Assembly: GCA_041650775.1 (NCBI GenBank)
Contig: JBAZKO010000001.1
Span: forward strand, 134,008-198,007
Reading direction: 5' to 3'
Length of the DNA: 64,000 nucleotides
Source: Patescibacteria group bacterium
Lineage (GTDB): Bacteria > Patescibacteriota > Patescibacteriia > Patescibacteriales > UBA12465
The position numbers and the translations under genes were made by a program. A model generated the notes under the pieces. That model was not told the DNA's origin and made no database searches. It was given only the letters and a program-made list of their open reading frames with translations. Positions 1 through 64,000 of the stretch are shown here, one piece after another (positions within the stretch are counted from its first letter, which is position 1; every line of letters starts with the position of its first letter).

Positions 1-31
1 TAAAAAATAATTAACAAAAAACTCCCGGTAT

Positions 32-976
32 TTACGCTCTCCGTCGCGATTTCCGAATAATTTCTTGCGCTTCCGCCAAATTTTTAATCCAGTTTATCTT
101 CGTTCCCTGCTTCTCCCAGCGCCGGAACCAGGTTTTTTGCCGTTTGGCGAAACGATAAATCGCCGTGCTTAATTTCTCAACCATCTCCGGATAAGATAAC
201 TCTCCAAGCAGATGCGCGCTGGCAAATTTATATTCCAGACCGAACGATTTTAAGCGTTTCCAGGAAACGCCTTCCCGATTCAGTCTTTTTACTTCCGCGA
301 TCAGGCCTTCTTTTTCCAAACGATCCAACAATCGTTGCATTACCCGCGCGCGCAAGATATCATCCGGCCAGACAAGACCCAATAGTAAAAAATCATAGGG
401 CGATTCGTTGCGGCGCGGCGCGGTTAGACCGCCGCTTTTTATAATTTCCAGATAACGAACCAGGCGGCGGATATTATGACGGTCGCTATTGTTAATCCGG
501 GTCGCAAAATCCGGCTTGAGTTTTTTTATTTCCGCGAAGAGCGCGGCGGCCGATAACTTTTCCCAGACGGCGCGTTCCGCTAGTTTCGGCTTCGCCGCGG
601 TGAGCGAGTAATTATCCGCCAGCGCCTGTAAATATAGGCCACTACCGCCCACCACTAGTGGCAATTTCCCGCGCCGTAAAATATCGTTAATCGCTCGGAA
701 AGCCAGCTTTTGATATTTAGCCAAATCAAACCGGGTTTTCGGGCTGGCCACATCGATCAGATGATAAGGAATTCTCTGGCGGCCAAAATGATATTCGGCC
801 AAATCCTTACCCGTGCCGACATCCATGCCCCGATATACCTGGCGACTGTCGGCGCTGATAATTTCACCATTCAATGCCGCCGCCAATTTAACGCCCAGAG
901 CGGTCTTGCCGCTGGCGGTAGTGCCCAGAATCATCAAGACTAACGGCTTTTTATTGTGGATAACTTTATTTGGCAT
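32..976 (-). CDS. miaA: tRNA dimethylallyltransferase
   Basis: 314-aa ORF with P-loop GTTASGKT near the N-terminus. IPP-transferase-like motifs follow (SADSRQVYRGMDVGTGK, PYHLIDV). It sits next to miaB. Confidence 0.93.
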   Translation of the reverse strand: MPNKVIHNKKPLVLMILGTTASGKTALGVKLAAALNGEIISADSRQVYRGMDVGTGKDLAEYHFGRQRIPYHLIDVASPKTRFDLAKYQKLAFRAINDILRRGKLPLVVGGSGLYLQALADNYSLTAAKPKLAERAVWEKLSAAALFAEIKKLKPDFATRINNSDRHNIRRLVRYLEIIKSGGLTAPRRNESPYDFLLLGLVWPDDILRARVMQRLLDRLEKEGLIAEVKRLNREGVSWKRLKSFGLEYKFASAHLLGELSYPEMVEKLSTAIYRFAKRQKTWFRRWEKQGTKINWIKNLAEAQEIIRKSRRRA

Positions 977-1152
977 ATTGATTATCTATGGTATAATATT
1001 ATTACAGGCAGTTCTTTATATGTTTAATTAAAAACTGGAAAAAATGAAAAAACAAGTAATCTGGCAAAGGCAATTATCATTTCGAGCGACACAATGTGGT
1101 TTACAAGAAAGTCGCAAGTAACAAGGAATGGCTAAAAAAAAGTAAAAGTGGA

Positions 1153-1180
1153 AAGCCGGAAAAATAAAACCGGCTTTTTT
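1153..1180. terminator. stem-loop AAGCCGG-N10-CCGGCTT flanked by A/T runs (bidirectional intrinsic terminator)
   Basis: Inverted repeat read directly at 1153-1176 with a T-run on the plus strand. It lies immediately downstream of the miaB stop on the minus strand. Confidence 0.6.
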
Positions 1181-2522
1181 ATTTGATCAATTCCCCTTCC
1201 AAACCGAACGGCCTGGCTTTAGTAATTTTGACGGAAACGAACATTCCGTCGATTTTTTTCAAACTATTTGTTTTTCGACCGGAAGCCGGATTATTGATTA
1301 AGACCGTCTGATAAGCGCCGGTTTTGCCGTAATACTGGCCGCGCTTATTCTTCCCTTCCGCCAAGACGATAACCGTCCGGCCCAAACACCGTTCATTATA
1401 ATCAGTCGCGGTTTTTTTTAAAATCTCATTGATAAAATAGGCACGGCGTTTTTTCTCGGCCGGAGCGACATCATCCGCCAATCGATAAGCGGCGGTTCCG
1501 GGCCGCGGACTGTACTGGGAAATATAGGCCATAGAAAATCCGATATCTTTAAATAACTTTACCGTATTCCCGAATTGGCGACGGGTTTCGCCCGGGAAAC
1601 CGACAATCACATCAGTCGTAATCGCGATATCGGGCCGGACAGCGCGAACTTTCCTGATCAAATTTTTATAATGCGCGGCGCTATAACGGCGATTCATCGC
1701 TTTCAAAATCAGATTATCGCCGGACTGAACCGCCAGATGCAGATGATTACAGATTTTTTCCGAAGAGCCAATAACTTTAATCAGGCTGTCGCTCATATCT
1801 TTGGGGTGGCTGGAAGAAAACCGGATCCAAAACTTTCCCGGAATATTCGCTATCCGTTCTAATAACCTCGAAAAATCAACCAGCGCGCCGCCCGCGCCGG
1901 CGGCGTCCCGATAACTGTTAACGTTTTGCGCCACCAAAATAATTTCTTTATAGCCGGCTTTAACCAGAGCGCGCGCTTCTTTAACGATATCTTGCGCCGG
2001 CCGGTAAACTTCGCGACCGCGGGCGTAAGGCACAACGCAGTAGGAACAAAAATTATTACAGCCATTGCCGATAGGAATATAAGCGGTAAACCGGCTTTCA
2101 TGTTTTGGCAAAATACCCAGATATTTTTCGCCCTGAGACAGACGAATCGCCTCCAGACTGAAATACGGATTAAATTCTTCCCCGGCCAGAAGCTCCGGAA
2201 GTTTCAGCATCTCGCTGATTGGCAAAAAGATATCCGCTCGTCCCTTCAGACGCCTCTGAACGTCTTCGCGCCGGCTCAAACAGCCGGCGATAACAATTTT
2301 CGCCGCCGGGTTATGCTTGCGGATCTGATTGGCCAGACCATAAGCCCGGTCTTCAGCCGGTTGCCGGATGCCGCAGGTATTGATAATAACCGCGCCCGCT
2401 TTCTTGAAATTCGCTACCGCTTTAAAACCGTGGCTCTCCAAAAAAGCGGCCAGCCGTTCGCTGTCCACTTGATTCATCTGACAACCGATAGTAATTATAT
2501 TGTACGTTTTTACAGTTTTCAT
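1179..2522 (-). CDS. miaB: radical-SAM tRNA methylthiotransferase (MiaB family)
   Basis: 447-aa ORF. N-terminal UPF0004-like segment (ITIGCQMNQVDSE), radical-SAM cluster motif CNNFCSYCVVP, and a C-terminal TRAM-like tail. Confidence 0.88.
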   Translation of the reverse strand: MKTVKTYNIITIGCQMNQVDSERLAAFLESHGFKAVANFKKAGAVIINTCGIRQPAEDRAYGLANQIRKHNPAAKIVIAGCLSRREDVQRRLKGRADIFLPISEMLKLPELLAGEEFNPYFSLEAIRLSQGEKYLGILPKHESRFTAYIPIGNGCNNFCSYCVVPYARGREVYRPAQDIVKEARALVKAGYKEIILVAQNVNSYRDAAGAGGALVDFSRLLERIANIPGKFWIRFSSSHPKDMSDSLIKVIGSSEKICNHLHLAVQSGDNLILKAMNRRYSAAHYKNLIRKVRAVRPDIAITTDVIVGFPGETRRQFGNTVKLFKDIGFSMAYISQYSPRPGTAAYRLADDVAPAEKKRRAYFINEILKKTATDYNERCLGRTVIVLAEGKNKRGQYYGKTGAYQTVLINNPASGRKTNSLKKIDGMFVSVKITKARPFGLEGELIK

Positions 2523-2587
2523 AAAACGCGTAACGGCCGATTACCAAATCGGACACCGGTCTGGCCAATATCAAAATTGTCCCTGTT

Positions 2588-4348
2588 CTATTCCGATAAT
2601 CTTTCGATTTTATACAAACCGAACTTGGCGCTGGTTTTTCTGACTAATCTCAGTTTCAGCTTATAAGAAGATAATTTCCGTTCGTTAAGATAAACGACAT
2701 CGGCGTCATTCAGATAAAAATTATAATAATAGACCGGGTAATGTTTGCTTAATTTGGCGGCCGCCGTTAAAATTTCGTCGTTGGAAACAACACCCATAAT
2801 AACGCGGCGTTCGGGCCAAAAAAACTTATCGTGATAACGGGTGATGATAACCGCCGCCGGTTCGGTCATCGCCCACACCATTTCGGTATTGGCTCTTTCC
2901 GACTGGTTATTATAATACAGGTAAACCAAACCTTCCTCCGAACCAAAAAGGACGAAATTCAAAGACAAATAAGCGAAAACCAAAACAGCGGAAAACTGCA
3001 AACCAGTAGCGATTATTTTCCTGATTCGCGATACCGTTTCCGGACCGATAAGCAAAATCGCCCGGCTGACGCGCACTAAGGCTAAAGATGAGAGCGGAAT
3101 AAGCCATAAATAAATCGGCAACCAATAACGGGTATAGGAATTCCCGATGGTAAACCGCGTCAAATCAGGATTATCGTTAAATTTCCAACTGCCATAATAA
3201 AAAATCAGAAAAGCGCTAACAATCAAGCCGGACAGAAGATAAACCAGATACTTTTTTTTCCGCTGGCGGCAATATTTGACCGCTAATAACAACCAACCGC
3301 TTAAACCGGCGACGGAAAGAACCGAAAACATCTCCCAGATATAACGCCGGGACATTTCCAACGATTGGCTGTAATTAAAGCCAAAATAAAAAATATTGTG
3401 AAAAATCTGACTAAGGTAATGATAGTAGTAGCCAAACTGGCCGGTCCAAGTGAATCTTAACAAGTTGCCGCCGGTATTGACAATATCGTCAATCGACCGG
3501 TTCATTTCGTTATAACCGCCATGCCAAAAAGAACCGTATAAAATTTGGTTATAATAAGCGACCGGAACTAAAGCGAGGAACAAACCGGAAAAGAAAATAA
3601 TTAATTTCGTCGCGCCCAAACGGCGAGCGTAAAATAACCAAATTAAAAACCAGGCCGGCGCAAGCCATAATAGTTCCGAAGTGCGCGTTATCAAAGCCAA
3701 GCCGGCGAATAAGCCACTACCGAACGTAGCTAAAAATTCCAGCCATAAATGTCTCTTTAAAGTCCAGGCGACAAAAGGCCGGTCAGCTTTATCCCGCTTC
3801 GGTCCGAGCGCCAGGATGAAAAGATAGACAGCGGCCAGAAGCAAAAAGATAAATAGTATGTTATGGAACATCGACCGGGTCGTATAATAAATATAAACCG
3901 GAAATAAAGCCAAAATAAAAGCTGACCACAAGCCGACGCGGTTACCGAATATCCGCCGGACGATCAAATAAAAAAGAATTAAACCGACGGCGGCGAAAAA
4001 GGGCGTCAAGAAAGGGATAATCGCCAAGCCGAAAACGGCGGCCAGACTGCCGTAAATCAGAATGATTCCCAGGAAGCTAACCGGTTTAATCCAACCGGAA
4101 TCCGTGCGGACGCTCCGGGGCATAACCATATTATCACCGATGACGTTAGCCGGGTCAAAAAAAGCCAGCTGGCCGGTCGTGCTAAATTTTTTGGCAAAAA
4201 AATAATTAGCAGTTTCATCCGGCGACGACCACTTAACATAGTCCTTATCCTGTGATTGGTAATTAAAACTGGCGGTCGCGATAAAAAAAACCACCGCCAG
4301 CAGGCCGATTAACAATAAATTTATCTTTTTTTCTTTAATTATTTCCAT
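2588..4348 (-). CDS. polytopic GT-C-type glycosyltransferase (family 39 / ArnT / PMT-like)
   Basis: The long ORF opens with TTG at 4384; the first ATG is at 4348. It has many hydrophobic helices, an acidic SSPDE motif in the first extracytoplasmic loop as in ArnT/PMT-type enzymes, and a soluble C-terminal domain. Confidence 0.6.
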   Translation of the reverse strand: MEIIKEKKINLLLIGLLAVVFFIATASFNYQSQDKDYVKWSSPDETANYFFAKKFSTTGQLAFFDPANVIGDNMVMPRSVRTDSGWIKPVSFLGIILIYGSLAAVFGLAIIPFLTPFFAAVGLILFYLIVRRIFGNRVGLWSAFILALFPVYIYYTTRSMFHNILFIFLLLAAVYLFILALGPKRDKADRPFVAWTLKRHLWLEFLATFGSGLFAGLALITRTSELLWLAPAWFLIWLFYARRLGATKLIIFFSGLFLALVPVAYYNQILYGSFWHGGYNEMNRSIDDIVNTGGNLLRFTWTGQFGYYYHYLSQIFHNIFYFGFNYSQSLEMSRRYIWEMFSVLSVAGLSGWLLLAVKYCRQRKKKYLVYLLSGLIVSAFLIFYYGSWKFNDNPDLTRFTIGNSYTRYWLPIYLWLIPLSSLALVRVSRAILLIGPETVSRIRKIIATGLQFSAVLVFAYLSLNFVLFGSEEGLVYLYYNNQSERANTEMVWAMTEPAAVIITRYHDKFFWPERRVIMGVVSNDEILTAAAKLSKHYPVYYYNFYLNDADVVYLNERKLSSYKLKLRLVRKTSAKFGLYKIERLSE

Positions 4349-4407
4349 TACTCTAATGTTATCCGAAATTGCCAATTTTAGCAAGAATTTGTTATCATTA
4401 AGGTATT

Positions 4408-6435
4408 ATGAACAGATCAAAAACAAGTTGGCCTAAAATCGCCGAAAATATCAATAATCGGATGTTACTGCTTATATCTCTAACGGCCGTATTCGGGGCG
4501 GGAATCTACTATTTCTACTCTTTAAACCAGCGTGGAATTATCTTGTCTTTGATTTTAATTGTCGCCGGTTTTTATTTTTTTAAAAACCGACCGGGAATAT
4601 TCGGTCAAACCGTTAAAAATACTCCTGCGAAAAAAATCGCGACCGACACGGAAAACGAAAAAAAACCGGGGGCGGTCAATAAAAAAAATATCCTCCTAAT
4701 CTTAGGCTATACCGTATTTTATTCACTCCTGTTTTTCCGGCTTTGGTCCAGCCAGAGCGAACGCGCCTTGATTTCCCCTTGGGAGGTAGTAAATTATTCT
4801 TTTTTTTGGTTCTATGGCCTAAGTTCTCTGATTTTGATCTTCATTCTGATAAATAAAGAGATTGGCGGCGGTCTCAAAAAAATCTTTCTTTCCCTGCATT
4901 TTTTCCTGTCCTTCGCTGTCGCGATAATCATTTATAAAATCGGCTACGGTTACGATCCTTTCGTCCATCAAGCAACGATGGAGCTAATCGCGGCCAAAGG
5001 GTTAGTTCTGCCCAAACCGCCCTATTATTTGGGTGAATACAGTTTAATTGTCATAATACATAAAATCAGCGGATTATCTATTTACTGTTTGAATAAACTC
5101 CTGGTTCCCGGTTTGGCCGCCTTATTCCTACCGACAGCTCTTTTCCGATTCTTCAAAAATGTTCACGCGAAAGAAGCGGACAACCCGGCCGTTTCTTCAG
5201 CTTCCTTCTTGGCAATCTTATTTCTATTAATTCTGACTTTCTCTCCTTTTATTGTCACTACGCCGCAAAATCTCAGCTATTTATTCCTAATTTTAACTGT
5301 GCTGGCCGGTTTTAGCCGTGCCAGTCTGCCGGAAATACTCATACTGGCGGTCGCGACCGCGGCAATTCATCCTTTAACCGGCTTGCCAGCTCTGGGCTGG
5401 ACCGTCTGGCTGGTCTTTAAAAAATACCAAACAGCGCTGGCGCCAGTTTGGCAAAAAATCATCAAGTTCGCGATTTTTCTGTTCACGGCTCTGGCTCTGC
5501 CGTTCGCTCTGTTTTTTACCGGGGGGGGCGGTCTGAAAAAAATTGACGGCGGTTCATTATTGGAACCGATAAAAAGCCTTTTCGCCGGTCTTAGCCTGGC
5601 TGGACGGGAAGATTGGCTCCTGAATTTCGTTTATTTTTTTGCCACTAACTATAATCTATTGCTGATAATCGCCATCGGCGGCGGCTTATGGTATTTTTAC
5701 GGACGCCGCTGGAGAGATAAAATAACCGACGAAGATCGTGGCCTTTTTAACGGCCTAATTTTTATTAATCTTTCTCTGCTGATCGCCTATTTACTGAGCG
5801 GTCGAATTCTTTTTAATGATTTAATCAGCTACGAACAAGCCGGCTATGCCAGCCGAATACTGATAATCATGGTTATTTTTTTCCTGCCTTTTATTCTGGT
5901 AGCACTCCGGGGATTAATCCTAAAAATACGCCGCGCTGATCCGGCGATACGGACAAGCTGGCTGATTTTTGGCATCAGCCTTTTGACCGCCAGTCTTTAC
6001 GTTTCTTATCCCCGCTTCGATAAATATTTTAATTCGCGCGGTTATAGCACCAGTCAGAACGATATCGCCGCCGTTCTGGCAGTCGACCGCGCCGCCGGCG
6101 GTCCTTATATCGCGTTGGCTAACCAACCGGTGAGCGCCGCCGCCCTTCAATCATTCGGTTTTGATCATTACTATCAAGGATCAAACGGACAAATATATTT
6201 TTATCCGATTCCGACCGGCGGAGCGTTATACCAGTATTATCTTGAGATGGTTTACAAAAACCCCGACCGCCAAACCATGTTGAAAGCTTTGGACTTAGTC
6301 GGGGTCGATGAAGGCTACCTGATTGTCAACAAATATTGGTATCAGAGCGGCCGAGTAATAAACGAAGCGAAACTAACGGCCGACGATTGGCAAACGATAA
6401 ACAATGAAATTTATATTTTTCAATACGAGCGTTAA
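4408..6435 (+). CDS. large polytopic membrane protein with C-terminal soluble domain (possibly another GT-C-like enzyme)
   Basis: 675-aa ORF divergent from the previous gene. More than 10 hydrophobic segments, with a GYGYDPF loop after the early helices. No family assigned with certainty. Confidence 0.4.
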   Translation: MNRSKTSWPKIAENINNRMLLLISLTAVFGAGIYYFYSLNQRGIILSLILIVAGFYFFKNRPGIFGQTVKNTPAKKIATDTENEKKPGAVNKKNILLILGYTVFYSLLFFRLWSSQSERALISPWEVVNYSFFWFYGLSSLILIFILINKEIGGGLKKIFLSLHFFLSFAVAIIIYKIGYGYDPFVHQATMELIAAKGLVLPKPPYYLGEYSLIVIIHKISGLSIYCLNKLLVPGLAALFLPTALFRFFKNVHAKEADNPAVSSASFLAILFLLILTFSPFIVTTPQNLSYLFLILTVLAGFSRASLPEILILAVATAAIHPLTGLPALGWTVWLVFKKYQTALAPVWQKIIKFAIFLFTALALPFALFFTGGGGLKKIDGGSLLEPIKSLFAGLSLAGREDWLLNFVYFFATNYNLLLIIAIGGGLWYFYGRRWRDKITDEDRGLFNGLIFINLSLLIAYLLSGRILFNDLISYEQAGYASRILIIMVIFFLPFILVALRGLILKIRRADPAIRTSWLIFGISLLTASLYVSYPRFDKYFNSRGYSTSQNDIAAVLAVDRAAGGPYIALANQPVSAAALQSFGFDHYYQGSNGQIYFYPIPTGGALYQYYLEMVYKNPDRQTMLKALDLVGVDEGYLIVNKYWYQSGRVINEAKLTADDWQTINNEIYIFQYER

Positions 6436-6452
6436 CAGCGGGTATCCTCAAT

Positions 6453-8831
6453 TTACCGGCTTTCCTGATAATCCCAAACCGGACCGATGGAAAAAATCTT
6501 ATTATTTCCTTCCTGATGAGTCAGCACCAACAATTTCAACCGGCTCAAATCTTCTCTGAGACCGGTTTTTTGAACCGCCGAGCGCAGATCCAATTGTTTG
6601 ACGGCCGGCGTGGCCGGATCGGTTTTCAACTGTTTGATAAAATCGGCGACCAGTTCATTATCGGCGGCGGCCAGAGTCTCTCCGGTCAATTCTTTTATTA
6701 TTATCTGCTTCAACGCTCCCAGGCTGACGGAAAAATTTTTTATCTCCTGCCACGCCGGACGCACTTCCGTTTCCAGCCGCAAAGCGGAAAACATTCCTAT
6801 AATCATATCACTGTCGGCCATTAATTCATTAATCAGGCTAAGATTCGGTTCGACGTAAGAATTTTCGTTCCAACGGGAGAAATTATTAAAATTTTGTCCA
6901 CTAAAAGGCTGACTAACCTCATATTTTTCCAATGGCAGTTGAAGATTGATCCAGGCGCCGACCGCGGTCGCCAAAGATTTGTCTTGCCAGGCGGACGAGT
7001 GCGCGAAAACCGGCCACGCGCTTTTGTTCGCCTCCAAAGAAATCTTAAGTAAGTTCAAATTCGACCAATAATTCGATAGGTGCCAAACCTGGTTTTTATT
7101 CAATTCGTCCCGCAGACGAGCCGCTTCCCGTTCATAATTAGAGTAGTTGGTATTCTCTTCAAAATAAGCATTGTCGCTCAGCGGGTAAATCAAACCGATT
7201 ACATCCAAAGCGAAGCCGTTGCAACGGCTGACGGTCTTTTTCACGGAACAAGCCGTAACGTTATTGGCTTTAGTGCTGGTTCCTAGGTAGGTATCTACGG
7301 CCGGAACCGTCAAACGGCTAAAAAGGTAATCATTAGGCCAATACGGCTCGGCCAACATCTTAAAACCTAATCTAGCTCTTAGCGCCAAATCGTTTTTCGC
7401 CAGGCCGCCGGAAATCTCGGGGAATTCATAAGCCAATAATTTAACGCGCAATTTTTCCAAATTTCCAGCCGCCGCTTTATTTTGATCACCGAATAATTCC
7501 TCAATCTTGTAATCCGGACCGAAAAGTTCGTTTAAAGAATCACGATAATGGACATAATTCAAATCATCCCGCAAGCCCTTAAAAAAAGACATGACTTTAT
7601 AAATCCGCGCCCATTTATTCTTCAACTCCGACAAAGAAGAAAAATCCTGGGCAATCAGACTGACAGCCGTTAAATTTATCCGCCAGTCGGCGGCGTCCAG
7701 CAAACAATCAGGACAATTCTTATCGCGATAATTGAGCGGCCAGACCGAATTCAACCATTTAGTCGTCAAATAAAAATTGTTCAATTTGGCGTTGGAGCGG
7801 TAATCGGCCGGCACGGTAAAATCTTTATAGTTCCGGTTATACAATAAAACCGGAGATTTTGCCTGATCTTTCGCTCCTTCCCGAATAAGCTTCTCTTCCG
7901 CCAGAACATCATCCCGCAGATAAGGCGGAACCGTAAAGTAAAAACGTTCCCCCTCGGACGCGGAGAACCGGTCTTTTTCAGTCGTTCCCGAAGCGGAAAT
8001 TTGGTTGATGGCCGGTTTTAAAAGATTGAGCGCGACCGCAAAAAAAGCGGTTTCCAGCCTTTCACCTTCCAGAATGGAATCATTAACATTGCCGATAGAC
8101 GCCAAACGGGCCTCATAACGATTTTTCGCGGCCGTATAAAGCTCTTTGTTTATTTCCCAGAGGTTATCATAAAAGACATTTTCTTCCGTGTCTTTGAAAA
8201 TTTTTTTTAAAATATTTTGATAATAATAAACCAAAAAATCGGAAGTGATTAAGATTGGAACCTGTTTATTATCCAACTGGCCGTAGAGCGAATAAAAATC
8301 CGGCGCTTCTTTCGGCCAAGGATTGTCAACTAACGCGAAACCGTAATTACTCAGGCTCTCCAGACCGGGATCAAGATTTAACTTGCGGGAAACGTCGTAA
8401 TAATTCATGACGTCTATCTTAACATTCAAAGGCAATTTATAATCATTTATTTGGGGCGTGAACTGATTATTCGGCGCCTTATAAAAATCGGCGAACGATA
8501 AATATTCAATGGCCAGGCCGGATAAATCCGTCCCCGTGGTTGTCGCTGTTTCCGTTTGCTCTGATCCGGGTAGGATTGCCGGAGTTTCCGTTGCCGGCGT
8601 ATTAGTGGCGGCCGGAATCAAATCAGCGCCGGTTGAAGACGGCTGATTTTTAACTGGCCAATATTTTTTAACCGCGAAAAAAAGGCCGAGAGCCAAAAGA
8701 ATGACCGCTCCGGCCAAAGCGGCAATCAGCAAAATTTTTTTCAGCGAAAAACGGGGTGGTTCCGGAACGCCACCGGAATCGTCGGTTGGCTCAAGTTCGG
8801 ACGATAAAATCATCGGCTGTTCGTTGAACAT
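6453..8831 (-). CDS. N-terminally membrane-anchored extracytoplasmic protein, unknown function
   Basis: 792-aa ORF with ATG at 8831. One TM helix (ILLIAALAGAVILLALGLFFAV), then a Thr/Pro-rich linker, then a large soluble domain. Its start is 1 nt from the mltG stop. Confidence 0.5.
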   Translation of the reverse strand: MFNEQPMILSSELEPTDDSGGVPEPPRFSLKKILLIAALAGAVILLALGLFFAVKKYWPVKNQPSSTGADLIPAATNTPATETPAILPGSEQTETATTTGTDLSGLAIEYLSFADFYKAPNNQFTPQINDYKLPLNVKIDVMNYYDVSRKLNLDPGLESLSNYGFALVDNPWPKEAPDFYSLYGQLDNKQVPILITSDFLVYYYQNILKKIFKDTEENVFYDNLWEINKELYTAAKNRYEARLASIGNVNDSILEGERLETAFFAVALNLLKPAINQISASGTTEKDRFSASEGERFYFTVPPYLRDDVLAEEKLIREGAKDQAKSPVLLYNRNYKDFTVPADYRSNAKLNNFYLTTKWLNSVWPLNYRDKNCPDCLLDAADWRINLTAVSLIAQDFSSLSELKNKWARIYKVMSFFKGLRDDLNYVHYRDSLNELFGPDYKIEELFGDQNKAAAGNLEKLRVKLLAYEFPEISGGLAKNDLALRARLGFKMLAEPYWPNDYLFSRLTVPAVDTYLGTSTKANNVTACSVKKTVSRCNGFALDVIGLIYPLSDNAYFEENTNYSNYEREAARLRDELNKNQVWHLSNYWSNLNLLKISLEANKSAWPVFAHSSAWQDKSLATAVGAWINLQLPLEKYEVSQPFSGQNFNNFSRWNENSYVEPNLSLINELMADSDMIIGMFSALRLETEVRPAWQEIKNFSVSLGALKQIIIKELTGETLAAADNELVADFIKQLKTDPATPAVKQLDLRSAVQKTGLREDLSRLKLLVLTHQEGNNKIFSIGPVWDYQESR

Positions 8832-8832
8832 A

Positions 8833-9780
8833 TTATCTTAAATATTGATTCTTATTTTTATTGTGCTCTTCATTAGTATGGGCGTAAATAACTTCATCCT
8901 TTCCTTTCGGCGTCAAAAAATAATAATAATCGGTGGCGAGCGGATATATCGCCGCTTTAATCGCTAAGATTCCGGGATTGCAAATCGGACCAGGCGGCAA
9001 ACCACGATATTTATAAGTATTATAAGGCGAATCAATCACCAAATCTTTCCCGCTGTGTTGCGGCTGATTGTCGTTCAAAATATAAGACAAAGTCGCGTCT
9101 GATTGCAAAGCCTGACCGATTTTCAAACGATTCCAAAAAATACCGCTGATAATCCGAGCGTCGCGATTATCCGTCTTTTGATAATCAATCGGCGCTTCTT
9201 TTTCGATAATCGAGGCCATCGTGATTATCTGGTAAATAGTCTTGCCTTGTTTTTTGATATCCGCTCTCATCGCCGGCGTCAATTTCTTATCGAAATTATC
9301 CAGCATTTTTTCGACCACTTCTTCCGCGGTCGAGTCGGCGTAAATGCGGTAAGTGTCCGGAAACAAGTATCCTTCCAGGCCGTAATATTTCGGCTTATCG
9401 ACTAAAAAAGAAAATCGGGCGGAAAAATCGGGCGGCCAATCTTTATTTTTATCATAACGATAATCGACTTGCGGCTGACCGACAACCCTGAAGAATTCCT
9501 CATTCGGCCATCGGTTCTGACGGACGAAATACTGTTCGATATCATTATCGGTCCAACCTTCCAAAATCTGAATAGTATCTTCCGTTTTGACGACGGCTAC
9601 CGGCGGCGCGGGCTGACGGGTAAACTTATCGATAATCTTGGTGACAAAAGCCGGAAAATTTTTTTCGTGGTCAACAATCAAATTTTGATAAAGGCAACGG
9701 ATATAAAAAAGCCCGATAATAAGCGCCGTGGCCAACAAAATCACGGCGGTGATTAAAAAATATTTTATCAGTCGTTTCAT
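8833..9780 (-). CDS. mltG: endolytic murein transglycosylase MltG (YceG-like)
   Basis: The YceG-type core includes ITMASIIEKEA and PPGPICNPG. I place the start at the internal ATG 9780 (MKRLIKYF... TM anchor). The longer ORF to 9912 would overlap the upstream gene, which ends at 9783. Confidence 0.85.
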   Translation of the reverse strand: MKRLIKYFLITAVILLATALIIGLFYIRCLYQNLIVDHEKNFPAFVTKIIDKFTRQPAPPVAVVKTEDTIQILEGWTDNDIEQYFVRQNRWPNEEFFRVVGQPQVDYRYDKNKDWPPDFSARFSFLVDKPKYYGLEGYLFPDTYRIYADSTAEEVVEKMLDNFDKKLTPAMRADIKKQGKTIYQIITMASIIEKEAPIDYQKTDNRDARIISGIFWNRLKIGQALQSDATLSYILNDNQPQHSGKDLVIDSPYNTYKYRGLPPGPICNPGILAIKAAIYPLATDYYYFLTPKGKDEVIYAHTNEEHNKNKNQYLR

Positions 9781-9782
9781 AG

Positions 9783-10244
9783 TTATTTGGTTGGTTTGGA
9801 CGCCAACCGGGAAGTTAAAATCTTTAAGCCCGCCGCGCGGGCAATCAATTTTGAACTGGCGCGGATTTTTTTGCCCAAACCGTCGACCATTTTTATTTTT
9901 AATTTCTGACAAACCGGATATTCCGGCACGTCACCCAAACTTTTCCGGTCACCGCCATTGGCAAAAATATCAGGATGAATTTTAGCCAGAGAGCGGCAGA
10001 CAGTTTGATCATTGTCGATTGACAAGAAAACCTCATCCACATCGCGCAAGGCTTTGATTATTTTTAGACGATCGGCCTGCGACATAAAAGAAACGCTACC
10101 CTTCGCAGTCACCTGACGATCATTATTAACGATAACCACTAACTTATCGCCCATTTTTTTCGCCCGGGAAATTAGTTCCAGATGACCGACGTGAAGCGGG
10201 TTAAAATAGCCGGAAACGGCGACAACAACAAATTTTTTAGACAT
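9783..10244 (-). CDS. small cytidylyltransferase-like nucleotidyltransferase (TagD / RfaE-domain-II / RibL-like)
   Basis: 153 aa with N-terminal GYFNPLHVGHLELI, the HxGH nucleotidyltransferase motif. Confidence 0.7.
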   Translation of the reverse strand: MSKKFVVVAVSGYFNPLHVGHLELISRAKKMGDKLVVIVNNDRQVTAKGSVSFMSQADRLKIIKALRDVDEVFLSIDNDQTVCRSLAKIHPDIFANGGDRKSLGDVPEYPVCQKLKIKMVDGLGKKIRASSKLIARAAGLKILTSRLASKPTK

Positions 10245-10295
10245 AAAAAATAATAAAATCAGATAAATATATTATAGCAAATCCGGGGGAAAATT

Positions 10296-10324
10296 AAAAT
10301 AAAAAACCGGCGTTGACACCGGTT
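10296..10324 (-). terminator. intrinsic terminator after groEL
   Basis: On the minus strand: AACCGG-N8-CCGGTT followed by TTTTTTATTTT. It lies about 27 nt after the groEL stop. Confidence 0.75.
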
Positions 10325-10350
10325 CTCTATCTTTCAGCAACAATTAAAAA

Positions 10351-12130
<1,780 letters not shown>

Positions 12131-12154
12131 ACCCAGCTTATTTTAAAAATATAT

Positions 12155-12445
12155 TTATTCCACAATAGCGATAATATCATTCTCGCTTAAAACCAGATAA
12201 TCTTCACCGTCGATTTTTATTTCATCCGGCGAATATTTCTTGAATATTATCTTATCACCGACTTTTACCGTCATAGCCGCAGTCTGGCCGTTATCTAAAA
12301 TCCGGCCGCTACCGATAGCCAAGACTTCGCCCTTTTCCGGTTTTTCCTGGCTGGCGGTATCCGGTAAAACAATCCCGGACTTTGTCATTTCTTCATTCTT
12401 CGAAGGTTTAACAATAACATTGTTAAATAATGGCTTTAGTTTCAT
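12155..12445 (-). CDS. groES: co-chaperonin GroES
   Basis: 96 aa with a typical Cpn10 sequence (KPLFNNVIVKP...GIVLPDTA...EKPEKGEVLAIG). Confidence 0.96.
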   Translation of the reverse strand: MKLKPLFNNVIVKPSKNEEMTKSGIVLPDTASQEKPEKGEVLAIGSGRILDNGQTAAMTVKVGDKIIFKKYSPDEIKIDGEDYLVLSENDIIAIVE

Positions 12446-12473
12446 ATTTTTAGCTTAGATTAAATAATTTTTA

Positions 12474-12500
12474 TTAGCACTCCGGATGCCTAAGTGCTAA
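12474..12500. promoter_or_regulatory. CIRCE operator (HrcA site) upstream of groES
   Basis: TTAGCACTC-N9-AAGTGCTAA compared with consensus TTAGCACTC-N9-GAGTGCTAA. It lies between the promoter and the groES start. Confidence 0.9.
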
Positions 12501-12510
12501 CTATATTAAT

Positions 12511-12539
12511 ATTTTAGAGCTTAGTGAAGCGGTTGTCAA
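12511..12539 (-). promoter_or_regulatory. sigma70-type promoter for groESL (TTGACA-17-TAAAAT)
   Basis: Read on the minus strand: -35 at 12539-12534 and -10 at 12516-12511. CIRCE begins about 10 nt downstream. Confidence 0.75.
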
Positions 12540-12561
12540 TATCCCGAAATGATAGTAAAAT
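12533..12561 (+). promoter_or_regulatory. candidate promoter for uppP (TTGTCA-17-TAAAAT)
   Basis: -35 at 12533-12538 and -10 at 12556-12561, 21 nt upstream of the uppP ATG. Its -35 overlaps the groES -35 on the opposite strand. Confidence 0.55.
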
Positions 12562-12582
12562 GAAGATACCAACATAAAATTT

Positions 12583-13404
12583 ATGACTATTTTCCACAGT
12601 TTAATTTTAGGCTTTATCGAAGGCCTGACTGAATTTCTCCCGATTTCTTCAACCGCTCATTTAATTTTAGCAGGCGAGTGGCTGAGGATTCCCACTACCG
12701 AATTCCTGAAAACTTTTGAAATTTCCATCCAGCTCGGCGCCATTCTGGCCGTTGTCGTCTTATATTGGAAAAAAATTTGGAATTCCTGGGATCTCGTCGG
12801 CAAAATTATCACCGCTTTCATTCCGACAGCCCTAATCGGCTTAATTTTTTATAAAATCGTCAAAAATTATCTAATGGACAATAACTATCTTATCGCCGGA
12901 GCTTTGCTTATCGGCGGTATTATTTTGATTCTGTTTGAAAAATATTATTCGCGAAAGAATTCCGCCAAAACCGAAAAAGAAAAAGAGGCGGCGGCCGGTC
13001 TGGCGACCGAAGAGATTAATCTTTCTTATAAACAAGCGGCGATTATCGGCCTTTTCCAATCGCTGGCAATCATTCCCGGAATTTCCCGTTCTGCCGCGAC
13101 GATTATCGGGGGGTTAAGTTTAGGGATAAATCGTAAAAATATAGTGGAATTTTCTTTTCTTTTGGCCGTCCCGACAATGCTTGCCGCCACCGGTCTAGAT
13201 TTGTACAAAAATCAGGAGATTCTAAAAACTCTGGCCAGCCAAGAATTGATAATTTGGTTGGTCGGCTTCGGAGTTTCCTTTATCACGGCCATCATCGGCG
13301 TCAAATTCTTTATCAGATACATCCAAAAAAACAATTTCGTTCCCTTCGGTTGGTATCGGATAATTTTGGGCCTGACGGTTTTCGGGTGGCTGTTAATGAG
13401 ATAA
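12583..13404 (+). CDS. uppP: undecaprenyl-diphosphate phosphatase (BacA/UppP)
   Basis: 273 aa, polytopic, with BacA motifs GFIEGLTEFLPISSTAHL and PGISRSAATI. Confidence 0.93.
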   Translation: MTIFHSLILGFIEGLTEFLPISSTAHLILAGEWLRIPTTEFLKTFEISIQLGAILAVVVLYWKKIWNSWDLVGKIITAFIPTALIGLIFYKIVKNYLMDNNYLIAGALLIGGIILILFEKYYSRKNSAKTEKEKEAAAGLATEEINLSYKQAAIIGLFQSLAIIPGISRSAATIIGGLSLGINRKNIVEFSFLLAVPTMLAATGLDLYKNQEILKTLASQELIIWLVGFGVSFITAIIGVKFFIRYIQKNNFVPFGWYRIILGLTVFGWLLMR

Positions 13405-13424
13405 GGAATAGCAACTACAAAAAC

Positions 13425-13457
13425 ATAAAAAAAATAGAGCCTAAGACTCTATTTTTT
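13425..13457 (+). terminator. intrinsic terminator after uppP
   Basis: AATAGAG-N7-CTCTATT followed by TTTTT, with an A-run upstream, so it may act in both directions. Confidence 0.7.
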
Positions 13458-13476
13458 GAACATTAATCGCACCAAT

Positions 13477-13932
13477 TTATTTATCCAACGGCTTCAAGGA
13501 AGAATGATGATGCTTAATTTTCCAATCGCCTGCTTCGTCTTTCTGCCAAAGGAAAGTAAAGCGAGCTTCCACCGTCTGGCGATTATTTTCTTCTCCGATC
13601 TCAAAATCATACAGGCCGGAATGTAAAAAACCGGAAATATTGCCGTCTTTATCAACAGCGGTTTCTTGTACCGCTTCCTCAATAACCTGGCCCTCAGGAT
13701 TTTTCTCTAAAAAATGTTTGAAGTACTTTTCCGCTCCGTCTTGTCCGTGTTTGAATTCCGGATTAAGCGTCGGCAAAAAACTAGCATCTTGAGTATACAA
13801 CGACGCCACTTCATGCGCATCCCGACTGAGCAAAGATTGATTCCAGGCGCTAAAATTCTTAGTCGCTAATTCTTTTAACTCCGTCTGTCGTTCTTTTTCC
13901 ATACTATTCATTTTATTTGATTCGTGAAACAT
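13477..13932 (-). CDS. NTF2-fold protein (SnoaL / DUF4440 / CaMKII-association-domain-like)
   Basis: 151 aa. The sequence pattern (LYTQDASFLPT...ARFTFLWQKDEAGDWKIKHHHSS) is typical of small NTF2-like proteins. The exact family is not determined. Confidence 0.55.
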   Translation of the reverse strand: MFHESNKMNSMEKERQTELKELATKNFSAWNQSLLSRDAHEVASLYTQDASFLPTLNPEFKHGQDGAEKYFKHFLEKNPEGQVIEEAVQETAVDKDGNISGFLHSGLYDFEIGEENNRQTVEARFTFLWQKDEAGDWKIKHHHSSLKPLDK

Positions 13933-13961
13933 ATATTTATAATGTACAATTATTATATTAA

Positions 13962-14402
13962 TTATTTATTATCCGTTCCTTTAAGCCTCCGCCAGCGACT
14001 GACCGCCCGTAAACGTGCCAGTTCTTTCTCAATCTTCGCGGCGATGGCGGTGAATTGGACATCGTCTTCGGCTTTGGCGTTCTTCTTCAGCTCCTCCGCC
14101 CGCGCCTTGGCTTCTTGAATACGCGTTTCATCCAGTTCCTCGGCTCGTTCGGCCGTATCGGCCAGAACGACTATCTTATCTTTTCTGACTTCAATAAAAC
14201 CGCCGGACACCGACATGATTTCCGGTGAACCGTCAGGGAGTTTAAGTTCAATAACTCCGGGCTGTAAAACCGAAACCAACGGAATATGATCCGGTAAAAT
14301 AGTAATTTCTCCGCTGGTCGTCGGCACGGTAATCTGCAGGATTTCCTGTTGCAAGACGACGCGTTCTGGCGTAACGATTTCAAACTTTATAATCTTGGAC
14401 AT
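13962..14402 (-). CDS. atpC: F1 ATP synthase epsilon subunit
   Basis: KFEIVTPERVV...GVIELKLPDG...VSGGFIEV, followed by a helical C-terminus. The start is set at ATG 14402 (MSKIIKF). Confidence 0.9.
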   Translation of the reverse strand: MSKIIKFEIVTPERVVLQQEILQITVPTTSGEITILPDHIPLVSVLQPGVIELKLPDGSPEIMSVSGGFIEVRKDKIVVLADTAERAEELDETRIQEAKARAEELKKNAKAEDDVQFTAIAAKIEKELARLRAVSRWRRLKGTDNK

Positions 14403-14422
14403 AACTAATAGCAATCTAAGAT

Positions 14423-15835
<1,413 letters not shown>

Positions 15836-16798
15836 TTACTCCGCCAGCGCATTCGCGCCGGCGCTGATTTCCGCGATTTCCCCGGTAATCGCCGCCTGGC
15901 GGGCTTTATTATAAAATAAGGTCAACTCACTCACCATATCATCCGCCGCTTCCGTCGCCTGGTGCATCGCGGTCATCCGCGCGCTGTGCTCCGACGCGTT
16001 CGCTTCCAGAAACGCCTGATACAACTGCACTTCCAATAGACGCGGAATCAGCAAATCAAGAACTTCCGTCGGGCTGGGTTCAAAAATATATTCATTGATA
16101 ACTTCGCCGCTATTTTTCTTAGCGTCAGGGATTTCTTGATTATTCGGAGACTTCCGACTATCTGTCTTATCATCCGCCGCCTGATTGCTGGCATTTCCTA
16201 AATTTTCATCCGCCGCGCCCGCTTCGACCGGCAATAATTGTTTAACCCGCGGTATCTGTTTCACGGGATTGATAAAATCGGTATAAGCGACGAATATCTG
16301 ATCGTATTTACCGTCCTGATAATCAGTCAGGACCATCTTTACTATCGGATAAATCTCCGCTGTTTCGGTAATCAATTCGCCTTTCTCGAACTCGGCGGCG
16401 ATATTGTGTCCCTGGTTATGGATTGACGCACCTTTCTTGCCAGCCAGAATAAAATCAACTTGAAAATTACGATTTTTAAAAATTTCTTTTGACTTATTAA
16501 TCACTGCCGTATTATAACCGCCACACAAACCGCGGTTGGCCGTAATTAAAATAACACCAACTTTTTTAATTTCCAATCGCGGGGTCAACAAGGGATGAAG
16601 GGATTCACTGCTGTTCTTATTTAGCTTAGCCAAATGCCAAACCATTTCCCAACTCAAACCGGCATAACGCCGAGTCTTTAAGACCGCGTCGATCGCTTTT
16701 TTCATTTTGGACGCCGCCACCATTTCCATGGCTTTCGTGATTTTCTTGGTGCTGGAAACGGATTTAATGCGGCGCGATATTTCTTTGGTCTTAGCCAT
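15836..16798 (-). CDS. atpG: F1 ATP synthase gamma subunit
   Basis: 320 aa with N-terminal IKSVSSTKKITKAMEMVAASK and C-terminal ITGEIAEISAGANAL. It carries an internal low-complexity insert. Confidence 0.93.
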   Translation of the reverse strand: MAKTKEISRRIKSVSSTKKITKAMEMVAASKMKKAIDAVLKTRRYAGLSWEMVWHLAKLNKNSSESLHPLLTPRLEIKKVGVILITANRGLCGGYNTAVINKSKEIFKNRNFQVDFILAGKKGASIHNQGHNIAAEFEKGELITETAEIYPIVKMVLTDYQDGKYDQIFVAYTDFINPVKQIPRVKQLLPVEAGAADENLGNASNQAADDKTDSRKSPNNQEIPDAKKNSGEVINEYIFEPSPTEVLDLLIPRLLEVQLYQAFLEANASEHSARMTAMHQATEAADDMVSELTLFYNKARQAAITGEIAEISAGANALAE

Positions 16799-16799
16799 C

Positions 16800-18323
16800 T
16801 TATTTCATTAAATAATCCACTGTATCCTTATAATCATTAATCAATTTTTTCATCTTCGTTTCAATTTCGTCGGTCAACTCCTTCTTCTCTTCAATCAATC
16901 TTAAAGCTTCGTCATTCAGGTCGGCGTGCTTGTATAAACCGGCTTCAAATTCGCGAACACGCTCCACCGGCACATTATCCATCAAGCCGTTAATCAGCGT
17001 GTAGTAAATCAAAACCTGTTTCGCGACCGCTAAAGGCTGATATTGATCTTGTTTGAAGATTTCATATAAGCGTTGGCCTCGTTCAATCTTTTTCTTCGTA
17101 TCCGCGTCCAAATCCGAACCGAATTGGGCAAAGGACGCCAGTTCGCGATATTGCGCCGCCTCCAAACGCATCTTGCCAGCCACTTTTTTCATCGCCTTAA
17201 TCTGCGCCGAAGAACCGACGCGGGAAACGGACAAACCGGCGTTAACGGCCGGACGATTACCTTTATAGAACAAATCTGGTTCCAAGAAAATCTGACCATC
17301 GGTAATAGAAATAACGTTAGTCGGGATATAGGCGGAAATGTCGCCGGCCTGGGTTTCGATAATTGGCAAGGCGGTAATGGAACCGCCGCCATTTTCTTTA
17401 TTTAATTTACAGGCGCGTTCCAACAAGCGGGAGTGCAGATAGAAAACATCGCCCGGATAAGCTTCGCGTCCCGGAGGTCGTCTTAATAATAATGATATTT
17501 CACGATAAGAAACGGCGTGCTTGGATAAATCATCATAAATAATCAAGACGTCTTCGCCTTTATCGCAAAAATATTCGGCTATCGCGCAACCGGCATAAGG
17601 CGCGATATAAAGCATAGAAGCCGGATTAGAAGCTCCCGCCAGAACTACCGTCGTGTAAGCCATAGCACCCGCCTCTTCCAATTTCGCGACGATACCCGCA
17701 ATCTTGGATTCTTTCTGACCGATAGCCACATAAATACATTTCATATTCTGGCCTTTCTGATTGATAATCGCATCAATCGCCAAAGCGGTTTTACCCAACT
17801 GACGATCGCCGATAATAAGTTCGCGTTGGCCGCGGCCAATCGGAATCATAGCGTCAATCGCTTTGATACCGGTCTGCACCGGTTGTTTGACGGATTCGCG
17901 GGTAATAACGCCCGGAGCAATTTTTTCAACCGGATAAAATTGGGAAGTTTCAATCTTACCTTTGCCGTCCAAAGCCTCGCCCAACGGATTGACCACGCGA
18001 CCAATCAGCGCTTCGCCGACCGGAACTTCCAAAATTCTTTTGGAGGCGCGGACTTCGTCACCTTCTTTAATGGCTGTATAGTCGCCTAAGATAATGGCTC
18101 CGACCTGATTTTCTTCCAAATTCAAAGCCACGCCGGTCACTTCGCCGTTTTCGGTTTTAAACATTAAAATTTCGCTCATCATCGCTTCCGCCAAACCGGA
18201 AACAAGAGCAATGCCGTCGGAAACCTTTAAAACGCGTCCAACCGACTTTTCGCTGATTTCAGCCTTAAAACCGGATATCTCCTCTTTCAGCTGTTCGATG
18301 ATAAAATCTTTTGTAGTTGACAT
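16800..18323 (-). CDS. atpA: F1 ATP synthase alpha subunit
   Basis: 507 aa with Walker [10 protein letters not shown]. Canonical alpha sequence. Confidence 0.97.
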
Positions 18324-18389
18324 ATTATTTTATTTGTGATATAGTAAATAAGAACTAAAAGTAATTTAATAATCTAAACTCCAGGAACC

Positions 18390-18707
18390 ATGACACTCAA
18401 GAGAATAATCGCCCGTAAACTAAGGGGCCAGCAGAGAATCATTTCTAAAATTTTTATAGGTCGATATAAAACTTCGGCCTTTACCGATTTAGATTCTGCC
18501 CTGAGACATCAGGAAAGCATTAACCGCCATCTGGATTCCGAGATAAAAAATTTCATCTCAAAGAATGCGCGGCTATTCCTTAAGGGAATCTTTAAGGGTA
18601 ACCCGATTAAAAGACAAAAGGTAGATATTCGGGAAAACGGGGATTATACAGAAATTAAAAAAACTGTATATTTCCGAACAATCCCGAATCTCAACATCGA
18701 GAAATGA
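18390..18707 (+). CDS. hypothetical basic 105-aa protein encoded antisense to the atp genes
   Basis: ATG ORF inside the gap between atpH and atpA. An upstream TGATATAGT extended -10-like element and a strong plus-strand terminator 67 nt downstream support a real transcription unit. No recognisable domain. Confidence 0.45.
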   Translation: MTLKRIIARKLRGQQRIISKIFIGRYKTSAFTDLDSALRHQESINRHLDSEIKNFISKNARLFLKGIFKGNPIKRQKVDIRENGDYTEIKKTVYFRTIPNLNIEK

Positions 18708-18773
18708 TCAACCGGGGCTATTCACAACTCCCCGCGCCACGATCATTAAACGAAACATAATTTTCTCATCCCG

Positions 18774-18800
18774 CCGTCAGTCAAACTGACGGTTTTTTTT
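18774..18800 (+). terminator. intrinsic terminator (CCGTCAG-TCAAA-CTGACGG + T8)
   Basis: Perfect 7-bp stem followed by eight T on the plus strand only. Confidence 0.8.
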
Positions 18801-18811
18801 ATTTAAAACTA

Positions 18812-19213
18812 CTAACTACTTATTTTATCTCCCAATTCCGCCAGACCGTTCCTTAAACTGCCGTCAACAACCTTATTATCATATCTTAAAATGAATCCAC
18901 CGATTAAATTCTTATCTAGTTCTTCCTCCAGATTTATTTTTTTGGCGCCGGTCCGGGATTTCAAATAATCAACCACTAATTCCCGCGCGGTCGGACCTAA
19001 TTCGCGGGCGCTTATCAGTTTGGCCGCCAATTCTCCGTGTTCGCGATTCCACAATTCTAAAAAGGCCGTGATAATTTCCGTCGCCCTGTTTAACTCCCGC
19101 TTCCGTCCCAAGACGGCCGCAAAATTTTTCAAGACAGCCTTAATCTCCTTTTCGGTTTTACCGCTAAGGGAATCATAGAGGCCTCGGGCGTATTGTTGCG
19201 CGGATATTTTCAT
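18812..19213 (-). CDS. atpH: F1 ATP synthase delta subunit (short form)
   Basis: 133 aa, OSCP-like (YARGLYDS...IGGFILRYDNKVVDGSLRNGL), in the expected position after atpF. Confidence 0.85.
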   Translation of the reverse strand: MKISAQQYARGLYDSLSGKTEKEIKAVLKNFAAVLGRKRELNRATEIITAFLELWNREHGELAAKLISARELGPTARELVVDYLKSRTGAKKINLEEELDKNLIGGFILRYDNKVVDGSLRNGLAELGDKISS

Positions 19214-19215
19214 GG

Positions 19216-19704
19216 TTACTTAATCAATTTTTTAATCAATTCCCGATCCTTATCGCCGGTCATTTTCTCATTCAATAATTTCTCTACGGTCAGAATCACC
19301 AAGGCCGCGACTTCTTTTTTCATTTCTTTCAGGGTTTCCGCTTTATCGCGGGCGATTTTCGCTTTCTCGTTATTGATAACCTGGCCGATTTCTTCCTTGG
19401 CTTTGGCGACCAGTTCGTTCTTCCGGTCTTCCCCGCGCGCGCTCGCCTCTTCCACTATCAAGTTCGCCTGCTTCTTGGCGGCGGTGATTATCTCCGCCCG
19501 TTCTTTTTCAGTCAATGCCAGTCGCTCTTCGATTTCGTCGGCGTTCTTCAGGCTTTTTTCAATCTTAGCCGATCGTTCGCCCATAGTCTTAAATAACGGT
19601 TTAAAAGCGAACCAATATAAGACTCCGAAAACAACGGCAAAATTAATCGTCTGAGCGATCAAAAGTTTAACATCGACGTGGAAAGTAGAAATTAATGATT
19701 CCAT
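19216..19704 (-). CDS. atpF: F0 ATP synthase subunit b
   Basis: 162 aa with one N-terminal TM helix followed by a long charged coiled coil. Confidence 0.88.
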   Translation of the reverse strand: MESLISTFHVDVKLLIAQTINFAVVFGVLYWFAFKPLFKTMGERSAKIEKSLKNADEIEERLALTEKERAEIITAAKKQANLIVEEASARGEDRKNELVAKAKEEIGQVINNEKAKIARDKAETLKEMKKEVAALVILTVEKLLNEKMTGDKDRELIKKLIK

Positions 19705-19803
19705 ACGAATAAGTTGAATTTAATAAAGCGGACTGACAAATAATAACCTCACGTTTTCTCCCGAATTCGTCAACTGGCGGATCAGGAGAAATTCGTCAAA
19801 CGA

Positions 19804-20037
<234 letters not shown>

Positions 20038-20081
20038 TTAAATTAGTTTTAATTCTCTTTTCCCGTTTTCCCGCAGACTTC

Positions 20082-20894
20082 TTAATGTTCCTCGGCGGTC
20101 GTATTCATGGACAGATATGTCAGGATCAACATGGTAAAAATTAAAGCCTGAATCAAACCGACTAAAACCTCCAGGAACAGAAAAGGAATCGGCAGACCGA
20201 AGGCCATGATTGCCGCCATCGAAGCGAGCAGAACTTCTCCGGCGAAAACATTGCCGAACAACCGGAAAGACAAACTGGCGATTTTAGCCAACTCGCCGAT
20301 AATCTCTATGATGCCGACGAAAAGCTTAATCGGGTTGATAAACAAAACAGTCGGATCGGCTTTCACTTTTTTCGGTATTTCCAAAAGGGTCTTGATGTTT
20401 ATGAATTTATTAAAGTGATTCCAGGCGCCAAGGGCCATTACGCCCAAAATATGACTGGCGACCACGCCGATTATCGCCAAAGCCAAAGTCGCATTCAAAT
20501 CGGCCATGCCGCTCCGGAAATAAGGGACGAATAACAATTCTTCACCGGATTTTACCACCTGACCGATCGAACCGATACCCGGCAAAATTCCCAACCAGTT
20601 ATTGATAAGAATAAAAAAGAAAAAAGCCAGGACAAACGGCGCAAACTTCAAAGTTTTTTGGCGGCTACCGGTCACATTATCGAAGACATCCAGAAACAGC
20701 TCAACTATCGTTTCAAAAAAATTCTGAATGCCGCGCGGCACTAAACTTATTTTTTTCCGGATAGCGACCGCCAAAATGATTACCAAAATAAGCGCCAACC
20801 AGGAATTCAACATGGAATTGGTAATCGGAAAATTACCGATATGGGCAACCGGCTCAGCGAACAAAGTATTTTCTTGAATCAATTTTTCGGACAT
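20082..20894 (-). CDS. atpB: F0 ATP synthase subunit a
   Basis: 270 aa polytopic protein with the conserved SLSFRLFGNVFAGE arginine motif. Confidence 0.94.
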   Translation of the reverse strand: MSEKLIQENTLFAEPVAHIGNFPITNSMLNSWLALILVIILAVAIRKKISLVPRGIQNFFETIVELFLDVFDNVTGSRQKTLKFAPFVLAFFFFILINNWLGILPGIGSIGQVVKSGEELLFVPYFRSGMADLNATLALAIIGVVASHILGVMALGAWNHFNKFINIKTLLEIPKKVKADPTVLFINPIKLFVGIIEIIGELAKIASLSFRLFGNVFAGEVLLASMAAIMAFGLPIPFLFLEVLVGLIQALIFTMLILTYLSMNTTAEEH

Positions 20895-20934
20895 TATTTT
20901 AATTTTCTAACTTTAATTTTTTGTTCTGAATCCT

Positions 20935-21243
20935 CTATTCTAACGCTTCGTCTTTTTTTAAACTGTCGCCTTCGATCCTTTTCAATTCTTTCAGCGCGTT
21001 GATTATCAGGCCGAACATCGAGATCAGGAAAGCGACACCGGTCGTAATCAGAAAAAGCCAAGGGGACGTATTATATTTCTGATCCAGCCACTGTCCTAAA
21101 AACAAACCGATTAAAACCGGAAAGACGATCCAGGCGGATAAAACAGCCACTAGGCGCGCCACCGTCGGCCAAGAATAATTTTTTCCGGCCGGGGCGGGTT
21201 TAAGCGGAAGCGGGTTGCCGGAAACGGACATCTTATTATCCAT
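20935..21243 (-). CDS. small membrane protein at head of atp operon (AtpI/AtpZ-like)
   Basis: 102 aa with two TM helices, located immediately upstream of atpB. Assigned by position and topology only. Confidence 0.5.
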   Translation of the reverse strand: MDNKMSVSGNPLPLKPAPAGKNYSWPTVARLVAVLSAWIVFPVLIGLFLGQWLDQKYNTSPWLFLITTGVAFLISMFGLIINALKELKRIEGDSLKKDEALE

Positions 21244-21266
21244 AATTTTTAATTTTAACCATCTCT

Positions 21267-21295
21267 TTTATAGCGCAAAAAACCGAACGTGTCAA
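21267..21295 (-). promoter_or_regulatory. candidate atp operon promoter (TTGACA-17-TATAAA)
   Basis: Read on the minus strand: -35 at 21295-21290 and -10 at 21272-21267, about 24 nt upstream of the first gene of the atp cluster. Confidence 0.65.
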
Positions 21296-21330
21296 CTCTC
21301 TCTTTTTTTACGATTTATCCTATTTTACGG

Positions 21331-22182
21331 TTAAATTCGAAAAAAAGCGCGCGCCGTCGCCGTAGTCGCTTCCGCCACTTTTTCCAATTTGATACTCTTG
21401 ATATCGGCGATTCGATTGGCGACATATTGGACCAACAGCGGCTCGTTCCTCTGGCCACGGTAAGGTTCGGGGGTCATATAGGGCGTATCAGTTTCAATCA
21501 TTATCTTACCGAGCGGCGTTTTTCTGATCAAATCGTCCCATTGCTGACTGAAAGTAATCAGGCCGGTAAAAGAAATCAGGAGACCGAGACGAAAATATTT
21601 CCAGGCTAAATCCTCGTCGCCGGAAAAACAATGAACTACTCCCCAGGGCTTATCTTTCGGTATTAGATGCCCGTATTCTTTCTTGAATTCCTGTAAAATC
21701 ATCAGCAAATCATCATGCGCCTGACGGCAATGGATAATTACCGGTAAATCCAGACTACGCGCCAGTAACAATTGTTGGGCCAGAACTTCATGTTGTTTTT
21801 TCTTGACAGCGGAGATGTCTTTCTTTGGATCCAAATGGTAATAATCCAGTCCGATTTCGCCGATAGCTACGACTTTTTCGAATTTAGCCATTTTCTCATA
21901 ACTGCCGTAATCAAATTCTTCGGCGCGAGCGGCAATACTATAAGAATTGCCTTCTTCGGCACTATCAATCGGACCATCTTCCAGATGAATCGGATGTAAA
22001 CCGATAGCGGCGTAAACACCTTTCTCATATTTATTGGCATAATTCAAAGCCCGGCCGGAGGTTTTTAATTCCGAACCAACCAAGATCATCCAGGTATTAT
22101 TATCCAAAGACCGGCGGATGACCTCATCGGCGTCGTCTTTAAAAGCGGAAAAGTTGACATGAGCGTGAGTATCAATAAACAT
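21331..22182 (-). CDS. tatD: TatD-family metal-dependent hydrolase/DNase
   Basis: 283 aa with N-terminal FIDTHAHV, then GEIGLDY, HCR and ETDTPY motifs. Confidence 0.9.
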   Translation of the reverse strand: MFIDTHAHVNFSAFKDDADEVIRRSLDNNTWMILVGSELKTSGRALNYANKYEKGVYAAIGLHPIHLEDGPIDSAEEGNSYSIAARAEEFDYGSYEKMAKFEKVVAIGEIGLDYYHLDPKKDISAVKKKQHEVLAQQLLLARSLDLPVIIHCRQAHDDLLMILQEFKKEYGHLIPKDKPWGVVHCFSGDEDLAWKYFRLGLLISFTGLITFSQQWDDLIRKTPLGKIMIETDTPYMTPEPYRGQRNEPLLVQYVANRIADIKSIKLEKVAEATTATARAFFRI

Positions 22183-22206
22183 AATAGATTGATTGGCAAA
22201 CGAAAT

Positions 22207-22229
22207 TTAAAAAACGCGAAAATCGCGCT
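22207..22229 (-). terminator. intrinsic terminator after the Cys-rich micro-ORF
   Basis: On the minus strand: CGCGA-TTT-TCGCG followed by TTTTTTAAA, about 30 nt after the stop at 22258. Confidence 0.6.
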
Positions 22230-22257
22230 TTTCAAATTCTAATAACCGCTTAGATTA

Positions 22258-22401
22258 CTACTTCTTTTCGACATTTTCCGAACCGGCGGTTGTCGGTTTA
22301 GCTTCACCGCCAACCGGCGTCGCGCCGTCTTTTTTGCAACATCCGTCGTGACTATCGCACTGGCATTTGCAACCGAACAGTTTTTGGAACCAATTACACA
22401 T
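22258..22401 (-). CDS. 47-aa cysteine-rich peptide (metallothionein-like composition)
   Basis: Hand translation: MCNWFQKLFGCKCQCDSHDGCCKKDGATPVGGEAKPTTAGSENVEKK. It is below the ORF-track length cutoff. It has its own promoter-like element, a palindrome in the leader, and a terminator. Confidence 0.5.
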   Translation of the reverse strand: MCNWFQKLFGCKCQCDSHDGCCKKDGATPVGGEAKPTTAGSENVEKK

Positions 22402-22418
22402 ATTATTATAAACTAATA

Positions 22419-22432
22419 ATAAAGATCTTTAT
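22419..22432. promoter_or_regulatory. perfect 14-nt palindrome ATAAAGATCTTTAT abutting the -10 of the micro-ORF promoter
   Basis: Self-complementary sequence read directly. The position is typical of an operator. Confidence 0.45.
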
Positions 22433-22460
22433 ATTTTAACATCTGGACAAAGAAAGTCAA
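22433..22460 (-). promoter_or_regulatory. candidate promoter for the micro-ORF (TTGACT-16-TAAAAT)
   Basis: Minus strand: -35 at 22460-22455 and -10 at 22438-22433. Confidence 0.55.
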
Positions 22461-22489
22461 CAAAAGTGAGGGTTGATAAAATTTAGGTA

Positions 22490-22518
22490 TTGACAGAAAA
22501 TGATATAAGTTATATAAT
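22490..22518 (+). promoter_or_regulatory. perfect consensus sigma70 promoter TTGACA-17-TATAAT
   Basis: TTGACA at 22490-22495 and TATAAT at 22513-22518 with an exact 17-nt spacer, 40 nt upstream of the 90-aa ORF. Confidence 0.8.
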
Positions 22519-22558
22519 ATAAAATCATTAATAGTTCATTAACTTAAATAAATAAAAA

Positions 22559-22831
22559 ATGGAAAGAACTGCAGAAAATGCTACCTTGATTGCGGAAGAA
22601 ATAATCATAGCCATCACGGAGAAAGAACAAAAAACTTTTTCAATCAAAGACGATCGACTAAAAGAAATAATCAGACTGATGGAAGATAGCTCTTTATCGA
22701 TAAGGAAGCTGGAAGATATGCTAGGCATCAGAGACCATAAACTTTTAAAAATCGTCACGGGTACGGAAAATTTAGAAGAAGACTTCTATCAAAGTCTGAT
22801 CAGATTTTTTTCCATACTGAACGCCCATTAA
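22559..22831 (+). CDS. hypothetical 90-aa protein, possible small HTH regulator
   Basis: ATG ORF between a perfect promoter and a strong terminator. The segment SIRKLEDMLGIRDHKLLKIVTG looks helix-turn-helix-like. No confident family. Confidence 0.5.
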   Translation: MERTAENATLIAEEIIIAITEKEQKTFSIKDDRLKEIIRLMEDSSLSIRKLEDMLGIRDHKLLKIVTGTENLEEDFYQSLIRFFSILNAH

Positions 22832-22838
22832 ATTAACC

Positions 22839-22869
22839 AAAAGGACTGTAAAAAACAGTCCTTTTTTTT
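22839..22869. terminator. bidirectional intrinsic terminator (AAGGACTGT-N5-ACAGTCCTT + T-run)
   Basis: 9-bp perfect stem with an A-run before and a T-run after. It sits between the convergent 90-aa ORF and dnaJ. Confidence 0.85.
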
Positions 22870-22892
22870 AATTTATTTTTTTACGTTAGTGA

Positions 22893-24002
22893 TTACAGTT
22901 CTAAATCTTCCAATAGTTGCTTCTGTTTTTTATTCAATCCAGCCGGAATTCTTACGGTTATTTTCACAAACTGATCGCCGGTACCGCGATTATATAATTT
23001 GGTTATTCCTTTTTCCTTTAATTTAAAAACCGTGCCCGACTGCGTGCCTTCGGGAATCTTCAATTTTACCGAGCCGTGAATAGTGTCCACCTCAATCTTA
23101 TCGCCCAAAATTGCTTGCTTAACACTAATAGTTTCTTCCGTTCGGATATCATAGCCGGCGCGAATGAATTTCTTATGGGCGGAAACTTTCACGCGCAGAT
23201 ATAAATCGCCGGCTGGCACGCCTTTCTGACCGGCTTCTCCTTGGCCGCTTAATTTTATTGATTCGCCGTCATTGATGCCGGCCGGAATACGAACTTTAAA
23301 TTTAACCTGATCATGATAAACACCGGCGCCGCCGCACTTCGTACATTTTTGCGAATAAATTTTTCCGTCGCCGCCGCAATGCGAGCAGGTCGCTTGCGTC
23401 TGAATATTGCCTAAAATCGTACGCTGGATACGACTGACATGGCCGGTGCCATGACAGGTCGAACAGGTTTCAATTTTCGCTCCCGGTTCGGCGCCATTAC
23501 CATGACAGCGGTCGCAAATTATGTCCTTGGAAAAGCTAATTTCTTTTTCCAGACCGAAAGCCGCTTCGAGAAAATCCAGATTTACTTTCATCTCCAAATC
23601 GCGGCCGCGAGATTGTTTTCGCGAAGCGCCGCCGCGGGAAGAGCCGCTGCCGAAGCCGAAGATGTCGCCGAAGCCGCCAAACATATCGCCCAAGTCTTCG
23701 AAATCGAAGCCTTGCCCGCCCTGGAAACCGCCGAAACCCTGACCGCCGAAGCCGCCTGCGCCTTGACCGCCGGCATTATTAAATCCGCCCTGATGGAAAG
23801 CGGCCGAACCGAACTGATCATAGCGCTGGCGTTTTTCCGCGTTGCCTAAGACCTGATAAGCTTCGTTCAGCTCCTTGAATTTCTCGGTATCGCCACCTTT
23901 GTCCGGATGATGCTCGTGCGCTTTCTTGCGAAAAGCGGTCTTGATTTCATCGGCTCTCGCGGATTTACCGACGCCTAATATATCGTAATAATCTTTGGGC
24001 AT
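22893..24002 (-). CDS. dnaJ: chaperone DnaJ
   Basis: J-domain (DYYDILGV...HPDK), G/F-rich region, and four CxxCxGxG zinc motifs. The start is set at ATG 24002 (MPKDYYDILGV). Confidence 0.96.
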   Translation of the reverse strand: MPKDYYDILGVGKSARADEIKTAFRKKAHEHHPDKGGDTEKFKELNEAYQVLGNAEKRQRYDQFGSAAFHQGGFNNAGGQGAGGFGGQGFGGFQGGQGFDFEDLGDMFGGFGDIFGFGSGSSRGGASRKQSRGRDLEMKVNLDFLEAAFGLEKEISFSKDIICDRCHGNGAEPGAKIETCSTCHGTGHVSRIQRTILGNIQTQATCSHCGGDGKIYSQKCTKCGGAGVYHDQVKFKVRIPAGINDGESIKLSGQGEAGQKGVPAGDLYLRVKVSAHKKFIRAGYDIRTEETISVKQAILGDKIEVDTIHGSVKLKIPEGTQSGTVFKLKEKGITKLYNRGTGDQFVKITVRIPAGLNKKQKQLLEDLEL

Positions 24003-24062
24003 AATTATTAATTTAACAAGTTGCCCCTCTGAAAAACAGAGAGGCAACCTATAAAAAACTAA

Positions 24063-25988
24063 TTACTTCTTCTCCTCCACTTCCCCCTCCACGACATTAT
24101 CATCTTTTTTATCAGCTCCGGCGCTAGCACCAGCCTCAGCGCCCGCGGCACCCGCTCCCGCCGCTCCTGCTCCGGCCGCATTCGCGCCCGGTTGCTGGTA
24201 CATCGCCGCGCCAATCTTTTGCGCGATGGTATTTATCTCTTCCATCTTTTTCTTCATCTCGTCGAGATTACCAGACTCCTTCGCCTTTTTAAGTTCGGCA
24301 TTCTTGTCTTCAAGTTCTTTCTTATCCTCGGGCTTCATCTTATCGCCCGATTCCTTGATCATCTTTTCCATCGTGAAGCTGACGGCATCGGCCTGATTTT
24401 TTATTTCTACTTCTTCTTTCTTTTTCTTATCATCCTCGGCGTGTAGTTCCGCTTCTTTCTTCATCTTCTCGATTTCATCTTTTGACAAGCCGGAAGATGC
24501 GGTAATCGTAATCTTCTGCTGTTTATTCGTCGCTTTATCGGTCGCGGAAACGTTCAAAATGCCGTTGGCGTCCAAATCAAACTTGACTTCAACCTGCGGA
24601 ATACCGCGCGGCGCGGACGGGATGCCGTCCAAAGTAAAATGACCCAGAGTCTTGTTATCGCTCGCCATCGGGCGTTCGCCCTGGACGATATGGATCTCGA
24701 CCGCGGTCTGGCCATCAGCGGCCGTGGAGAATACTTGCGATTTAGAGGTCGGAATAGTCGTATTCCTTTCGATTAAAGGCGTGGCGACGCCACCCAGGGT
24801 TTCGATACCTAAAGTGAGCGGGGTAACATCTAATAACAAAACGTCCTTAACATCGCCCTGGAGCACGCCGGCTTGTACCGCCGCGCCCATAGCCACGACT
24901 TCGTCCGGATTAACGGTCAGGTTCGGTTCCTTGCCAAAGAATTCTTTCACTTTCTGTAATACCAAAGGCATGCGGGTCATACCGCCGACCATTAGAACTT
25001 CTTCAATATCATTAATGGAAAATTTAGCGTCAGCGAGGGCTTTCTTGCACGGCTCGATTGTTTTTTCGACCAGATCCATAACCAAAGCTTCGAGTTTCGC
25101 GCGGGACAACTTCATAACTAGATGCTTCGGACCGTTCGCGTCAGTCGTAATGAACGGCTGGTTAATCTCGGTCTCCTGCGCCGTCGATAATTCGATCTTC
25201 GCTTTTTCCGCCGACTCTTTTATTCTCTGTAGAGCTAAGGTATCCTTAGACAAATCGATGCCCTGGTCTTTCTTAAATTCTTCGATTATCCAATTAATAA
25301 TCCTCTGATCAAAATCCTCGCCTCCCAAATGAGTGTCGCCGTTAGTAGCCTTTACTTCAACAGTATCGGCGGAAATATCAAGTACGGAAACATCAAAAGT
25401 TCCGCCGCCCAAGTCATAGACGACAATCTGCTGGCCAGCTTTTTTATCAAAGCCATAAGCAAGCGCGGCCGCGGTCGGCTCATTAATAATGCGTTTCACA
25501 TCCAAACCGGCAATCTGGCCGGCGTCTTTGGTCGCTTGGCGCTGAGAATCGTTAAAATAAGCCGGAACGGTAATGATCGCTTCCGTGATCTTTTCGCCTA
25601 ATTTCGCTTCCGCATCGGCTTTTAATTTAGACAGAATCATCGCTGAAAGTTCCTGCGGCGTATATTCCTTATCGCCCAATTTCACTTTGACGCCTTCGCC
25701 AGCCTGTAAAATCTTATAGGGCACGGTTTTTAAATCGCGTTGGACTTCATCTTCGCCGAAATGGCGGCCGATTAAGCGCTTGACGGCGTAAACCGTATTT
25801 TCCGGATTAATGACCGCCTGGCGCTTGGCCGATTGGCCGACGATGCGTTCATTGTTCTTGGACAGCGCGACAATAGACGGGGTCGTGCGGTTACCTTCGA
25901 TGTTCTCAATGATCTTCGGAAGACCGCCCTCCATGATCGCCATGGCGGAGTTCGTCGTTCCCAGATCGATTCCTAAAATTTTTGACAT
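24063..25988 (-). CDS. dnaK: chaperone DnaK (Hsp70)
   Basis: 641 aa with canonical Hsp70 motifs ([25 protein letters not shown]). Confidence 0.98.
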
Positions 25989-26064
25989 ATGGTTTTTTTA
26001 TTTATTATTTTTAATCATTAACTCATTCCCGACCCCGCCAATCAGGGCCGGTATCAACTAACGA

Positions 26065-26496
26065 TTATTTTTTCTTCGCTTGAATTTTAATGGTCTTCGG
26101 TTTGACTTCAGCCGCTTTCGGCACGGTAATCTTTAAGATCCCCTCGCCGCTTTCCGCGCTAGCCTTATCGCCATCGACTTTCGTCGGGAGCGGAATTGAG
26201 CGGTAGAAAGAGCCACGACGGATTTCCTTGCGGTAATAATTCTTATCCTCGACTTCGCTCTTCTTCTCGCTTTCACCTTTGATGGTTAAAACATTATTTT
26301 CAATAGAAATATCAACTTTCTCCGGATCAATGCCGCCGAGCTGTGTCTCGACGATCACATTGTCCTTGTCTTCATACATATCGATCGCGGGCGTAAACCC
26401 GAATTGATTGCCGCGGACTGTCGGCAACATTTCACCCATCGCTTTTTCCATGTCATCGAACTCCGGAAAGAACGGGGCCCATTTGATTAATGACAT
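26065..26496 (-). CDS. small heat-shock protein (Hsp20/alpha-crystallin)
   Basis: Alpha-crystallin domain (PAIDMYEDKDNVIVETQLGG...FYRSIPLP...GILKITVPK). ATG 26496 (MSLIKWAPFF) is preferred over the 12-codon longer ORF. Confidence 0.9.
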   Translation of the reverse strand: MSLIKWAPFFPEFDDMEKAMGEMLPTVRGNQFGFTPAIDMYEDKDNVIVETQLGGIDPEKVDISIENNVLTIKGESEKKSEVEDKNYYRKEIRRGSFYRSIPLPTKVDGDKASAESGEGILKITVPKAAEVKPKTIKIQAKKK

Positions 26497-26564
26497 AAAT
26501 TTATATATCTTTCCATAAAACTTGATTATCACGCCAAGTGAATACGGAAAGAAAAATTAAATAT

Positions 26565-27182
26565 TTATTCCACGATTACCTTCGCGTGCCTGATAACCTT
26601 ACCGTTTAATTTATAGCCCGGCATTATTTCCTGCATGACTGTCTCACCCTTGCCGTCGATTGCTTCCATTAAATCATGGTCGAATTTTTCGCCTACGGTT
26701 TTTATTTCCTCAACGCCGCGGCTGGCCAAGATATCCTTAAACTGCTTTAAGACATGGCGGACACCGACGGCCCAAGGACTTTTTGCTTCTTCCTCGCTCA
26801 GCCCGGACAAAGATAATTTCAAATGATCATAAACCGGGATTATATCCTGCAAGAAATCACTAACCGCGTATTTTACGAATTCTTCCCGATCCTTCGCCGT
26901 CTGTTTCAGGAGATTCTGATAATCGGCTAAAGCGCGCAGGTATTTATGCTCGGCGCTTTCCGCTTCTTCCTCGCGGAGGAACTCGAAACGCGGCTTTTTA
27001 ACGCCCTCGACTTCCACTTCGCCGGAAAACATCGCCCGCGGCCGCACCCAGAGCTTTTTTTCATCCTTAATATCCCGGTAAACGACCATTCCTTCTTTGG
27101 TCTCGGAGTCCCGGACTTCTTCTAAAACCTGATATTCGCCGCCTTTATAATGGCGGTAAATTCCTTTCTTCAATTCTTCCAT
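26565..27182 (-). CDS. grpE: GrpE nucleotide-exchange factor with an extra N-terminal DUF1653-like domain
   Basis: The C-terminal ~140 aa are typical GrpE (YLRALADYQNLLKQ...FDHDLMEAI...PGYKLNGKVIRHAKV). The first ~65 aa (GIYRHYKGGEYQVLEEVRDSETKEGMVVYRD...LWVRPRAMF...PRFEFL) form a separate small domain. The start at ATG 27182 abuts the hrcA stop. Confidence 0.85.
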   Translation of the reverse strand: MEELKKGIYRHYKGGEYQVLEEVRDSETKEGMVVYRDIKDEKKLWVRPRAMFSGEVEVEGVKKPRFEFLREEEAESAEHKYLRALADYQNLLKQTAKDREEFVKYAVSDFLQDIIPVYDHLKLSLSGLSEEEAKSPWAVGVRHVLKQFKDILASRGVEEIKTVGEKFDHDLMEAIDGKGETVMQEIMPGYKLNGKVIRHAKVIVE

Positions 27183-27183
27183 A

Positions 27184-27876
27184 TTATTCAAACTTTTGTT
27201 TAATAAATTCCACGAGCGCCAGGTTCCGATTATAGTCCATGCGCATCGGGCCGATAATGCCGAAGAGACCACTCTGGCCGTTATGCTTATACTTCACGAG
27301 CACTGTGCTTAAGAAATTTCCAAAGGGATTTTTCGCCCCAATCATCACCTGTTCGCCCATTCCTAAATCTTCGAAAACATCATCAATAATTTCTTCCAGA
27401 CGATCAATAATACCGGACATATCACAGACGGCGTTCACCTGCTTGAATTCCGGCTGGGAAAAAAGATTGGCTAAGCCGGTATAATACAGATCGTTTTTAT
27501 GAAAAGCCCAGAAAACCGCGCCGTTCGCCAGCTCGGCAATCGCTTTCGCCGTCTGTTTATAGGCGCTCTCCTCTTTCTGAAAAAGCTGACCGAGAAGCTT
27601 CTCTTCCGTTTCACGCAGACTCTTTTTCTTATCCGCGACTTGCCAATCGGCAACGATAAGCTCGTAGGCGGCGCCCGTCGGCACGCGGCCGGCGGAAGTA
27701 TGCGGCTGATAAATATAGCCCTCTTCTTCAAGCTCCATCATCTCATTGCGCACCGTTGCCGGCGAAATTTCCAGCTTATACTTCTCCACGAGGCCGCCCG
27801 AAGAGACCGGCGTCGCGGTCTTCACGTACTCCTTGATTATTGTTTCCAACAAAAATTTTTTACGGTCGGAAATCAT
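27184..27876 (-). CDS. hrcA: heat-inducible transcription repressor HrcA (short form, 230 aa)
   Basis: N-terminal winged helix (TATPVSSGGLVEKYKLEISPATVRNEMMELEEEGYIYQPHTSAGRVPT). It is the first gene of the hrcA-grpE-dnaK-dnaJ operon and has a CIRCE upstream. Confidence 0.88.
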   Translation of the reverse strand: MISDRKKFLLETIIKEYVKTATPVSSGGLVEKYKLEISPATVRNEMMELEEEGYIYQPHTSAGRVPTGAAYELIVADWQVADKKKSLRETEEKLLGQLFQKEESAYKQTAKAIAELANGAVFWAFHKNDLYYTGLANLFSQPEFKQVNAVCDMSGIIDRLEEIIDDVFEDLGMGEQVMIGAKNPFGNFLSTVLVKYKHNGQSGLFGIIGPMRMDYNRNLALVEFIKQKFE

Positions 27877-27884
27877 ATAAAACC

Positions 27885-27913
27885 ATTATATAAAATATTA
27901 GCACTCCCGTCAA
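27885..27913 (-). promoter_or_regulatory. hrcA operon promoter TTGACG-17-TATAAT
   Basis: Minus strand: the -35 (27913-27908) lies inside the CIRCE spacer, and the -10 is at 27890-27885. The ATG at 27876 starts 9 nt after the -10. Confidence 0.7.
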
Positions 27914-27924
27914 GAGAGTGCTAA
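27898..27924. promoter_or_regulatory. CIRCE operator, perfect consensus
   Basis: TTAGCACTC-CCGTCAAGA-GAGTGCTAA, an exact match to TTAGCACTC-N9-GAGTGCTAA. Confidence 0.95.
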
Positions 27925-28011
27925 TAGCTATAATTACTTGCCTTTTTTAAAAAAATACGAAAGCCAAAGACTTCCGTTTTTTATTGGCCAAAAATAACTG
28001 AGTTCCCTCCT

Positions 28012-28509
28012 TTAGAACCCGATTGCTTGCCGGTCATCCAGGAACTTCTGATACTGCTCCGGGCTGAAAAGCTCGCGATTGGAAAAATTATGCGCGGCCC
28101 GATAGACCAGGGAATAATTCTTGGCTGGATAATGGTTGATCAGACAATCGGAAATCAGATGTACCATACCGCCCAGGGACAAAGCCAGGATAAAGACAAA
28201 GACTATGGTTCGGCGGCGCAGGCACCAGGCGGCAATAAGCAAAAGCGGCAAATATTCCCAGGCATGGAACCAGAGACGAACCAAATCGCTCGTCAGGAAT
28301 TGCCGGCCGTTAAAAAACATATAAAAATTAAAATGCAGACCGAAAACCAAAAAATATTCCAGGACATGATCCAAGTCAATTAAAAAACCGCCACAAACGC
28401 CGCCGATAATCCCAATCAGCGGCCGCTTGAAATGGCGTCCGACAAGGTAGCCGGCGAGAACCGCCAGCACGAAATGGATAAAAAGATGCAAAGGCAAAGG
28501 TAATTCCAT
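28012..28509 (-). CDS. membrane-bound metal-dependent hydrolase-like protein (YdjM/DUF457-like)
   Basis: 165 aa with 4-5 TM helices and conserved-looking DLDH and HLISD motifs. Confidence 0.5.
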   Translation of the reverse strand: MELPLPLHLFIHFVLAVLAGYLVGRHFKRPLIGIIGGVCGGFLIDLDHVLEYFLVFGLHFNFYMFFNGRQFLTSDLVRLWFHAWEYLPLLLIAAWCLRRRTIVFVFILALSLGGMVHLISDCLINHYPAKNYSLVYRAAHNFSNRELFSPEQYQKFLDDRQAIGF

Positions 28510-28523
28510 AAAAATACTTAATT

Positions 28524-30623
28524 CTAATTAGATTTATTACTAAAATACCAGTTTAGAATATCTTTGGCAATCGGTACGGCGATAGTGCTTCCTTCCACGC
28601 CTTCTTCTACCAATACCATGATCGCCACCTGGGGATTATCATAAGGAGCAAAACCGATAAACCAGGCATGCGGACTTTTTTTGGTCGACCATTGAGCCGT
28701 CCCAGTCTTACCCGCGACGGAAACTGGCAAAGCGTTTAAAGAACGAGCACTGCCCAGCGTAACGGTTTCGCGCATCCCGGCGCGAACAATTTTTAAATTG
28801 GCAGTATCAATAAAATCGCGCCGAATTACCACCGGCTTGATTTCTTCAATAATTTTATTATCCTCCCCTAAAATTTTACTGACTAAATGCGGTTCGTATA
28901 AGATTCCACCATTGGCGATGGCGGCGGTATAATTGGCGACCTGAAGCGGTGTCACCAGAACGTCACCCTGACCGATGGCGAAGTGATAGGTGTCGCCGAT
29001 ATACCATGGCTCTTTTTTAATCTGTTCTTTCCAATCGGCCGTTGGCACGAAGCCCGCCCGTTCGCCCGGCAGATCGATGCCAGTCGACTCACCTAAACCG
29101 AACAGCCGCGCGTATTTTACCAAACCGCTTACTCCCAATCCTTTAAAATCGCCGTAGCCACCACCAATATAATAGAAAAAGGTATTGACTGAGTTGGCAA
29201 TCGCTTTTTTAACATCAATCACGCCATGGCCGCCCGCTTTCCAATCGGGAAAAAACCACTCGCCGATACGCAAACCGCCGGTACTTAAAAAACTGGTAAC
29301 TTCCGTAATGACCTTCTCCTGTAAAGCGCCGGCCGCGAAAATCGGTTTAATTGTCGAACCGGAAGGAAATTCTCCGCTCACGGCTCGATTAAACAGGGGC
29401 TGATTGATATCTTCCAAAAATTTATCATATTCTTTCTGGCTTATACCGCGGGCGAATAAATTATTATTATAACCAGGCAAACTGACCAGCGCTAAAATTT
29501 CGCCGTTATCGGGGTTCATGACAATAACCGCGGCCCGGTGCAGATTAGCCTTTTTTAAATAAGCATTAGTCACTTCTTCCGCTTTTAGTTGCAAGCTGGC
29601 ATCAAGCGCCAACTGCAAATTGACGCCGTTTACGGCCGGTACTTCATTAACGACTTTTTTCTGACGGCCAAGGGCGTCTACTTCGATATTCTTGCGACCC
29701 GGGGTTCCTTTCAATTCTTTTTCCCAGGAATATTCGATTCCCATCTTGCCTACATAATCAATCGGCGAATAACCGGCTCCCAGAGTTTTTAATTCCGAAT
29801 CGTTAATTTTGCCGGTATAACCTAAAATATGAGCGAAACTGCTTTCTCCTAAAACTGTAGATCCTCCGTCAGCCGCCGGCAACAAATATTCGCGGCGAAT
29901 CTTACTGGATAAAAATACCCCGGGCCAATCCGGTAATTTCAAAGCGATCAGCATCGCCTTGTCGTAGTCAATATTATCAACTACAAAAAGCGACTGATAC
30001 GACTCTAGCGACCCAATATCAACTTTAGACAAAGATTCTTTGAGTTTATAAAACTGGCTACTGTCCGCCACGATATTTATCGGCGCGGTGCCGGTCGCGG
30101 CGAAAATATCGTCAGTGGCGGTTTGACTGCCGTCCAAAATCTGACTGATCTGCCGCAAAAGATTATCGCGCACCAACTCATTTTTCGGCAAATCAATCGG
30201 CCGGAAATACAGAACAAAATTAGCGGTATTACGCACCAACGGTTTTAAATCTGAGGTATAGATGATTCCCCGTTTCGGATCAAGAACTTCGGCGCGCAAA
30301 CGGTTGTCTTCGGCCAGCAGACTGTAATAATCGTTCTTTATAATTTGCAACCAAGAAGCGCGAAGAAGTAAGACCATCAGAGCGATTACCGCCGCTAAAG
30401 CGAGATATTGAAGCTTGGAAAAATCAAAAGAACGGCTGACTATCTCTTTGTGGCTACTGTCAGCTAAAAACGACTGTTCGGTCCAGTCGGTATAATAAAA
30501 TGAGTCCTTTAATTGGCCAAAGCGGAATTTCCCCTCCTTAACCAGAAAAAGGTCATCGTTTTTGGCGCGCAAAGACTCAATCAGGCGATTTTTTCCGGCA
30601 TTTTTGAAAATATTATGACCCAT
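28524..30623 (-). CDS. mrdA: penicillin-binding protein 2 (class B transpeptidase)
   Basis: 699 aa with an N-terminal anchor, a dimerisation domain, and the transpeptidase motifs SGSTIKP (SxxK), SVN (SxN) and KTGT. Confidence 0.9.
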   Translation of the reverse strand: MGHNIFKNAGKNRLIESLRAKNDDLFLVKEGKFRFGQLKDSFYYTDWTEQSFLADSSHKEIVSRSFDFSKLQYLALAAVIALMVLLLRASWLQIIKNDYYSLLAEDNRLRAEVLDPKRGIIYTSDLKPLVRNTANFVLYFRPIDLPKNELVRDNLLRQISQILDGSQTATDDIFAATGTAPINIVADSSQFYKLKESLSKVDIGSLESYQSLFVVDNIDYDKAMLIALKLPDWPGVFLSSKIRREYLLPAADGGSTVLGESSFAHILGYTGKINDSELKTLGAGYSPIDYVGKMGIEYSWEKELKGTPGRKNIEVDALGRQKKVVNEVPAVNGVNLQLALDASLQLKAEEVTNAYLKKANLHRAAVIVMNPDNGEILALVSLPGYNNNLFARGISQKEYDKFLEDINQPLFNRAVSGEFPSGSTIKPIFAAGALQEKVITEVTSFLSTGGLRIGEWFFPDWKAGGHGVIDVKKAIANSVNTFFYYIGGGYGDFKGLGVSGLVKYARLFGLGESTGIDLPGERAGFVPTADWKEQIKKEPWYIGDTYHFAIGQGDVLVTPLQVANYTAAIANGGILYEPHLVSKILGEDNKIIEEIKPVVIRRDFIDTANLKIVRAGMRETVTLGSARSLNALPVSVAGKTGTAQWSTKKSPHAWFIGFAPYDNPQVAIMVLVEEGVEGSTIAVPIAKDILNWYFSNKSN

Positions 30624-30788
30624 AATTTTATCTTAACGCGGATTTACGGGAAAGGCAAACTAGCCCACCGCCATTTTTCAGGACTTTATTTTTTCTTTAA
30701 AAAAAATTTAAATTTTATTAATCCCCCTGGTCGTATAATAAAATCCTAATTGTTTACTTGCCTAATCTGCGCTAAAATAAAAGAAGAT

Positions 30789-31460
30789 ATGCGGATTTTA
30801 ATTGTCGAAGACGATAATAATATTATCCGGCCGCTGATGGCCGCTCTGAAGACGGCGGGATACGCCACTGATGTCGCTTCCGACGGCGAACGCGGTTATT
30901 TTTTGGCGCGCCTCAACAATTACAGCCTGCTTATCTTAGATTATAACCTGCCAAAAATGAGCGGCCGGGAAATTATTAAAAAAATTCGCGGCGACGGATC
31001 ACCTGTTCCGATAATCATAACAACAATCCACGGCGAATTGGACGATAAAATCGATCTACTGACGCTCGGCGCCGACGATTATCTAACTAAACCTTTCGCT
31101 TTATCCGAATTATTGGCCCGAATCAAAGCGGTTTTACGGCGGCCAAAAAATTGGGAAGGACAAACTTTAAGATGCGGAGAATTAGAACTTAATCCTGATA
31201 AATTTCTGGTTACCAAAAACGGTCAGCGGATCGACCTGCCTTCCAAAGAATTCGCCCTGTTGGAGTATTTGCTGAAAAACAAAGGACGCATTTTAACGCG
31301 TCAGGAAATAATGGAACATGTCTGGGATGAAAACGCCGATCCCTTTTCCAACACGATCGAAGTCCATATCTGGAATCTCCGGAAAAAACTGGAAACGAAA
31401 AATAAACGGCTAATTTTTACGTTTTCTAACCGCGGCTACAAGCTTGACGAACAAAAATGA
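30789..31460 (+). CDS. OmpR-family response regulator
   Basis: Receiver domain (MRILIVEDD...LDYNLPKMSG...) plus a winged-helix output domain (LTRQEIMEHVWD...TIEVHIWNLRKKL). ATG 30789 is preferred to the upstream TTG. Confidence 0.92.
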   Translation: MRILIVEDDNNIIRPLMAALKTAGYATDVASDGERGYFLARLNNYSLLILDYNLPKMSGREIIKKIRGDGSPVPIIITTIHGELDDKIDLLTLGADDYLTKPFALSELLARIKAVLRRPKNWEGQTLRCGELELNPDKFLVTKNGQRIDLPSKEFALLEYLLKNKGRILTRQEIMEHVWDENADPFSNTIEVHIWNLRKKLETKNKRLIFTFSNRGYKLDEQK

Positions 31461-31496
31461 CGAAAAGAGTGGAAAACGAAAAAGCGCCGACAAATT

Positions 31497-32894
31497 ATGA
31501 CGCTAAAAGACCAAATCAAAAATCTGGTTAAACCTCGTAGCCGCGACGAAGAACCAAGGCGACAGGAATTAATCCTTAATATCCTGCTCTGGCTTTCTAC
31601 TCTGGGCTTTGTTACTTTAAACATTATTCACTTAATCGATTTTTTCCGGGGCGCGCGAAACCGCAGCCTGCCGTTGATTTATATTTTCCTGATTCTGGTT
31701 TTCTTCATCTTTCTGCTTTGGCTGTCAAAAAAGGGGAAAGTGAAAACCGCTTCCTGGTTGCTAATCGCCGTTTATTCCCTGCCGACTTTCTATTCTTTTA
31801 TCACCTGGGGCGCCGATTTACCGGCGGCGCTGATTCTCGCAGTTCTGATCATCGTCCTGACCGGTGTCTTAATCGGCGGCAACCTGGCTTTAATCAGCAC
31901 GATGGTGATCAACATTTTTCTCATCATTCTGACCTATTTTCAGAGCGCCGGAATAATTTCGGTCGACGACTATTGGCGGAAAGAATTGCCGGAGTTGCGC
32001 GACGCGGTTGTTAACGCCGTTTTGTTTTCGATAATTATGGTTATCACCTGGATTTTTTGTCAGGAAATCAAAAAAACTTTGGCCAGAGCCCGGCGGAGTG
32101 AAGCGGATTTACGGCAGGAACGGGATTCTCTGGAAATTAAAGTAGCCCAAAGGACGAAACAACTACGACAGGCGGAGACGGAAAAAATCACCCAGCTTTA
32201 TCGACTGGCGGAGTTCGGCCGCCTGTCTTCGGGAATTTTTCATGATTTGATTAACCCGTTGACGGCGGTTTCCTTAAATCTGGAGCAATTCCGGGGCGGA
32301 GAAAAAAATAAAATTACGGACGCTAAGTCGTACCTCGGCCAAGCTCTTCTGGCGACGCGAAAAATGGAAGGCTTAATCGCCTGTATCAAAAAACAAATCC
32401 GTCAGGAAAGCGGTCCGACGATTTTCGCGGCCGGAGAAGAAATCCGACAAATTATTCAAATCCTGGCTTATAAAACACGCCGCGCCAATATTAAAATAAA
32501 ATTTTCCGGCGATGACGGCATCAAACTCTACGGTGAAGCGATAAAATTCGGACAAATTGTTTCTAACCTGTTAGCAAACGCGATTGAAGCCAGCAAAGAT
32601 CACGAAAAATCAAACGATAAAGAAATAAAAATCGGCTTGAAACGCCAAGACGATATCGCCGTCATGACCGTTAGCGACAACGGCGACGGCATTCCGGCGG
32701 AAAATTTGACCAAAATTTTTGAACCGTTTTTCAGCACAAAAATAGTTCCGTCAACCGACGGCGGCGGTTTGGGAATCGGCCTGGCTTCGATTAAAAACAT
32801 CACGGAAAAAGATTTCCAAGGAAAAATTTTCGTAGCCAGCCGGCTAAATCAAGGGACAATCTTCGCTGTTTGTTTTCCTCTTTTAGACAATTAG
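31497..32894 (+). CDS. membrane sensor histidine kinase
   Basis: 5-6 N-terminal TM helices, H-box FHDLINPL, N-box LLANAIEAS, G1 DNGDGI and G2 GGLGIGL. Confidence 0.9.
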   Translation: MTLKDQIKNLVKPRSRDEEPRRQELILNILLWLSTLGFVTLNIIHLIDFFRGARNRSLPLIYIFLILVFFIFLLWLSKKGKVKTASWLLIAVYSLPTFYSFITWGADLPAALILAVLIIVLTGVLIGGNLALISTMVINIFLIILTYFQSAGIISVDDYWRKELPELRDAVVNAVLFSIIMVITWIFCQEIKKTLARARRSEADLRQERDSLEIKVAQRTKQLRQAETEKITQLYRLAEFGRLSSGIFHDLINPLTAVSLNLEQFRGGEKNKITDAKSYLGQALLATRKMEGLIACIKKQIRQESGPTIFAAGEEIRQIIQILAYKTRRANIKIKFSGDDGIKLYGEAIKFGQIVSNLLANAIEASKDHEKSNDKEIKIGLKRQDDIAVMTVSDNGDGIPAENLTKIFEPFFSTKIVPSTDGGGLGIGLASIKNITEKDFQGKIFVASRLNQGTIFAVCFPLLDN

Positions 32895-32927
32895 TTAAGC
32901 TCGGTCTTAAAGTGCTATAATAAATAA

Positions 32928-35489
32928 GTGAATATCCTCTCTAAACAAACTAAAAATATGGCCATAAAAACAAACGGCGGCGCGAAAATTTCCACCGCCG
33001 ACCTCAAAGCCCGATCTTTGGTGGAACTCTATCCTCTGATCAATTCCCGTCCTCAAGGCTTAACGACCGAAGAAGCGATTGAACGTTCTCAGATTTTTGG
33101 TTACAACCAAAGCATTAAAGTCAAAAAACTGAATCCGGTACTTAAATTTCTAAGCTATTTTAAAAATCCGCTTATCCTAATTCTAATCGCCGCGGCTTTG
33201 CTTTCCGGATTAACCGGGCAGATTCGCAGTATGGCCATCATCCTATCAATGATTTTCTTAAGTATCATCCTCAATTTCTATCAGGAGCACAAATCCAGCA
33301 AGGCGGCGGAGAAAATTAACAGCCGCTTGGCAATTAAAGCTTATATTCAGCGCGACGGCCGAAAGCAAGAGTTGGATATCAAATATATCGTACCCGGCGA
33401 TATTATTTATCTGGCCGCCGGCGATATCGTCCCGGCTGACGGAAAAATAATTATGGCCGACGATTTCTTCTTAAACGAATCAAGCCTGACCGGCGAAAGC
33501 CTGCCGATAGAAAAGCGGATAACGGAAAATAACGCGATTTTTTCAGGCACCAACGTGATTTCCGGCTTTGGCCAATTCCTGGTGACGGCGATCGGTTCTA
33601 ACACGGAATTCGGCCAAATCGTTCAAAAGATTAGCCGGCCGGAGCTAGAGAACGCTTTTGAAAAAGGGATAAAAAGTTTCGGTTTTCTGATTATCCGCAT
33701 TATCGCCTTTATAGTAATGATCATTTTTTTAATTAACGCCCTAATGCACAAAGGCGTTTTTAATTCTTTTATTTTTGCCCTAGCTGTCGCTGTCGGCGTT
33801 ACGCCCGAACTCCTGCCGATGATTATGAGCATTAATATGGCCAAAGGCGCGGCGCGAATGGCGAAAAAAGGTGTCCTGGTTAAACGGCTTAATTCCATCC
33901 CCACCTTCGGTTCAATGGATATTCTCTGTACCGATAAAACCGGTACCTTAACCGAAGACCACATCGCGGTTATCGAACATATCGATATTTTCGGCCAAGA
34001 GTCCGATCGGGTCTTTAAAGACGCCTATATTAACAGCTACTTTGAAACAGGGATCAAAAGCGTTCTGGACGAAGCGGTTTTAGCCCACCAGAAGCTGGAA
34101 ACAGAAAGTTATACAAAAATCGAAGAACTACCTTATGATTTCAATCGCAAACGGTCTTCAATTATTTACGGTAGTGGCGGCCTGATGACAATGATTACTA
34201 AAGGCGCGCCGGAAGAAATTTTCAAAATCAGCACGCATTATTTGCAAGGCGGCGAAAAGAAATTACTCAACCCGGAAATCTTAAAAACGGCCAAAGATTT
34301 ATACGATCGGCTAAGTACTGAAGGCTTGCGGGTTCTGGCGATTACGGAGAAACAAATTACGGTTAAAAAAGACCGGTACCCCCCAAGCGAAGAAAACGAA
34401 TTGATGCTTCTGGGTTTTATGGCTTTTTACGATCCTCCGAAAAATGATGTTAAAGAAACTTTGGTCTTTATGAAACAACACGGTGTCGACATTAAGATTC
34501 TGACCGGCGACAGTCCGCTCGTCACTAAAAAAATCTGCAATGACTTGGGTTTAGAAATCAAAGGAATCATTACCGGCGAAGATTTGGACTTAAACCGCCT
34601 GACTGACGAAGAAATCTATAAAAGAATCAAGAACGCCACTATCGCCGCGCGTCTGTCTCCCAGCCAAAAAGAAAAAATCATTCTGGAACTGAAGAAAAAC
34701 GGCGCGGTTGTCGGCTATCTGGGCGATGGCATCAACGATACGCCGGCACTTAAAACCGCCGACGTCGGAATTTCCGTGGAGAACGCCGTCGATGTCGCCA
34801 AAGAGACCGCCGATATCATTTTGATGCGGAAAGGACTGAAAGAATTAATGCTGGGAGTAATCGAGGGACGCAAGACTTTCGGCAATACCATGAAATACCT
34901 GTTGATGTGCCTGAGTTCTAATTTCGGCAATATGTTTTCTATGATCGGCGCCAGTCTATTCTTACCCTTCTTCCCGATGACCGCCGGACAAATCTTATTG
35001 AACAACCTCATCTACGACAGTTCGCAATTGTCTTTGCCCTCCGATAACGTCGATTCGGAATATGTCAAAAAACCCAAACATTGGAATATCGGCTTCCTCA
35101 AAAAATATATGGTTGTTTTCGGATTGATAAGTTCGCTTTTTGATTTTTTAACTTTTTACGTTCTATACGGCGCTTTCAAACTTTCCGGCGCGGGCTTTCA
35201 AACCGGCTGGTTTATCGAATCTTTGGCGACACAAACCTTAGTAATCTATATCATCCGAACGCAAAAAATCCCTTTCATCCAATCTCGTCCGAGCAAGGCT
35301 TTACTTGCGACCACTTTGGGCGCAGTAATCTTCGGCTTAATTTTAATCCAAGACGGAATCGGAAAATTATTCGGTTTTGATCCTTTGCCGGGGCTGGCTT
35401 TGCTAATCATCTTTCTAATGGTTCTGATTTATCTGCTGATAGTCGAACTAGTCAAACAAGTCTTCTATGCCAGGATAAAAATATCCTAA
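32928..35489 (+). CDS. mgtA: P-type ATPase, MgtA-like (Mg2+-importing type)
   Basis: 853 aa with TGES (LTGESLPIEK), phosphorylation site CTDKTGTLT, hinge GDGINDTPAL and 10 TM helices. The start could be GTG 32928 or ATG 32958. Confidence 0.85.
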   Translation: MNILSKQTKNMAIKTNGGAKISTADLKARSLVELYPLINSRPQGLTTEEAIERSQIFGYNQSIKVKKLNPVLKFLSYFKNPLILILIAAALLSGLTGQIRSMAIILSMIFLSIILNFYQEHKSSKAAEKINSRLAIKAYIQRDGRKQELDIKYIVPGDIIYLAAGDIVPADGKIIMADDFFLNESSLTGESLPIEKRITENNAIFSGTNVISGFGQFLVTAIGSNTEFGQIVQKISRPELENAFEKGIKSFGFLIIRIIAFIVMIIFLINALMHKGVFNSFIFALAVAVGVTPELLPMIMSINMAKGAARMAKKGVLVKRLNSIPTFGSMDILCTDKTGTLTEDHIAVIEHIDIFGQESDRVFKDAYINSYFETGIKSVLDEAVLAHQKLETESYTKIEELPYDFNRKRSSIIYGSGGLMTMITKGAPEEIFKISTHYLQGGEKKLLNPEILKTAKDLYDRLSTEGLRVLAITEKQITVKKDRYPPSEENELMLLGFMAFYDPPKNDVKETLVFMKQHGVDIKILTGDSPLVTKKICNDLGLEIKGIITGEDLDLNRLTDEEIYKRIKNATIAARLSPSQKEKIILELKKNGAVVGYLGDGINDTPALKTADVGISVENAVDVAKETADIILMRKGLKELMLGVIEGRKTFGNTMKYLLMCLSSNFGNMFSMIGASLFLPFFPMTAGQILLNNLIYDSSQLSLPSDNVDSEYVKKPKHWNIGFLKKYMVVFGLISSLFDFLTFYVLYGAFKLSGAGFQTGWFIESLATQTLVIYIIRTQKIPFIQSRPSKALLATTLGAVIFGLILIQDGIGKLFGFDPLPGLALLIIFLMVLIYLLIVELVKQVFYARIKIS

Positions 35490-35520
35490 CAGTATACCTA
35501 GTGTGCCGATAGAACTCTTC

Positions 35521-35549
35521 TTGACAATTTCATCCGGATGTTATATGAT
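35521..35549 (+). promoter_or_regulatory. candidate promoter TTGACA-17-TATGAT
   Basis: Read directly; it precedes the 35571/35595 ORF. Confidence 0.6.
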
Positions 35550-35594
35550 TGACGGAATAGAAATTGTATAGTGCTCATTAAAAAATCAATAAAT

Positions 35595-36038
35595 ATGAAA
35601 CATTTTAGGGATACAAAAAAATTTTTGTTGCTGGTTAGGCTGATTACCTTATTCTCATTTGATACCATTTTCCTTGGAAAAACAAAACTTAGCGGAAAAG
35701 TTCCAGCCAGGACAATTAATAAAGCTTATCTGTCGGAATACGGAGAAATTATTTGGGAATCGCGCTGTTCCGAAATTGCCTGGAAGAGCATAAAATGGGA
35801 AATGAGGTCCTGCTGTATATCGAAAGAAGGAAATTTCCTAAAAAAGGAGTTTGACGGATTAGCCGCCAACATAAAAGAAGCCCTTAAAAAAACCGGCATC
35901 AAAGAAGAGGAGGCGACGTTATTTGTCGCGGAGCTGGAAAAAGCGGTTCTTCAAAAAGCTTCTTGGAGTGCGAACTCCGAAAAAGAATTTCCCGGAGGAA
36001 TCGGTCGGGTCAATTCGCTTACGGCAATAATGAATTAG
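35595..36038 (+). CDS. hypothetical protein (orphan), N-terminal hydrophobic segment
   Basis: The ORF opens at GTG 35571, and ATG 35595 gives MKHFRDTKKFLLLVRLITLF.... It has its own promoter and terminator. No recognisable domain. Confidence 0.45.
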   Translation: MKHFRDTKKFLLLVRLITLFSFDTIFLGKTKLSGKVPARTINKAYLSEYGEIIWESRCSEIAWKSIKWEMRSCCISKEGNFLKKEFDGLAANIKEALKKTGIKEEEATLFVAELEKAVLQKASWSANSEKEFPGGIGRVNSLTAIMN

Positions 36039-36061
36039 AATCAGTTCAATAAAACAAAAAC

Positions 36062-36092
36062 AAAGGACGGTAATTTAATCCCGTCCTTTTTT
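36062..36092 (+). terminator. intrinsic terminator (AAAGGACGG-N10-CCGTCCTTT + T-run)
   Basis: Read directly, 24 nt after the stop at 36038. Confidence 0.8.
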
Positions 36093-36113
36093 AAATTCAA
36101 AATCATCTGGTCA

Positions 36114-36142
36114 TTTACAAAAATAGGGCTTTATGCTATATT
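36114..36142 (+). promoter_or_regulatory. candidate promoter TTTACA-17-TATATT
   Basis: Read directly. It is followed by an AGGAG Shine-Dalgarno-like element 9 nt before ATG 36192. Confidence 0.6.
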
Positions 36143-36191
36143 TTTTTATTACCTTAACAACAGAACAAACTTAATATAGGAGATATTGATC

Positions 36192-36983
36192 ATGGAACAA
36201 AAAGTAATCAAAAAAATCGTCTGGTCTTTCGTTAAAAACGAACAACCGGAAAAGGCTTTAGAAGCCGCCTTAAAATTAAAGCGAGATAAAAAATTTGATA
36301 AATTCTTGATGCGGATAGCGAACTATCATCTGGAACGAATAGTCTTGCCTAAACGTTTTATCTGGCGAAAACGAAAAAAATTGTCGGATTCCGAGCGATT
36401 TTTGATTTTTAAACATCTTAATTTAGCCTACGAAACCACCGGTAAAATTGAATCACTCAGGCTAAGAACGTCCATCAGAAAAAAAATCTTCAGGAAAGGC
36501 TTAGAATGTCTCAAAATTCCAGACGGCCCGATAAAGGAATTGGCTGAATTTTTGTATATTATGTTGCGCTACAGGATAATTAAAGGATCTGGGTTTGAAT
36601 CTTGCCAAGATCCAAATTACTTTCTAAAACGAGTAATCAAGGATTATCTGAAAATTTCTCATCTTGATGGGAGAGAAATAGTTAGGGTCGCTAAACTGCT
36701 GACTATCGGTGAATGCGTCAAAAAAATGAAAAAATTAATTCCCGTCTTTATTAAACGCGGGGACTACGAAGCTTTGGAATTAATATGGAAGACCTATGGC
36801 ATATTAAAAGAGGAAATCGCTTGGAAATCGGAAAAAATAATTCTTTCCTGTTTGGAAAAAGGGAAAATAAAGGAAGCTGAGGAGGCTCTATCTTTAATAG
36901 TCGATGCGAATAAGCGGCAAGAATACCATGAATTGTTGAGCGTCGATTTTGAATCTGCGGAAAAAGGGAAAAAAAATAATTAA
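36192..36983 (+). CDS. hypothetical alpha-helical repeat-like protein (orphan)
   Basis: 263 aa counted from ATG 36192 (TTG at 36186 in the track). Lys/Glu/Leu-rich and predicted helical. It has its own promoter, SD and terminator. Confidence 0.5.
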   Translation: MEQKVIKKIVWSFVKNEQPEKALEAALKLKRDKKFDKFLMRIANYHLERIVLPKRFIWRKRKKLSDSERFLIFKHLNLAYETTGKIESLRLRTSIRKKIFRKGLECLKIPDGPIKELAEFLYIMLRYRIIKGSGFESCQDPNYFLKRVIKDYLKISHLDGREIVRVAKLLTIGECVKKMKKLIPVFIKRGDYEALELIWKTYGILKEEIAWKSEKIILSCLEKGKIKEAEEALSLIVDANKRQEYHELLSVDFESAEKGKKNN

Positions 36984-36990
36984 AGAAAAC

Positions 36991-37019
36991 AAAAGGATGT
37001 TTATCAGACATCCTTTTTT
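36991..37019. terminator. bidirectional intrinsic terminator (AAAGGATGT-N7-ACATCCTTT)
   Basis: 9-bp perfect stem flanked by A and T runs. Confidence 0.8.
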
Positions 37020-37028
37020 AAATAAACA

Positions 37029-37044
37029 CTGCGGGACCTGGATT
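37029..37044 (-). repeat. 16-nt exact direct repeat of the tRNA-Gln 3' end (CTGCGGGACCTGGATT on plus strand)
   Basis: Identical to 37242-37257. The copy covers the discriminator, the acceptor 3' strand, the T-stem 3' strand and part of the T-loop. Confidence 0.9.
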
Positions 37045-37200
37045 TCCGCCTCACTTGCCGGCCAGCCGGCTCGTTCGTTGTCGCGGTCAGCGCCCGAAGC
37101 TCCCCCGGAGCTTCGTCCGACGCTCGCTACGCCTGTGCCCCGCTGGACACAAGCTAAGCTCGCTCCTGACCTGTTCGAATCCATAGACCCTGAAGACGAT
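37029..37200. other. GC-rich ~170-nt element able to fold as one long imperfect hairpin, bracketed by terminators (candidate structured ncRNA or integration scar)
   Basis: There is no credible CDS here, and GC is strikingly higher than the flanks by eye. The apex is GAAGCTCC-GGG-GGAGCTTC. The terminal arms are an exact and a degenerate inverted copy of the tRNA-Gln 3' end. Confidence 0.4.
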
Positions 37201-37206
37201 AAAAAT

Positions 37207-37231
37207 AAAACCATAACAAAGTTATGGTTTT
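37207..37231. terminator. bidirectional stem-loop AAAACCATAAC-AAA-GTTATGGTTTT
   Basis: 11-bp perfect stem immediately 3' of tRNA-Gln on the minus strand. Confidence 0.75.
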
Positions 37232-37241
37232 ATTTTTATAG

Positions 37242-37312
37242 CTGCGGGACCTGGATTCGAACCAGGATAAACGGCTTCAAAGGCCGCTGTCCTACCGTTA
37301 GACGATCCCGCA
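37242..37312 (-). tRNA. tRNA-Gln (anticodon UUG)
   Basis: Manual cloverleaf. The acceptor stem is TGCGGGA/TCCCGCA, the anticodon loop is CTTTGAA, and the T-arm is CCTGG-TTCGAAT-CCAGG. CCA is not encoded. Confidence 0.9.
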
Positions 37313-37374
37313 AAGATATGAGGATATTATTAAAAAATAACCCGGATGTCAATCAAAGCGAGCCCGCTTCCCGC

Positions 37375-38283
37375 TTAAATCCGCGCGTACTTGCGAACCG
37401 CGAATAAACTGGCGATTATATTGATAGCTAAAACGGCCAAAAATTCCGCGCCGAAAATCCAGAAGAAATTATCGACGAAATAAGCTAAGATATTTACGTT
37501 ATAACCCATAAAAAATACTTCTAAATATGGCTGGATTAGAGTTAATAAAGGATAAAAAACGGAAATGACTATCAGAATGCTAAGCAGAGAATAAACCATG
37601 GCGGAAAAGAGATACGGCATGTAAATGAAAAAATTAGAAGCGCCGACGAGCCGCATAATCTCTATTTCCTGGCGATGAGTATAAATCGCCACTCGAATCG
37701 CGTTATAGACGACCAATAAACTAGTTATGATAAAGATGGAAATTATGAACAGACCGACTTCGCTGAGCCGTTTAGTAATACTGTTAATTTTCGTCAGAAT
37801 CGCCGTATTATCGGAAAAATCGCGCGATTCGATAATCGGATTATCAATCATCTTCAATTTATTGATCAGCAGATTGGACTCGTCGAAATTCTTCGGTAGA
37901 ATCGTCAGGCTCGGCGATAAAGGATTGCGCCCTAATTCTTTCAGCGCCAGGAGAATTTCCTGGTTGTTCCGATATTTTTCCCGGAAAGATTCGAGCGCCG
38001 CTTGTTTGGGAACATAAACAATATTTTTGACTTCTTCAAAATTGGCGATTTTGGCGCGTAAAGCGATAATCTCACTCTCCGGGGCTTCCGTCTTCAAATA
38101 TAAACTGATATCGATTTTTTCCCGGATAGCGGCAATCGCATTATCGCTTATCAGGCGAATCGTAATCAAAGTATTAATAGAAAATAGAGCCAATAATAAA
38201 ATGGTAATGGTGACTATCGTCAACCAAATATTGCGGACGATGTCCTGAAAGCTGAATTTGATGATGCGATATAGAGACAACAT
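37375..38283 (-). CDS. ftsX: cell-division ABC transporter permease-like protein FtsX
   Basis: 302 aa with TM1, an extracytoplasmic domain and three C-terminal TM helices. It directly follows ftsE. Confidence 0.9.
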   Translation of the reverse strand: MLSLYRIIKFSFQDIVRNIWLTIVTITILLLALFSINTLITIRLISDNAIAAIREKIDISLYLKTEAPESEIIALRAKIANFEEVKNIVYVPKQAALESFREKYRNNQEILLALKELGRNPLSPSLTILPKNFDESNLLINKLKMIDNPIIESRDFSDNTAILTKINSITKRLSEVGLFIISIFIITSLLVVYNAIRVAIYTHRQEIEIMRLVGASNFFIYMPYLFSAMVYSLLSILIVISVFYPLLTLIQPYLEVFFMGYNVNILAYFVDNFFWIFGAEFLAVLAINIIASLFAVRKYARI

Positions 38284-38297
38284 AATAATAGGCTTAT

Positions 38298-38978
38298 CTA
38301 TAATAAATATTTTCCGTGTTCCCGGTCGCCAATAATCTGACCTTGCTCCATGGTAATCACCCGCTTATTTAAGCGATTAACGATTTCTTTGTTATGCGTG
38401 ACCAGAATAACGGTCGTCCCGAACTTATTTATTCGCAGGAGCAAATCAATGATTTCATTGGCGTTAATCGCATCCAGATTACCGGTTGGCTCATCGGCCA
38501 ATAATATCTTTGGCTGATGCACCAGGGCGCGGGCGATTGCCACCCGCTGTTCTTCGCCACCGGAAACTTCGCCCGGATAACGTTTTTTCTTATCTTCCAG
38601 GCCGACTATCTTTAAGACGCTAGGGACGATTTTCTTTATTTTATCCGGCCGGCCGCCGGAAACCTGCAAAGCGAAAGCGACATTTTCTTCTAAAGTTTTC
38701 TTGGGTAACAATTTAAAATCCTGAAAGATCACGCCGATTTGCCGTCGCAGATAAGGGACTTCCCGGCGGTTAATTTTGGTTATATCCCAATCACCGATAA
38801 CTACTCGACCTTCGTTAACCTGTTCTTCGCCGATTAAAATGCGTACTAAAGTCGTTTTGCCGGCGCCGGATTGGCCGACGATCGAAACGAATTCACCCGG
38901 TTTAATCGCCAAGCTGACGTCTTTCAAGACTTTGGTTTTATTTCCGTAAGTTTTAGAAATATTATGCAAATTGATCAT
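38298..38978 (-). CDS. ftsE: cell-division ATP-binding protein FtsE
   Basis: Walker A GQSGAGKTT, signature VSGGEEQRVAIARAL and Walker B ILLADEPT. ATG 38978 is preferred to TTG 38984. Confidence 0.93.
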   Translation of the reverse strand: MINLHNISKTYGNKTKVLKDVSLAIKPGEFVSIVGQSGAGKTTLVRILIGEEQVNEGRVVIGDWDITKINRREVPYLRRQIGVIFQDFKLLPKKTLEENVAFALQVSGGRPDKIKKIVPSVLKIVGLEDKKKRYPGEVSGGEEQRVAIARALVHQPKILLADEPTGNLDAINANEIIDLLLRINKFGTTVILVTHNKEIVNRLNKRVITMEQGQIIGDREHGKYLL

Positions 38979-39012
38979 AAACAATGGGTGTTCGTTACTC
39001 CGCCAAATTTTA

Positions 39013-40509
39013 TTATTTTAACTTTTTAAGACCGAAGCGAATCAACTGCTCATTGTCCAAAAAACTGGATTCTTTATTCTGGGAACCGAAATTAATGGCA
39101 ATCAGATTACCCTGCGGGGTTTTGACCCGCGTCATCAGACAATAACCGGCTTCATTCAGATAGCCGGTCTTGGAACCGACAATCTGGTATTTGCCGGACT
39201 TTAAGAGTTGATTGGTATTGGTTAAAGTATGGGTCTTCTTGGTATTAACGGTCTTGAAAGTATATTTGACGGTGGAGGTGATTTTCTGTAAAAGAGGGTT
39301 ATTAAAAACTTCTTTGATTATTATAGCATAATCAAGCGGAGAACTCACATTGTTCGGTGACAAACCGGTCGGTTCGACGAATTTTGTATCGACGGCTCCC
39401 CAGGATTTGACGGCTTCGTTCATTTTAGCGATAAACTTACCCCGTTCCAGACCGCTGACGCGCACTAAGGTCTCGACGGCATTATTAGCCGAACCGACCA
39501 GAGCGCTGTAAATCAGATTTTCGATTGTGAGTGTTTCACCTTCCGTTACTTTCAGACGGGCGGATTCCCAGGACTTGCAGTATTCATAATTATATTTCTC
39601 ATCCTGATATTTATAACTAACCACTTTATTCAAAGTCGGTTTAGTATCCAAAAAAACTTTAGCCGCTACCAATTTTGTCAAACTGGCCAAAGGCGAAACC
39701 GTTTCTTCATTCTTGCCCCAGATAACCTGTCCGGTCTTTTCCAGCATGATGACCGCGGAAGAGGCCGTCAAATTCAATTCGCTATTTACCTGCGGCGTCG
39801 CCTTTTTCAGTTCTGGTATAACTACCTTTAGGGGTTCAATCTTGACGGAAACCAGACCGGCGCCGGCCGAAGCTATTTTTTTAAAAGCGACATAATCCAA
39901 ATCAACCACCCGTTCCGGATACTTACCGCGCTCCGGACCAAAATCATTGACCGTGACATCGACAAATTTTCCGTTATCAAGATTATGAACCCGCAAAACC
40001 GTACCTTTGACAAAATCCGGCGAAGCGGCGAAAAGGCCGTTTTTAAATTTATACCAACTGGCCGTTCCGACTGCCAAAATATCGGGATTGGCTAAAACAA
40101 CCAGGCGGCCATTAAGGGCATCGGTCGTCGCGGTGACATATTCTTCGAGCGGATTATCAACGGTTAAAATCGGTCGCCAAACGCCGGCGATTTGATCATA
40201 GGAAAAAATCTGCTTTAAATTATTATTCTTCTTGCCATAATTAATCTTTATTTTCAGCGGCCGACTGGGATCATAAAGTCCGGCCGTCGCAAAAGAATAG
40301 CTGTAAACCGGAGTCAGGGCTTGCCATTCCCAAGGTAAGGTGGCCTCATCGTTTCCCGAAGAAATATTCAAAGAAACCGGCGCCGTAAAAGCGGCTGGCT
40401 CGTAATTTATTTTAAATTCATCCGCCGGCGCCGCTTGAACGGCCGAAACGACAAAAATAAATAAAAAAAGGCCGGAGAAAATAAAAAATTTTTTGGATTT
40501 AAATGTCAT
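39013..40509 (-). CDS. secreted fusion of an RlpA-like DPBB domain and a serine-type D-Ala-D-Ala carboxypeptidase (S11)
   Basis: Signal peptide. The central segment GTASWYKF...VLRVHNLDNGKFVDVTVNDFGP is DPBB/RlpA-like. The C-terminal part carries SLTKL (SxxK), GSANN (SxN) and SKTGY (KTG). Confidence 0.8.
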   Translation of the reverse strand: MTFKSKKFFIFSGLFLFIFVVSAVQAAPADEFKINYEPAAFTAPVSLNISSGNDEATLPWEWQALTPVYSYSFATAGLYDPSRPLKIKINYGKKNNNLKQIFSYDQIAGVWRPILTVDNPLEEYVTATTDALNGRLVVLANPDILAVGTASWYKFKNGLFAASPDFVKGTVLRVHNLDNGKFVDVTVNDFGPERGKYPERVVDLDYVAFKKIASAGAGLVSVKIEPLKVVIPELKKATPQVNSELNLTASSAVIMLEKTGQVIWGKNEETVSPLASLTKLVAAKVFLDTKPTLNKVVSYKYQDEKYNYEYCKSWESARLKVTEGETLTIENLIYSALVGSANNAVETLVRVSGLERGKFIAKMNEAVKSWGAVDTKFVEPTGLSPNNVSSPLDYAIIIKEVFNNPLLQKITSTVKYTFKTVNTKKTHTLTNTNQLLKSGKYQIVGSKTGYLNEAGYCLMTRVKTPQGNLIAINFGSQNKESSFLDNEQLIRFGLKKLK

Positions 40510-40532
40510 AGATGGATGTCATAAATATCTAA

Positions 40533-40562
40533 TTGACTAAAATAACTTTTTAAGCCTATAAT
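40533..40562 (+). promoter_or_regulatory. candidate promoter for the tRNA pair (TTGACT-18-TATAAT)
   Basis: Read directly, 50 nt upstream of tRNA-Gly. Confidence 0.6.
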
Positions 40563-40612
40563 GATTAAAGTCAGCGGCAAAGAACGGCAAAAATCAGGAA
40601 GCAAACGGACGC

Positions 40613-40684
40613 GCGGGTGTCGTATAATGGTTATTACGTCAGCTTCCCAAGCTGAAGAAGGCGGTCCGATTCCGCTCACCCGCT
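40613..40684 (+). tRNA. tRNA-Gly (anticodon CCC)
   Basis: Manual cloverleaf. The acceptor stem is GCGGGTG/CACCCGC and the anticodon loop is TTCCCAA. The T-arm is GGCGG-TCCGATT-CCGCT, and CCA is encoded at 40685-40687. Confidence 0.85.
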
Positions 40685-40700
40685 CCCAAAAATAAAGGTT

Positions 40701-40773
40701 GCCGAGATAGCTCAGTCGGTAGAGCGACGCACTCGTAACGCGTAGGTCAGGGGTCCGATTCCCCTTCTCGGCT
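40701..40773 (+). tRNA. tRNA-Thr (anticodon CGU)
   Basis: Manual cloverleaf. The acceptor stem is GCCGAGA/TCTCGGC and the D-arm is GCTC-AGTCGGTA-GAGC. The anticodon loop is CTCGTAA and the T-arm is AGGGG-TCCGATT-CCCCT. Confidence 0.88.
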
Positions 40774-40796
40774 CACTAAAAAGAACTCAAAAAAAC

Positions 40797-41228
40797 TTAA
40801 TTAAAAAAATAACGCCACCATTTAGCCAGATTAGTACTGGAAGCGTCGGTTGGCACAGAGCCAACTGGCGCGGGGCTTAACTCCTTATCTTCAACAACAA
40901 TTACCGCTTCGCCGGGCTTTTTCAGATTTAAATTCATTCTGGCCTGCGCTTCCAGCGATTGGTCGGACTGTAAATAAGAAATCAACTCTTTCAGGCTCTG
41001 ATTCTGATTTTCGTAATCTTTTATCTGTTCTTTCACCTCTTCGATTTCTTTCTCTACCAGGCGTCTCTGGCTGTAAGTCCGCGCCAGAGGAAAAACAATC
41101 ACCACTAAAAAAGCCAAACCGATAATAGCCAGAAAACGCTGGCTGGAAACCAGGCGATAAAAAAAATTATCAGGCCGGGTTCCGACTCCGTCCTTGATAA
41201 TCCGCGGGTTGACTTTATGTTTCAACAT
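40797..41228 (-). CDS. ftsB: septum-formation initiator-like protein (FtsB/DivIC family)
   Basis: 143 aa with a single TM helix followed by a coiled coil (EKEIEEVKEQIKDYENQNQSLKELISYLQSD). Confidence 0.7.
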   Translation of the reverse strand: MLKHKVNPRIIKDGVGTRPDNFFYRLVSSQRFLAIIGLAFLVVIVFPLARTYSQRRLVEKEIEEVKEQIKDYENQNQSLKELISYLQSDQSLEAQARMNLNLKKPGEAVIVVEDKELSPAPVGSVPTDASSTNLAKWWRYFFN

Positions 41229-41331
41229 AATTTTATTATAGCATAAAAAATCACGCCGCGAATAGGCGTGATTTTAAAAATCGAAACGATAAGCTGATAT
41301 TAAATCAACTAATATTACCGGATATTAATTA

Positions 41332-42933
41332 TTATTTTCTAACTTTAGGCGTTACCCAAAAACCCATATATTTCCCGGATAACAACCTAATCTGCGCTTC
41401 CAGACAAGGAATAGCGCCAAAAATCACGATAGTCACCGGCACGAAAACCCATTCTAAAGTCATAACAATCTTTTTCCAAAATTTATATTCCGGCGGCCGC
41501 TTGGGCAGAAGCAAGGCGGAAACGACGGCCGACAAAATCAACCCGATCATAGCGATATTCATCAAGTTCTGAGTGATGGTAGGGAGATTACCGGACAGAA
41601 CCGTGGAGTTGAAGCGATCGCCACCCAAAAGCATCGGTAGCCAGCCAATAACGGCGACAATCAAGGCGTTAGTCGCCCAGGCGTGAAAACCGTAAATTTG
41701 GATCAAGAGATAACCGATAATCCGACCCTTATCAAAATCTTTATTTTTCCAGCGCTTAGCGGAATTGAAAATCAAATACGGGATATTCTCGCCGCCCCAG
41801 GCCCAACGGCGCTGTTGCTTATATAAATTCTTGGCGGTCTTAAACAAACTCTGATCGGCGGTGACATCCATCGAAACGATGTAATAAACCGGTTCGACGC
41901 GATAATGGCCGTTGTAGAACATCAAACAATGCCAGAAAATACGAGAATCTTCCGAAACATTTTTCGTCGACCAAAAATCAATCTCCGCGAGCGCGCGGAA
42001 GCTCATGGAATGGGAAGAATAGGTGACCAAGCTCTCTTGGCGAATTTGCATGATCATCTGCCAAAAAGTGTTGGACGAAGCGACGACGCGCGAAAAGAAC
42101 GGCGCGTTCCAAATATTATTATGATAAACCGGCACGGGCTGATAGCTGGTATGGTAGGGATCGTCGACCGTTAAAAATTTATAGGTGACGGCGAAAAAAT
42201 AACCGGGTTTAACGACCGTATCAATATCGAAAACGCTCACGATAATCCGATCGTAATCCCAATTTTCTCGGTCGATTATTTCCTGTTTGACGATCCGCGC
42301 CGCCCAGGCTTGGTTAGCCCCCTTAACGCTCATCTCGCCGGGCAATCCGTCCGGATGAAGCGTTATAATCATGCGGCCGAATTTAGCGCCAAATTTTTCT
42401 TTGATAACCGCCGCCCGCGCCTCGGCTTCTTCCCGTCCACCGCGTTCTTCAATCGTCAAAGCGACAACCATCTGCGCGGTCGGGAAACCGTCGTTAAGCA
42501 AACCCGTCAAACACTCGCCGATTATTTCCGCGCTTTCCTTATAAGTCGGCAGGATGATCAAATGTTTAAAATCATTCCAAACCAAACCTTTCCTGGCTAA
42601 AGAACCAGGCGCCGCTTCCGCTTCGCTGACCGAAACTTGTTTCAATTCTTCGCATTTTTTTGACCAATCAGTCAGCAATCCCCGCTTTAATTTATAATAA
42701 GAAGTGATCAAAAAAATAGCCATGTAAATGACTAATAACAACCAATAAACGTCAAAAGCGATAATGAAGTAAGCCACCCAAACCGGCTTAAAATAAGAAA
42801 AAACCGTTAAAATCAATAAAGTCCCGATTGAAAAAAAACCAGGAAATATTTCTAATATTCGATAAATCTTTCTATCCCGACCAGTCAAATCGGTTGCCCG
42901 GCCGATCTTAAGATAATTAGTTGGCTGTTCCAT
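41332..42933 (-). CDS. membrane-embedded processive family-2 glycosyltransferase (cellulose/chitin/hyaluronan-synthase-like)
   Basis: 533 aa with N- and C-terminal TM bundles. It carries a DxD-like FDIDT, SEDSR, and the processive-synthase signature QQRRWAWG (QxxRW). Confidence 0.75.
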   Translation of the reverse strand: MEQPTNYLKIGRATDLTGRDRKIYRILEIFPGFFSIGTLLILTVFSYFKPVWVAYFIIAFDVYWLLLVIYMAIFLITSYYKLKRGLLTDWSKKCEELKQVSVSEAEAAPGSLARKGLVWNDFKHLIILPTYKESAEIIGECLTGLLNDGFPTAQMVVALTIEERGGREEAEARAAVIKEKFGAKFGRMIITLHPDGLPGEMSVKGANQAWAARIVKQEIIDRENWDYDRIIVSVFDIDTVVKPGYFFAVTYKFLTVDDPYHTSYQPVPVYHNNIWNAPFFSRVVASSNTFWQMIMQIRQESLVTYSSHSMSFRALAEIDFWSTKNVSEDSRIFWHCLMFYNGHYRVEPVYYIVSMDVTADQSLFKTAKNLYKQQRRWAWGGENIPYLIFNSAKRWKNKDFDKGRIIGYLLIQIYGFHAWATNALIVAVIGWLPMLLGGDRFNSTVLSGNLPTITQNLMNIAMIGLILSAVVSALLLPKRPPEYKFWKKIVMTLEWVFVPVTIVIFGAIPCLEAQIRLLSGKYMGFWVTPKVRK

Positions 42934-42967
42934 ATATTCAAATTACTCCTTAAATTCAAATTTAAGT

Positions 42968-43540
42968 TCAAATCGCTCCCCTTCTTTTTAGCTCAAAAAA
43001 ACATTCGGCGCAAGCTTTAACATCAAAAGAAGCATCATGCGCTTCCGGAAAATCAGTCTTAAACAAACAAGTATAAAGTTCCGTCAGATTCGGCCATTTA
43101 TACCCACCGCGGCTACTGGGAATTTTACAAAACGCCACACTGGTTTTCATGGTACAAATTTTATTGGCGGCGGCGACCGGATTGGCTAATTTTTCCCGGC
43201 ACAATTCCGCGCCGACGATTTTTTCGTCGAAATCGATATTATGGGCAACCAGAAAAGAAGCGGCGCTGACATCGCGTAGAAAATGTTCCAGAGCCGACCG
43301 CAGAGCCACGCCTTCTTTCAGAGCGCGCTCCTGCGAAATGCGATGAATTTTGGTGACTTCCGGCGGAATAACAAAACCGTCCGGACGAATAATATAATTC
43401 TGACTTTCCCAATGATTGCCCGCGGCATCATAAAGGCTCCAGGCGATTTGCACTATTCGGGGCCAATTTAAAAAATCATCAAGCGGCGCTTGATAATTCC
43501 TGGGCAACCCGGTGGTCTCCGTGTCGAAAAATAAATACAT
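42968..43540 (-). CDS. DEDDh 3'-5' exonuclease (DnaQ/epsilon-like, stand-alone)
   Basis: 190 aa with Exo I FFDTETTGL, Exo II HNIDFDEKI and Exo III HDASFDV. Confidence 0.88.
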   Translation of the reverse strand: MYLFFDTETTGLPRNYQAPLDDFLNWPRIVQIAWSLYDAAGNHWESQNYIIRPDGFVIPPEVTKIHRISQERALKEGVALRSALEHFLRDVSAASFLVAHNIDFDEKIVGAELCREKLANPVAAANKICTMKTSVAFCKIPSSRGGYKWPNLTELYTCLFKTDFPEAHDASFDVKACAECFFELKRRGAI

Positions 43541-43588
43541 AAAATAATTTCCTTTGATATTTTTTAATCTTTGTCTCCGTTCCAGTTA

Positions 43589-45403
43589 TTACTCGGTAAA
43601 AATAACGTCCTCGCCTTCATTTAAATCTTTCTCTTCGTAATCTTTTTTAAAAGCCGAATAACTTTCCGGCAAGACCGTTTTAGTTTTAATTTCCCGGCCG
43701 CGAAAATCAACCGGAGCGATATTCTTCAGGTCGCCTAAAGATAAAGAAGGAGTAATTTTAGCCGAAGCGGAGGACGCCAGCTGTTCTTGCTCCAATCTCT
43801 CCCGTTCTATCCCTTTAGCCTTTTGCCGTTTTTCCAAATCCAGCCGCTTTTCTTCTTTTTTTTTACTCAAACAATCGCGGCAATAAACCGGACGAACGCC
43901 GTCGGGTTCAAAAACAGTAGTGGTTTCCTGGCCACAGCTGGTGCAAATAGCCGCGTAACCTTTATTAACGCTTTCCGGTCGGGATGACAGCGGAACCGGA
44001 TGGACAAGCGGGGTTTTAGGGACCAAGGGTATCCCTTTCGCGGTCGCAGTTGGCGTAAGCGGACGGAATGTTTCCGCGGCCTGGCTACGCGAACCGGTTT
44101 TAACCGACCGATTCTCCACTTCTTCGCCGTAAGTTTCGTGCCAGCGCATAATCTTTTCCTCCACCGCTTCCCGATTGGAAGCGTATTTCTCCCGCGAATA
44201 AGCGATTACTTCGTCGGTATTTCCGGTTTTTTCCGCGGCGGTCAAGGGCGGCAAACCCCGCGCCGAGAAAGGCGAAGAAGCGATACCGTCAATCATTAAT
44301 TTCAGATACATTTCATATTTCGGCAGATTGACCAGATCTTCCTCCGTAAAAGTCGGGGTGAATTCTTTGACCAATTCTTCGGCATCGGCCGCTCCGACGC
44401 GGAAAACGACCATTGTGCCGACGTTACCAAAAACCGCCGGCTTAACCTTTTCACTTAGTTGTTCGATATATTGATGCGCCAAAATCAAATTTAGGCGGTA
44501 CTTCCGCGCTTCCGATAAAATATTGGCGAAACTGTCGGTCGAAAAATTTTGAAATTCGTCGATGTATAAATAAAAATCCCGGCGTTCTTTCTCCGGTACA
44601 TCGACGCGGCTCATCGCCGCCAGTTGAATCTTGGTAATCATCATCGCGCCCAAAAGAGCGGAATTATCTTCTCCAATTCGGCCTTTGGATAAATTCATGA
44701 TTAGAATCTTCCCGTTATCCATAATATCGCGAATGTCAATCGCCGATTTTACCTGGCCGATAATATTTCTCATCAAAGAACTGGATAAGAACTGACCGAC
44801 TTTGTTCTGGATAGGAGAAACCGCTTCGGACGCGAATTTATCGGCATAACCGGAAAATTCTCTTTCCCAAAAAGCTTTGACCACCGGGTCGGTAATGTTA
44901 GCCACGACTTTCTTGCGGTAGTTCTTATCGGACAGCATTCGAACGACACCGAGCAAAGTTGAGCCGGGAAAATCCAAAATCGCCAAAATCGCGTTGCGCA
45001 AAATATATTCCAGACGCGGCCCCCAGGAATCCGCCCATAATTTTTGAAAAACGCCGATTAAGCCCGAAGCTACCAGATGGCGCAAATGCGGCTCGACCTG
45101 TTCGACGACGTTGAAAGCAATCGGGAAATTGATATCGGAAGGATTAAAATAAACGACATCCTGAATCCGTTCGGCCGGGATATAATCGATAATCTTTTCC
45201 GCCAAATCGCCATGCGGGTCGACGACGGCCACGCCGTGTCCGGCAAGAATATCATCGACAATCATATTTTCCAAAATCGTCGATTTACCCATACCGGTTT
45301 TCCCAATCAAATACATATGCCGGCGGCGATCGTCAGTTTTAATGCCGAACCTCTTCGGTTCGTTACGATAAGTTGTTTCCGCGAAAACCGCAATATTCTG
45401 CAT
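43589..45403 (-). CDS. T4SS coupling-protein-like / HerA-FtsK-type P-loop ATPase with C-terminal CxxC...CxxC zinc ribbon
   Basis: 604 aa with Walker A GKTGMGKST and Walker B FYLYIDEFQNF, in a TraD/VirD4-like core. The tail contains CTSCGQETTTVFEPDGVRPVYCRDC followed by a charged coiled region. Confidence 0.7.
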   Translation of the reverse strand: MQNIAVFAETTYRNEPKRFGIKTDDRRRHMYLIGKTGMGKSTILENMIVDDILAGHGVAVVDPHGDLAEKIIDYIPAERIQDVVYFNPSDINFPIAFNVVEQVEPHLRHLVASGLIGVFQKLWADSWGPRLEYILRNAILAILDFPGSTLLGVVRMLSDKNYRKKVVANITDPVVKAFWEREFSGYADKFASEAVSPIQNKVGQFLSSSLMRNIIGQVKSAIDIRDIMDNGKILIMNLSKGRIGEDNSALLGAMMITKIQLAAMSRVDVPEKERRDFYLYIDEFQNFSTDSFANILSEARKYRLNLILAHQYIEQLSEKVKPAVFGNVGTMVVFRVGAADAEELVKEFTPTFTEEDLVNLPKYEMYLKLMIDGIASSPFSARGLPPLTAAEKTGNTDEVIAYSREKYASNREAVEEKIMRWHETYGEEVENRSVKTGSRSQAAETFRPLTPTATAKGIPLVPKTPLVHPVPLSSRPESVNKGYAAICTSCGQETTTVFEPDGVRPVYCRDCLSKKKEEKRLDLEKRQKAKGIERERLEQEQLASSASAKITPSLSLGDLKNIAPVDFRGREIKTKTVLPESYSAFKKDYEEKDLNEGEDVIFTE

Positions 45404-45406
45404 AAA

Positions 45407-46129
45407 TTAACCGCGAACCTCGCAGAGAGAGACATAATTTCTACCAATCTCCGCGAACTCCAACATTTCTTTATCCGAGTAGGCCTGTTGCGCCTGATAA
45501 TTTTTATCGACTAAATCCGTATCTGATTTAAATTTCTGTAAATACCATTTTGAGGCTCCCTTAATGATTTCCCCCATTTCCGAAAAATCTTTCTTTTCCA
45601 AGAGACCGGGAACAACCGTCGTTCGAAATTCATAAGGTAGGCCGCTAGCCATTATAATTTTAACACTTTTTCGCAGATTATTACAGTCAACCTTGACTCC
45701 GACCGCGTCTTCATATTTGGAAAACGGAGCTTTTAAATCCATGGCCAGGTAATCAAGCAAACCGGCGGCAATTAACTTCTGCAACATTTCGGGGTTAGTC
45801 CCATTGGTGTCCAGCTTGATAAGATACCCAATATCCTTAATTTCCTTAATAAAAGACGGCGAGTCGGGATGCAAGGTCGGCTCACCACCGGTAATGACTA
45901 CGCCCTCCAGACGGCCGAATCTTTCTTTTAAAAAAAGAAAAAGGTTTTCGGTAGAAATCGGAGAAAAACCTTTTTCTTTATTTTTTTTATCCCTTCCCTC
46001 GCGGGGCAGGACAAGCAGGGGGTTGTAACAAAAGTGACAACGGAAATTACACCCGCCGGTAAAGATTATAGCCGCTAGATGATCGGGGTAATCAAGAAGA
46101 GTCAGTTTCTCCAGTCCGCCGATAATCAT
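45407..46129 (-). CDS. nrdG: anaerobic ribonucleotide reductase activating radical-SAM enzyme
   Basis: 240 aa with cluster motif GGCNFRCHFCYNP and GGEPTL. It is adjacent to nrdD. Confidence 0.9.
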   Translation of the reverse strand: MIIGGLEKLTLLDYPDHLAAIIFTGGCNFRCHFCYNPLLVLPREGRDKKNKEKGFSPISTENLFLFLKERFGRLEGVVITGGEPTLHPDSPSFIKEIKDIGYLIKLDTNGTNPEMLQKLIAAGLLDYLAMDLKAPFSKYEDAVGVKVDCNNLRKSVKIIMASGLPYEFRTTVVPGLLEKKDFSEMGEIIKGASKWYLQKFKSDTDLVDKNYQAQQAYSDKEMLEFAEIGRNYVSLCEVRG

Positions 46130-46143
46130 AGGTTTAGAACAAA

Positions 46144-46281
46144 TTATTCGCTGACTTTAAAAGTCTTGCGATCTTTGTACTCGGCCGCTTTGCCGGGATT
46201 ATAGTTCTTAATCGGAGTCAGCCAACCGACGACACGGCTGTAAACAATGCACTCCTGTCTTTGGGTTTGAATCGGGCTCAT
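46144..46281 (-). CDS. 45-aa ORF carrying the class III RNR glycyl-radical C-terminal segment
   Basis: Hand translation: MSPIQTQRQECIVYSRVVGWLTPIKNYNPGKAAEYKDRKTFKVSE. It is in the same frame as nrdD, 6 sense codons after the nrdD TAA. The motifs SRVVGW and NPGK-E-R match NrdD C-termini. Confidence 0.7.
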   Translation of the reverse strand: MSPIQTQRQECIVYSRVVGWLTPIKNYNPGKAAEYKDRKTFKVSE

Positions 46282-46299
46282 ATATTCATTATTAATAAA

Positions 46300-48321
46300 T
46301 TAATTTTCTTTATAGCCGATTTCTTCATCGCATTTCGGACAATACTTGTGTTCGCCGGACAAATAACCGTGCTTAGGGCAAATCGAGAACGTCGGCGTAA
46401 TCGTAAAATAAGGCAGGCGGTAATTCTCCACGATTTTTTTCACCAACTTTTTGGCGGCATCGCCGTTAGGAAGACGTTCGCCCAGATAACCGTGTAGAAC
46501 CGTACCGCCGGTATATTTAACCTGCAAATCATCCTGCAAATCCAAGGCGGAAAAAATATCATCGGTAAAATTAACATGCAAATGAGTGGAATTGGTATAG
46601 TAAGGATTGGCGCCGGCTTTGACCGCTTCGTTGTTGGCGCAAATTATTCCCGGATAAAGCTGTTGGTCTTTCTTGGCGAAACGATAAGTACAGCCTTCGC
46701 CCGGAGTCGCTTCCAAATTATAAAGATTATTAGTTTCATTCTGGAAATCCATTAATTTTTCCCGCATAAAATCCAACATTTCGGCGGCGCAGGCATGTCC
46801 TTCGGGCGTCGAAATATCTTTACCCATCAAGTTCAAAACCGCTTCGTTCATGCCATTAATGCCGATAGTGGAAAAATGGTTTTTCCAATAACAACCGAAA
46901 CGTTGCTTCATATTCTCCAAATAGAACATTGAGTAAGGATAAAGATAATCATCAGTGAATTTTTCGATTATTTTACGCTTGATCTCCAGGCTCTCTTTGG
47001 CCAGTTCCATCAACTTCAACAGCCGTTCCTTGAACTCTTCTTTAGTCTTCGACAGATAGCCGATGCGCGCCAAGTTAAGCGTCACGACGCCCAAAGAACC
47101 GGTTAAAGGATTGGCGCCGAACAGACCGCCGCCACGCTTGCGCAATTCACGATTATCCAGTCTCAAACGACAACACATCGAGCGGGCGTCATCGCGATTC
47201 ATATCGGAATTAACGAAATTGGAAAAATAAGGGATTCCGTACTTGGCGGTCATTTCCCAAACTGGTTTCAAACATTCGCGGTTCCAATCAAAGTCCTTAT
47301 CGACATTATAAGTCGGGATTGGAAAACCGAAGACCCGGCCGGTCGAATCGCCGGCGAGCATTACTTCGGCGAAAGCTTGATTGAATATATCCATTTCCGG
47401 CTGAAAATCTTTATATTTTTCCGATTTGACTTCGCCGCCGATAATAATATTCTCTTCGCCAATCATCGGTGACGGAGTCACGTCAAGGGTGATGTTGGTA
47501 AACGGGGTTTGGAAACCGACGCGCGTCGGAACGTTAATATTAAACATAAACTCCTGCAAACCCTGTTTTACTTCCTTATAGCTTAAATTATCATAACGGA
47601 TAAAAGGCGCCAGATAGGTATCAAAATTGGCGAAGGCCTGCGCGCCGGCGGATTCACCCTGTAGGGTATAGAAAAAATTAATAATCTGACCAAGGGCACT
47701 TCGAAAATGCTTCGGGGCGTTGCTCTGAACTTTTTCGCTAACACCGCGAAATCCGCGGATTAACAAATCTTTCAAATCCCAACCGCAACAATAAGGCGCC
47801 AATAGTCCAAGATCATGAATATGAAAATCTCCTTGGACATGAGCCGCCCGGATATTTTCCGGATACATTTTATTAAGCCAGTAGCGCGCGGAAATCGCGG
47901 AAGCGATGTAGTTGTTTAGTCCCTGAACGGAAAAACTCATATTACTGTTTTCCTTCAGACGCCAATCGGCGCGACCCAAATAATCTTCCATTAGCCTATC
48001 ATCGGAAGTCGCGTTATTGATATCACGTAATTGACGATGCTGTTCGCGGTACAGGATATAAGCCTTGGCGATTTTAATGAGTTTACTTTCTATTAAAACC
48101 TCTTCCACAATATCCTGAACTTCTTCCACGGCCGGAATGCTGTTCTTATGGAATTTTTGGTTTAATTTGATAACGACCTGGTCATTAATTTTTTTAGCTA
48201 AATGACGGTCATCAACTCCTGTCGCTAAGGCCGCTTTGTAAATCGCTTTAGTAATCTTATCCTGGTTAAAATCAACGATTTCACCGGATCTTTTAATTAA
48301 TTTGCTGATAGTTTCTGACAT
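46300..48321 (-). CDS. nrdD: anaerobic ribonucleoside-triphosphate reductase (class III), main body lacking the glycyl-radical tail
   Basis: 673 aa with an N-terminal ATP-cone, a catalytic barrel (MCCRLRLD, NPYYTNS), and a C-terminal CPKH...CPKC ribbon. It ends at TAA 46300-46302. Confidence 0.92.
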   Translation of the reverse strand: MSETISKLIKRSGEIVDFNQDKITKAIYKAALATGVDDRHLAKKINDQVVIKLNQKFHKNSIPAVEEVQDIVEEVLIESKLIKIAKAYILYREQHRQLRDINNATSDDRLMEDYLGRADWRLKENSNMSFSVQGLNNYIASAISARYWLNKMYPENIRAAHVQGDFHIHDLGLLAPYCCGWDLKDLLIRGFRGVSEKVQSNAPKHFRSALGQIINFFYTLQGESAGAQAFANFDTYLAPFIRYDNLSYKEVKQGLQEFMFNINVPTRVGFQTPFTNITLDVTPSPMIGEENIIIGGEVKSEKYKDFQPEMDIFNQAFAEVMLAGDSTGRVFGFPIPTYNVDKDFDWNRECLKPVWEMTAKYGIPYFSNFVNSDMNRDDARSMCCRLRLDNRELRKRGGGLFGANPLTGSLGVVTLNLARIGYLSKTKEEFKERLLKLMELAKESLEIKRKIIEKFTDDYLYPYSMFYLENMKQRFGCYWKNHFSTIGINGMNEAVLNLMGKDISTPEGHACAAEMLDFMREKLMDFQNETNNLYNLEATPGEGCTYRFAKKDQQLYPGIICANNEAVKAGANPYYTNSTHLHVNFTDDIFSALDLQDDLQVKYTGGTVLHGYLGERLPNGDAAKKLVKKIVENYRLPYFTITPTFSICPKHGYLSGEHKYCPKCDEEIGYKEN

Positions 48322-48328
48322 ACCTGTA

Positions 48329-48787
48329 TTATTTCTTTTCGTTTATTAATTTATTTAACTCTTTTCTGAACTCATGGGCATCTTTGAAGGATTCATAAAC
48401 TGAGGCATAACGAATATAGGCGACCGGATCGACTCTTTTAAGGTTTTTCATCACTACTTGACCGATTTGTCGAGATGTAATTTCCGTCTTTTTCAGACGC
48501 TGGAGGTCGCGCTCAATGGAATGAATCAATTTTTTAAAACGATCTTCGGTAATTTGCCTTTTTTCGCAAGATTTCTTCAAACCGCTGACCAATTTATCCC
48601 GGCTATAAGATTCTCTTCGGCCATCGCGCTTGACAATAACCAAATCTAATAGCTCTATTTCTTCATAAGTGGAGAATCTAAAGCCGCATTTTAAACATTC
48701 CCGGCGGCGGCGAATAGACAAGCCGTCCGGAGCAACCCGGGAATCAACGACTTTTGTGTCTAAAAAGTAGCAAATCGGGCATTTCAT
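48329..48787 (-). CDS. nrdR: transcriptional repressor NrdR
   Basis: 152 aa with zinc ribbon MKCPICYF...CLKCGFRF followed by an ATP-cone. Confidence 0.95.
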   Translation of the reverse strand: MKCPICYFLDTKVVDSRVAPDGLSIRRRRECLKCGFRFSTYEEIELLDLVIVKRDGRRESYSRDKLVSGLKKSCEKRQITEDRFKKLIHSIERDLQRLKKTEITSRQIGQVVMKNLKRVDPVAYIRYASVYESFKDAHEFRKELNKLINEKK

Positions 48788-48802
48788 ATCTTAGGCTTAA
48801 AA

Positions 48803-48818
48803 ACCCATATTTTGTGGC
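48803..48818. promoter_or_regulatory. NrdR box 1 (promoter-distal from -10, proximal to ATG)
   Basis: On the minus strand, GCCACAAAATATGGGT resembles the NrdR-box palindrome acaCwAtATaTwGtgt. Its centre is 32 bp from box 2. Confidence 0.6.
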
Positions 48819-48834
48819 CTTTTTAAAAAATTGA

Positions 48835-48850
48835 CCACTAAATGTTGTAT
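48835..48850. promoter_or_regulatory. NrdR box 2
   Basis: On the minus strand, ATACAACATTTAGTGG (plus-strand CCACTAAATGTTGTAT) starts 9 nt downstream of the -10. Confidence 0.65.
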
Positions 48851-48858
48851 CTATATTT

Positions 48859-48887
48859 ATTTTAGCAAATTTTGATGTGCGGGTCAA
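48859..48887 (-). promoter_or_regulatory. nrd operon promoter TTGACC-17-TAAAAT
   Basis: Minus strand: -35 at 48887-48882 and -10 at 48864-48859. Confidence 0.65.
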
Positions 48888-48949
48888 TTTAGCTAATCTT
48901 TAAAAAAATATAAAAAAATTATGAAGTTATCCACAGAAATTTATATAAT

Positions 48950-48980
48950 AAAATCTGACCTTATAGGCGGTCAGATTTTA
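48950..48980 (-). terminator. intrinsic terminator after ftsZ
   Basis: AAATCTGACC-N8-GGTCAGATTT with flanking A/T runs, about 30 nt after the ftsZ stop. Confidence 0.8.
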
Positions 48981-49010
48981 TTATATTCTATATTCTATCA
49001 AATATTGTAA

Positions 49011-50204
49011 TTACCCCATTTTTTTCCGAATAAATGCCGGAACGCTTAAATCATCGTCTTCACTATTGCTCGGCCGCTCCGCTTTCTTTTCCAGAGCCGG
49101 TTTAACAGGGATATTCCTAAACACCGAAAATTTTCCTTTGTTTTTATCGATATTGGCACTGGGTGCCGCTTCTTTCTCGTTCTCTTTTTCGATTATAAAA
49201 GCATTGGGAGTATAAGAAGATTTAATCGTTTCGCTCTTCTGGCTTTTGCCGCGACCGTCAAAACCGGTCGCCACTACCGTAATCTTAATGGAATCTTTCA
49301 TCTTTTCATCGATTACGGCGCCGAAGATAATCTTAGCGTCCTCATCGGCCGCCGAAGTTATAACCTTCGCCGCCTCGCTTACTTCCGTCATACTCAAATC
49401 CGGACCGCCGGTAATCGTAAAGACGATGCCCCGGGCGCCATCGATGGACATATCTAATAAATTAGAGTTAATGGCATCCTTGGCGGCTTCTATGGCCTTA
49501 TTCTCGCCTGTGGCCTGCCCGATACCCATCAGAGCCGAACCGGCGTTGGCCATAACGGCTTTGACATCGGCAAAATCAGCGTTAATGATACCGGGAACGG
49601 TAATTATCTCAGCAATACCCTGCACGCCCTGGCGCAAGACATCGTCGGCCGTTTTAAAGGCTTCCAAAAGCGAGGTTCTCTTGTCAATAACCTGCAATAA
49701 TTTATCATTGGAGATAGTAATGATGGTGTCGACTTTATCGGCTAATTCCGAATAAGCCCGATCAGCGATATTTTTCCGCTGTCCGCCCTCGAACATAAAA
49801 GGTTTGGTAACGACCGCTACGGTTAAAGCCCCTAAATCTTTAGCAATTTGCGCGATAATCGGGGAAGCACCGGAACCGGTACCACCGCCTAAGCCGCAAG
49901 TGACAAAAACCATATCGCAACCCTTTAAGACTTCACGGATTTCATTTTGCGACTCTTCAGCCGCGCCCTTCCCCAAATCCGGATTCATACCCGCGCCCAA
50001 ACCCTTGGTTACGGTTTTACCGATATGGATTTTCTCGTTAGCTTTATTATAATGGAGTGCCTGAACATCGGTATTAATCGCGACGAAACCGACGCCTTTA
50101 ATGCCGTTTGCGACCATACGATTAATCGCACTACCGCCGCCGCCGCCGACGCCGACCACTTTTATTTTAGCAAAAGTTTCAATTTCCGGTTTTACTTCAG
50201 CCAT
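49011..50204 (-). CDS. ftsZ: cell-division GTPase FtsZ
   Basis: 397 aa with the tubulin signature GGGTGSGASP, an NTD motif, and the C-terminal peptide DDLSVPAFIRKK. Confidence 0.98.
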   Translation of the reverse strand: MAEVKPEIETFAKIKVVGVGGGGGSAINRMVANGIKGVGFVAINTDVQALHYNKANEKIHIGKTVTKGLGAGMNPDLGKGAAEESQNEIREVLKGCDMVFVTCGLGGGTGSGASPIIAQIAKDLGALTVAVVTKPFMFEGGQRKNIADRAYSELADKVDTIITISNDKLLQVIDKRTSLLEAFKTADDVLRQGVQGIAEIITVPGIINADFADVKAVMANAGSALMGIGQATGENKAIEAAKDAINSNLLDMSIDGARGIVFTITGGPDLSMTEVSEAAKVITSAADEDAKIIFGAVIDEKMKDSIKITVVATGFDGRGKSQKSETIKSSYTPNAFIIEKENEKEAAPSANIDKNKGKFSVFRNIPVKPALEKKAERPSNSEDDDLSVPAFIRKKMG

Positions 50205-50254
50205 AAAATTATTGGAGATTAAATTGAATTGATTGGAAAAAAATTAGAAATTAA

Positions 50255-51514
50255 TTATTTGGGCATTATTTTATTCCACAAACCCTTGGTTTTTTCCAGA
50301 ATCCCGCCTAAATTCTTCTTAAAATTATTCTGGCTGGCGCCTTCAAGTTCCGTATGACTGCCCCAGATGACCAAACCCAAAGCCGTTAAAAATTCCGGGT
50401 TTTTCACTTTATCGATTACGACATTGATATTCTTGGCCAGACCGACAGCCGCCGGCAGACGCAATTTCTTTTTCGCCGCCTCCACCAAATCGTCTAATTC
50501 CGCCCCGCCACCGACAAAAATCACGCCAGCCGGAAGCATACCGGAACGATCGATTTTTTTAAACTCATTGTCGACTTTATCAAAAATTTCTTCAACACGC
50601 GCGTTTATTATTTCCGCCAAATATTTCCGGGAAATAAAGCTGATATCATCATTAACCTCTTCTTCTTTCACCAGCTCACTGACATCGACTTCGTCTTTCT
50701 TGTCGATTTCATCAGCCGCCGCACTGCCATATTCTTTCTTTATTCTTTCGGCCAGATTTATCGGACAACGCAAACCGATAGCGATATCGGCAGTAATATG
50801 TTCGGCACCTAAAGGTAAAATCGCGGTATGAATCAGATTGCGCTCTTCATAAACCGCCAAAGAAGTCGTCGCCGAGCCTAAATTAATCAAAGCGACGCCC
50901 AATTCTTTTTGTTTCGAGCTTAAAACCGCTTCCGCCGCCGCGAGCGGAGCGATTACCAAATCTTCAATTTCCAAACCTGTCCGGTAAATAGCCTTGGTTA
51001 AATTTTTTATCTGCGTGCTTAGTCCTTGGATAATCAGAGTTTCAACCTCCAGCCGGATTCCAGTCATGCCAATCGGATCTTTCACGTCGCCCTGGTTATC
51101 GACGCTGAATTTAATGGGAATGACATGCAAAATTTCATAATTTACCGGAACCGCCAAAGCGCGCGCCGCTTCAATTGCGCGATTGACATCATTTTCATTT
51201 ATTTCACCATCGCTCCGACCGACTGCCACCACGCCCTTGGAGCGTTCACATTTTATATGAGGATCATTAATACTGACCCAAACGCGAGTAATCGGCACGC
51301 CAACCAGACGTTCTGCTTTTTCTAAAACGGCAGAGATAGAGGAAGTCGCTTCTTCGATACTATTAACTATCCCGCGGCTGACGCCGGCAGTCGCTTCGGA
51401 AACGGCGCCAATAATCTGCAGTTCTTCGCCGGCCGGTCCGGGAATCTTTTGACCGATTACCAGTCGGATAGAAGTCGAACCAATATCCAAACCGGCGATA
51501 ACATTATCTTTCAT
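50255..51514 (-). CDS. ftsA: cell-division protein FtsA
   Basis: 419 aa with an actin-like fold (GLDIGSTSIRLV, VGGGAELD). It is located upstream of ftsZ. Confidence 0.93.
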   Translation of the reverse strand: MKDNVIAGLDIGSTSIRLVIGQKIPGPAGEELQIIGAVSEATAGVSRGIVNSIEEATSSISAVLEKAERLVGVPITRVWVSINDPHIKCERSKGVVAVGRSDGEINENDVNRAIEAARALAVPVNYEILHVIPIKFSVDNQGDVKDPIGMTGIRLEVETLIIQGLSTQIKNLTKAIYRTGLEIEDLVIAPLAAAEAVLSSKQKELGVALINLGSATTSLAVYEERNLIHTAILPLGAEHITADIAIGLRCPINLAERIKKEYGSAAADEIDKKDEVDVSELVKEEEVNDDISFISRKYLAEIINARVEEIFDKVDNEFKKIDRSGMLPAGVIFVGGGAELDDLVEAAKKKLRLPAAVGLAKNINVVIDKVKNPEFLTALGLVIWGSHTELEGASQNNFKKNLGGILEKTKGLWNKIMPK

Positions 51515-51589
51515 AATGGTTTAAATTAAAAATATGGCAATATTTAACACGAATTATTGCTACTGATATTATACCGAATTTATAAAGAT

Positions 51590-52375
51590 TTAACAACAAA
51601 ACTGTAAATACCAGGCTAGTATCCTATTTCCCCAAATCAAAGTGATAACGGCTCCCAGGGCTAAAAACGGACCGAAAGCGATTTGCGACTTCCAGCCCTT
51701 TTTTTGTAAAGACAGCAGAATTAAACCGATGAAGGCGCCAAAACTATAAGATAAAACCAGAATTAAAAGCATTTCGGCGGCGCTAGGAAAAGACAGACCC
51801 AAAAGCGCTCCCAGCCAGATATCGCCCTCCCCTATTCCCTTCTTTCTCGTTAGTAAATATTGTATTAGGAAAAAGACGGCGCCGATAATAGCAAAGAATA
51901 ATAAGGCCTTCCAGGAAAGCCTCAACAACAGATTAGCGCCACAAATCGCCGCGCCCAGCGGCCAAACCGCGGCCATAGGTACCAGCTGCCAGCGAAAATC
52001 ATAAACGAAAATAATCACGAATGTTATGATTAATAACCAGTCGCGAAGCAGAAGTAGAGAAAACTGCCCACTAGCGGCGTCCGCCCAAAAAGTCAACAAA
52101 AAGAGAACGGCGGTTGCTAATTCCACCAGCGGATACTGCCAGGAAATCAAAGCCTGACAATGACGACAGCGGCCGCCGAGCAGGCAGAAACTAAGGAGAG
52201 GGATATTGTCATACCAGGCAATGGTCTGTCGGCATTTAGGACAATATGATCGACCGCCTAAAGTTTCATTTTTATACAAACGCCAAATCAGGCAATTCAG
52301 GAAACTGCCGATAATCAGGCCGAAGATAAAAACGAAGACGGAAAAAATAACTTGAGTTGAAAAGATAAAAGGCAT
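51590..52375 (-). CDS. pilD: prepilin peptidase (A24 family, PilD-like)
   Basis: 261 aa. N-terminal CPKC...CRHC zinc motif, a polytopic body, and a catalytic-Asp context GIGEGDIWLG. Confidence 0.88.
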   Translation of the reverse strand: MPFIFSTQVIFSVFVFIFGLIIGSFLNCLIWRLYKNETLGGRSYCPKCRQTIAWYDNIPLLSFCLLGGRCRHCQALISWQYPLVELATAVLFLLTFWADAASGQFSLLLLRDWLLIITFVIIFVYDFRWQLVPMAAVWPLGAAICGANLLLRLSWKALLFFAIIGAVFFLIQYLLTRKKGIGEGDIWLGALLGLSFPSAAEMLLILVLSYSFGAFIGLILLSLQKKGWKSQIAFGPFLALGAVITLIWGNRILAWYLQFCC

Positions 52376-52383
52376 AGATTATT

Positions 52384-53202
52384 TTATTTTCTTGTTTTAA
52401 TTATTATTTCTCTAATAGCGTCCACTAGTCGGAATAGTTTCAATTTCTCTAAAATAAATCTTGTTCCCCGCCGCCAATAATGATAACCGTAGATGAGAAA
52501 AAAAATGAGCGACGGCTTTTCATTCTTTAATCTGATAGCCATTTCTTCTGATAAACCGACGAAATACCGTCTAGCGCTGGTTCCACCTTTCCCTCGGAAT
52601 TTGACGAGAGGAAGGGGATCAAAATAAAAACGATTGGTCGTTTGTTCCAAACGATAAAGCCAATCAATGTCCGCCGCTACCGTATAGCGTAAATCAAATT
52701 TCCCTACCCGTTCGATAATTTCTCTTTTACAATAATAAGTCGGATGGGCAAAATAAGTCGAGCTATATAATTGATCTCGCCCGGTTTGACGATGAGGAGC
52801 AGCGCCTAATAAAGCAAAAGGTTTTTCCAATTCTTCATCACAAATTATCATTCTTGAACAATAATAATCAATGTCCGGATTTAGAAAAGCAGTCGCCACT
52901 CTTTCTAAGGACTTTTTATCAAAAAAAACATCATCAGAATGTAAAAAACCGATTATTTGTCCCTTGGCATTATTTAATCCTTTATTGAACGCCTCATAAA
53001 GCCCTTTATCTCGGCCGCTGACTAAGGTTGGCTCCTTATAATACTCCCTGATAATATTGAGGGTGTCGTCCGTCGAACCGCCGTCGATAAATAAATGTTC
53101 AAAATTTCTATAAGTCTGCTCTTTAACCGAATTTAAAGTGGCCCGTAAATGGCGAGCGCTATTATAAGTACAGGTAATGATTGTAATTTTAGGATTATTC
53201 AT
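52384..53202 (-). CDS. family-2 glycosyltransferase
   Basis: 272 aa with ITIITCTYNSARHL, FIDGGSTDDT and HSDD (DxD). Confidence 0.85.
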   Translation of the reverse strand: MNNPKITIITCTYNSARHLRATLNSVKEQTYRNFEHLFIDGGSTDDTLNIIREYYKEPTLVSGRDKGLYEAFNKGLNNAKGQIIGFLHSDDVFFDKKSLERVATAFLNPDIDYYCSRMIICDEELEKPFALLGAAPHRQTGRDQLYSSTYFAHPTYYCKREIIERVGKFDLRYTVAADIDWLYRLEQTTNRFYFDPLPLVKFRGKGGTSARRYFVGLSEEMAIRLKNEKPSLIFFLIYGYHYWRRGTRFILEKLKLFRLVDAIREIIIKTRK

Positions 53203-53235
53203 AGGGACTGAAAGCCAAATTTTTGGAAATCAAGT

Positions 53236-54042
53236 TTAACCTTTCCGACTAAGCTTAAAAATATATTTTCCCAGATAGTAATTATATTTCCCTTGACGCC
53301 AAGTCTCTTTCAGCCCGGCACCGTGAACGATGTTTTCCCAAAAAGATTTAAGAAATTTTAAAAGCGGCAATAGACGAGATCTCGCCTGCTGGCGGGAAAA
53401 ACTATAAGTTTTAAGCCAATCAGTTCTCTCGGCCTGAAAATTGTCCAACTCTTTAAAATCTTTCAAAATATATTCCGCTTGGATCATCGCCCATCTTTTC
53501 TGTTTATCCGCCTGGGCTGTCGAATAATCCTTAACCTGGTGTCCTAAAATATAAGTGGAAATTTTCATCCGTCCTCGAGTCTGCCAGGCTAAATGCGGCA
53601 TGGAAAACCAATATAAATCAATTTTCTTAAACAAAATCGATTTGCGGTTCTTTCCCGGCAAGAACCGGCCGTTATAGTGACTCAACCACCGGAACGAATA
53701 GGCACTTAAACCTTCTTCCTCAGCCTCTTTAACCAAACGTCTTAAGCTATTCTTTAATTCATCAGACAAAAATTCATCGGCGTCTATCCGCAAAAGCCAA
53801 TCACCTGATGCCTGTTCGATAGCCAAAACCAAATGAGCCTCCATTATCCCGACATGCGGCCGGAGGAATATTTTCGCGTCATACTCGCGACAAATTTCCA
53901 AAGTCTCGTCCTGGCATTCGCCGTCATGGACGACAATAATTTCATCAACCGCCTCCCGCAAACTTTCCAGGCAACGGCGAATATTCTTCGCCTCATTATA
54001 AACCACCAGACAGGCGGAAATTTTTATTTCCTTATTCCCCAT
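53236..54042 (-). CDS. family-2 glycosyltransferase
   Basis: 268 aa with ISACLVVYNEAKNI, VVHDGECQDET and RIDADE. Confidence 0.82.
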   Translation of the reverse strand: MGNKEIKISACLVVYNEAKNIRRCLESLREAVDEIIVVHDGECQDETLEICREYDAKIFLRPHVGIMEAHLVLAIEQASGDWLLRIDADEFLSDELKNSLRRLVKEAEEEGLSAYSFRWLSHYNGRFLPGKNRKSILFKKIDLYWFSMPHLAWQTRGRMKISTYILGHQVKDYSTAQADKQKRWAMIQAEYILKDFKELDNFQAERTDWLKTYSFSRQQARSRLLPLLKFLKSFWENIVHGAGLKETWRQGKYNYYLGKYIFKLSRKG

Positions 54043-56362
54043 AATCTTCTTTCCAATTCAAAATTTCTTGATTATCCGGCGCCAATTCCCGAGCTTTTTC
54101 CAGATATTTAAGAGCCTTAGCGTGATCGCCCGTTTCCCGATATAAAGCGGCTAAAGCGAGCGACCAATTATAATCGGCCGGATTACGCGTCAATCCGTGG
54201 GCGACATATTCCCGAGCGGTCTTTAAATCGCCGCGCCGATAATAAGTGTCGGCGATTTTCTTCAGCAAGGTAAAATCGTCCGGATTACTGCCGTAAGCGA
54301 GCCGATAGTATTTTTCGGCGGCTGGATAATTTTTGGCCGTCTCATAGAGAGCGGCAATCCTATAGTCGATAAAGTACAAGTAATGAAGGACATTTTGACG
54401 ATGGAGGTCGTTCAGGCGCGAATCGCTAATCGCGGGTAAATTGAGCGTGGCCAGTTGATAAGCGACAATCGCTTCCTGGGAATCGCCCTGCGCCGCCCAT
54501 ATTTTTCCCTGCTCCAGGTAAACCAGCGGCCAATTCGGAGTCAGAGCGATGACGGAAGACAAATAATCTTGAGCGACGGAAAAATTTCCCAAAGCATTAT
54601 TGATTTTCGCTTTCAATAATAAATTTTTATAGCCGCTCGCTGATAAAGAGGCGTCAATCTCCTTTAATCTGCGGGCGACTGCTTGTTGCGGAGCCAAGTC
54701 CACAATCGACGGATAAAATTCGCTCAGTCTTTCTCCCAGGAAATAATCATAAGCTTCCTGATTAACCGGATTTGTTTTCTGCTCTCGCACGTAACTGTCC
54801 AAAGTCAGAGCGGTAAAATAATCCGGTGTGGTTAAAGTAAAATAAACGGCGTTGAAATAATAATCGGCCATCAGGGTTTTAAATTCGCGGTTAATCTGGC
54901 GAAAAATTAAAAAACTTATAAGTAAAAGCCCGATAATCTTGAGTCCTAATAATTTTTTATAGCCTTGCCCGGCGGCGGAAGTTTCTTCTCCCGTTTCCCG
55001 GCCGCTGTCTGTCCGATTAAGCGCCACCAGCAAGGCTAAAAAAAGCCAAAAATAAATTTCTCCGGTCGTGAAAGCGAAACTAAACAATAAAGACGATAAA
55101 TAAGCGGCCGCGCCAAAAGCCAGAGCCAGCGACAAGGCGGACTGTTTCTTTTGCCTAATATTATCCCGCGCCAGACGAAAAAAATAATAATATAAAACCG
55201 TAAACAGCAACAGACCGACGGCGCCGGCGTTAAGCAAGATATCCAAAAACAGATTATGAGCGCGGTCGGCGGATTGGCCGACTTCGCCGTAAACGCCCCA
55301 GTCCGGCTGATAATAACGGATAAAGACATCACCGGCGTTTTCCAAACCATAACCTAAAAGCGGCCGCTCTTTTATCGCTTCGGCCGCGGCTAAATAAAAA
55401 TTAACGCGGGCGCCAACACTGCCGGAGTTAAGATCGAATAAAGAGCTGAGGTGATTCGGCAAAAGATAATTCAGCGCGCCCAGCGCTCCGATCGCTCCCA
55501 ACAAAAATAACGATATAACCAAATATTTTTTCCAACGCCGCCAGGAAGAAGAAAATAAAAGATAGACCAAAAATAAAGCGGCCGCTATAAGCAAAGCGAT
55601 CAGTCCGCCGCGACTGCCGGTTAAAACCAGACAAACCAGCTGACTGGCTGCCGCCAAAAAATAAGCGAACTTAATAAGCGGCCGGCGACTCTCGTAAAAC
55701 AGATAAAAACTCAAAGGAATGACCAACAGCAAAAAAGAAGCTAAAAAATTAGGCTGGCCGAAAGAAGAAAGAACCCGATGCGTCAAAAGGGGCGGTTCCG
55801 GCCAGGTTGTGAAATCCAAGCCAAAAATCTGAAGAAGACCATAAAGAGATACCAGCGAAGCGGACAAAACGGCGACCAGCGCGACTCGTTTTGTTTTTTC
55901 CGCTAATTTGTCATCTTCTCCTCGCCGGCGCTTGTTATTAACGGTTAAAATGTTAAAACTGACCAAAACAAACCAGAGAAAATAAAACAAATAACTGCTC
56001 AACCCTTGTTGGCGCTCTATTATTCCGTAGAAACTGAGCATCGGATTTAATGAACCGAGAAGCGTCAGGCTCAGGCCGACGATAAAAATTGTCGGAATCA
56101 GCCAATGTTTTTTAAAGAATTTTCCGGCCGAACGTGGCCGGACGGGAATAAAAAAAATAACTTTAACGGCCGTAAAGAACAAAAGAAGACAGACCAGAAT
56201 CTTGAATAAGATTATCTTATTGAGTTCAAAAATATTATAAGTAGGCAGGAGATGCGCGAACCACAGTGGAATTAAAAAAATCGTCGCCAGATAAGCGAAT
56301 TCGATCAAGAGATCCAGGGTTTCCCGGACAGATTGGCCAGACAAGCGCCAATTTAATTTCAT
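54032..56362 (-). CDS. O-antigen-ligase-like (Wzy_C) polytopic membrane protein with C-terminal TPR domain
   Basis: 776 aa. About 12 TM helices with a large loop (SADRAHNLFLDILLNAGAVG, Wzy_C-like), followed by about 300 aa of TPR repeats. It overlaps the next gene by 11 nt. Confidence 0.75.
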   Translation of the reverse strand: MKLNWRLSGQSVRETLDLLIEFAYLATIFLIPLWFAHLLPTYNIFELNKIILFKILVCLLLFFTAVKVIFFIPVRPRSAGKFFKKHWLIPTIFIVGLSLTLLGSLNPMLSFYGIIERQQGLSSYLFYFLWFVLVSFNILTVNNKRRRGEDDKLAEKTKRVALVAVLSASLVSLYGLLQIFGLDFTTWPEPPLLTHRVLSSFGQPNFLASFLLLVIPLSFYLFYESRRPLIKFAYFLAAASQLVCLVLTGSRGGLIALLIAAALFLVYLLFSSSWRRWKKYLVISLFLLGAIGALGALNYLLPNHLSSLFDLNSGSVGARVNFYLAAAEAIKERPLLGYGLENAGDVFIRYYQPDWGVYGEVGQSADRAHNLFLDILLNAGAVGLLLFTVLYYYFFRLARDNIRQKKQSALSLALAFGAAAYLSSLLFSFAFTTGEIYFWLFLALLVALNRTDSGRETGEETSAAGQGYKKLLGLKIIGLLLISFLIFRQINREFKTLMADYYFNAVYFTLTTPDYFTALTLDSYVREQKTNPVNQEAYDYFLGERLSEFYPSIVDLAPQQAVARRLKEIDASLSASGYKNLLLKAKINNALGNFSVAQDYLSSVIALTPNWPLVYLEQGKIWAAQGDSQEAIVAYQLATLNLPAISDSRLNDLHRQNVLHYLYFIDYRIAALYETAKNYPAAEKYYRLAYGSNPDDFTLLKKIADTYYRRGDLKTAREYVAHGLTRNPADYNWSLALAALYRETGDHAKALKYLEKARELAPDNQEILNWKEDYGE

Positions 56363-56368
56363 ACGATA

Positions 56369-56377
56369 ATTATAACA
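56369..56377 (-). promoter_or_regulatory. extended -10 promoter (TGTTATAAT) 6 nt upstream of the ATG
   Basis: The minus strand reads TGTTATAAT-tatcgt-ATG, which implies a leaderless or near-leaderless mRNA for the Wzy_C/TPR gene. Confidence 0.5.
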
Positions 56378-56405
56378 AATTAAGGCTATTTTTTACAGCC
56401 GCCTT

Positions 56406-56440
56406 AATAAAAACCCCCGCAAATACGGAGGTTTATTTTT
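56406..56440 (-). terminator. intrinsic terminator after the acp gene
   Basis: On the minus strand: ACCTCCG-N6-CGGGGGT followed by TTTTATT. The structure is palindromic enough to work in both directions. Confidence 0.65.
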
Positions 56441-56460
56441 TTGACGAACTACGGTAATTT

Positions 56461-56706
56461 CTACCAAACGACTTTAACGACGTAATCTACTACGTTTTCA
56501 ACCGTTGCGAAATCGTTGATCGTTTCGTCCTTAATACTGATGGCGAACTCTTTTTCCACTTTCACCGCTAACTCGGCGATGTCTATGGAATCGAGCCCCA
56601 AATCATCTCTCAGTTTGGATTCCAGTAAGACCTCTTCTTCATCCAAACCGTTTGCCATCGCGATAATCCCTCTGATTATCGGAAATACTCTACTTTTTCT
56701 GGCCAT
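56461..56706 (-). CDS. acyl carrier protein-like protein
   Basis: 81 aa with the four-helix ACP pattern and the phosphopantetheine-site context DDLGLDSIDIAELAV. Confidence 0.8.
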   Translation of the reverse strand: MARKSRVFPIIRGIIAMANGLDEEEVLLESKLRDDLGLDSIDIAELAVKVEKEFAISIKDETINDFATVENVVDYVVKVVW

Positions 56707-56764
56707 TTACAAATATTTTAAGAACAACAATAAAAATATTGACGCTATGATAAGCTAAAACTTT

Positions 56765-57673
56765 TTATTTCTGCCGTCTGGCTATCTTGTCCCAAACAAC
56801 CAAAGCCGGGCTGGCGATGAAAATGGAACTGTAAGTGCCGATGAAAATACCAACAATAAGCGCTAGGGCGAAATCTTTGATAGTGTCGCCACCGAAGAAA
56901 AGAATGGCTAAAAGGGCTAAAATCGCGGAAAAAGAAGTATTAATTGATCGGGTTAAAGTCTGGTTGACACTGCGATTAACCGTATTTTCAAAATCTTCTT
57001 GGCTCTTGGGCAAATTTTCGCGGATACGATCAAAAACGATAATCGTATCGCTGACACTATAACCCAAAACCGTTAAAACGGCGGCAATGAACGGCGTGTT
57101 AACTTCAATACCATAGAAATGCCCTAGAACCGAAAAAACGCCGAGAATGAATAGAATATCATGGACCAAAGCGATAATGGCGGCGACGCCGTATTTCCAG
57201 GAAGCGACCGGTTTAGATACTTTTCGGAAAGCGAAGGAAATATAAATGATAATCATTACAAAGGCGATAGCTGTGGCGTTAAAAGATTTGCTTTTTAATT
57301 CTTGGCCGATGGTCGGACCGACTGAATCGAATTGCAGTTCCTTAAAAGAGGCCCCTGGTTTATCTTTAACCAAAGACTGCAGCTTCTTAACCGTCGCCTG
57401 ATGCGCCTCTTCGGAATTTTCTTTAAAACGCAAAATAGTAGAATTCTCTGTCGGCTGAACGATTAAGTTATGTAAATCAGAATCTTTGAGACTATCTTGA
57501 ATTTCCGTAATACTGGGCTGATAGTTCTTAAATTCTACCTCCAACAAGCTCCCGCCGGTAAAATCGATGCCGAAATTCAAACCCCAGAAACAAAGGGCGA
57601 GAATGGAAGCGACTACGGCTAAAGTGGAAAACGAGAGGAAGATTTTTCTTTTTTGGATTATCTTATAAATCAT
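56765..57673 (-). CDS. secF: protein translocase subunit SecF
   Basis: 302 aa with GIDFTGGSLLEV and six TM helices. It follows secD. Confidence 0.93.
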   Translation of the reverse strand: MIYKIIQKRKIFLSFSTLAVVASILALCFWGLNFGIDFTGGSLLEVEFKNYQPSITEIQDSLKDSDLHNLIVQPTENSTILRFKENSEEAHQATVKKLQSLVKDKPGASFKELQFDSVGPTIGQELKSKSFNATAIAFVMIIIYISFAFRKVSKPVASWKYGVAAIIALVHDILFILGVFSVLGHFYGIEVNTPFIAAVLTVLGYSVSDTIIVFDRIRENLPKSQEDFENTVNRSVNQTLTRSINTSFSAILALLAILFFGGDTIKDFALALIVGIFIGTYSSIFIASPALVVWDKIARRQK

Positions 57674-57708
57674 ATGATGAATTAAAAATTAAAAATGAAA
57701 GAATGGCG

Positions 57709-59265
57709 TTATTTTTGGTTCTCAGTTTTTGGCCGGCGTATTCCCAAAAGCCAAGTCCGCTTCTCTAGCCAGTCGCCCAGAATGACTACAAATAAGGTAT
57801 GAGTGATAACAATCGCGCTAAAAAGCGAAACGGCGATACCAATGAATAAAGTTGTGCCAAAGCCCTGGATGGTCGAAGTGCCGAAGAACATTAAGATCAA
57901 ACAAGTGATAATTGTCGAAACATTGCCGTCGCGGATGGACGGCCAGGCGCGTTTGAAACCGTCATTAACGGCTTGGCTAACCGATTTACCCGCTTTCAAT
58001 TCTTCCCGGGTACGGGAAAAAATCAGAATGTTCGCATCGACGGCCATACCGATGGAAAGGATAAAGCCGGCGATTCCGGAAAGGGACAAAGTCACCGGTT
58101 TTAACGCGTAAAAGAATAAAAGCAGACCGATAACGGCAAACAGTAGGGCTAGGGTACCATTGAATATCTTTAGCTCGTTAAAAGTATAGAAAATCAACCC
58201 GACCATAATAATGACTAAAGCCAAGGCCAGCCAAACCGGCAAGGCTTTAAAAATCGCCAAAACCGTCAGACCGTAAACCAATAAGGACAAAACCGACAGT
58301 AAGCCTGGCAGACGGTAATATAAAATCATAAACAGAGAAACGAGCAAGAGACCGATTAAACCGGCTTTTAAGCTATTATCAATCGATTTTGAACCCAAAC
58401 TGGCCTCCACTGTTTTCTGAGAAATCAAGCTAATCGGCACGGGTAGAGCACCGGAATTAAGTCTTTTTACTAATAATTTTGCTTCCTCCACATCAAAACG
58501 ACCGGAAATCACGGCCTGACCGCCGGTAATTTTGTCGTTAACGGTCGGCGCGCTGATTACATAACCGTCCAGAAAAATAGCGACCGGTTTGCCGATATTG
58601 CGGGCAGTTATATCTTCAAATAATTTTGCCCCTTCGGCATCGAATTCTAAAGAAACTTCCGCCGAACCGTCATTAGGATTAAACTGCACAGACGAACGTT
58701 TTAAATATTTTCCGGTCAATTCAGTATTTTTCCAACTGGTGCTTAAATCCAGATTAATCTCGGAAGAGGTGGCCTCGATAGTTTGAGCGGCGCCGGATAC
58801 TTGTTCCTTAAATTCCAAAATAGGTGTTTCGCCGATAGTCTTAATCGCTTCGCTCACATCTTTGATGCCTGCCAGTTCGGCAATAATCCGATACTCGCCA
58901 TTAGCGCTTTTATTTACCTGCACTACCGGCTCGCTAACGCCGAAAGCGTTAACCCGGCGTTCGATGACATCGCGGGCGGACTCCATAGCGCCGGCGCGGT
59001 CGGCCTCGGGAATATTTTTAACATCGGCCTGATAAACCAAATGAGCGCCACCCTGCAAATCTAAGCCCAGACTGAAAGGAATTTCTTTAATCTGAGGCAA
59101 AACTATAATATTGTTGGTTTTCGCGGCCAAATTTTTAACCAGATTATTGTAACCGTTGCCACCCGTCGTTATCCCGACAACTACGGCGAAAACTATAATG
59201 AGCGCTAAAATCCACCAGGCTTTAGCCCGGACTGACAGCTTGGAAAATCTTTGAATAAGGGTCAT
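57709..59265 (-). CDS. secD: protein translocase subunit SecD
   Basis: LGLDLQGGAHLVYQAD motif, a periplasmic domain and a C-terminal six-TM bundle. ATG 59265 is preferred to TTG 59304. Confidence 0.93.
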   Translation of the reverse strand: MTLIQRFSKLSVRAKAWWILALIIVFAVVVGITTGGNGYNNLVKNLAAKTNNIIVLPQIKEIPFSLGLDLQGGAHLVYQADVKNIPEADRAGAMESARDVIERRVNAFGVSEPVVQVNKSANGEYRIIAELAGIKDVSEAIKTIGETPILEFKEQVSGAAQTIEATSSEINLDLSTSWKNTELTGKYLKRSSVQFNPNDGSAEVSLEFDAEGAKLFEDITARNIGKPVAIFLDGYVISAPTVNDKITGGQAVISGRFDVEEAKLLVKRLNSGALPVPISLISQKTVEASLGSKSIDNSLKAGLIGLLLVSLFMILYYRLPGLLSVLSLLVYGLTVLAIFKALPVWLALALVIIMVGLIFYTFNELKIFNGTLALLFAVIGLLLFFYALKPVTLSLSGIAGFILSIGMAVDANILIFSRTREELKAGKSVSQAVNDGFKRAWPSIRDGNVSTIITCLILMFFGTSTIQGFGTTLFIGIAVSLFSAIVITHTLFVVILGDWLEKRTWLLGIRRPKTENQK

Positions 59266-59389
59266 AAGATTATTTAGATGAAAATAAGACCGAAAACCGG
59301 CCAATAAAAAACTAATTTATACTTATTAAACTTTAGTATATTTTAGAATAAATAAAAATAAAAATCAAGACTGGATTATTAATCTGGCC

Positions 59390-59418
59390 TTTACAAAATC
59401 CGCTTTTTCGGCTATACT
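59390..59418 (+). promoter_or_regulatory. candidate clpP promoter TTTACA-17-TATACT
   Basis: Read directly, 37 nt upstream of the clpP ATG. Confidence 0.6.
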
Positions 59419-59455
59419 TAAAATCTATAATAAACAATTAATCATATAAACTATT

Positions 59456-60046
59456 ATGCCCCTAATTCCTACTGTCATTGAAAAAGAAGGACAAATAGAA
59501 CGAGCTTACGATATCTATTCCCGTCTTCTGAAAGACCGGATAATTTTCTTGGGCGAACCTATAGACGATCATGTCGCCAACATTATTATCGCGCAGTTTC
59601 TGTTTCTGGATGCCGAGAATAAAGACGCGGATATTAAATTCTATATCAACTCTCCAGGCGGTTCGGTCAGTGCTGGTCTGGCGATTTACGATACCATGCA
59701 ATATATCAAATCCGACGTTTCCACGATTTGTGTCGGTTTGGCTGCCTCTATGGCTTCCGTTCTTCTGGCCGCCGGCAAGCCGGGCAAAAGATTTGCTCTG
59801 CCGAACAGTGAAATTATGATCCACCAAATCATGGGCGGGGCGGAAGGCCAAGCCTCGGACATTAAAATACGAGCGGAACATATTTTAAAAATCAAAGATA
59901 AAATGAATAAAATTCTGGCGGCGCATACCGGGCAGAAAGTGGCGACCGTAGAGCATGACAGCGACCGCGATAATTATATGTCCGCGGCCGAAGCGCAAAA
60001 ATACGGAATTATTGATAAGATTATCGGAAAATCCAATTTAAATTAA
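59456..60046 (+). CDS. clpP: ATP-dependent Clp protease proteolytic subunit
   Basis: 196 aa. The catalytic Ser context is [11 protein letters not shown], the His context is IMIHQ, and the Asp context is DSDRDNYM. Confidence 0.96.
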
Positions 60047-60074
60047 AATCTAACCCCGGAACCACAATCATAAC

Positions 60075-60103
60075 AAAAACTCTTCCGTCAGGAAGAGTTT
60101 TTT
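60075..60103 (+). terminator. intrinsic terminator after clpP (ACTCTTCC-GTCA-GGAAGAGT + T5)
   Basis: 8-bp perfect stem and a T-run, read directly. Confidence 0.85.
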
Positions 60104-60152
60104 AGTTTCAAAATCTGTTTTTGAAAACAATTAACGACCGCTAAAATTTATT

Positions 60153-61184
60153 TTACCGGAAAGCCAAAGAATTTATCATCAGCCGAAAAATATTAGGATA
60201 GGTAAGACGGCCGGAAACCGCGGGAATGTAAGAAATCACTAAAATATTCTTATGGTCTTTATCCGCCAGATAAAAATTAAGGTTATCCCGCCCCATGATT
60301 CCGTCCCAGGTATCCGCGGTTTTTAATCGATCATAGCCGACGGTTTCTTCCGGGAAAGATTCTTCGTACCAGCTCAGGATACTGGCTTTATCCGGATTAT
60401 CCTGAACCGAGATCTGGATCAGAGAATCGTCGGGAGCGGTAAAGACGGTCGTGGCGTCATTATTCAAAGACGAGACCGGCCAAATCTTGGGAGACAATAA
60501 ATGATAACCAAAAACTTTATCATCATACCCGGTAAGATTCCCATTGGCGTCCAGACGGCCGGTACCGGCCGGGTTATAATTATTATTGACTTCGACCAAA
60601 TCCGGATAACCGTTGCCGTTGGAATCGGCCGAAACTGGAGAGGTCCCCAAAACCGTCTCTTCCTCGTCGCCCAAGCCGTCATTATCACTGTCTAAAAGCG
60701 GCGGCAGATTACTACCGTCCCGGCCAGATGATTCCTCATTCATCACGATTTCCGTTGAAGAAGAGGTGGTAACCGCCAAGTCCAAAATCGCGGGCGTGGC
60801 TGTCGATAAATCAGCGGGCGGCGTTAAAATCGGCGCGGCCACCGGCGCGTTAATTTTAGTTTCAGCTTCGGACGAAGTCGCCGTTATCGTGACCGGGGCA
60901 TTAGGTTGTCCGGCGGTCGGCTTAATAATAAACCGATAACTCAAATAAACAATAGCACCGATAACAACCAGACCGAGGACGATTATCAACAAACCGACGG
61001 TTTTAAAATTATTTCCGGCGGCGGACGGAATTAAACTAGCGGAAGAAGAAACTGGGGCTTTCCGGCTAAACCCGGTGCCGCTTAATTTCGCCGGGCTGGG
61101 CATATTATGGATTATCAAATCGGGACTGGAGACTTCCTGACTCGTGGCCGGTTCGGGAATTATTTTTTTATTTTTATTAAACAT
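60153..61184 (-). CDS. single-pass membrane protein with thrombospondin-type-3-like Ca-binding repeats and a C-terminal globular domain
   Basis: 343 aa. The N-terminal cytoplasmic tail is followed by a TM helix (VGLLIIVLGLVVIGAIVYL) and a Pro/Thr/Ala linker. DSDNDGLGDEEE and DSNGNGYPDLVE repeats follow. Confidence 0.65.
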   Translation of the reverse strand: MFNKNKKIIPEPATSQEVSSPDLIIHNMPSPAKLSGTGFSRKAPVSSSASLIPSAAGNNFKTVGLLIIVLGLVVIGAIVYLSYRFIIKPTAGQPNAPVTITATSSEAETKINAPVAAPILTPPADLSTATPAILDLAVTTSSSTEIVMNEESSGRDGSNLPPLLDSDNDGLGDEEETVLGTSPVSADSNGNGYPDLVEVNNNYNPAGTGRLDANGNLTGYDDKVFGYHLLSPKIWPVSSLNNDATTVFTAPDDSLIQISVQDNPDKASILSWYEESFPEETVGYDRLKTADTWDGIMGRDNLNFYLADKDHKNILVISYIPAVSGRLTYPNIFRLMINSLAFR

Positions 61185-61409
61185 AAAGAAACGGAAGTAA
61201 AATTATTGCCAAAAGATCGAGAAAGCAACCAAAACCATCAACCCAAAAACCAGTATTGCCAAAAACAGCCATTTTTTAAAATGGCGGTCGGAAGTCTGTG
61301 GCATAGTATGTAAATTCAAAGATAAGCGCGGCCGGGCTTTCTGGCCGGCAAAAATATTCGACCGGGGCCGCGCTTTAAGGGGTTGATTGGTCAACATAAG
61401 AAAAATAAT

Positions 61410-62204
61410 TTAGAAGCCGACGGCCGGAGTCGAGGACGCGCCAGCTAACATTCCTTTGCCATTGGGGTTATAACCGCCCTTTACTTCCACACCGTCCAGA
61501 TAACCATCGCCGTCCGTATCGGCCACCAGCGGATTGGTCTTATAGATTTTTACCTCCTCATAATCGCTCAGGCCGTCAACATCGGTATCAATCACATTAA
61601 TATTAGTGCCAGCGGTTTTTTCTTCGCTATCAGTTAAACCGTCGGAATCAGAATCAATCAAGGAAACGACCGGCGTCACTGAAGTTTCCGCGGTCGTCGT
61701 GGGAACGGAAAGCGCCGGGACGTTCACTCCGGGAATTTCCGGTATCACCGAAGAAGAATCGGTTGGCGATTCAGGATTAACAGTGCTTAAATTTTCGCCG
61801 GTCGGCTTAACGAACGATCCGGTTTCCGCCGGAGCCGGCGTTGAGGTCGTCGTATCTTTAACGACCGGAGCGGGAGCCAGATCGACCGGAGCGGCGTTAA
61901 AAAATTTAGTGTAAGCCAAATAGCCGCCTAAAACCAAAATCGCGGCGATAATCAAAATTAAAACAATCTTAAACCATTTGCCGGCGGCGGCGGATTCCGG
62001 CGCTTCTTCGGCGGCTTGGCCCTCCGCGGTCAGACCGATTCTCTGCGTTTCAATTTCGCCGCCGGACGCGGAAGAGGAAGAAACAGAACTCGGCGAACCG
62101 GCGGTATTAAGAGCGCCGCCTTCCTGAGATTTATCGGTTTCGGCAAAAATGTCATCCACGGCCGGACGATTTTGACCGCCGACATTGTTTAAATTGTTGA
62201 ACAT
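61410..62204 (-). CDS. single-pass membrane protein with three thrombospondin-type-3-like repeats
   Basis: 264 aa with the same architecture. TM helix (IVLILIIAAILVLGGYLAY), a linker, then DSDSDGLTDSEE, DTDVDGLSDYEE and DTDGDGYLDGVE. Confidence 0.7.
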   Translation of the reverse strand: MFNNLNNVGGQNRPAVDDIFAETDKSQEGGALNTAGSPSSVSSSSASGGEIETQRIGLTAEGQAAEEAPESAAAGKWFKIVLILIIAAILVLGGYLAYTKFFNAAPVDLAPAPVVKDTTTSTPAPAETGSFVKPTGENLSTVNPESPTDSSSVIPEIPGVNVPALSVPTTTAETSVTPVVSLIDSDSDGLTDSEEKTAGTNINVIDTDVDGLSDYEEVKIYKTNPLVADTDGDGYLDGVEVKGGYNPNGKGMLAGASSTPAVGF

Positions 62205-62298
62205 ATTTTTTCTTTTTAGTTACATTTTCTAGATACTTAAAATTATAACCGATAATATCACTTTTGGCCAATTATTATATTAATCATCCCCACCTCGA

Positions 62299-62622
62299 TT
62301 ACTTGGCCGGAGTCTGACGCGGGCTAATCGAACCGATTTGCGCCGGACTCAAAACAATATCACTGTCATTATTTATTACCTTATAGACCATCACTTCCCC
62401 CTTTTCATTCTCTTTTAAGGATTGAATTTTTGTTTCCGGCGCTATCCCCAGCTTTTCTTTGGCGGCGTCGTCCAAAAATTTCGGAGCGACGACCGTCGGC
62501 TCAGAAAATTGTCCGCCGGGTAGCGGTCCGGAAGTTTTTTTAATAATCAGAATCACTAAAATGACAATAAGAATAATCGCGGCGGCGAGAGAAATGCTAA
62601 TTATTTTTTTAAGTTTAGTCAT
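62299..62622 (-). CDS. small N-terminally anchored protein, unknown function
   Basis: 107 aa with one TM helix (ISISLAAAIILIVILVILII) and a short soluble domain. It lies between the Cys-rich gene and the TSP3 genes. Confidence 0.5.
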   Translation of the reverse strand: MTKLKKIISISLAAAIILIVILVILIIKKTSGPLPGGQFSEPTVVAPKFLDDAAKEKLGIAPETKIQSLKENEKGEVMVYKVINNDSDIVLSPAQIGSISPRQTPAK

Positions 62623-62649
62623 ATTTTAAATTTAGACGTGTTTATAATA

Positions 62650-64000
62650 CTAAACTCCCGGCCAGATGTAAGCTCCATTTGAATTTTTATAAGGATGACA
62701 AGTACTATTGCTCGGGGTGCAACAATTATATTCTTCCCAGTCACTACCGCTATGCCCGCCGCAAACTTTCCCAGAGGCGCAAGTTCCACAGGTTCCGCCA
62801 CACCCATCCGGACCGCATTCCATCATACTGGCGCCACTGGAATAATTGTTGGTTACCGCGGCCGGCAGACAATTTGAATAGCCAGTGCACTGATAATTAG
62901 TTACATACGAACCGCTGTAATGCACATAGCCATAAGTATCAATATAGCGACATTTTCCTAAACCTTCACCGGCTTCAGGACAAATTTTATAAGTATAAAG
63001 CGGTGAAGACATGTAACTACATTTCGGAGTACAACAAGTAGCAGTAACTCCGCTGACGCACCTCTGCCCGTCAGCGCAAACATCCTGAGAACCTATGCCG
63101 GAAGGTGAGCCACAGGTTCCGCCGCAACCGTCCGGAACGCCGCCGCATTTTCCAACACAATCTAATTTACAACAAGTTCCTACGCCTAGAGTTCCAGGAT
63201 TTTCATTACAATCCGGTTTATCCGCAGAACAATTAACCGTACCATTACATGATCCGGTGCAACCATCTGAGGCTCCGCCGCACTTATTAGTACAATCCGG
63301 AGTACAAGGTTTATAACATAGTCCTGTCGTTTGGTTACAAACTGGTTTATCGGCAGGGCAATTATTATTCGTTCCCGCCTGGCCGCAAATACGGCCACAA
63401 CCGCCATTGACACCACCGCATTTCCCGTCACAATAACCAGCCGAAACATGACAGCAAGCGTTAGCGTAACAATTATTATACGAATCATAGGTGCAGGTAT
63501 CGGTCCCATTGGTCAGAGAACAAGCTATTCCATAGAGATCATCCAGAGCGCCGCCGCATTTTCCGGTACAATTAGGAGCCACACAGCGCTGATAATTAAC
63601 TACCTTCGTACTGTTATTATTGCAGAACGGCGTCGGGGCGGAACAATTATTATTCGTACCGGCCGTACCGCAGGCCAGAGAGGAAGATTTTGTTCCTGTG
63701 ACTATAATGTTCCCCGCCGCATTTCCCGAATAATGCCGATATTCTCCGGGGATTAGGTAACTGCCGCATTTCCCCGTACAATTTTCTTTAAGGGCTAGAC
63801 ACTCATAAGCCGAGTTGCATTCGGTTCCCTGGCCATAGGTATTCGGACAAGTATAATCGGCGGTCCCGCATTTAAATCTCCCTGTACTGCTACAACCCCG
63901 ATCATAATTACCGCACCGCCCGAAACAACTTTCCAAATAGCAACAGGAGTTATCGTTAGCACACTGCATCGGCTGGAGAGTTCCGTCCGGATAATACTGC
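62650..64000 (-). CDS. very cysteine-rich repeat protein (5' end outside window)
   Basis: The frame is open to the window edge, and the ATG at 63969 is probably internal. By hand count there are about 60 Cys in the 439 residues after that Met. Recurrent units are C-x-[GN]-K-C-G-[GS] (5 times) and DGCGG-x-CG. Confidence 0.7.
   Translation of the reverse strand, partial: QYYPDGTLQPMQCANDNSCCYLESCFGRCGNYDRGCSSTGRFKCGTADYTCPNTYGQGTECNSAYECLALKENCTGKCGSYLIPGEYRHYSGNAAGNIIVTGTKSSSLACGTAGTNNNCSAPTPFCNNNSTKVVNYQRCVAPNCTGKCGGALDDLYGIACSLTNGTDTCTYDSYNNCYANACCHVSAGYCDGKCGGVNGGCGRICGQAGTNNNCPADKPVCNQTTGLCYKPCTPDCTNKCGGASDGCTGSCNGTVNCSADKPDCNENPGTLGVGTCCKLDCVGKCGGVPDGCGGTCGSPSGIGSQDVCADGQRCVSGVTATCCTPKCSYMSSPLYTYKICPEAGEGLGKCRYIDTYGYVHYSGSYVTNYQCTGYSNCLPAAVTNNYSSGASMMECGPDGCGGTCGTCASGKVCGGHSGSDWEEYNCCTPSNSTCHPYKNSNGAYIWPGV

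Follow-up and report, generated by a model that had tools for sequence, protein, structure and literature searches.

Organization of the tRNA-Gln locus

The window, i.e., the whole stretch of 64,000 nucleotides analysed here, is derived from a Patescibacteria group bacterium of the Candidatus Falkowbacteria type and represents a housekeeping region according to the top families in the Pfam listing of its ORFs. On the minus strand, ftsE and ftsX are followed by a promoter, tRNA-Gln(UUG), a 19-bp hairpin, a GC-rich segment, a repeat of the tRNA 3' end and a terminator. The features of this locus are given below, where the hairpin, leader, core and tRNA-derived tail together form what we call the unit or module.

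37324-37352, minus strand: sigma-70-like tRNA promoter, TTGACA-17-TAATAT (promoter scan)
37242-37312, minus strand: tRNA-Gln(UUG), the insertion target, with T-loop TTCGAATCC (ARAGORN; Rfam 64 bits)
37242-37257, minus strand: proximal direct repeat, tRNA-Gln nt 58-73 (repeat search)
37029-37240, minus strand: whole inserted unit of about 212-215 bp (hairpin, leader, core and tRNA-derived tail)
37199-37239, no strand assigned: hairpin h1, the opening part of the unit, with a 19-bp perfect stem (arms 37199-37217 and 37221-37239)
37183-37198, minus strand: leader CGTCTTCAGGGTCTAT, 16 nt, of the recurrent 'CATCTTCAGGATTTAG' leader type
37040-37182, minus strand: GC-rich structured core, 143 nt (covariance model 137 bits, E 9e-45)
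37176-37183 with 37039-37048, minus strand: core helix P1 (covariance-supported fold)
37166-37171 with 37085-37090, minus strand: core helix P2 (covariance-supported fold)
37127-37158, minus strand: core hairpin P3 (covariance-supported fold)
37096-37114, minus strand: core apex hairpin P4 (covariance-supported fold)
37074-37082, minus strand: core single-stranded motif GACAACGAA (conserved motif)
37057-37070, minus strand: core hairpin P5 (covariance-supported fold)
37029-37044, minus strand: distal direct repeat AATCCAGGTCCCGCAG, a copy of tRNA-Gln nt 58-73 (repeat search)
36991-37017, minus strand: terminator hairpin of the pre-insertion flank (arms 36991-37000 and 37008-37017; scores as a minus-strand terminator)

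The 16-mer CTGCGGGACCTGGATT occurs exactly twice in the window (37029-37044 and 37242-37257, in the same orientation), while the chance expectation for matches with up to three mismatches is 0.28; the duplication of the tRNA-Gln 3' end, which had been described in the initial annotation, is exact. The inverted copy of the T-loop, also pointed out there, is a perfect 11-nt inverted repeat (GTTCGAATCCA, 37173-37183). The segment between the repeats was rightly described as GC-rich and non-coding, with a GC content of 71% across 37050-37149 against 44% window-wide. A coding region was rejected, as the overlapping ORFs are artefacts of the GC-rich sequence and the substitutions are compensatory. 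The lone other GC spike of like height in the window (24063-24253) is coding; it belongs to an Hsp70/DnaK-type gene (24063-25988, minus strand), whose Gly/Ala-rich 3' end it forms.

Hairpins stand on both sides of the segment, as had been claimed. The stem of h1, which consists of an A-rich arm and a T-rich arm and resembles a bidirectional terminator, stands as a strong hairpin between the core and tRNA-Gln. The hairpin at 36991-37017, which is also kept in the sister genome L126, is presumed to be the original tRNA-Gln terminator, pushed away by the insertion. The sole promoter-like site near the element is the tRNA promoter at 37324-37352, and an own promoter for the core was rejected, since the promoter scan found none on either strand. 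As well, two ORFs of 155 and 265 aa without a Pfam match (35571-36983, plus strand) converge on the element; this flank is common only to the sister locus L126, and the ORFs may belong to a variable region.

The earlier statement that no integrase is present at the locus is borne out. No match was obtained when the window was searched by tblastn with the serine recombinase, none of the 10 integrase-sized window ORFs scanned individually is an integrase, none appears among the top families of the Pfam listing, and the repeat-bracketed 212-bp interval contains no integrase gene, only spurious ORFs. Rfam 15 returned only the tRNA and spurious hairpin matches, even at E<=10, and ARAGORN found tRNA-Gln; no Rfam 15 family thus covers the segment, and no description of the module was found in the literature searched. 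A tmRNA or permuted tmRNA, suggested by the 5' GGAUUCGAAC and the tRNA-like 3' end, was rejected for want of a conserved tag frame and of any ARAGORN or Rfam match, and a group I intron or other ribozyme was dismissed for its missing Rfam signal.

Structure of the core

The core is a folded single strand that is maintained by compensatory substitutions. In the model-based alignment, paired cells amount to 94.4% against 72.9% in shuffled data, and double changes are found in 25 of the 30 pairs. The covariation score is 0.539 against 0.168 for shuffled alignments (0 of 500 shuffles reach it), and slid controls range from 0.04 to 0.09. The fold is branched and consists of a closing helix P1 (GGAUUCG with CG..AAUCC), then P2 enclosing P3 and P4, then P5 and the return strand of P1. 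The structured nucleic acid that the initial annotation had considered is thus real, and so is its apex GAAGCTCC-GGG-GGAGCTTC, which is that of P4, but not the single end-to-end hairpin; a 6S-like long hairpin is likewise contradicted by the branched fold and the absence of an Rfam match. The apex of P4 reads CC-GGG-GG on stems that vary (AGCUCC, AUAUGCC, GCAUCC, GUGUCC), while the single-stranded motif GACAACGAA or GGACAAGUGA is conserved between P2 and P5. Motifs without variation in the core include GGATTCGAACA, a GAAGCGAG-like motif, GACAA and GCGGAAATCC.

Helix P1 (GGAUUCG / CG-GA-AAUCC plus two covarying base pairs) copies both strands of the T-loop region of the target; all seven base pairs of the C56-C62 duplex are matched, and a bulge of 2 nt interrupts the helix. 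Its extension into the tRNA-derived part stops after exactly 2 bp, at nt 63-64 (p<0.001 and p=0.009). In the window, these nucleotides pair with the final 2 nt of the leader, and AATCC plus 2 nt of the distal repeat form the 3' strand of P1, while the remainder of the repeat is unpaired. Pairing of the outer ends past these 2 bp, as first suggested, is not conserved, and the wider complementarity of the 5' flank to the tail is no better with its own partners than with permuted ones (-4.96 vs -5.02 kcal/mol). A single end-to-end hairpin, or a 5' flank fitted to the whole tail, was rejected, since no more than 2 bp reach significance. No conserved pairing partner exists for the acceptor-strand part of the tail, which speaks against the idea of tRNA-like ends processed with the tRNA; because it is unpaired, this part is more likely a DNA-level footprint than a piece of mature RNA.

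Several comparisons point to the tRNA strand as the folded one. GU/UG pairs outnumber AC/CA pairs (169 vs 36), many G.A pairs are present in addition, the consensus energy is -24.1 kcal/mol on the tRNA strand and -13.4 kcal/mol on the other strand, and the same pairs give -59.3 kcal/mol against -46.6. Of 89 copies, 83 fold with a lower minimum free energy as the tRNA strand than as its complement. When pairs are predicted for each strand separately, however, they are neutral (33 GU vs 41 AC), for which reason we only regard it as likely, on these folding models, that the fold acts on the tRNA strand.

A family of units behind tRNA genes

A covariance model (R1) was used to scan related loci, phages and plasmids. 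It recovered 106 copies in 83 loci, so the search of relatives for further GC-rich cores, which had been proposed with the initial annotation, was productive; the hosts are Falkowbacteria-type (Patescibacteria) bacteria. A search with the conserved-block pattern yielded 79 metagenome loci and zero IMG/VR contigs, while model R1 found zero copies in INPHARED phages and PLSDB plasmids. Therefore, a phage or plasmid origin is unsupported and was rejected. An apparent second copy in the window (53854-54000) was discarded as spurious, because it is coding sequence with a weak match (12.5 bits).

For comparison, 80 related ftsX loci were collected. A tRNA-Gln lies 3' of ftsX in most of them, is missing in about 10, and does not adjoin ftsX in a few, e.g., L016, L027 and L028. 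GC-rich homologues behind tRNA-Gln are present in L009 (three copies), L010, L015, L017, L018, L022, L023, L024, L026 and L041, and they end in the tRNA 3' end of their own genome, except in L026 (one mismatch) and L041 (degenerate).

The unit is composed of four parts, i.e., hairpin, leader, core and tRNA-derived tail. The hairpin, present in all 88 copies examined, begins 0 to a few nt past the tRNA end and has a GC core between an A-rich and a T-rich arm, with 17-22 bp in most copies (6-26 overall). The leader measures 7-29 nt, and the core of about 143 nt is bounded by the invariant GGATTCGAACA and GCG(G/A)(A/T)AATCC. The model-detected copies lie about 55 nt behind host tRNAs of six recorded species, namely Gln(UUG), Gln(CUG), Ser(GCU), Ser(GGA), Val(UAC) and Lys(CUU), and a single 809-kb contig carries units at three tRNA loci. 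The T-loop TTCGAATCC is found in 42 of 42 distinct host tRNAs, while none of the Gly, Thr and Arg tRNAs at those loci, whose T-loops are mostly different, carries a unit, a distribution partly affected by the copy-finding method. Judged from these sequence comparisons, the module has been shown to be a discrete, multi-copy insertion unit specific to tRNA genes with the T-loop TTCGAATCC, in keeping with the small non-autonomous element targeting tRNA genes that had been among the first suggestions.

Some divergent copies were also seen. In L069, a weak model match (1314-1450, minus strand; 14.5 bits, E 0.007) immediately downstream of tRNA-Thr(CGU) may represent a divergent copy of the family, which would add a seventh tRNA. 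L037 contains a mini module of about 95 nt (5060-5169 and 7324-7435), in which the hairpin, GGGATTCGAAG, a single internal hairpin and AAATCC with the repeat are retained; it looks like a deletion derivative keeping the ends. In L013 (5019-5072), a window-type hairpin directly follows tRNA-Gln without core or repeat, and could be what is left of a lost module or else a native terminator of that type.

Empty sites, repeats and arrays

Four pairs of filled and empty sites with exact boundaries after C74 were found (L047/L024, L066/L151, L055/L041 and L003/L139). In all of them, the flank behind the tRNA in the empty genome is the flank behind the distal repeat in the filled genome. Because relatives that are otherwise collinear thus have empty sites, in which the flank directly follows the tRNA, the displaced tRNA 3' end is an insertion footprint, as had been proposed. 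The distribution of the module is patchy among close relatives, and tandem module arrays are present in L009, L023, L125 and L151.

The repeat is modally 17 nt (A58-C74); that of the window has 16 nt, and that at a CCA-encoding tRNA-Lys (L136) has 28. The tail is usually identical to the 3' end of the adjacent tRNA. In five loci (L026, L092, L139, L143 and L088) it differs from the neighbouring tRNA in the T-stem part only, and in about five (L041, L086, L110, L112 and L119) it is degraded or broken by a palindrome; secondary events are needed to explain these mismatched, degraded and interrupted tails. Short GC-rich perfect palindromes (CCTGCCTGCC/GGCAGGCAGG and similar) break up tails or loops, and were seen in the tails of L161, L100, L110, L112, L133, L138, L144 and L086 and inside the cores of L018 and L096. 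In L161, where the tail resumes past the palindrome, the arrangement resembles an inverted duplication or a very small insertion.

Gene content behind tRNA-Gln, from about position 5060 of the loci onward, is hypervariable across the 80 ftsX loci (154 ORFs fall into 126 clusters), while the upstream synteny is conserved. At least 10 of the 80 contigs stop at, or a few nt from, the tRNA-Gln 3' end, which suggests assembly breaks at repeats or strain variation. Such breaks may reflect the module repeats, a practical consequence for assemblies.

Exchange of parts between loci

The locus L126 is the sister of the window, with 97-100% identity in the flanks and 99% in FtsX (151 aa compared). The two nevertheless differ in leader, P3 and P5, with compensatory changes. 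The L126 core, which lies behind tRNA-Gln, is 98% identical to the L090 core behind tRNA-Ser, with GGATTCG and AAATCC as the exact limits of this identity. Shuffling between loci extends to hairpins and leaders, and whole hairpin modules are common to Ser and Gln loci. The hairpin and leader follow the tRNA type more tightly than the core does, since the nearest neighbour is of the same tRNA type in 56 of 63 cases for hairpin plus leader and in 48 of 63 for the core.

Recombinases at the same tRNA junction

Large serine recombinases (Resolvase, Recombinase and Zn_ribbon_recom domains) adjoin the same junction in L001, L002, L005, L042, L148 and L089. In L001, L002, L005 and L042, the recombinase gene converges on tRNA-Gln, with its 3' end reading into the tRNA. 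Related recombinase genes read into other tRNAs in the viral contigs L081-L084. In all these loci, as well as in L089 and L148, the last ~18 codons of the gene are the antisense of a tRNA 3' end (Gln, Trp and others), and some of the elements also carry a G2P-type Rep. Three of the genes, identified by their Pfam domains, are as follows.

L001, 5009-6664, minus strand: serine recombinase gene
L089, 6823-8496, minus strand: serine recombinase gene
L148, 375-1814, minus strand: serine recombinase gene

From the array-internal P/P' junction of L089 and the attL of L001, the crossover was deduced at about the point between ..TCCC and CGAGC. The distance from GTTCGAA to the crossover is 17 nt in the tRNA and 22 nt in the P half-sites, whose GTTCGAA-like motifs thus lie 5 nt further from the crossover. 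Serine integrases follow a +5 attP/attB spacing rule, and the deduced half-sites fit it. The module tail has the attB-type spacing of 17 nt, but shows GGCGGAA where the half-sites have GTTCGAA, so it is not identified as an attP or attB of the serine recombinase.

The modules themselves share no sequence or motif with these elements, and model R1 found zero copies in the serine recombinase elements and related viral contigs. A role as right end or replication origin in the serine recombinase/Rep elements was accordingly rejected, as no model matches, shared motifs or GC-rich region exist there. The two kinds of element nonetheless meet, since loci with a "tRNA-cargo-module" order are tandem arrangements of a serine recombinase element and a module, and both orders occur (L148 and L162). 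No recombinase was found consistently beside module arrays. Among the top 25 families listed for 124 neighbouring ORFs, there is no tyrosine integrase and no TnpB, IscB or IS110-type gene, and none of the latter three stands next to the module in the window.

Interpretation and alternative explanations

The reading towards which we lean, with modest confidence, is that the segment 37029-37240 is a non-autonomous, recombinase-dependent insertion module with a structured RNA-like domain at the tRNA-Gln 3' end. The repeat would be an att-type identity block beginning in the T-loop, and a block that starts there leaves the tRNA intact. A site-specific recombinase encoded elsewhere would insert the module in trans; candidate enzymes are the tRNA-3'-end-specific large serine recombinases at the same junction. 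Because insertion parts the tRNA from its native terminator, the module would bring its own hairpin in place of the displaced one. The core may then act as a tRNA-strand RNA via read-through from the tRNA promoter, and recombination would swap cores between loci. Several observations weigh against this reading: no recombinase was found in the module, in the window or consistently beside arrays, the serine recombinase elements are dissimilar to the module, and its tail lacks GTTCGAA; besides, the core is without a promoter and is cut off from the tRNA by a strong hairpin, some tails call for secondary events, and the separately predicted pairs are neutral as to strand.

Alternatively, the copies could be resident ncRNA genes, i.e., old and vertically inherited genes rather than mobile DNA, with a 3' tail that mimics a tRNA for a functional reason. 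Presence and absence would then result from deletion between the 17-nt repeats and homologous re-acquisition, and the near-identical cores from gene conversion. The strong covariation, with conserved loops and single-stranded motifs, agrees with this explanation, and so do the homogenisation of cores between loci with boundaries at the homology ends, the patchy internal differences between window and L126 inside identical flanks, and the absence of a dedicated recombinase among the genes examined. However, resident genes are hard to reconcile with a patchy occurrence among close relatives with clean empty sites, with tandem arrays, some interleaved with serine recombinase elements, and with hairpin modules held in common by Ser and Gln loci; the tail past 2 nt, being unpaired, would probably also be trimmed from an RNA. 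We regard resident genes as a doubtful alternative.

It is similarly tentative whether the fold itself specifies the target, either as a folded single-stranded DNA attachment site or as a guide RNA that steers a trans-acting enzyme to tRNA genes. In the former case, as for CTX-phage attP(+) and integron attC, the closing helix of the single-stranded core would recreate the duplex of the T-loop region, and a host tyrosine (Xer-like) recombinase would join it to the tRNA gene. The match of P1 to all 7 bp of C56-C62 and its two pairs covarying with nt 63-64, the repeat start exactly at A58, the restriction of hosts to the T-loop TTCGAATCC and the pairing bias to one strand would all be accounted for, and rolling-circle Rep (G2P family) elements, presumably moving via single-stranded DNA, occupy the same tRNAs. 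Nevertheless, an attachment site of this kind is unlikely, as no recombinase partner was identified, the inner helices and single-stranded motifs are conserved far past what a spacer needs, the module is absent from the viral, phage and plasmid collections searched, and it has no similarity to the Rep-bearing elements. A guide similar to bridge or omega RNA, which would bring a trans-encoded enzyme to the target by pairing of GGAUUCGAAC with its top strand and of the AAUCC tail with its bottom strand, seems very unlikely. Such a guide would explain why a scaffold is followed by 16-17 target-matching nt, why near-identical scaffolds carry different tRNA tails and why the 5' anti-T-loop motif is invariant; yet genes of TnpB, IscB or IS110 type were found neither beside the module in the window nor among the frequent neighbours listed, and since the tail sits where an att duplication is expected, a guide function is not needed. 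If the fold did specify the target, ultra-small CPR bacteria would possess a new integration system that is structure-specified or guided by nucleic acid, and the closing helix that copies the target site makes a concrete candidate for a new way to specify integration sites.

The decayed scar of a larger integrated element, such as a prophage or island remnant, which the initial annotation had also listed, would suit a bracketed interval without genes at a tRNA-Gln 3' flank that is a hypervariable integration hot spot. It is hardly credible in view of more than 100 copies with the same length and parts, their compensatory changes, and the recurrence of one unit behind different tRNAs, and the same applies to a chance repeat, given that an exact 16-mer is not expected by chance.

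Comparison with known systems

Under the preferred reading as an insertion module, the closest parallels are integrase-borne islands and prophages at tRNA genes. Williams reportedly described, in 2002, sublocation classes of att identity blocks in tRNA genes from the T-loop to the 3' end. Like the module, such islands and prophages leave an intact tRNA followed by a displaced 3'-end copy that starts in the T-loop, have empty sites in relatives and can be inserted serially at one tRNA. The module, in contrast, measures only ~212 bp, has no integrase and no genes, possesses an RNA-like fold and uses six tRNA species. The cis-mobilisable elements (CIMEs) of streptococci are integrase-less, att-flanked, kb-sized deletion derivatives of a helper element. 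They resemble the module in being non-autonomous, in their att-like flanking repeats and in their tandem arrangement with autonomous elements at the same site; unlike them, the module has nothing in common with the serine recombinase elements, being neither derived from an autonomous element at the site nor provided with the same att arms, and its secondary structure is under selection.

In attC and CTX-phage attP(+), the recombination site is rebuilt in a stem of imperfect inverted ends, structure is conserved over sequence, and arrays build up at one chromosomal site, all of which recalls the module. The differences are that no IntI or Xer partner was found, R''/R' boxes are missing, the inner domain is conserved in its motifs and the target is a tRNA; moreover, the genes upstream are ftsE and ftsX, and no GTTRRRY boxes were seen by eye. 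MITEs and casposons are comparable in being small, multi-copy, non-coding and flanked by a target direct repeat, and casposons favour tRNA 3' ends, where they duplicate 14-15 bp of target. The module differs from them in that its inverted repeat comprises only the 5 nt GGATT/AATCC, its direct repeat, modally of 17 nt, ranges over 16-28 nt, and no related autonomous transposon or Cas1 was seen. A casposon-like fixed-length duplication is weakened by this variable repeat length, with 28 nt in L136, and by the tails mismatched only in the T-stem. The local serine recombinase elements use the same tRNA 3' ends and stand beside modules in arrays, but they are autonomous, AT-rich and without core-like sequence, and their P half-sites mimic the T-arm with +5 spacing rather than matching the host tRNA exactly.

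Non-autonomous elements at tRNA attachment sites are, as a kind, already known; new here are the small size, the conserved fold, the helix that mimics the target and the range of several tRNAs. The module adds a large, well-supported structured nucleic-acid family, absent from Rfam, from the poorly explored Patescibacteria, and indicates that insertion at tRNA genes can involve units of ~215 bp that keep the tRNA and a terminator intact.

Other cassettes and cargo in the arrays

A second junction type, CCGTTCCAAyyyTATCCCAGTCCCCGAGC, is located at the ends of cassettes in L009 (6060-6092), L015 (6215-6247 and 7884-7916), L037 (~7296-7325) and L080 (7970-7998). Many such array cassettes begin with a conserved AAATAGACAAGAATACCAC..GTGGTATTTTTGTTATATA, and the cassette ends are probably the right and left ends of other recombinase elements. 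Recurring cargo near the arrays (L085-L163) includes Fic/DOC, Bro-N, methyltransferases, AAA_21 (AbiEii-like), G2P Rep, NUDIX and DUF3800-like genes, which are typical of islands or defence.

Follow-up and report, generated by a model that had tools for sequence, protein, structure and literature searches.

How is an anaerobic ribonucleotide reductase (RNR) charged when its catalytic gene, nrdD, stops before the glycine that should carry the radical? The locus studied here raises this question. In the window (the whole 64,000-nucleotide stretch of Patescibacteria DNA that was analysed), the large nrdD open reading frame (ORF) ends in ...CPKCDEEIGYKEN followed by TAA, directly after the zinc ribbon, and the radical loop is encoded by a separate ORF of 45 codons, the product of which is MSPIQTQRQECIVYSRVVGWLTPIKNYNPGKAAEYKDRKTFKVSE (Table 1). 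Glycyl-radical enzymes have been described with the radical glycine at the C-terminus of the catalytic chain, and the sole stand-alone radical proteins known are spare parts of pyruvate formate-lyase (PFL) (PMC13450708, PMC8683613). On re-reading the sequence we found the ORF layout reported by the first-pass annotation to be correct, with the nrdD stop at 46302-46300, the ATG of the small ORF at 46281 and its TAA at 46146-46144. We argue below that the seemingly broken gene most likely belongs to a normal enzyme of two subunits.

Table 1. Features of the nrdD locus in the window, with positions on the forward strand or residues of the encoded protein
Feature	Position	Strand	Description
nrdR, nrd transcriptional repressor	48329..48787	minus	152 aa; Pfam Zn_ribbon_NrdR E = 8e-20, ATP-cone E = 6e-19
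nrdD core (large) subunit	46300..48321	minus	673 aa; coordinates include the TAA stop at 46302-46300
ATP-cone of nrdD core	residues 8-96	minus	Pfam PF03477, E = 1.6e-19
Finger-loop motif MCCR in catalytic barrel	residues 382-385, 47178-47167	minus	finger loop of the barrel
Zinc ribbon C648-P-K-H651 ... C661-P-K-C664	46330..46380	minus	read from the sequence; final conserved element of the large subunit
AT-rich spacer between the two ORFs	46282..46299	minus	18 nt, TTTATTAATAATGAATAT; remnant of a longer spacer
Glycyl-radical peptide gene (small subunit)	46144..46281	minus	45 aa; coordinates include the TAA stop at 46146-46144
Gly19 codon in S-R-V-V-G-W	46225..46227	minus	predicted radical glycine; profile alignment and invariance
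nrdG, radical-SAM activase	45407..46129	minus	240 aa; Pfam Radical_SAM (PF04055) E = 8e-24, Fer4_12

It is evident that the large ORF encodes the catalytic subunit of a class III RNR (NrdD; NF006126/TIGR02487 in NCBIfam). It matches the Pfam family NRDD (PF13597) with E = 2.6e-181 and the NCBIfam model NF006126 with 1024 bits (cut-off 548), and the NRDD domain, the ATP-cone (PF03477), the MCCR motif and the ribbon made up of C648, H651, C661 and C664 are all present. The best-matching families are all of class III, and class II RNR models match only in the ATP-cone region (residues 4-102). MCCR resembles the SCCR/MCCR finger-loop motif described for NrdDh, the Thermotoga maritima-type subclass (PMC4493059). 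The profile matches cover positions 1-529 of 562 in NRDD and 3-650 of 684 in NF006126, and the radical loop R-[VI]-x-G-[YWF] is absent from the C-terminus of this polypeptide and present on the separate 45-aa ORF. A search of the large ORF for a second radical motif found none. The sole R-x-x-G-F string is RVFGF, at about residue 326 in the barrel, and its glycine is not conserved, since the equivalent place in a related locus (L084) reads KVFPF. The large ORF thus lacks the catalytic glycine, as had been claimed. The exact 673-aa sequence is not on record, and strains differ from it by few residues.

The missing part of the profiles is found in the small ORF, which matches positions 530-562 of 562 in NRDD (E = 8.9e-7) and positions 649-683 of 684 in NF006126. 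Because both NrdD profiles are split between the large and the small ORF, the latter is not a chance reading frame, and the two ORFs combined contain the radical loop expected of an NrdD. NRDD is the only Pfam match of the small ORF at E <= 0.1, with no match to Gly_radical (PF01228), and neither NCBIfam nor Pfam holds a dedicated family for the small protein. A profile of small peptides aligns YSRVVGY with Y-M-R-I-V-G621-Y of T. maritima NrdD and with R-I-T-G711-Y of Prevotella copri NrdD. Gly19 hence corresponds to Gly621 of T. maritima NrdD, on which the large piece extends to residue 610 and the small piece begins at residue 614; the break falls cleanly between domains. The zinc-ribbon segment lies where the match to T. 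maritima (4coi) runs out, at residue 610. When searched by themselves, the C-terminal 100 residues of the large ORF gave no match in the PDB, and this mapping is therefore based on the match of the large ORF to 4coi and on the profile alignment of small peptides. The predicted radical glycine does not vary among aligned homologues, whether in a set of 56 or in one of 77. Small-ORF homologues among the relatives (n = 105) are all 40-69 aa long, and in 77 species they show strong purifying selection (pN/pS 0.13, with pN 0.10 and pS 0.79) and entropies of 0.34, 0.25 and 1.23 bits at the three codon positions, highest at the third. By the standards of this genome, the small ORF has an ordinary start context: only 3 of 40 long ORFs of the window carry a Shine-Dalgarno-like motif.

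Both partner genes are intact, as previously noted, with Pfam domain matches for nrdG and nrdR. The cluster order is nrdR-nrdD-small-nrdG, with nrdR first, and the same order is found in three related loci (L001, L088 and L089). nrdG starts 14 nt downstream of the small ORF, and the two genes adjoin in 79 related loci. Its product has the features of an NrdG-type activase, namely a radical-SAM domain, a gene close to nrdD and a CX3CX2C cluster motif (C-NFR-C-HF-C, within GGCNFRCHFCYNP). A search with the strict NrdR-box consensus gave no match near the operon.

We then compared the junction among 80 species-representative Patescibacteria/Falkowbacteria genomes, retrieved at 77-92% amino acid identity. 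The junction is kept in 78 of them; in every one of these, nrdD ends past the zinc ribbon, and the small protein has an ORF of its own, starting with M-[SA]-P. The nrdD stop codon is TAA at 64, TAG at 15 and TGA at 1 of the 80 loci. The two-gene organisation is real, old, selected and widespread, and these comparative data strongly support one of the possibilities raised by the first-pass annotation, a two-piece RNR with a detachable glycyl-radical peptide. The same annotation had described nrdD as interrupted by a single in-frame TAA. The TAA is indeed in frame here, and the six codons of the spacer (46299-46282) would read F-I-N-N-E-Y, but the term interruption is misleading. Alignment with three relatives (L004-L006) and others indicates that their longer spacer holds a sigma-70-like promoter and that a deletion of about 77 nt in the window removed nine tail codons, the old stop and the -35 element. 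The in-frame 18-nt layout is thus, as judged from the alignment, special to this lineage and the product of a deletion in an already split locus. A conserved promoter, TTGTAA-N17-TATAAT, is predicted inside many Falkowbacteria spacers, and the -10 motif is found in 46 of 79 spacers, compared with 10.9 +/- 2.9 in shuffled sequences. Because this internal promoter has been deleted here, the small ORF of the window is probably translated from the nrdD transcript.

If the TAA were read through or recoded, the functional enzyme would be a single chain of 725 aa. Such a product would probably be active, given that fused relatives with long linkers exist (e.g., L160), and in the window and near-identical strains the ORFs are in frame and 18 nt apart. 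However, the hallmark of read-through, a same-frame downstream ORF with a conserved stop context, is not seen across the relatives: the small ORF is in relative frame 0, 1 and 2 in 32, 23 and 23 of the 78 species, respectively, spacer length varies between 11 and 193 nt, with additional stops and a promoter in many spacers, and the Met start of the small ORF is conserved throughout. A changed code or a suppressor tRNA was also considered and rejected; the ORFs of the window are long and dense and its other genes normal under the standard code, and its three tRNAs are tRNA-Gln(TTG), tRNA-Gly(CCC) and tRNA-Thr(CGT), none of them a suppressor. That a recent nonsense mutation has left nrdD as a decaying pseudogene would fit a stop codon ahead of an essential radical domain, but the split is common to lineages in which synonymous sites of the small ORF are saturated and amino acid changes are few, the large ORF scores far above the cut-off of its model, and nrdG and nrdR are intact. 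As for a sequencing or assembly error, all that speaks for it is the general experience that a lone in-frame stop can be an artefact. The same species, with an identical junction, is present in three metagenomes from different samples that were assembled independently of one another (JGI 3300014204, JGI 3300037067 and ENA ERZ27247358; 96.9-98.7% DNA identity to the window), and the organisation recurs in 78 other genomes, including the complete chromosomes CP066698.1 and OW818634.1. Conservation of the split in three relative frames, variable spacers and purifying selection on the small ORF lead us to reject all three explanations, each of which the first-pass annotation had entertained; we consider read-through very unlikely, a pseudogene still less likely and an error hardly credible.

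The remaining alternatives accept two separate proteins and differ in what becomes of them. The small protein might be a spare part, like GrcA, for an oxygen-cleaved full-length NrdD encoded elsewhere, with the truncated ORF not being its normal partner. Rescue of this kind is established for pyruvate formate-lyase (PMC8683613), and orphan small genes away from nrdD do exist, chiefly in phages. On the other hand, the cellular small gene is almost always beside an nrdD that breaks off exactly where the small gene takes over and itself lacks a radical loop, no full-length nrdD copy was seen within the 8-kb loci, and Falkowbacteria have small genomes (0.90 and 0.98 Mb for the pair of complete chromosomes that we retrieved). 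This makes a spare part improbable, if less so than the explanations weighed above. It could also be that a split intein or some other ligation links the two polypeptides into one chain once they have been made. Inteins occur in nrdD of relatives (L088, L120 and L168), and the profile of small peptides weakly matches DnaE split-intein chains in the PDB (E = 0.2-0.4), matches that we judged to be due to chance. Only a non-conserved 9-residue tail follows the zinc ribbon, and about 10 non-conserved residues precede the conserved core of the small ORF, both far too short for intein halves, and Pfam finds no intein or Hint domain in either ORF; re-joining is accordingly as poor a candidate as the pseudogene.

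We found no description of a split NrdD, or of an NrdD-type stand-alone radical protein, in the open-access literature, and no curated protein family for a separate NrdD radical peptide. Canonical class III NrdDs (T. maritima 4COI, P. copri 8P23 and phage T4 1H78) are single chains. The split enzyme shares with them the ATP-cone, the barrel with its Cys finger loop, the zinc ribbon and then the radical loop R-[VI]-x-G-[YWF], as well as an adjacent radical-SAM activase and the presence of NrdR, and differs from them in that the loop is a separate gene product. The split large subunits end in a short C-D-E-E-[IM]-G-Y tail, whereas fused forms continue into CEVYSR. The comparison with GrcA/YfiD (IPR011140) made in the first-pass annotation holds only by analogy. 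Like these proteins and Y06I of phage T4, all spare parts of pyruvate formate-lyase, the peptide is a small stand-alone glycyl-radical-loop protein that, once activated by a cognate radical-SAM enzyme, presumably works in trans on a large barrel protein, and phage-encoded copies exist for both types. The analogy does not extend to homology or role: the peptide is a homologue of the NrdD C-terminus and not of the PFL-type Gly_radical domain (PF01228), and with 45 aa it is much smaller than YfiD, a 14.3-kDa protein (PMC8683613). GrcA coexists with an enzyme that has its own radical domain, whereas in the window and the 78 relatives the adjacent NrdD has no loop, so the peptide would be its enzyme's only radical domain, an obligate component and not a means of repair. 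A 2026 review limits the known spare-part radical proteins to those of formate lyases (PMC13450708).

Two other RNRs in pieces are worth comparing. In the split class II RNR NrdJa/NrdJb of Pseudomonas aeruginosa, as far as it is summarised in a later source (Crona et al. 2015, via PMC9669993), a C-terminal functional module is likewise placed on a second, adjacent gene, and the pair forms a conserved subclade. According to the same summary, that enzyme is B12-dependent, and its detached part is an IscU-like and zinc-finger domain that shuttles reductant and does not bear a radical. Our locus is a class III system with a detached radical loop. The NrdA of Aeromonas phage Aeh1, reportedly a case of genes in pieces split by a homing endonuclease gene, is also an RNR catalytic subunit that works as two polypeptides. 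It differs from the present case in being of class I, in owing its split to insertion of a mobile gene and in reportedly occurring in one phage only; the pieces of our locus have no mobile element between them, and their separation is widespread.

The small protein belongs to a large family. At the 90% level we identified 7,929 clusters with E <= 1e-5, the best 120 of which are 47-72 aa long, and at 50% identity the best 150 of 4,373 representative clusters are all of 40-115 aa; the breadth outside Patescibacteria is based on one MAG labelled Candidatus Methylomirabilis and on contigs of 2.6-3.1 Mb. The gene order is either nrdD-small-nrdG or nrdD-nrdG-small, the latter being found in L084, L085 and a whole clade, in which the small gene has its own Shine-Dalgarno sequence. 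Stop and start are coupled (GGN*M) in three loci (L119, L100 and L104). Close fused relatives have 1-9 residues between the ribbon CPxH...CPxC and CEVYSRVVGY, and others have long linkers. Because fused and split forms interleave on a rough neighbour-joining tree without support values, the radical domain appears to function in cis as well as in trans, and the pattern suggests repeated fission and fusion of NrdD. The intein-bearing NrdDs of relatives are 1106-1147 aa long and contain LAGLIDADG. In 69 of the 80 best loci in IMG/VR, neither nrdD nor nrdG lies within 5 kb of the small gene, which instead has terminase, portal and UvsX-like genes beside it. The small gene thus moves independently of nrdD, and its solitary presence in phages fits a module acting in trans.

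Taken together, the locus very probably encodes a naturally split, two-subunit class III (anaerobic) RNR, in which the radical peptide would be activated by NrdG and docked in trans. The 673-aa core would supply the ATP-cone, the ten-stranded barrel with its Cys finger loop and the zinc ribbon, and the separately translated 45-aa peptide would supply Gly19. NrdG would remove the C-alpha hydrogen of Gly19 from the peptide, either free or docked, and the peptide would be held non-covalently in the core barrel, at the place taken by the attached C-terminal domain in fused NrdDs. The radical would then be handed on to the finger-loop cysteine, followed by ribonucleotide reduction.

A possible advantage of such a split is that oxygen cleavage at the radical glycine may cost only the 45-aa piece. 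By extension, and more tentatively, the peptide could be a consumable and exchangeable radical cofactor subunit, a reading that we regard as possible though short of an even chance. It would be charged by NrdG, loaded into the core and replaced after oxygen cleavage, and the 77-kDa core would be reused. The promoter just upstream of the small gene in many relatives would allow the peptide to be transcribed apart from nrdD, and phages carrying the peptide gene only might recharge or take over the anaerobic dNTP supply of the host. If this reading is true, the radical of class III RNR would, in many lineages, reside on a subunit that can be detached, a loose parallel to class I, in which a separate subunit generates the radical.

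A natural, widespread split RNR would provide a minimal system for studying how an activase recognises and charges the glycine loop, would be useful for asking how the loop enters the barrel, and would bear on whether oxygen-damaged enzymes are rechargeable. It also indicates a very small, previously unrecognised candidate auxiliary gene of phages. The split organisation accounts for the short ORFs, thousands in number, that bear the label 'anaerobic ribonucleoside-triphosphate reductase', and for the neighbouring 'truncated' nrdD genes. Annotation or pseudogene filters built around one full-length NrdD could treat such genes wrongly, which would matter for metabolic reconstructions of Patescibacteria.

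The NrdD of the window is broken between the zinc ribbon and the glycyl-radical loop. On the minus strand, the large ORF ends in TGT CCG AAA TGC GAT GAA GAA ATC GGC TAT AAA GAA AAT TAA, followed by TTT ATT AAT AAT GAA TAT ATG AGC CCG, where the small ORF begins. The 562 positions of Pfam NRDD are divided into 1-529 in the large ORF and 530-562 in the small ORF (E = 8.9e-7), and NCBIfam NF006126 (684 positions) divides just as cleanly, with 3-650 and 649-683, respectively. Residues of T. maritima NrdD up to 610 correspond to the large ORF and residues 614-645 to the small peptide, whose Gly19, in S-R-V-V-G-W, is aligned to the Gly621 position of T. maritima and to Gly711 of P. copri NrdD. Because of these partitions and residue correspondences, the small ORF is no fortuitous reading frame, and the first-pass annotation was correct that the nrdD stop leaves the glycyl-radical segment as a separate 45-codon ORF. 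Pfam also recognizes a radical-SAM domain in the neighboring nrdG and, in nrdR, a zinc ribbon together with an ATP-cone.

Coordinates of features in the window and at retrieved loci (L-numbers)
Feature	Location	Strand	Remark
nrdD large ORF, 673 aa	46300-48321	minus	stop at 46302-46300
Small ORF, 45 codons	ATG 46281, end 46144	minus	same frame, 18 bases past nrdD stop
nrdG		minus	start 14 nt beyond small ORF end
Spacer that lost the -35 half	46282-46299
Split-type tail of large ORF	46303-46329
Box-like sequences	48800-48860		upstream of nrdR
Palindrome	48943-48986		between ftsZ and nrdR
ftsZ	49011-50204
Orphan small gene	L206:5000-5141		adjoined by terminase large subunit and portal protein
Orphan small gene	L245:4952-5156		adjoined by terminase large subunit and portal protein
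Orphan small gene	L241:5000-5147		adjoined by UvsX-like recombinase
Orphan small gene	L228:1012-1150		adjoined by terminase; peptide start MSPIQVKRQEC, Patescibacteria-type
Metagenome orphans	L156, L173		adjoined by major head protein and primase
ANMV-1 gene (AJP62049.1)	L093:2680-3114		virus KP703175.1
1147-aa nrdD	L088:2553-5996

The 45-aa protein is also encoded in three independent metagenome assemblies, whose DNA is 96.9-98.7% identical to the window and whose junction is identical. A scan of the large ORF against one genome per species (GTDB) retrieved 80 Patescibacteria loci, mostly Falkowbacteria (77-92% amino-acid identity), 78 of which cover the junction, the remaining two lying on contigs that end before it. 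The first-pass annotation had proposed aligning related nrdD loci for the stop and the downstream start, and both are present throughout: in 78 of 78 loci, the large ORF stops shortly past the zinc ribbon, and downstream of it lies a separate ORF for a peptide with an initial M-[SA]-P and the sequence ...RQECIVYSRVVGWLTPVKNYNPGKASEYKDRKTF.... The two-gene organization is thus conserved, and it is under selection (pN 0.10 vs. pS 0.79 in the small ORF, with synonymous sites saturated; entropy of 0.34, 0.25 and 1.23 bits at the three codon positions). The details of the junction vary among these 78 species. The relative frame of the small ORF is 0, 1 and 2 in 32, 23 and 23 species, the spacer measures 11-193 nt (median 70), and the upstream stop codon is TAA, TAG or TGA.

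Four readings of the in-frame stop had been offered. Read-through or recoding of the TAA to give a single NrdD chain would need a conserved frame, whereas the small ORF is spread over three frames; recent pseudogenization of nrdD would have erased the pattern of low pN and saturated pS that the small ORF retains, and the split is kept in 78 species. Both are therefore excluded. That the two ORFs share a frame in the window is coincidental. In an alignment with the closest species, the window shows a deletion of ~77 nt, which took away nine codons of the large-ORF tail, the former stop and the nrdD-proximal half of the spacer. A sequencing or assembly error is rejected as well, given the identical junction in the three assemblies and the same organization across the 78 species. 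The remaining reading, a two-piece RNR, is the one supported by the conserved and selected gene pair.

A Shine-Dalgarno-like motif at -18 to -5 precedes 3 of the 40 window ORFs of at least 200 aa, the other starts being preceded by A/T-rich sequence. The A/T-rich context ahead of the small-ORF ATG is thus the norm for this genome, where Shine-Dalgarno pairing appears to have little part in translation initiation. Many Falkowbacteria spacers (L004-L083) contain a conserved sigma-70-like promoter, TTGTAATTT-N-TAATTTATAAT, with ~17-nt spacing; its -10-like motif is found in 46 of 79 spacers vs. 10.9 ± 2.9 in shuffles. These results suggest that the small gene and nrdG could be transcribed independently of nrdD in relatives. 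The -35 half was lost from the window lineage by the same deletion, so the small ORF there would most likely be translated from the nrdD transcript. A strict NrdR-box consensus search found no match near the operon, and the NrdR boxes that the first-pass annotation took to be intact are thus at most candidates. Visual inspection picks out two degenerate sequences resembling such boxes, ACAACATTTAGTGG and CCACAAAATATGGG, upstream of nrdR; they are separated by ~31 bp, as is usual for NrdR boxes in tandem. The region between ftsZ and nrdR holds a 44-nt palindrome (ATATAATAAAATCTGACC...GGTCAGATTTTATTATAT; 18-bp stem) that terminator scoring detects on either strand; it probably acts as a terminator in both directions or as a regulatory hairpin ahead of the nrd operon.

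Using the peptide as a query, we have identified 105 homologs, all of 40-69 aa. When 1.84 billion representatives were searched with a profile, 4,373 matched, the best 150 of which are all 40-115 aa long and nearly all Met-initial, with unrelated N- and C-terminal extensions flanking the common core R-x-x-C-E-V-Y-S-R-V-V-G-[YWF]-L-x-P-V-x-x-W-N-x-G-K-x-x-E-F-x-D-R-K-T-F. A second profile matched 7,929 clusters formed at 90% identity (best 120, 47-72 aa). Neither Pfam nor NCBIfam has a dedicated model for the small protein, and annotation pipelines already name such ORFs "anaerobic ribonucleoside-triphosphate reductase". In one subfamily common on phage contigs (P0130, P0197, P0210, P0225, P0232 and P0247; L185, L208-L213, L223, L243, L245 and L253), the extension E-N-G-D/N-L-x-L-D-D-G-T-V-I-P-A-E-K-R is conserved ahead of the radical core and may form a hairpin that stands in for a zinc-ribbon contact. 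Two proteins, P0109 and P0163, carry the core twice in tandem (e.g., ...CEVYSRVVGYLSPVSHWNEGKKEEWEVYSRVVGYLSPVSHWNEGKKEEW...), which may reflect real duplications or assembly artifacts.

Close relatives include both cis and trans forms. Among 80 metagenome loci with the common core motif, 31 encode a fused NrdD, 21 have the order nrdD-small-nrdG, 4 have nrdD-nrdG-small, 2 have nrdD-small with nrdG not seen, 3 have a clear orphan small gene, 3 have another arrangement, and 16 have flanks too short to classify. Locus L088 reads nrdR-nrdD-small-nrdG with a 4-nt gap, and a MAG labeled Methylomirabilis reads nrdR-nrdD-147 nt-small-nrdG. The order nrdD-nrdG-small, in which the small gene has a good Shine-Dalgarno, occurs on GC-rich contigs of 2.6-3.1 Mb, where the 687-aa NrdD ends in ...CPKCDEEMGY... 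and lacks the radical loop. Several split loci show stop/start coupling (GGN*M). The distance from CPxC to CEVYSR is only 1-9 residues in fused relatives, which also lack the C-D-[EK]-E-[IM]-G-[YF] and short tail that lie right past the zinc ribbon of split large subunits. This tail is found across clades (L084, L100, L104, L119, L121, L135, L143, L162, L169 and the window) and might serve to dock the detached peptide. In a neighbor-joining tree of 49 core sequences, split forms fall into at least three separate groups, beside fused sisters; since the tree has no support values, repeated fission and fusion of the radical loop is indicated, short of proven. One fused NrdD of 731 aa (L160) has a long linker (...CPRCDRELYPIPHMNIKKQQLPRDMKQRQRCEIYSRVVGY...), keeps a split-type tail and an internal Met, and has the look of a split pair that was later joined again. 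Genes for NrdD of 1106-1147 aa occur among split and fused relatives alike (L088, L120 and L168). Within NRDD, the extra length in L088 has a faint LAGLIDADG-type match, as would fit an intein, to which the L120 and L168 insertions are assigned from length only.

The small gene travels separately from nrdD. The peptide is encoded on 352 stretches of IMG/VR, and among the best 80 loci (L174-L253), 69 have the small ORF without nrdD or nrdG within 5 kb. The orphan genes on phage contigs encode NrdD-type peptides of 40-110 aa, and such a gene looks like an unrecognized, very small auxiliary metabolic gene; its stand-alone usefulness to a virus would fit a peptide acting in trans with the host core and activase. 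The archaeal (ANME-1) virus ANMV-1 encodes a stand-alone protein of 144 aa in which the radical loop is joined to an enlarged zinc ribbon (...CPKCF...CEMYSRIVGYLRPVNQWNKGK...), and GenBank annotates no large nrdD in the 3 kb to its left or right. A zinc ribbon is also present in the small proteins P0142, P0198, P0238, L161 and L226. Such proteins point to a second break site, on the upstream side of the ribbon.

The window enzyme is a class III RNR in all but the radical loop, which is detached from the catalytic chain. The peptide is like GrcA/YfiD in being a stand-alone radical loop that would act in trans, but it falls outside that family, has no PFL-type Gly_radical homology (Pfam), and is obligate here, whereas GrcA/YfiD is a spare. 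The nearest split-RNR precedent, class II NrdJa/NrdJb, has a different module detached (PMC9669993). A 2026 review records spare-part proteins among glycyl-radical enzymes for formate lyases only (PMC13450708), and Andorfer et al. (2021) only speculated that others exist (PMC8683613). RNR phylogeny papers make no mention of a split NrdD and targeted literature searches gave no match; as far as the literature could be checked, a split NrdD with a separate radical peptide is undescribed.

The two-piece feature is real, ancient and common, and the split is spread far beyond the window lineage. From comparative genomics alone, we infer that the peptide functions in trans: NrdG would generate the radical on Gly19, the peptide would fill the barrel site that a covalently attached C-terminal domain takes up in the fused forms, and the radical would be handed to the MCCR finger loop. 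More speculatively, the split may make the oxygen-labile part cheap to replace and may let the activase reach the glycine loop more easily.
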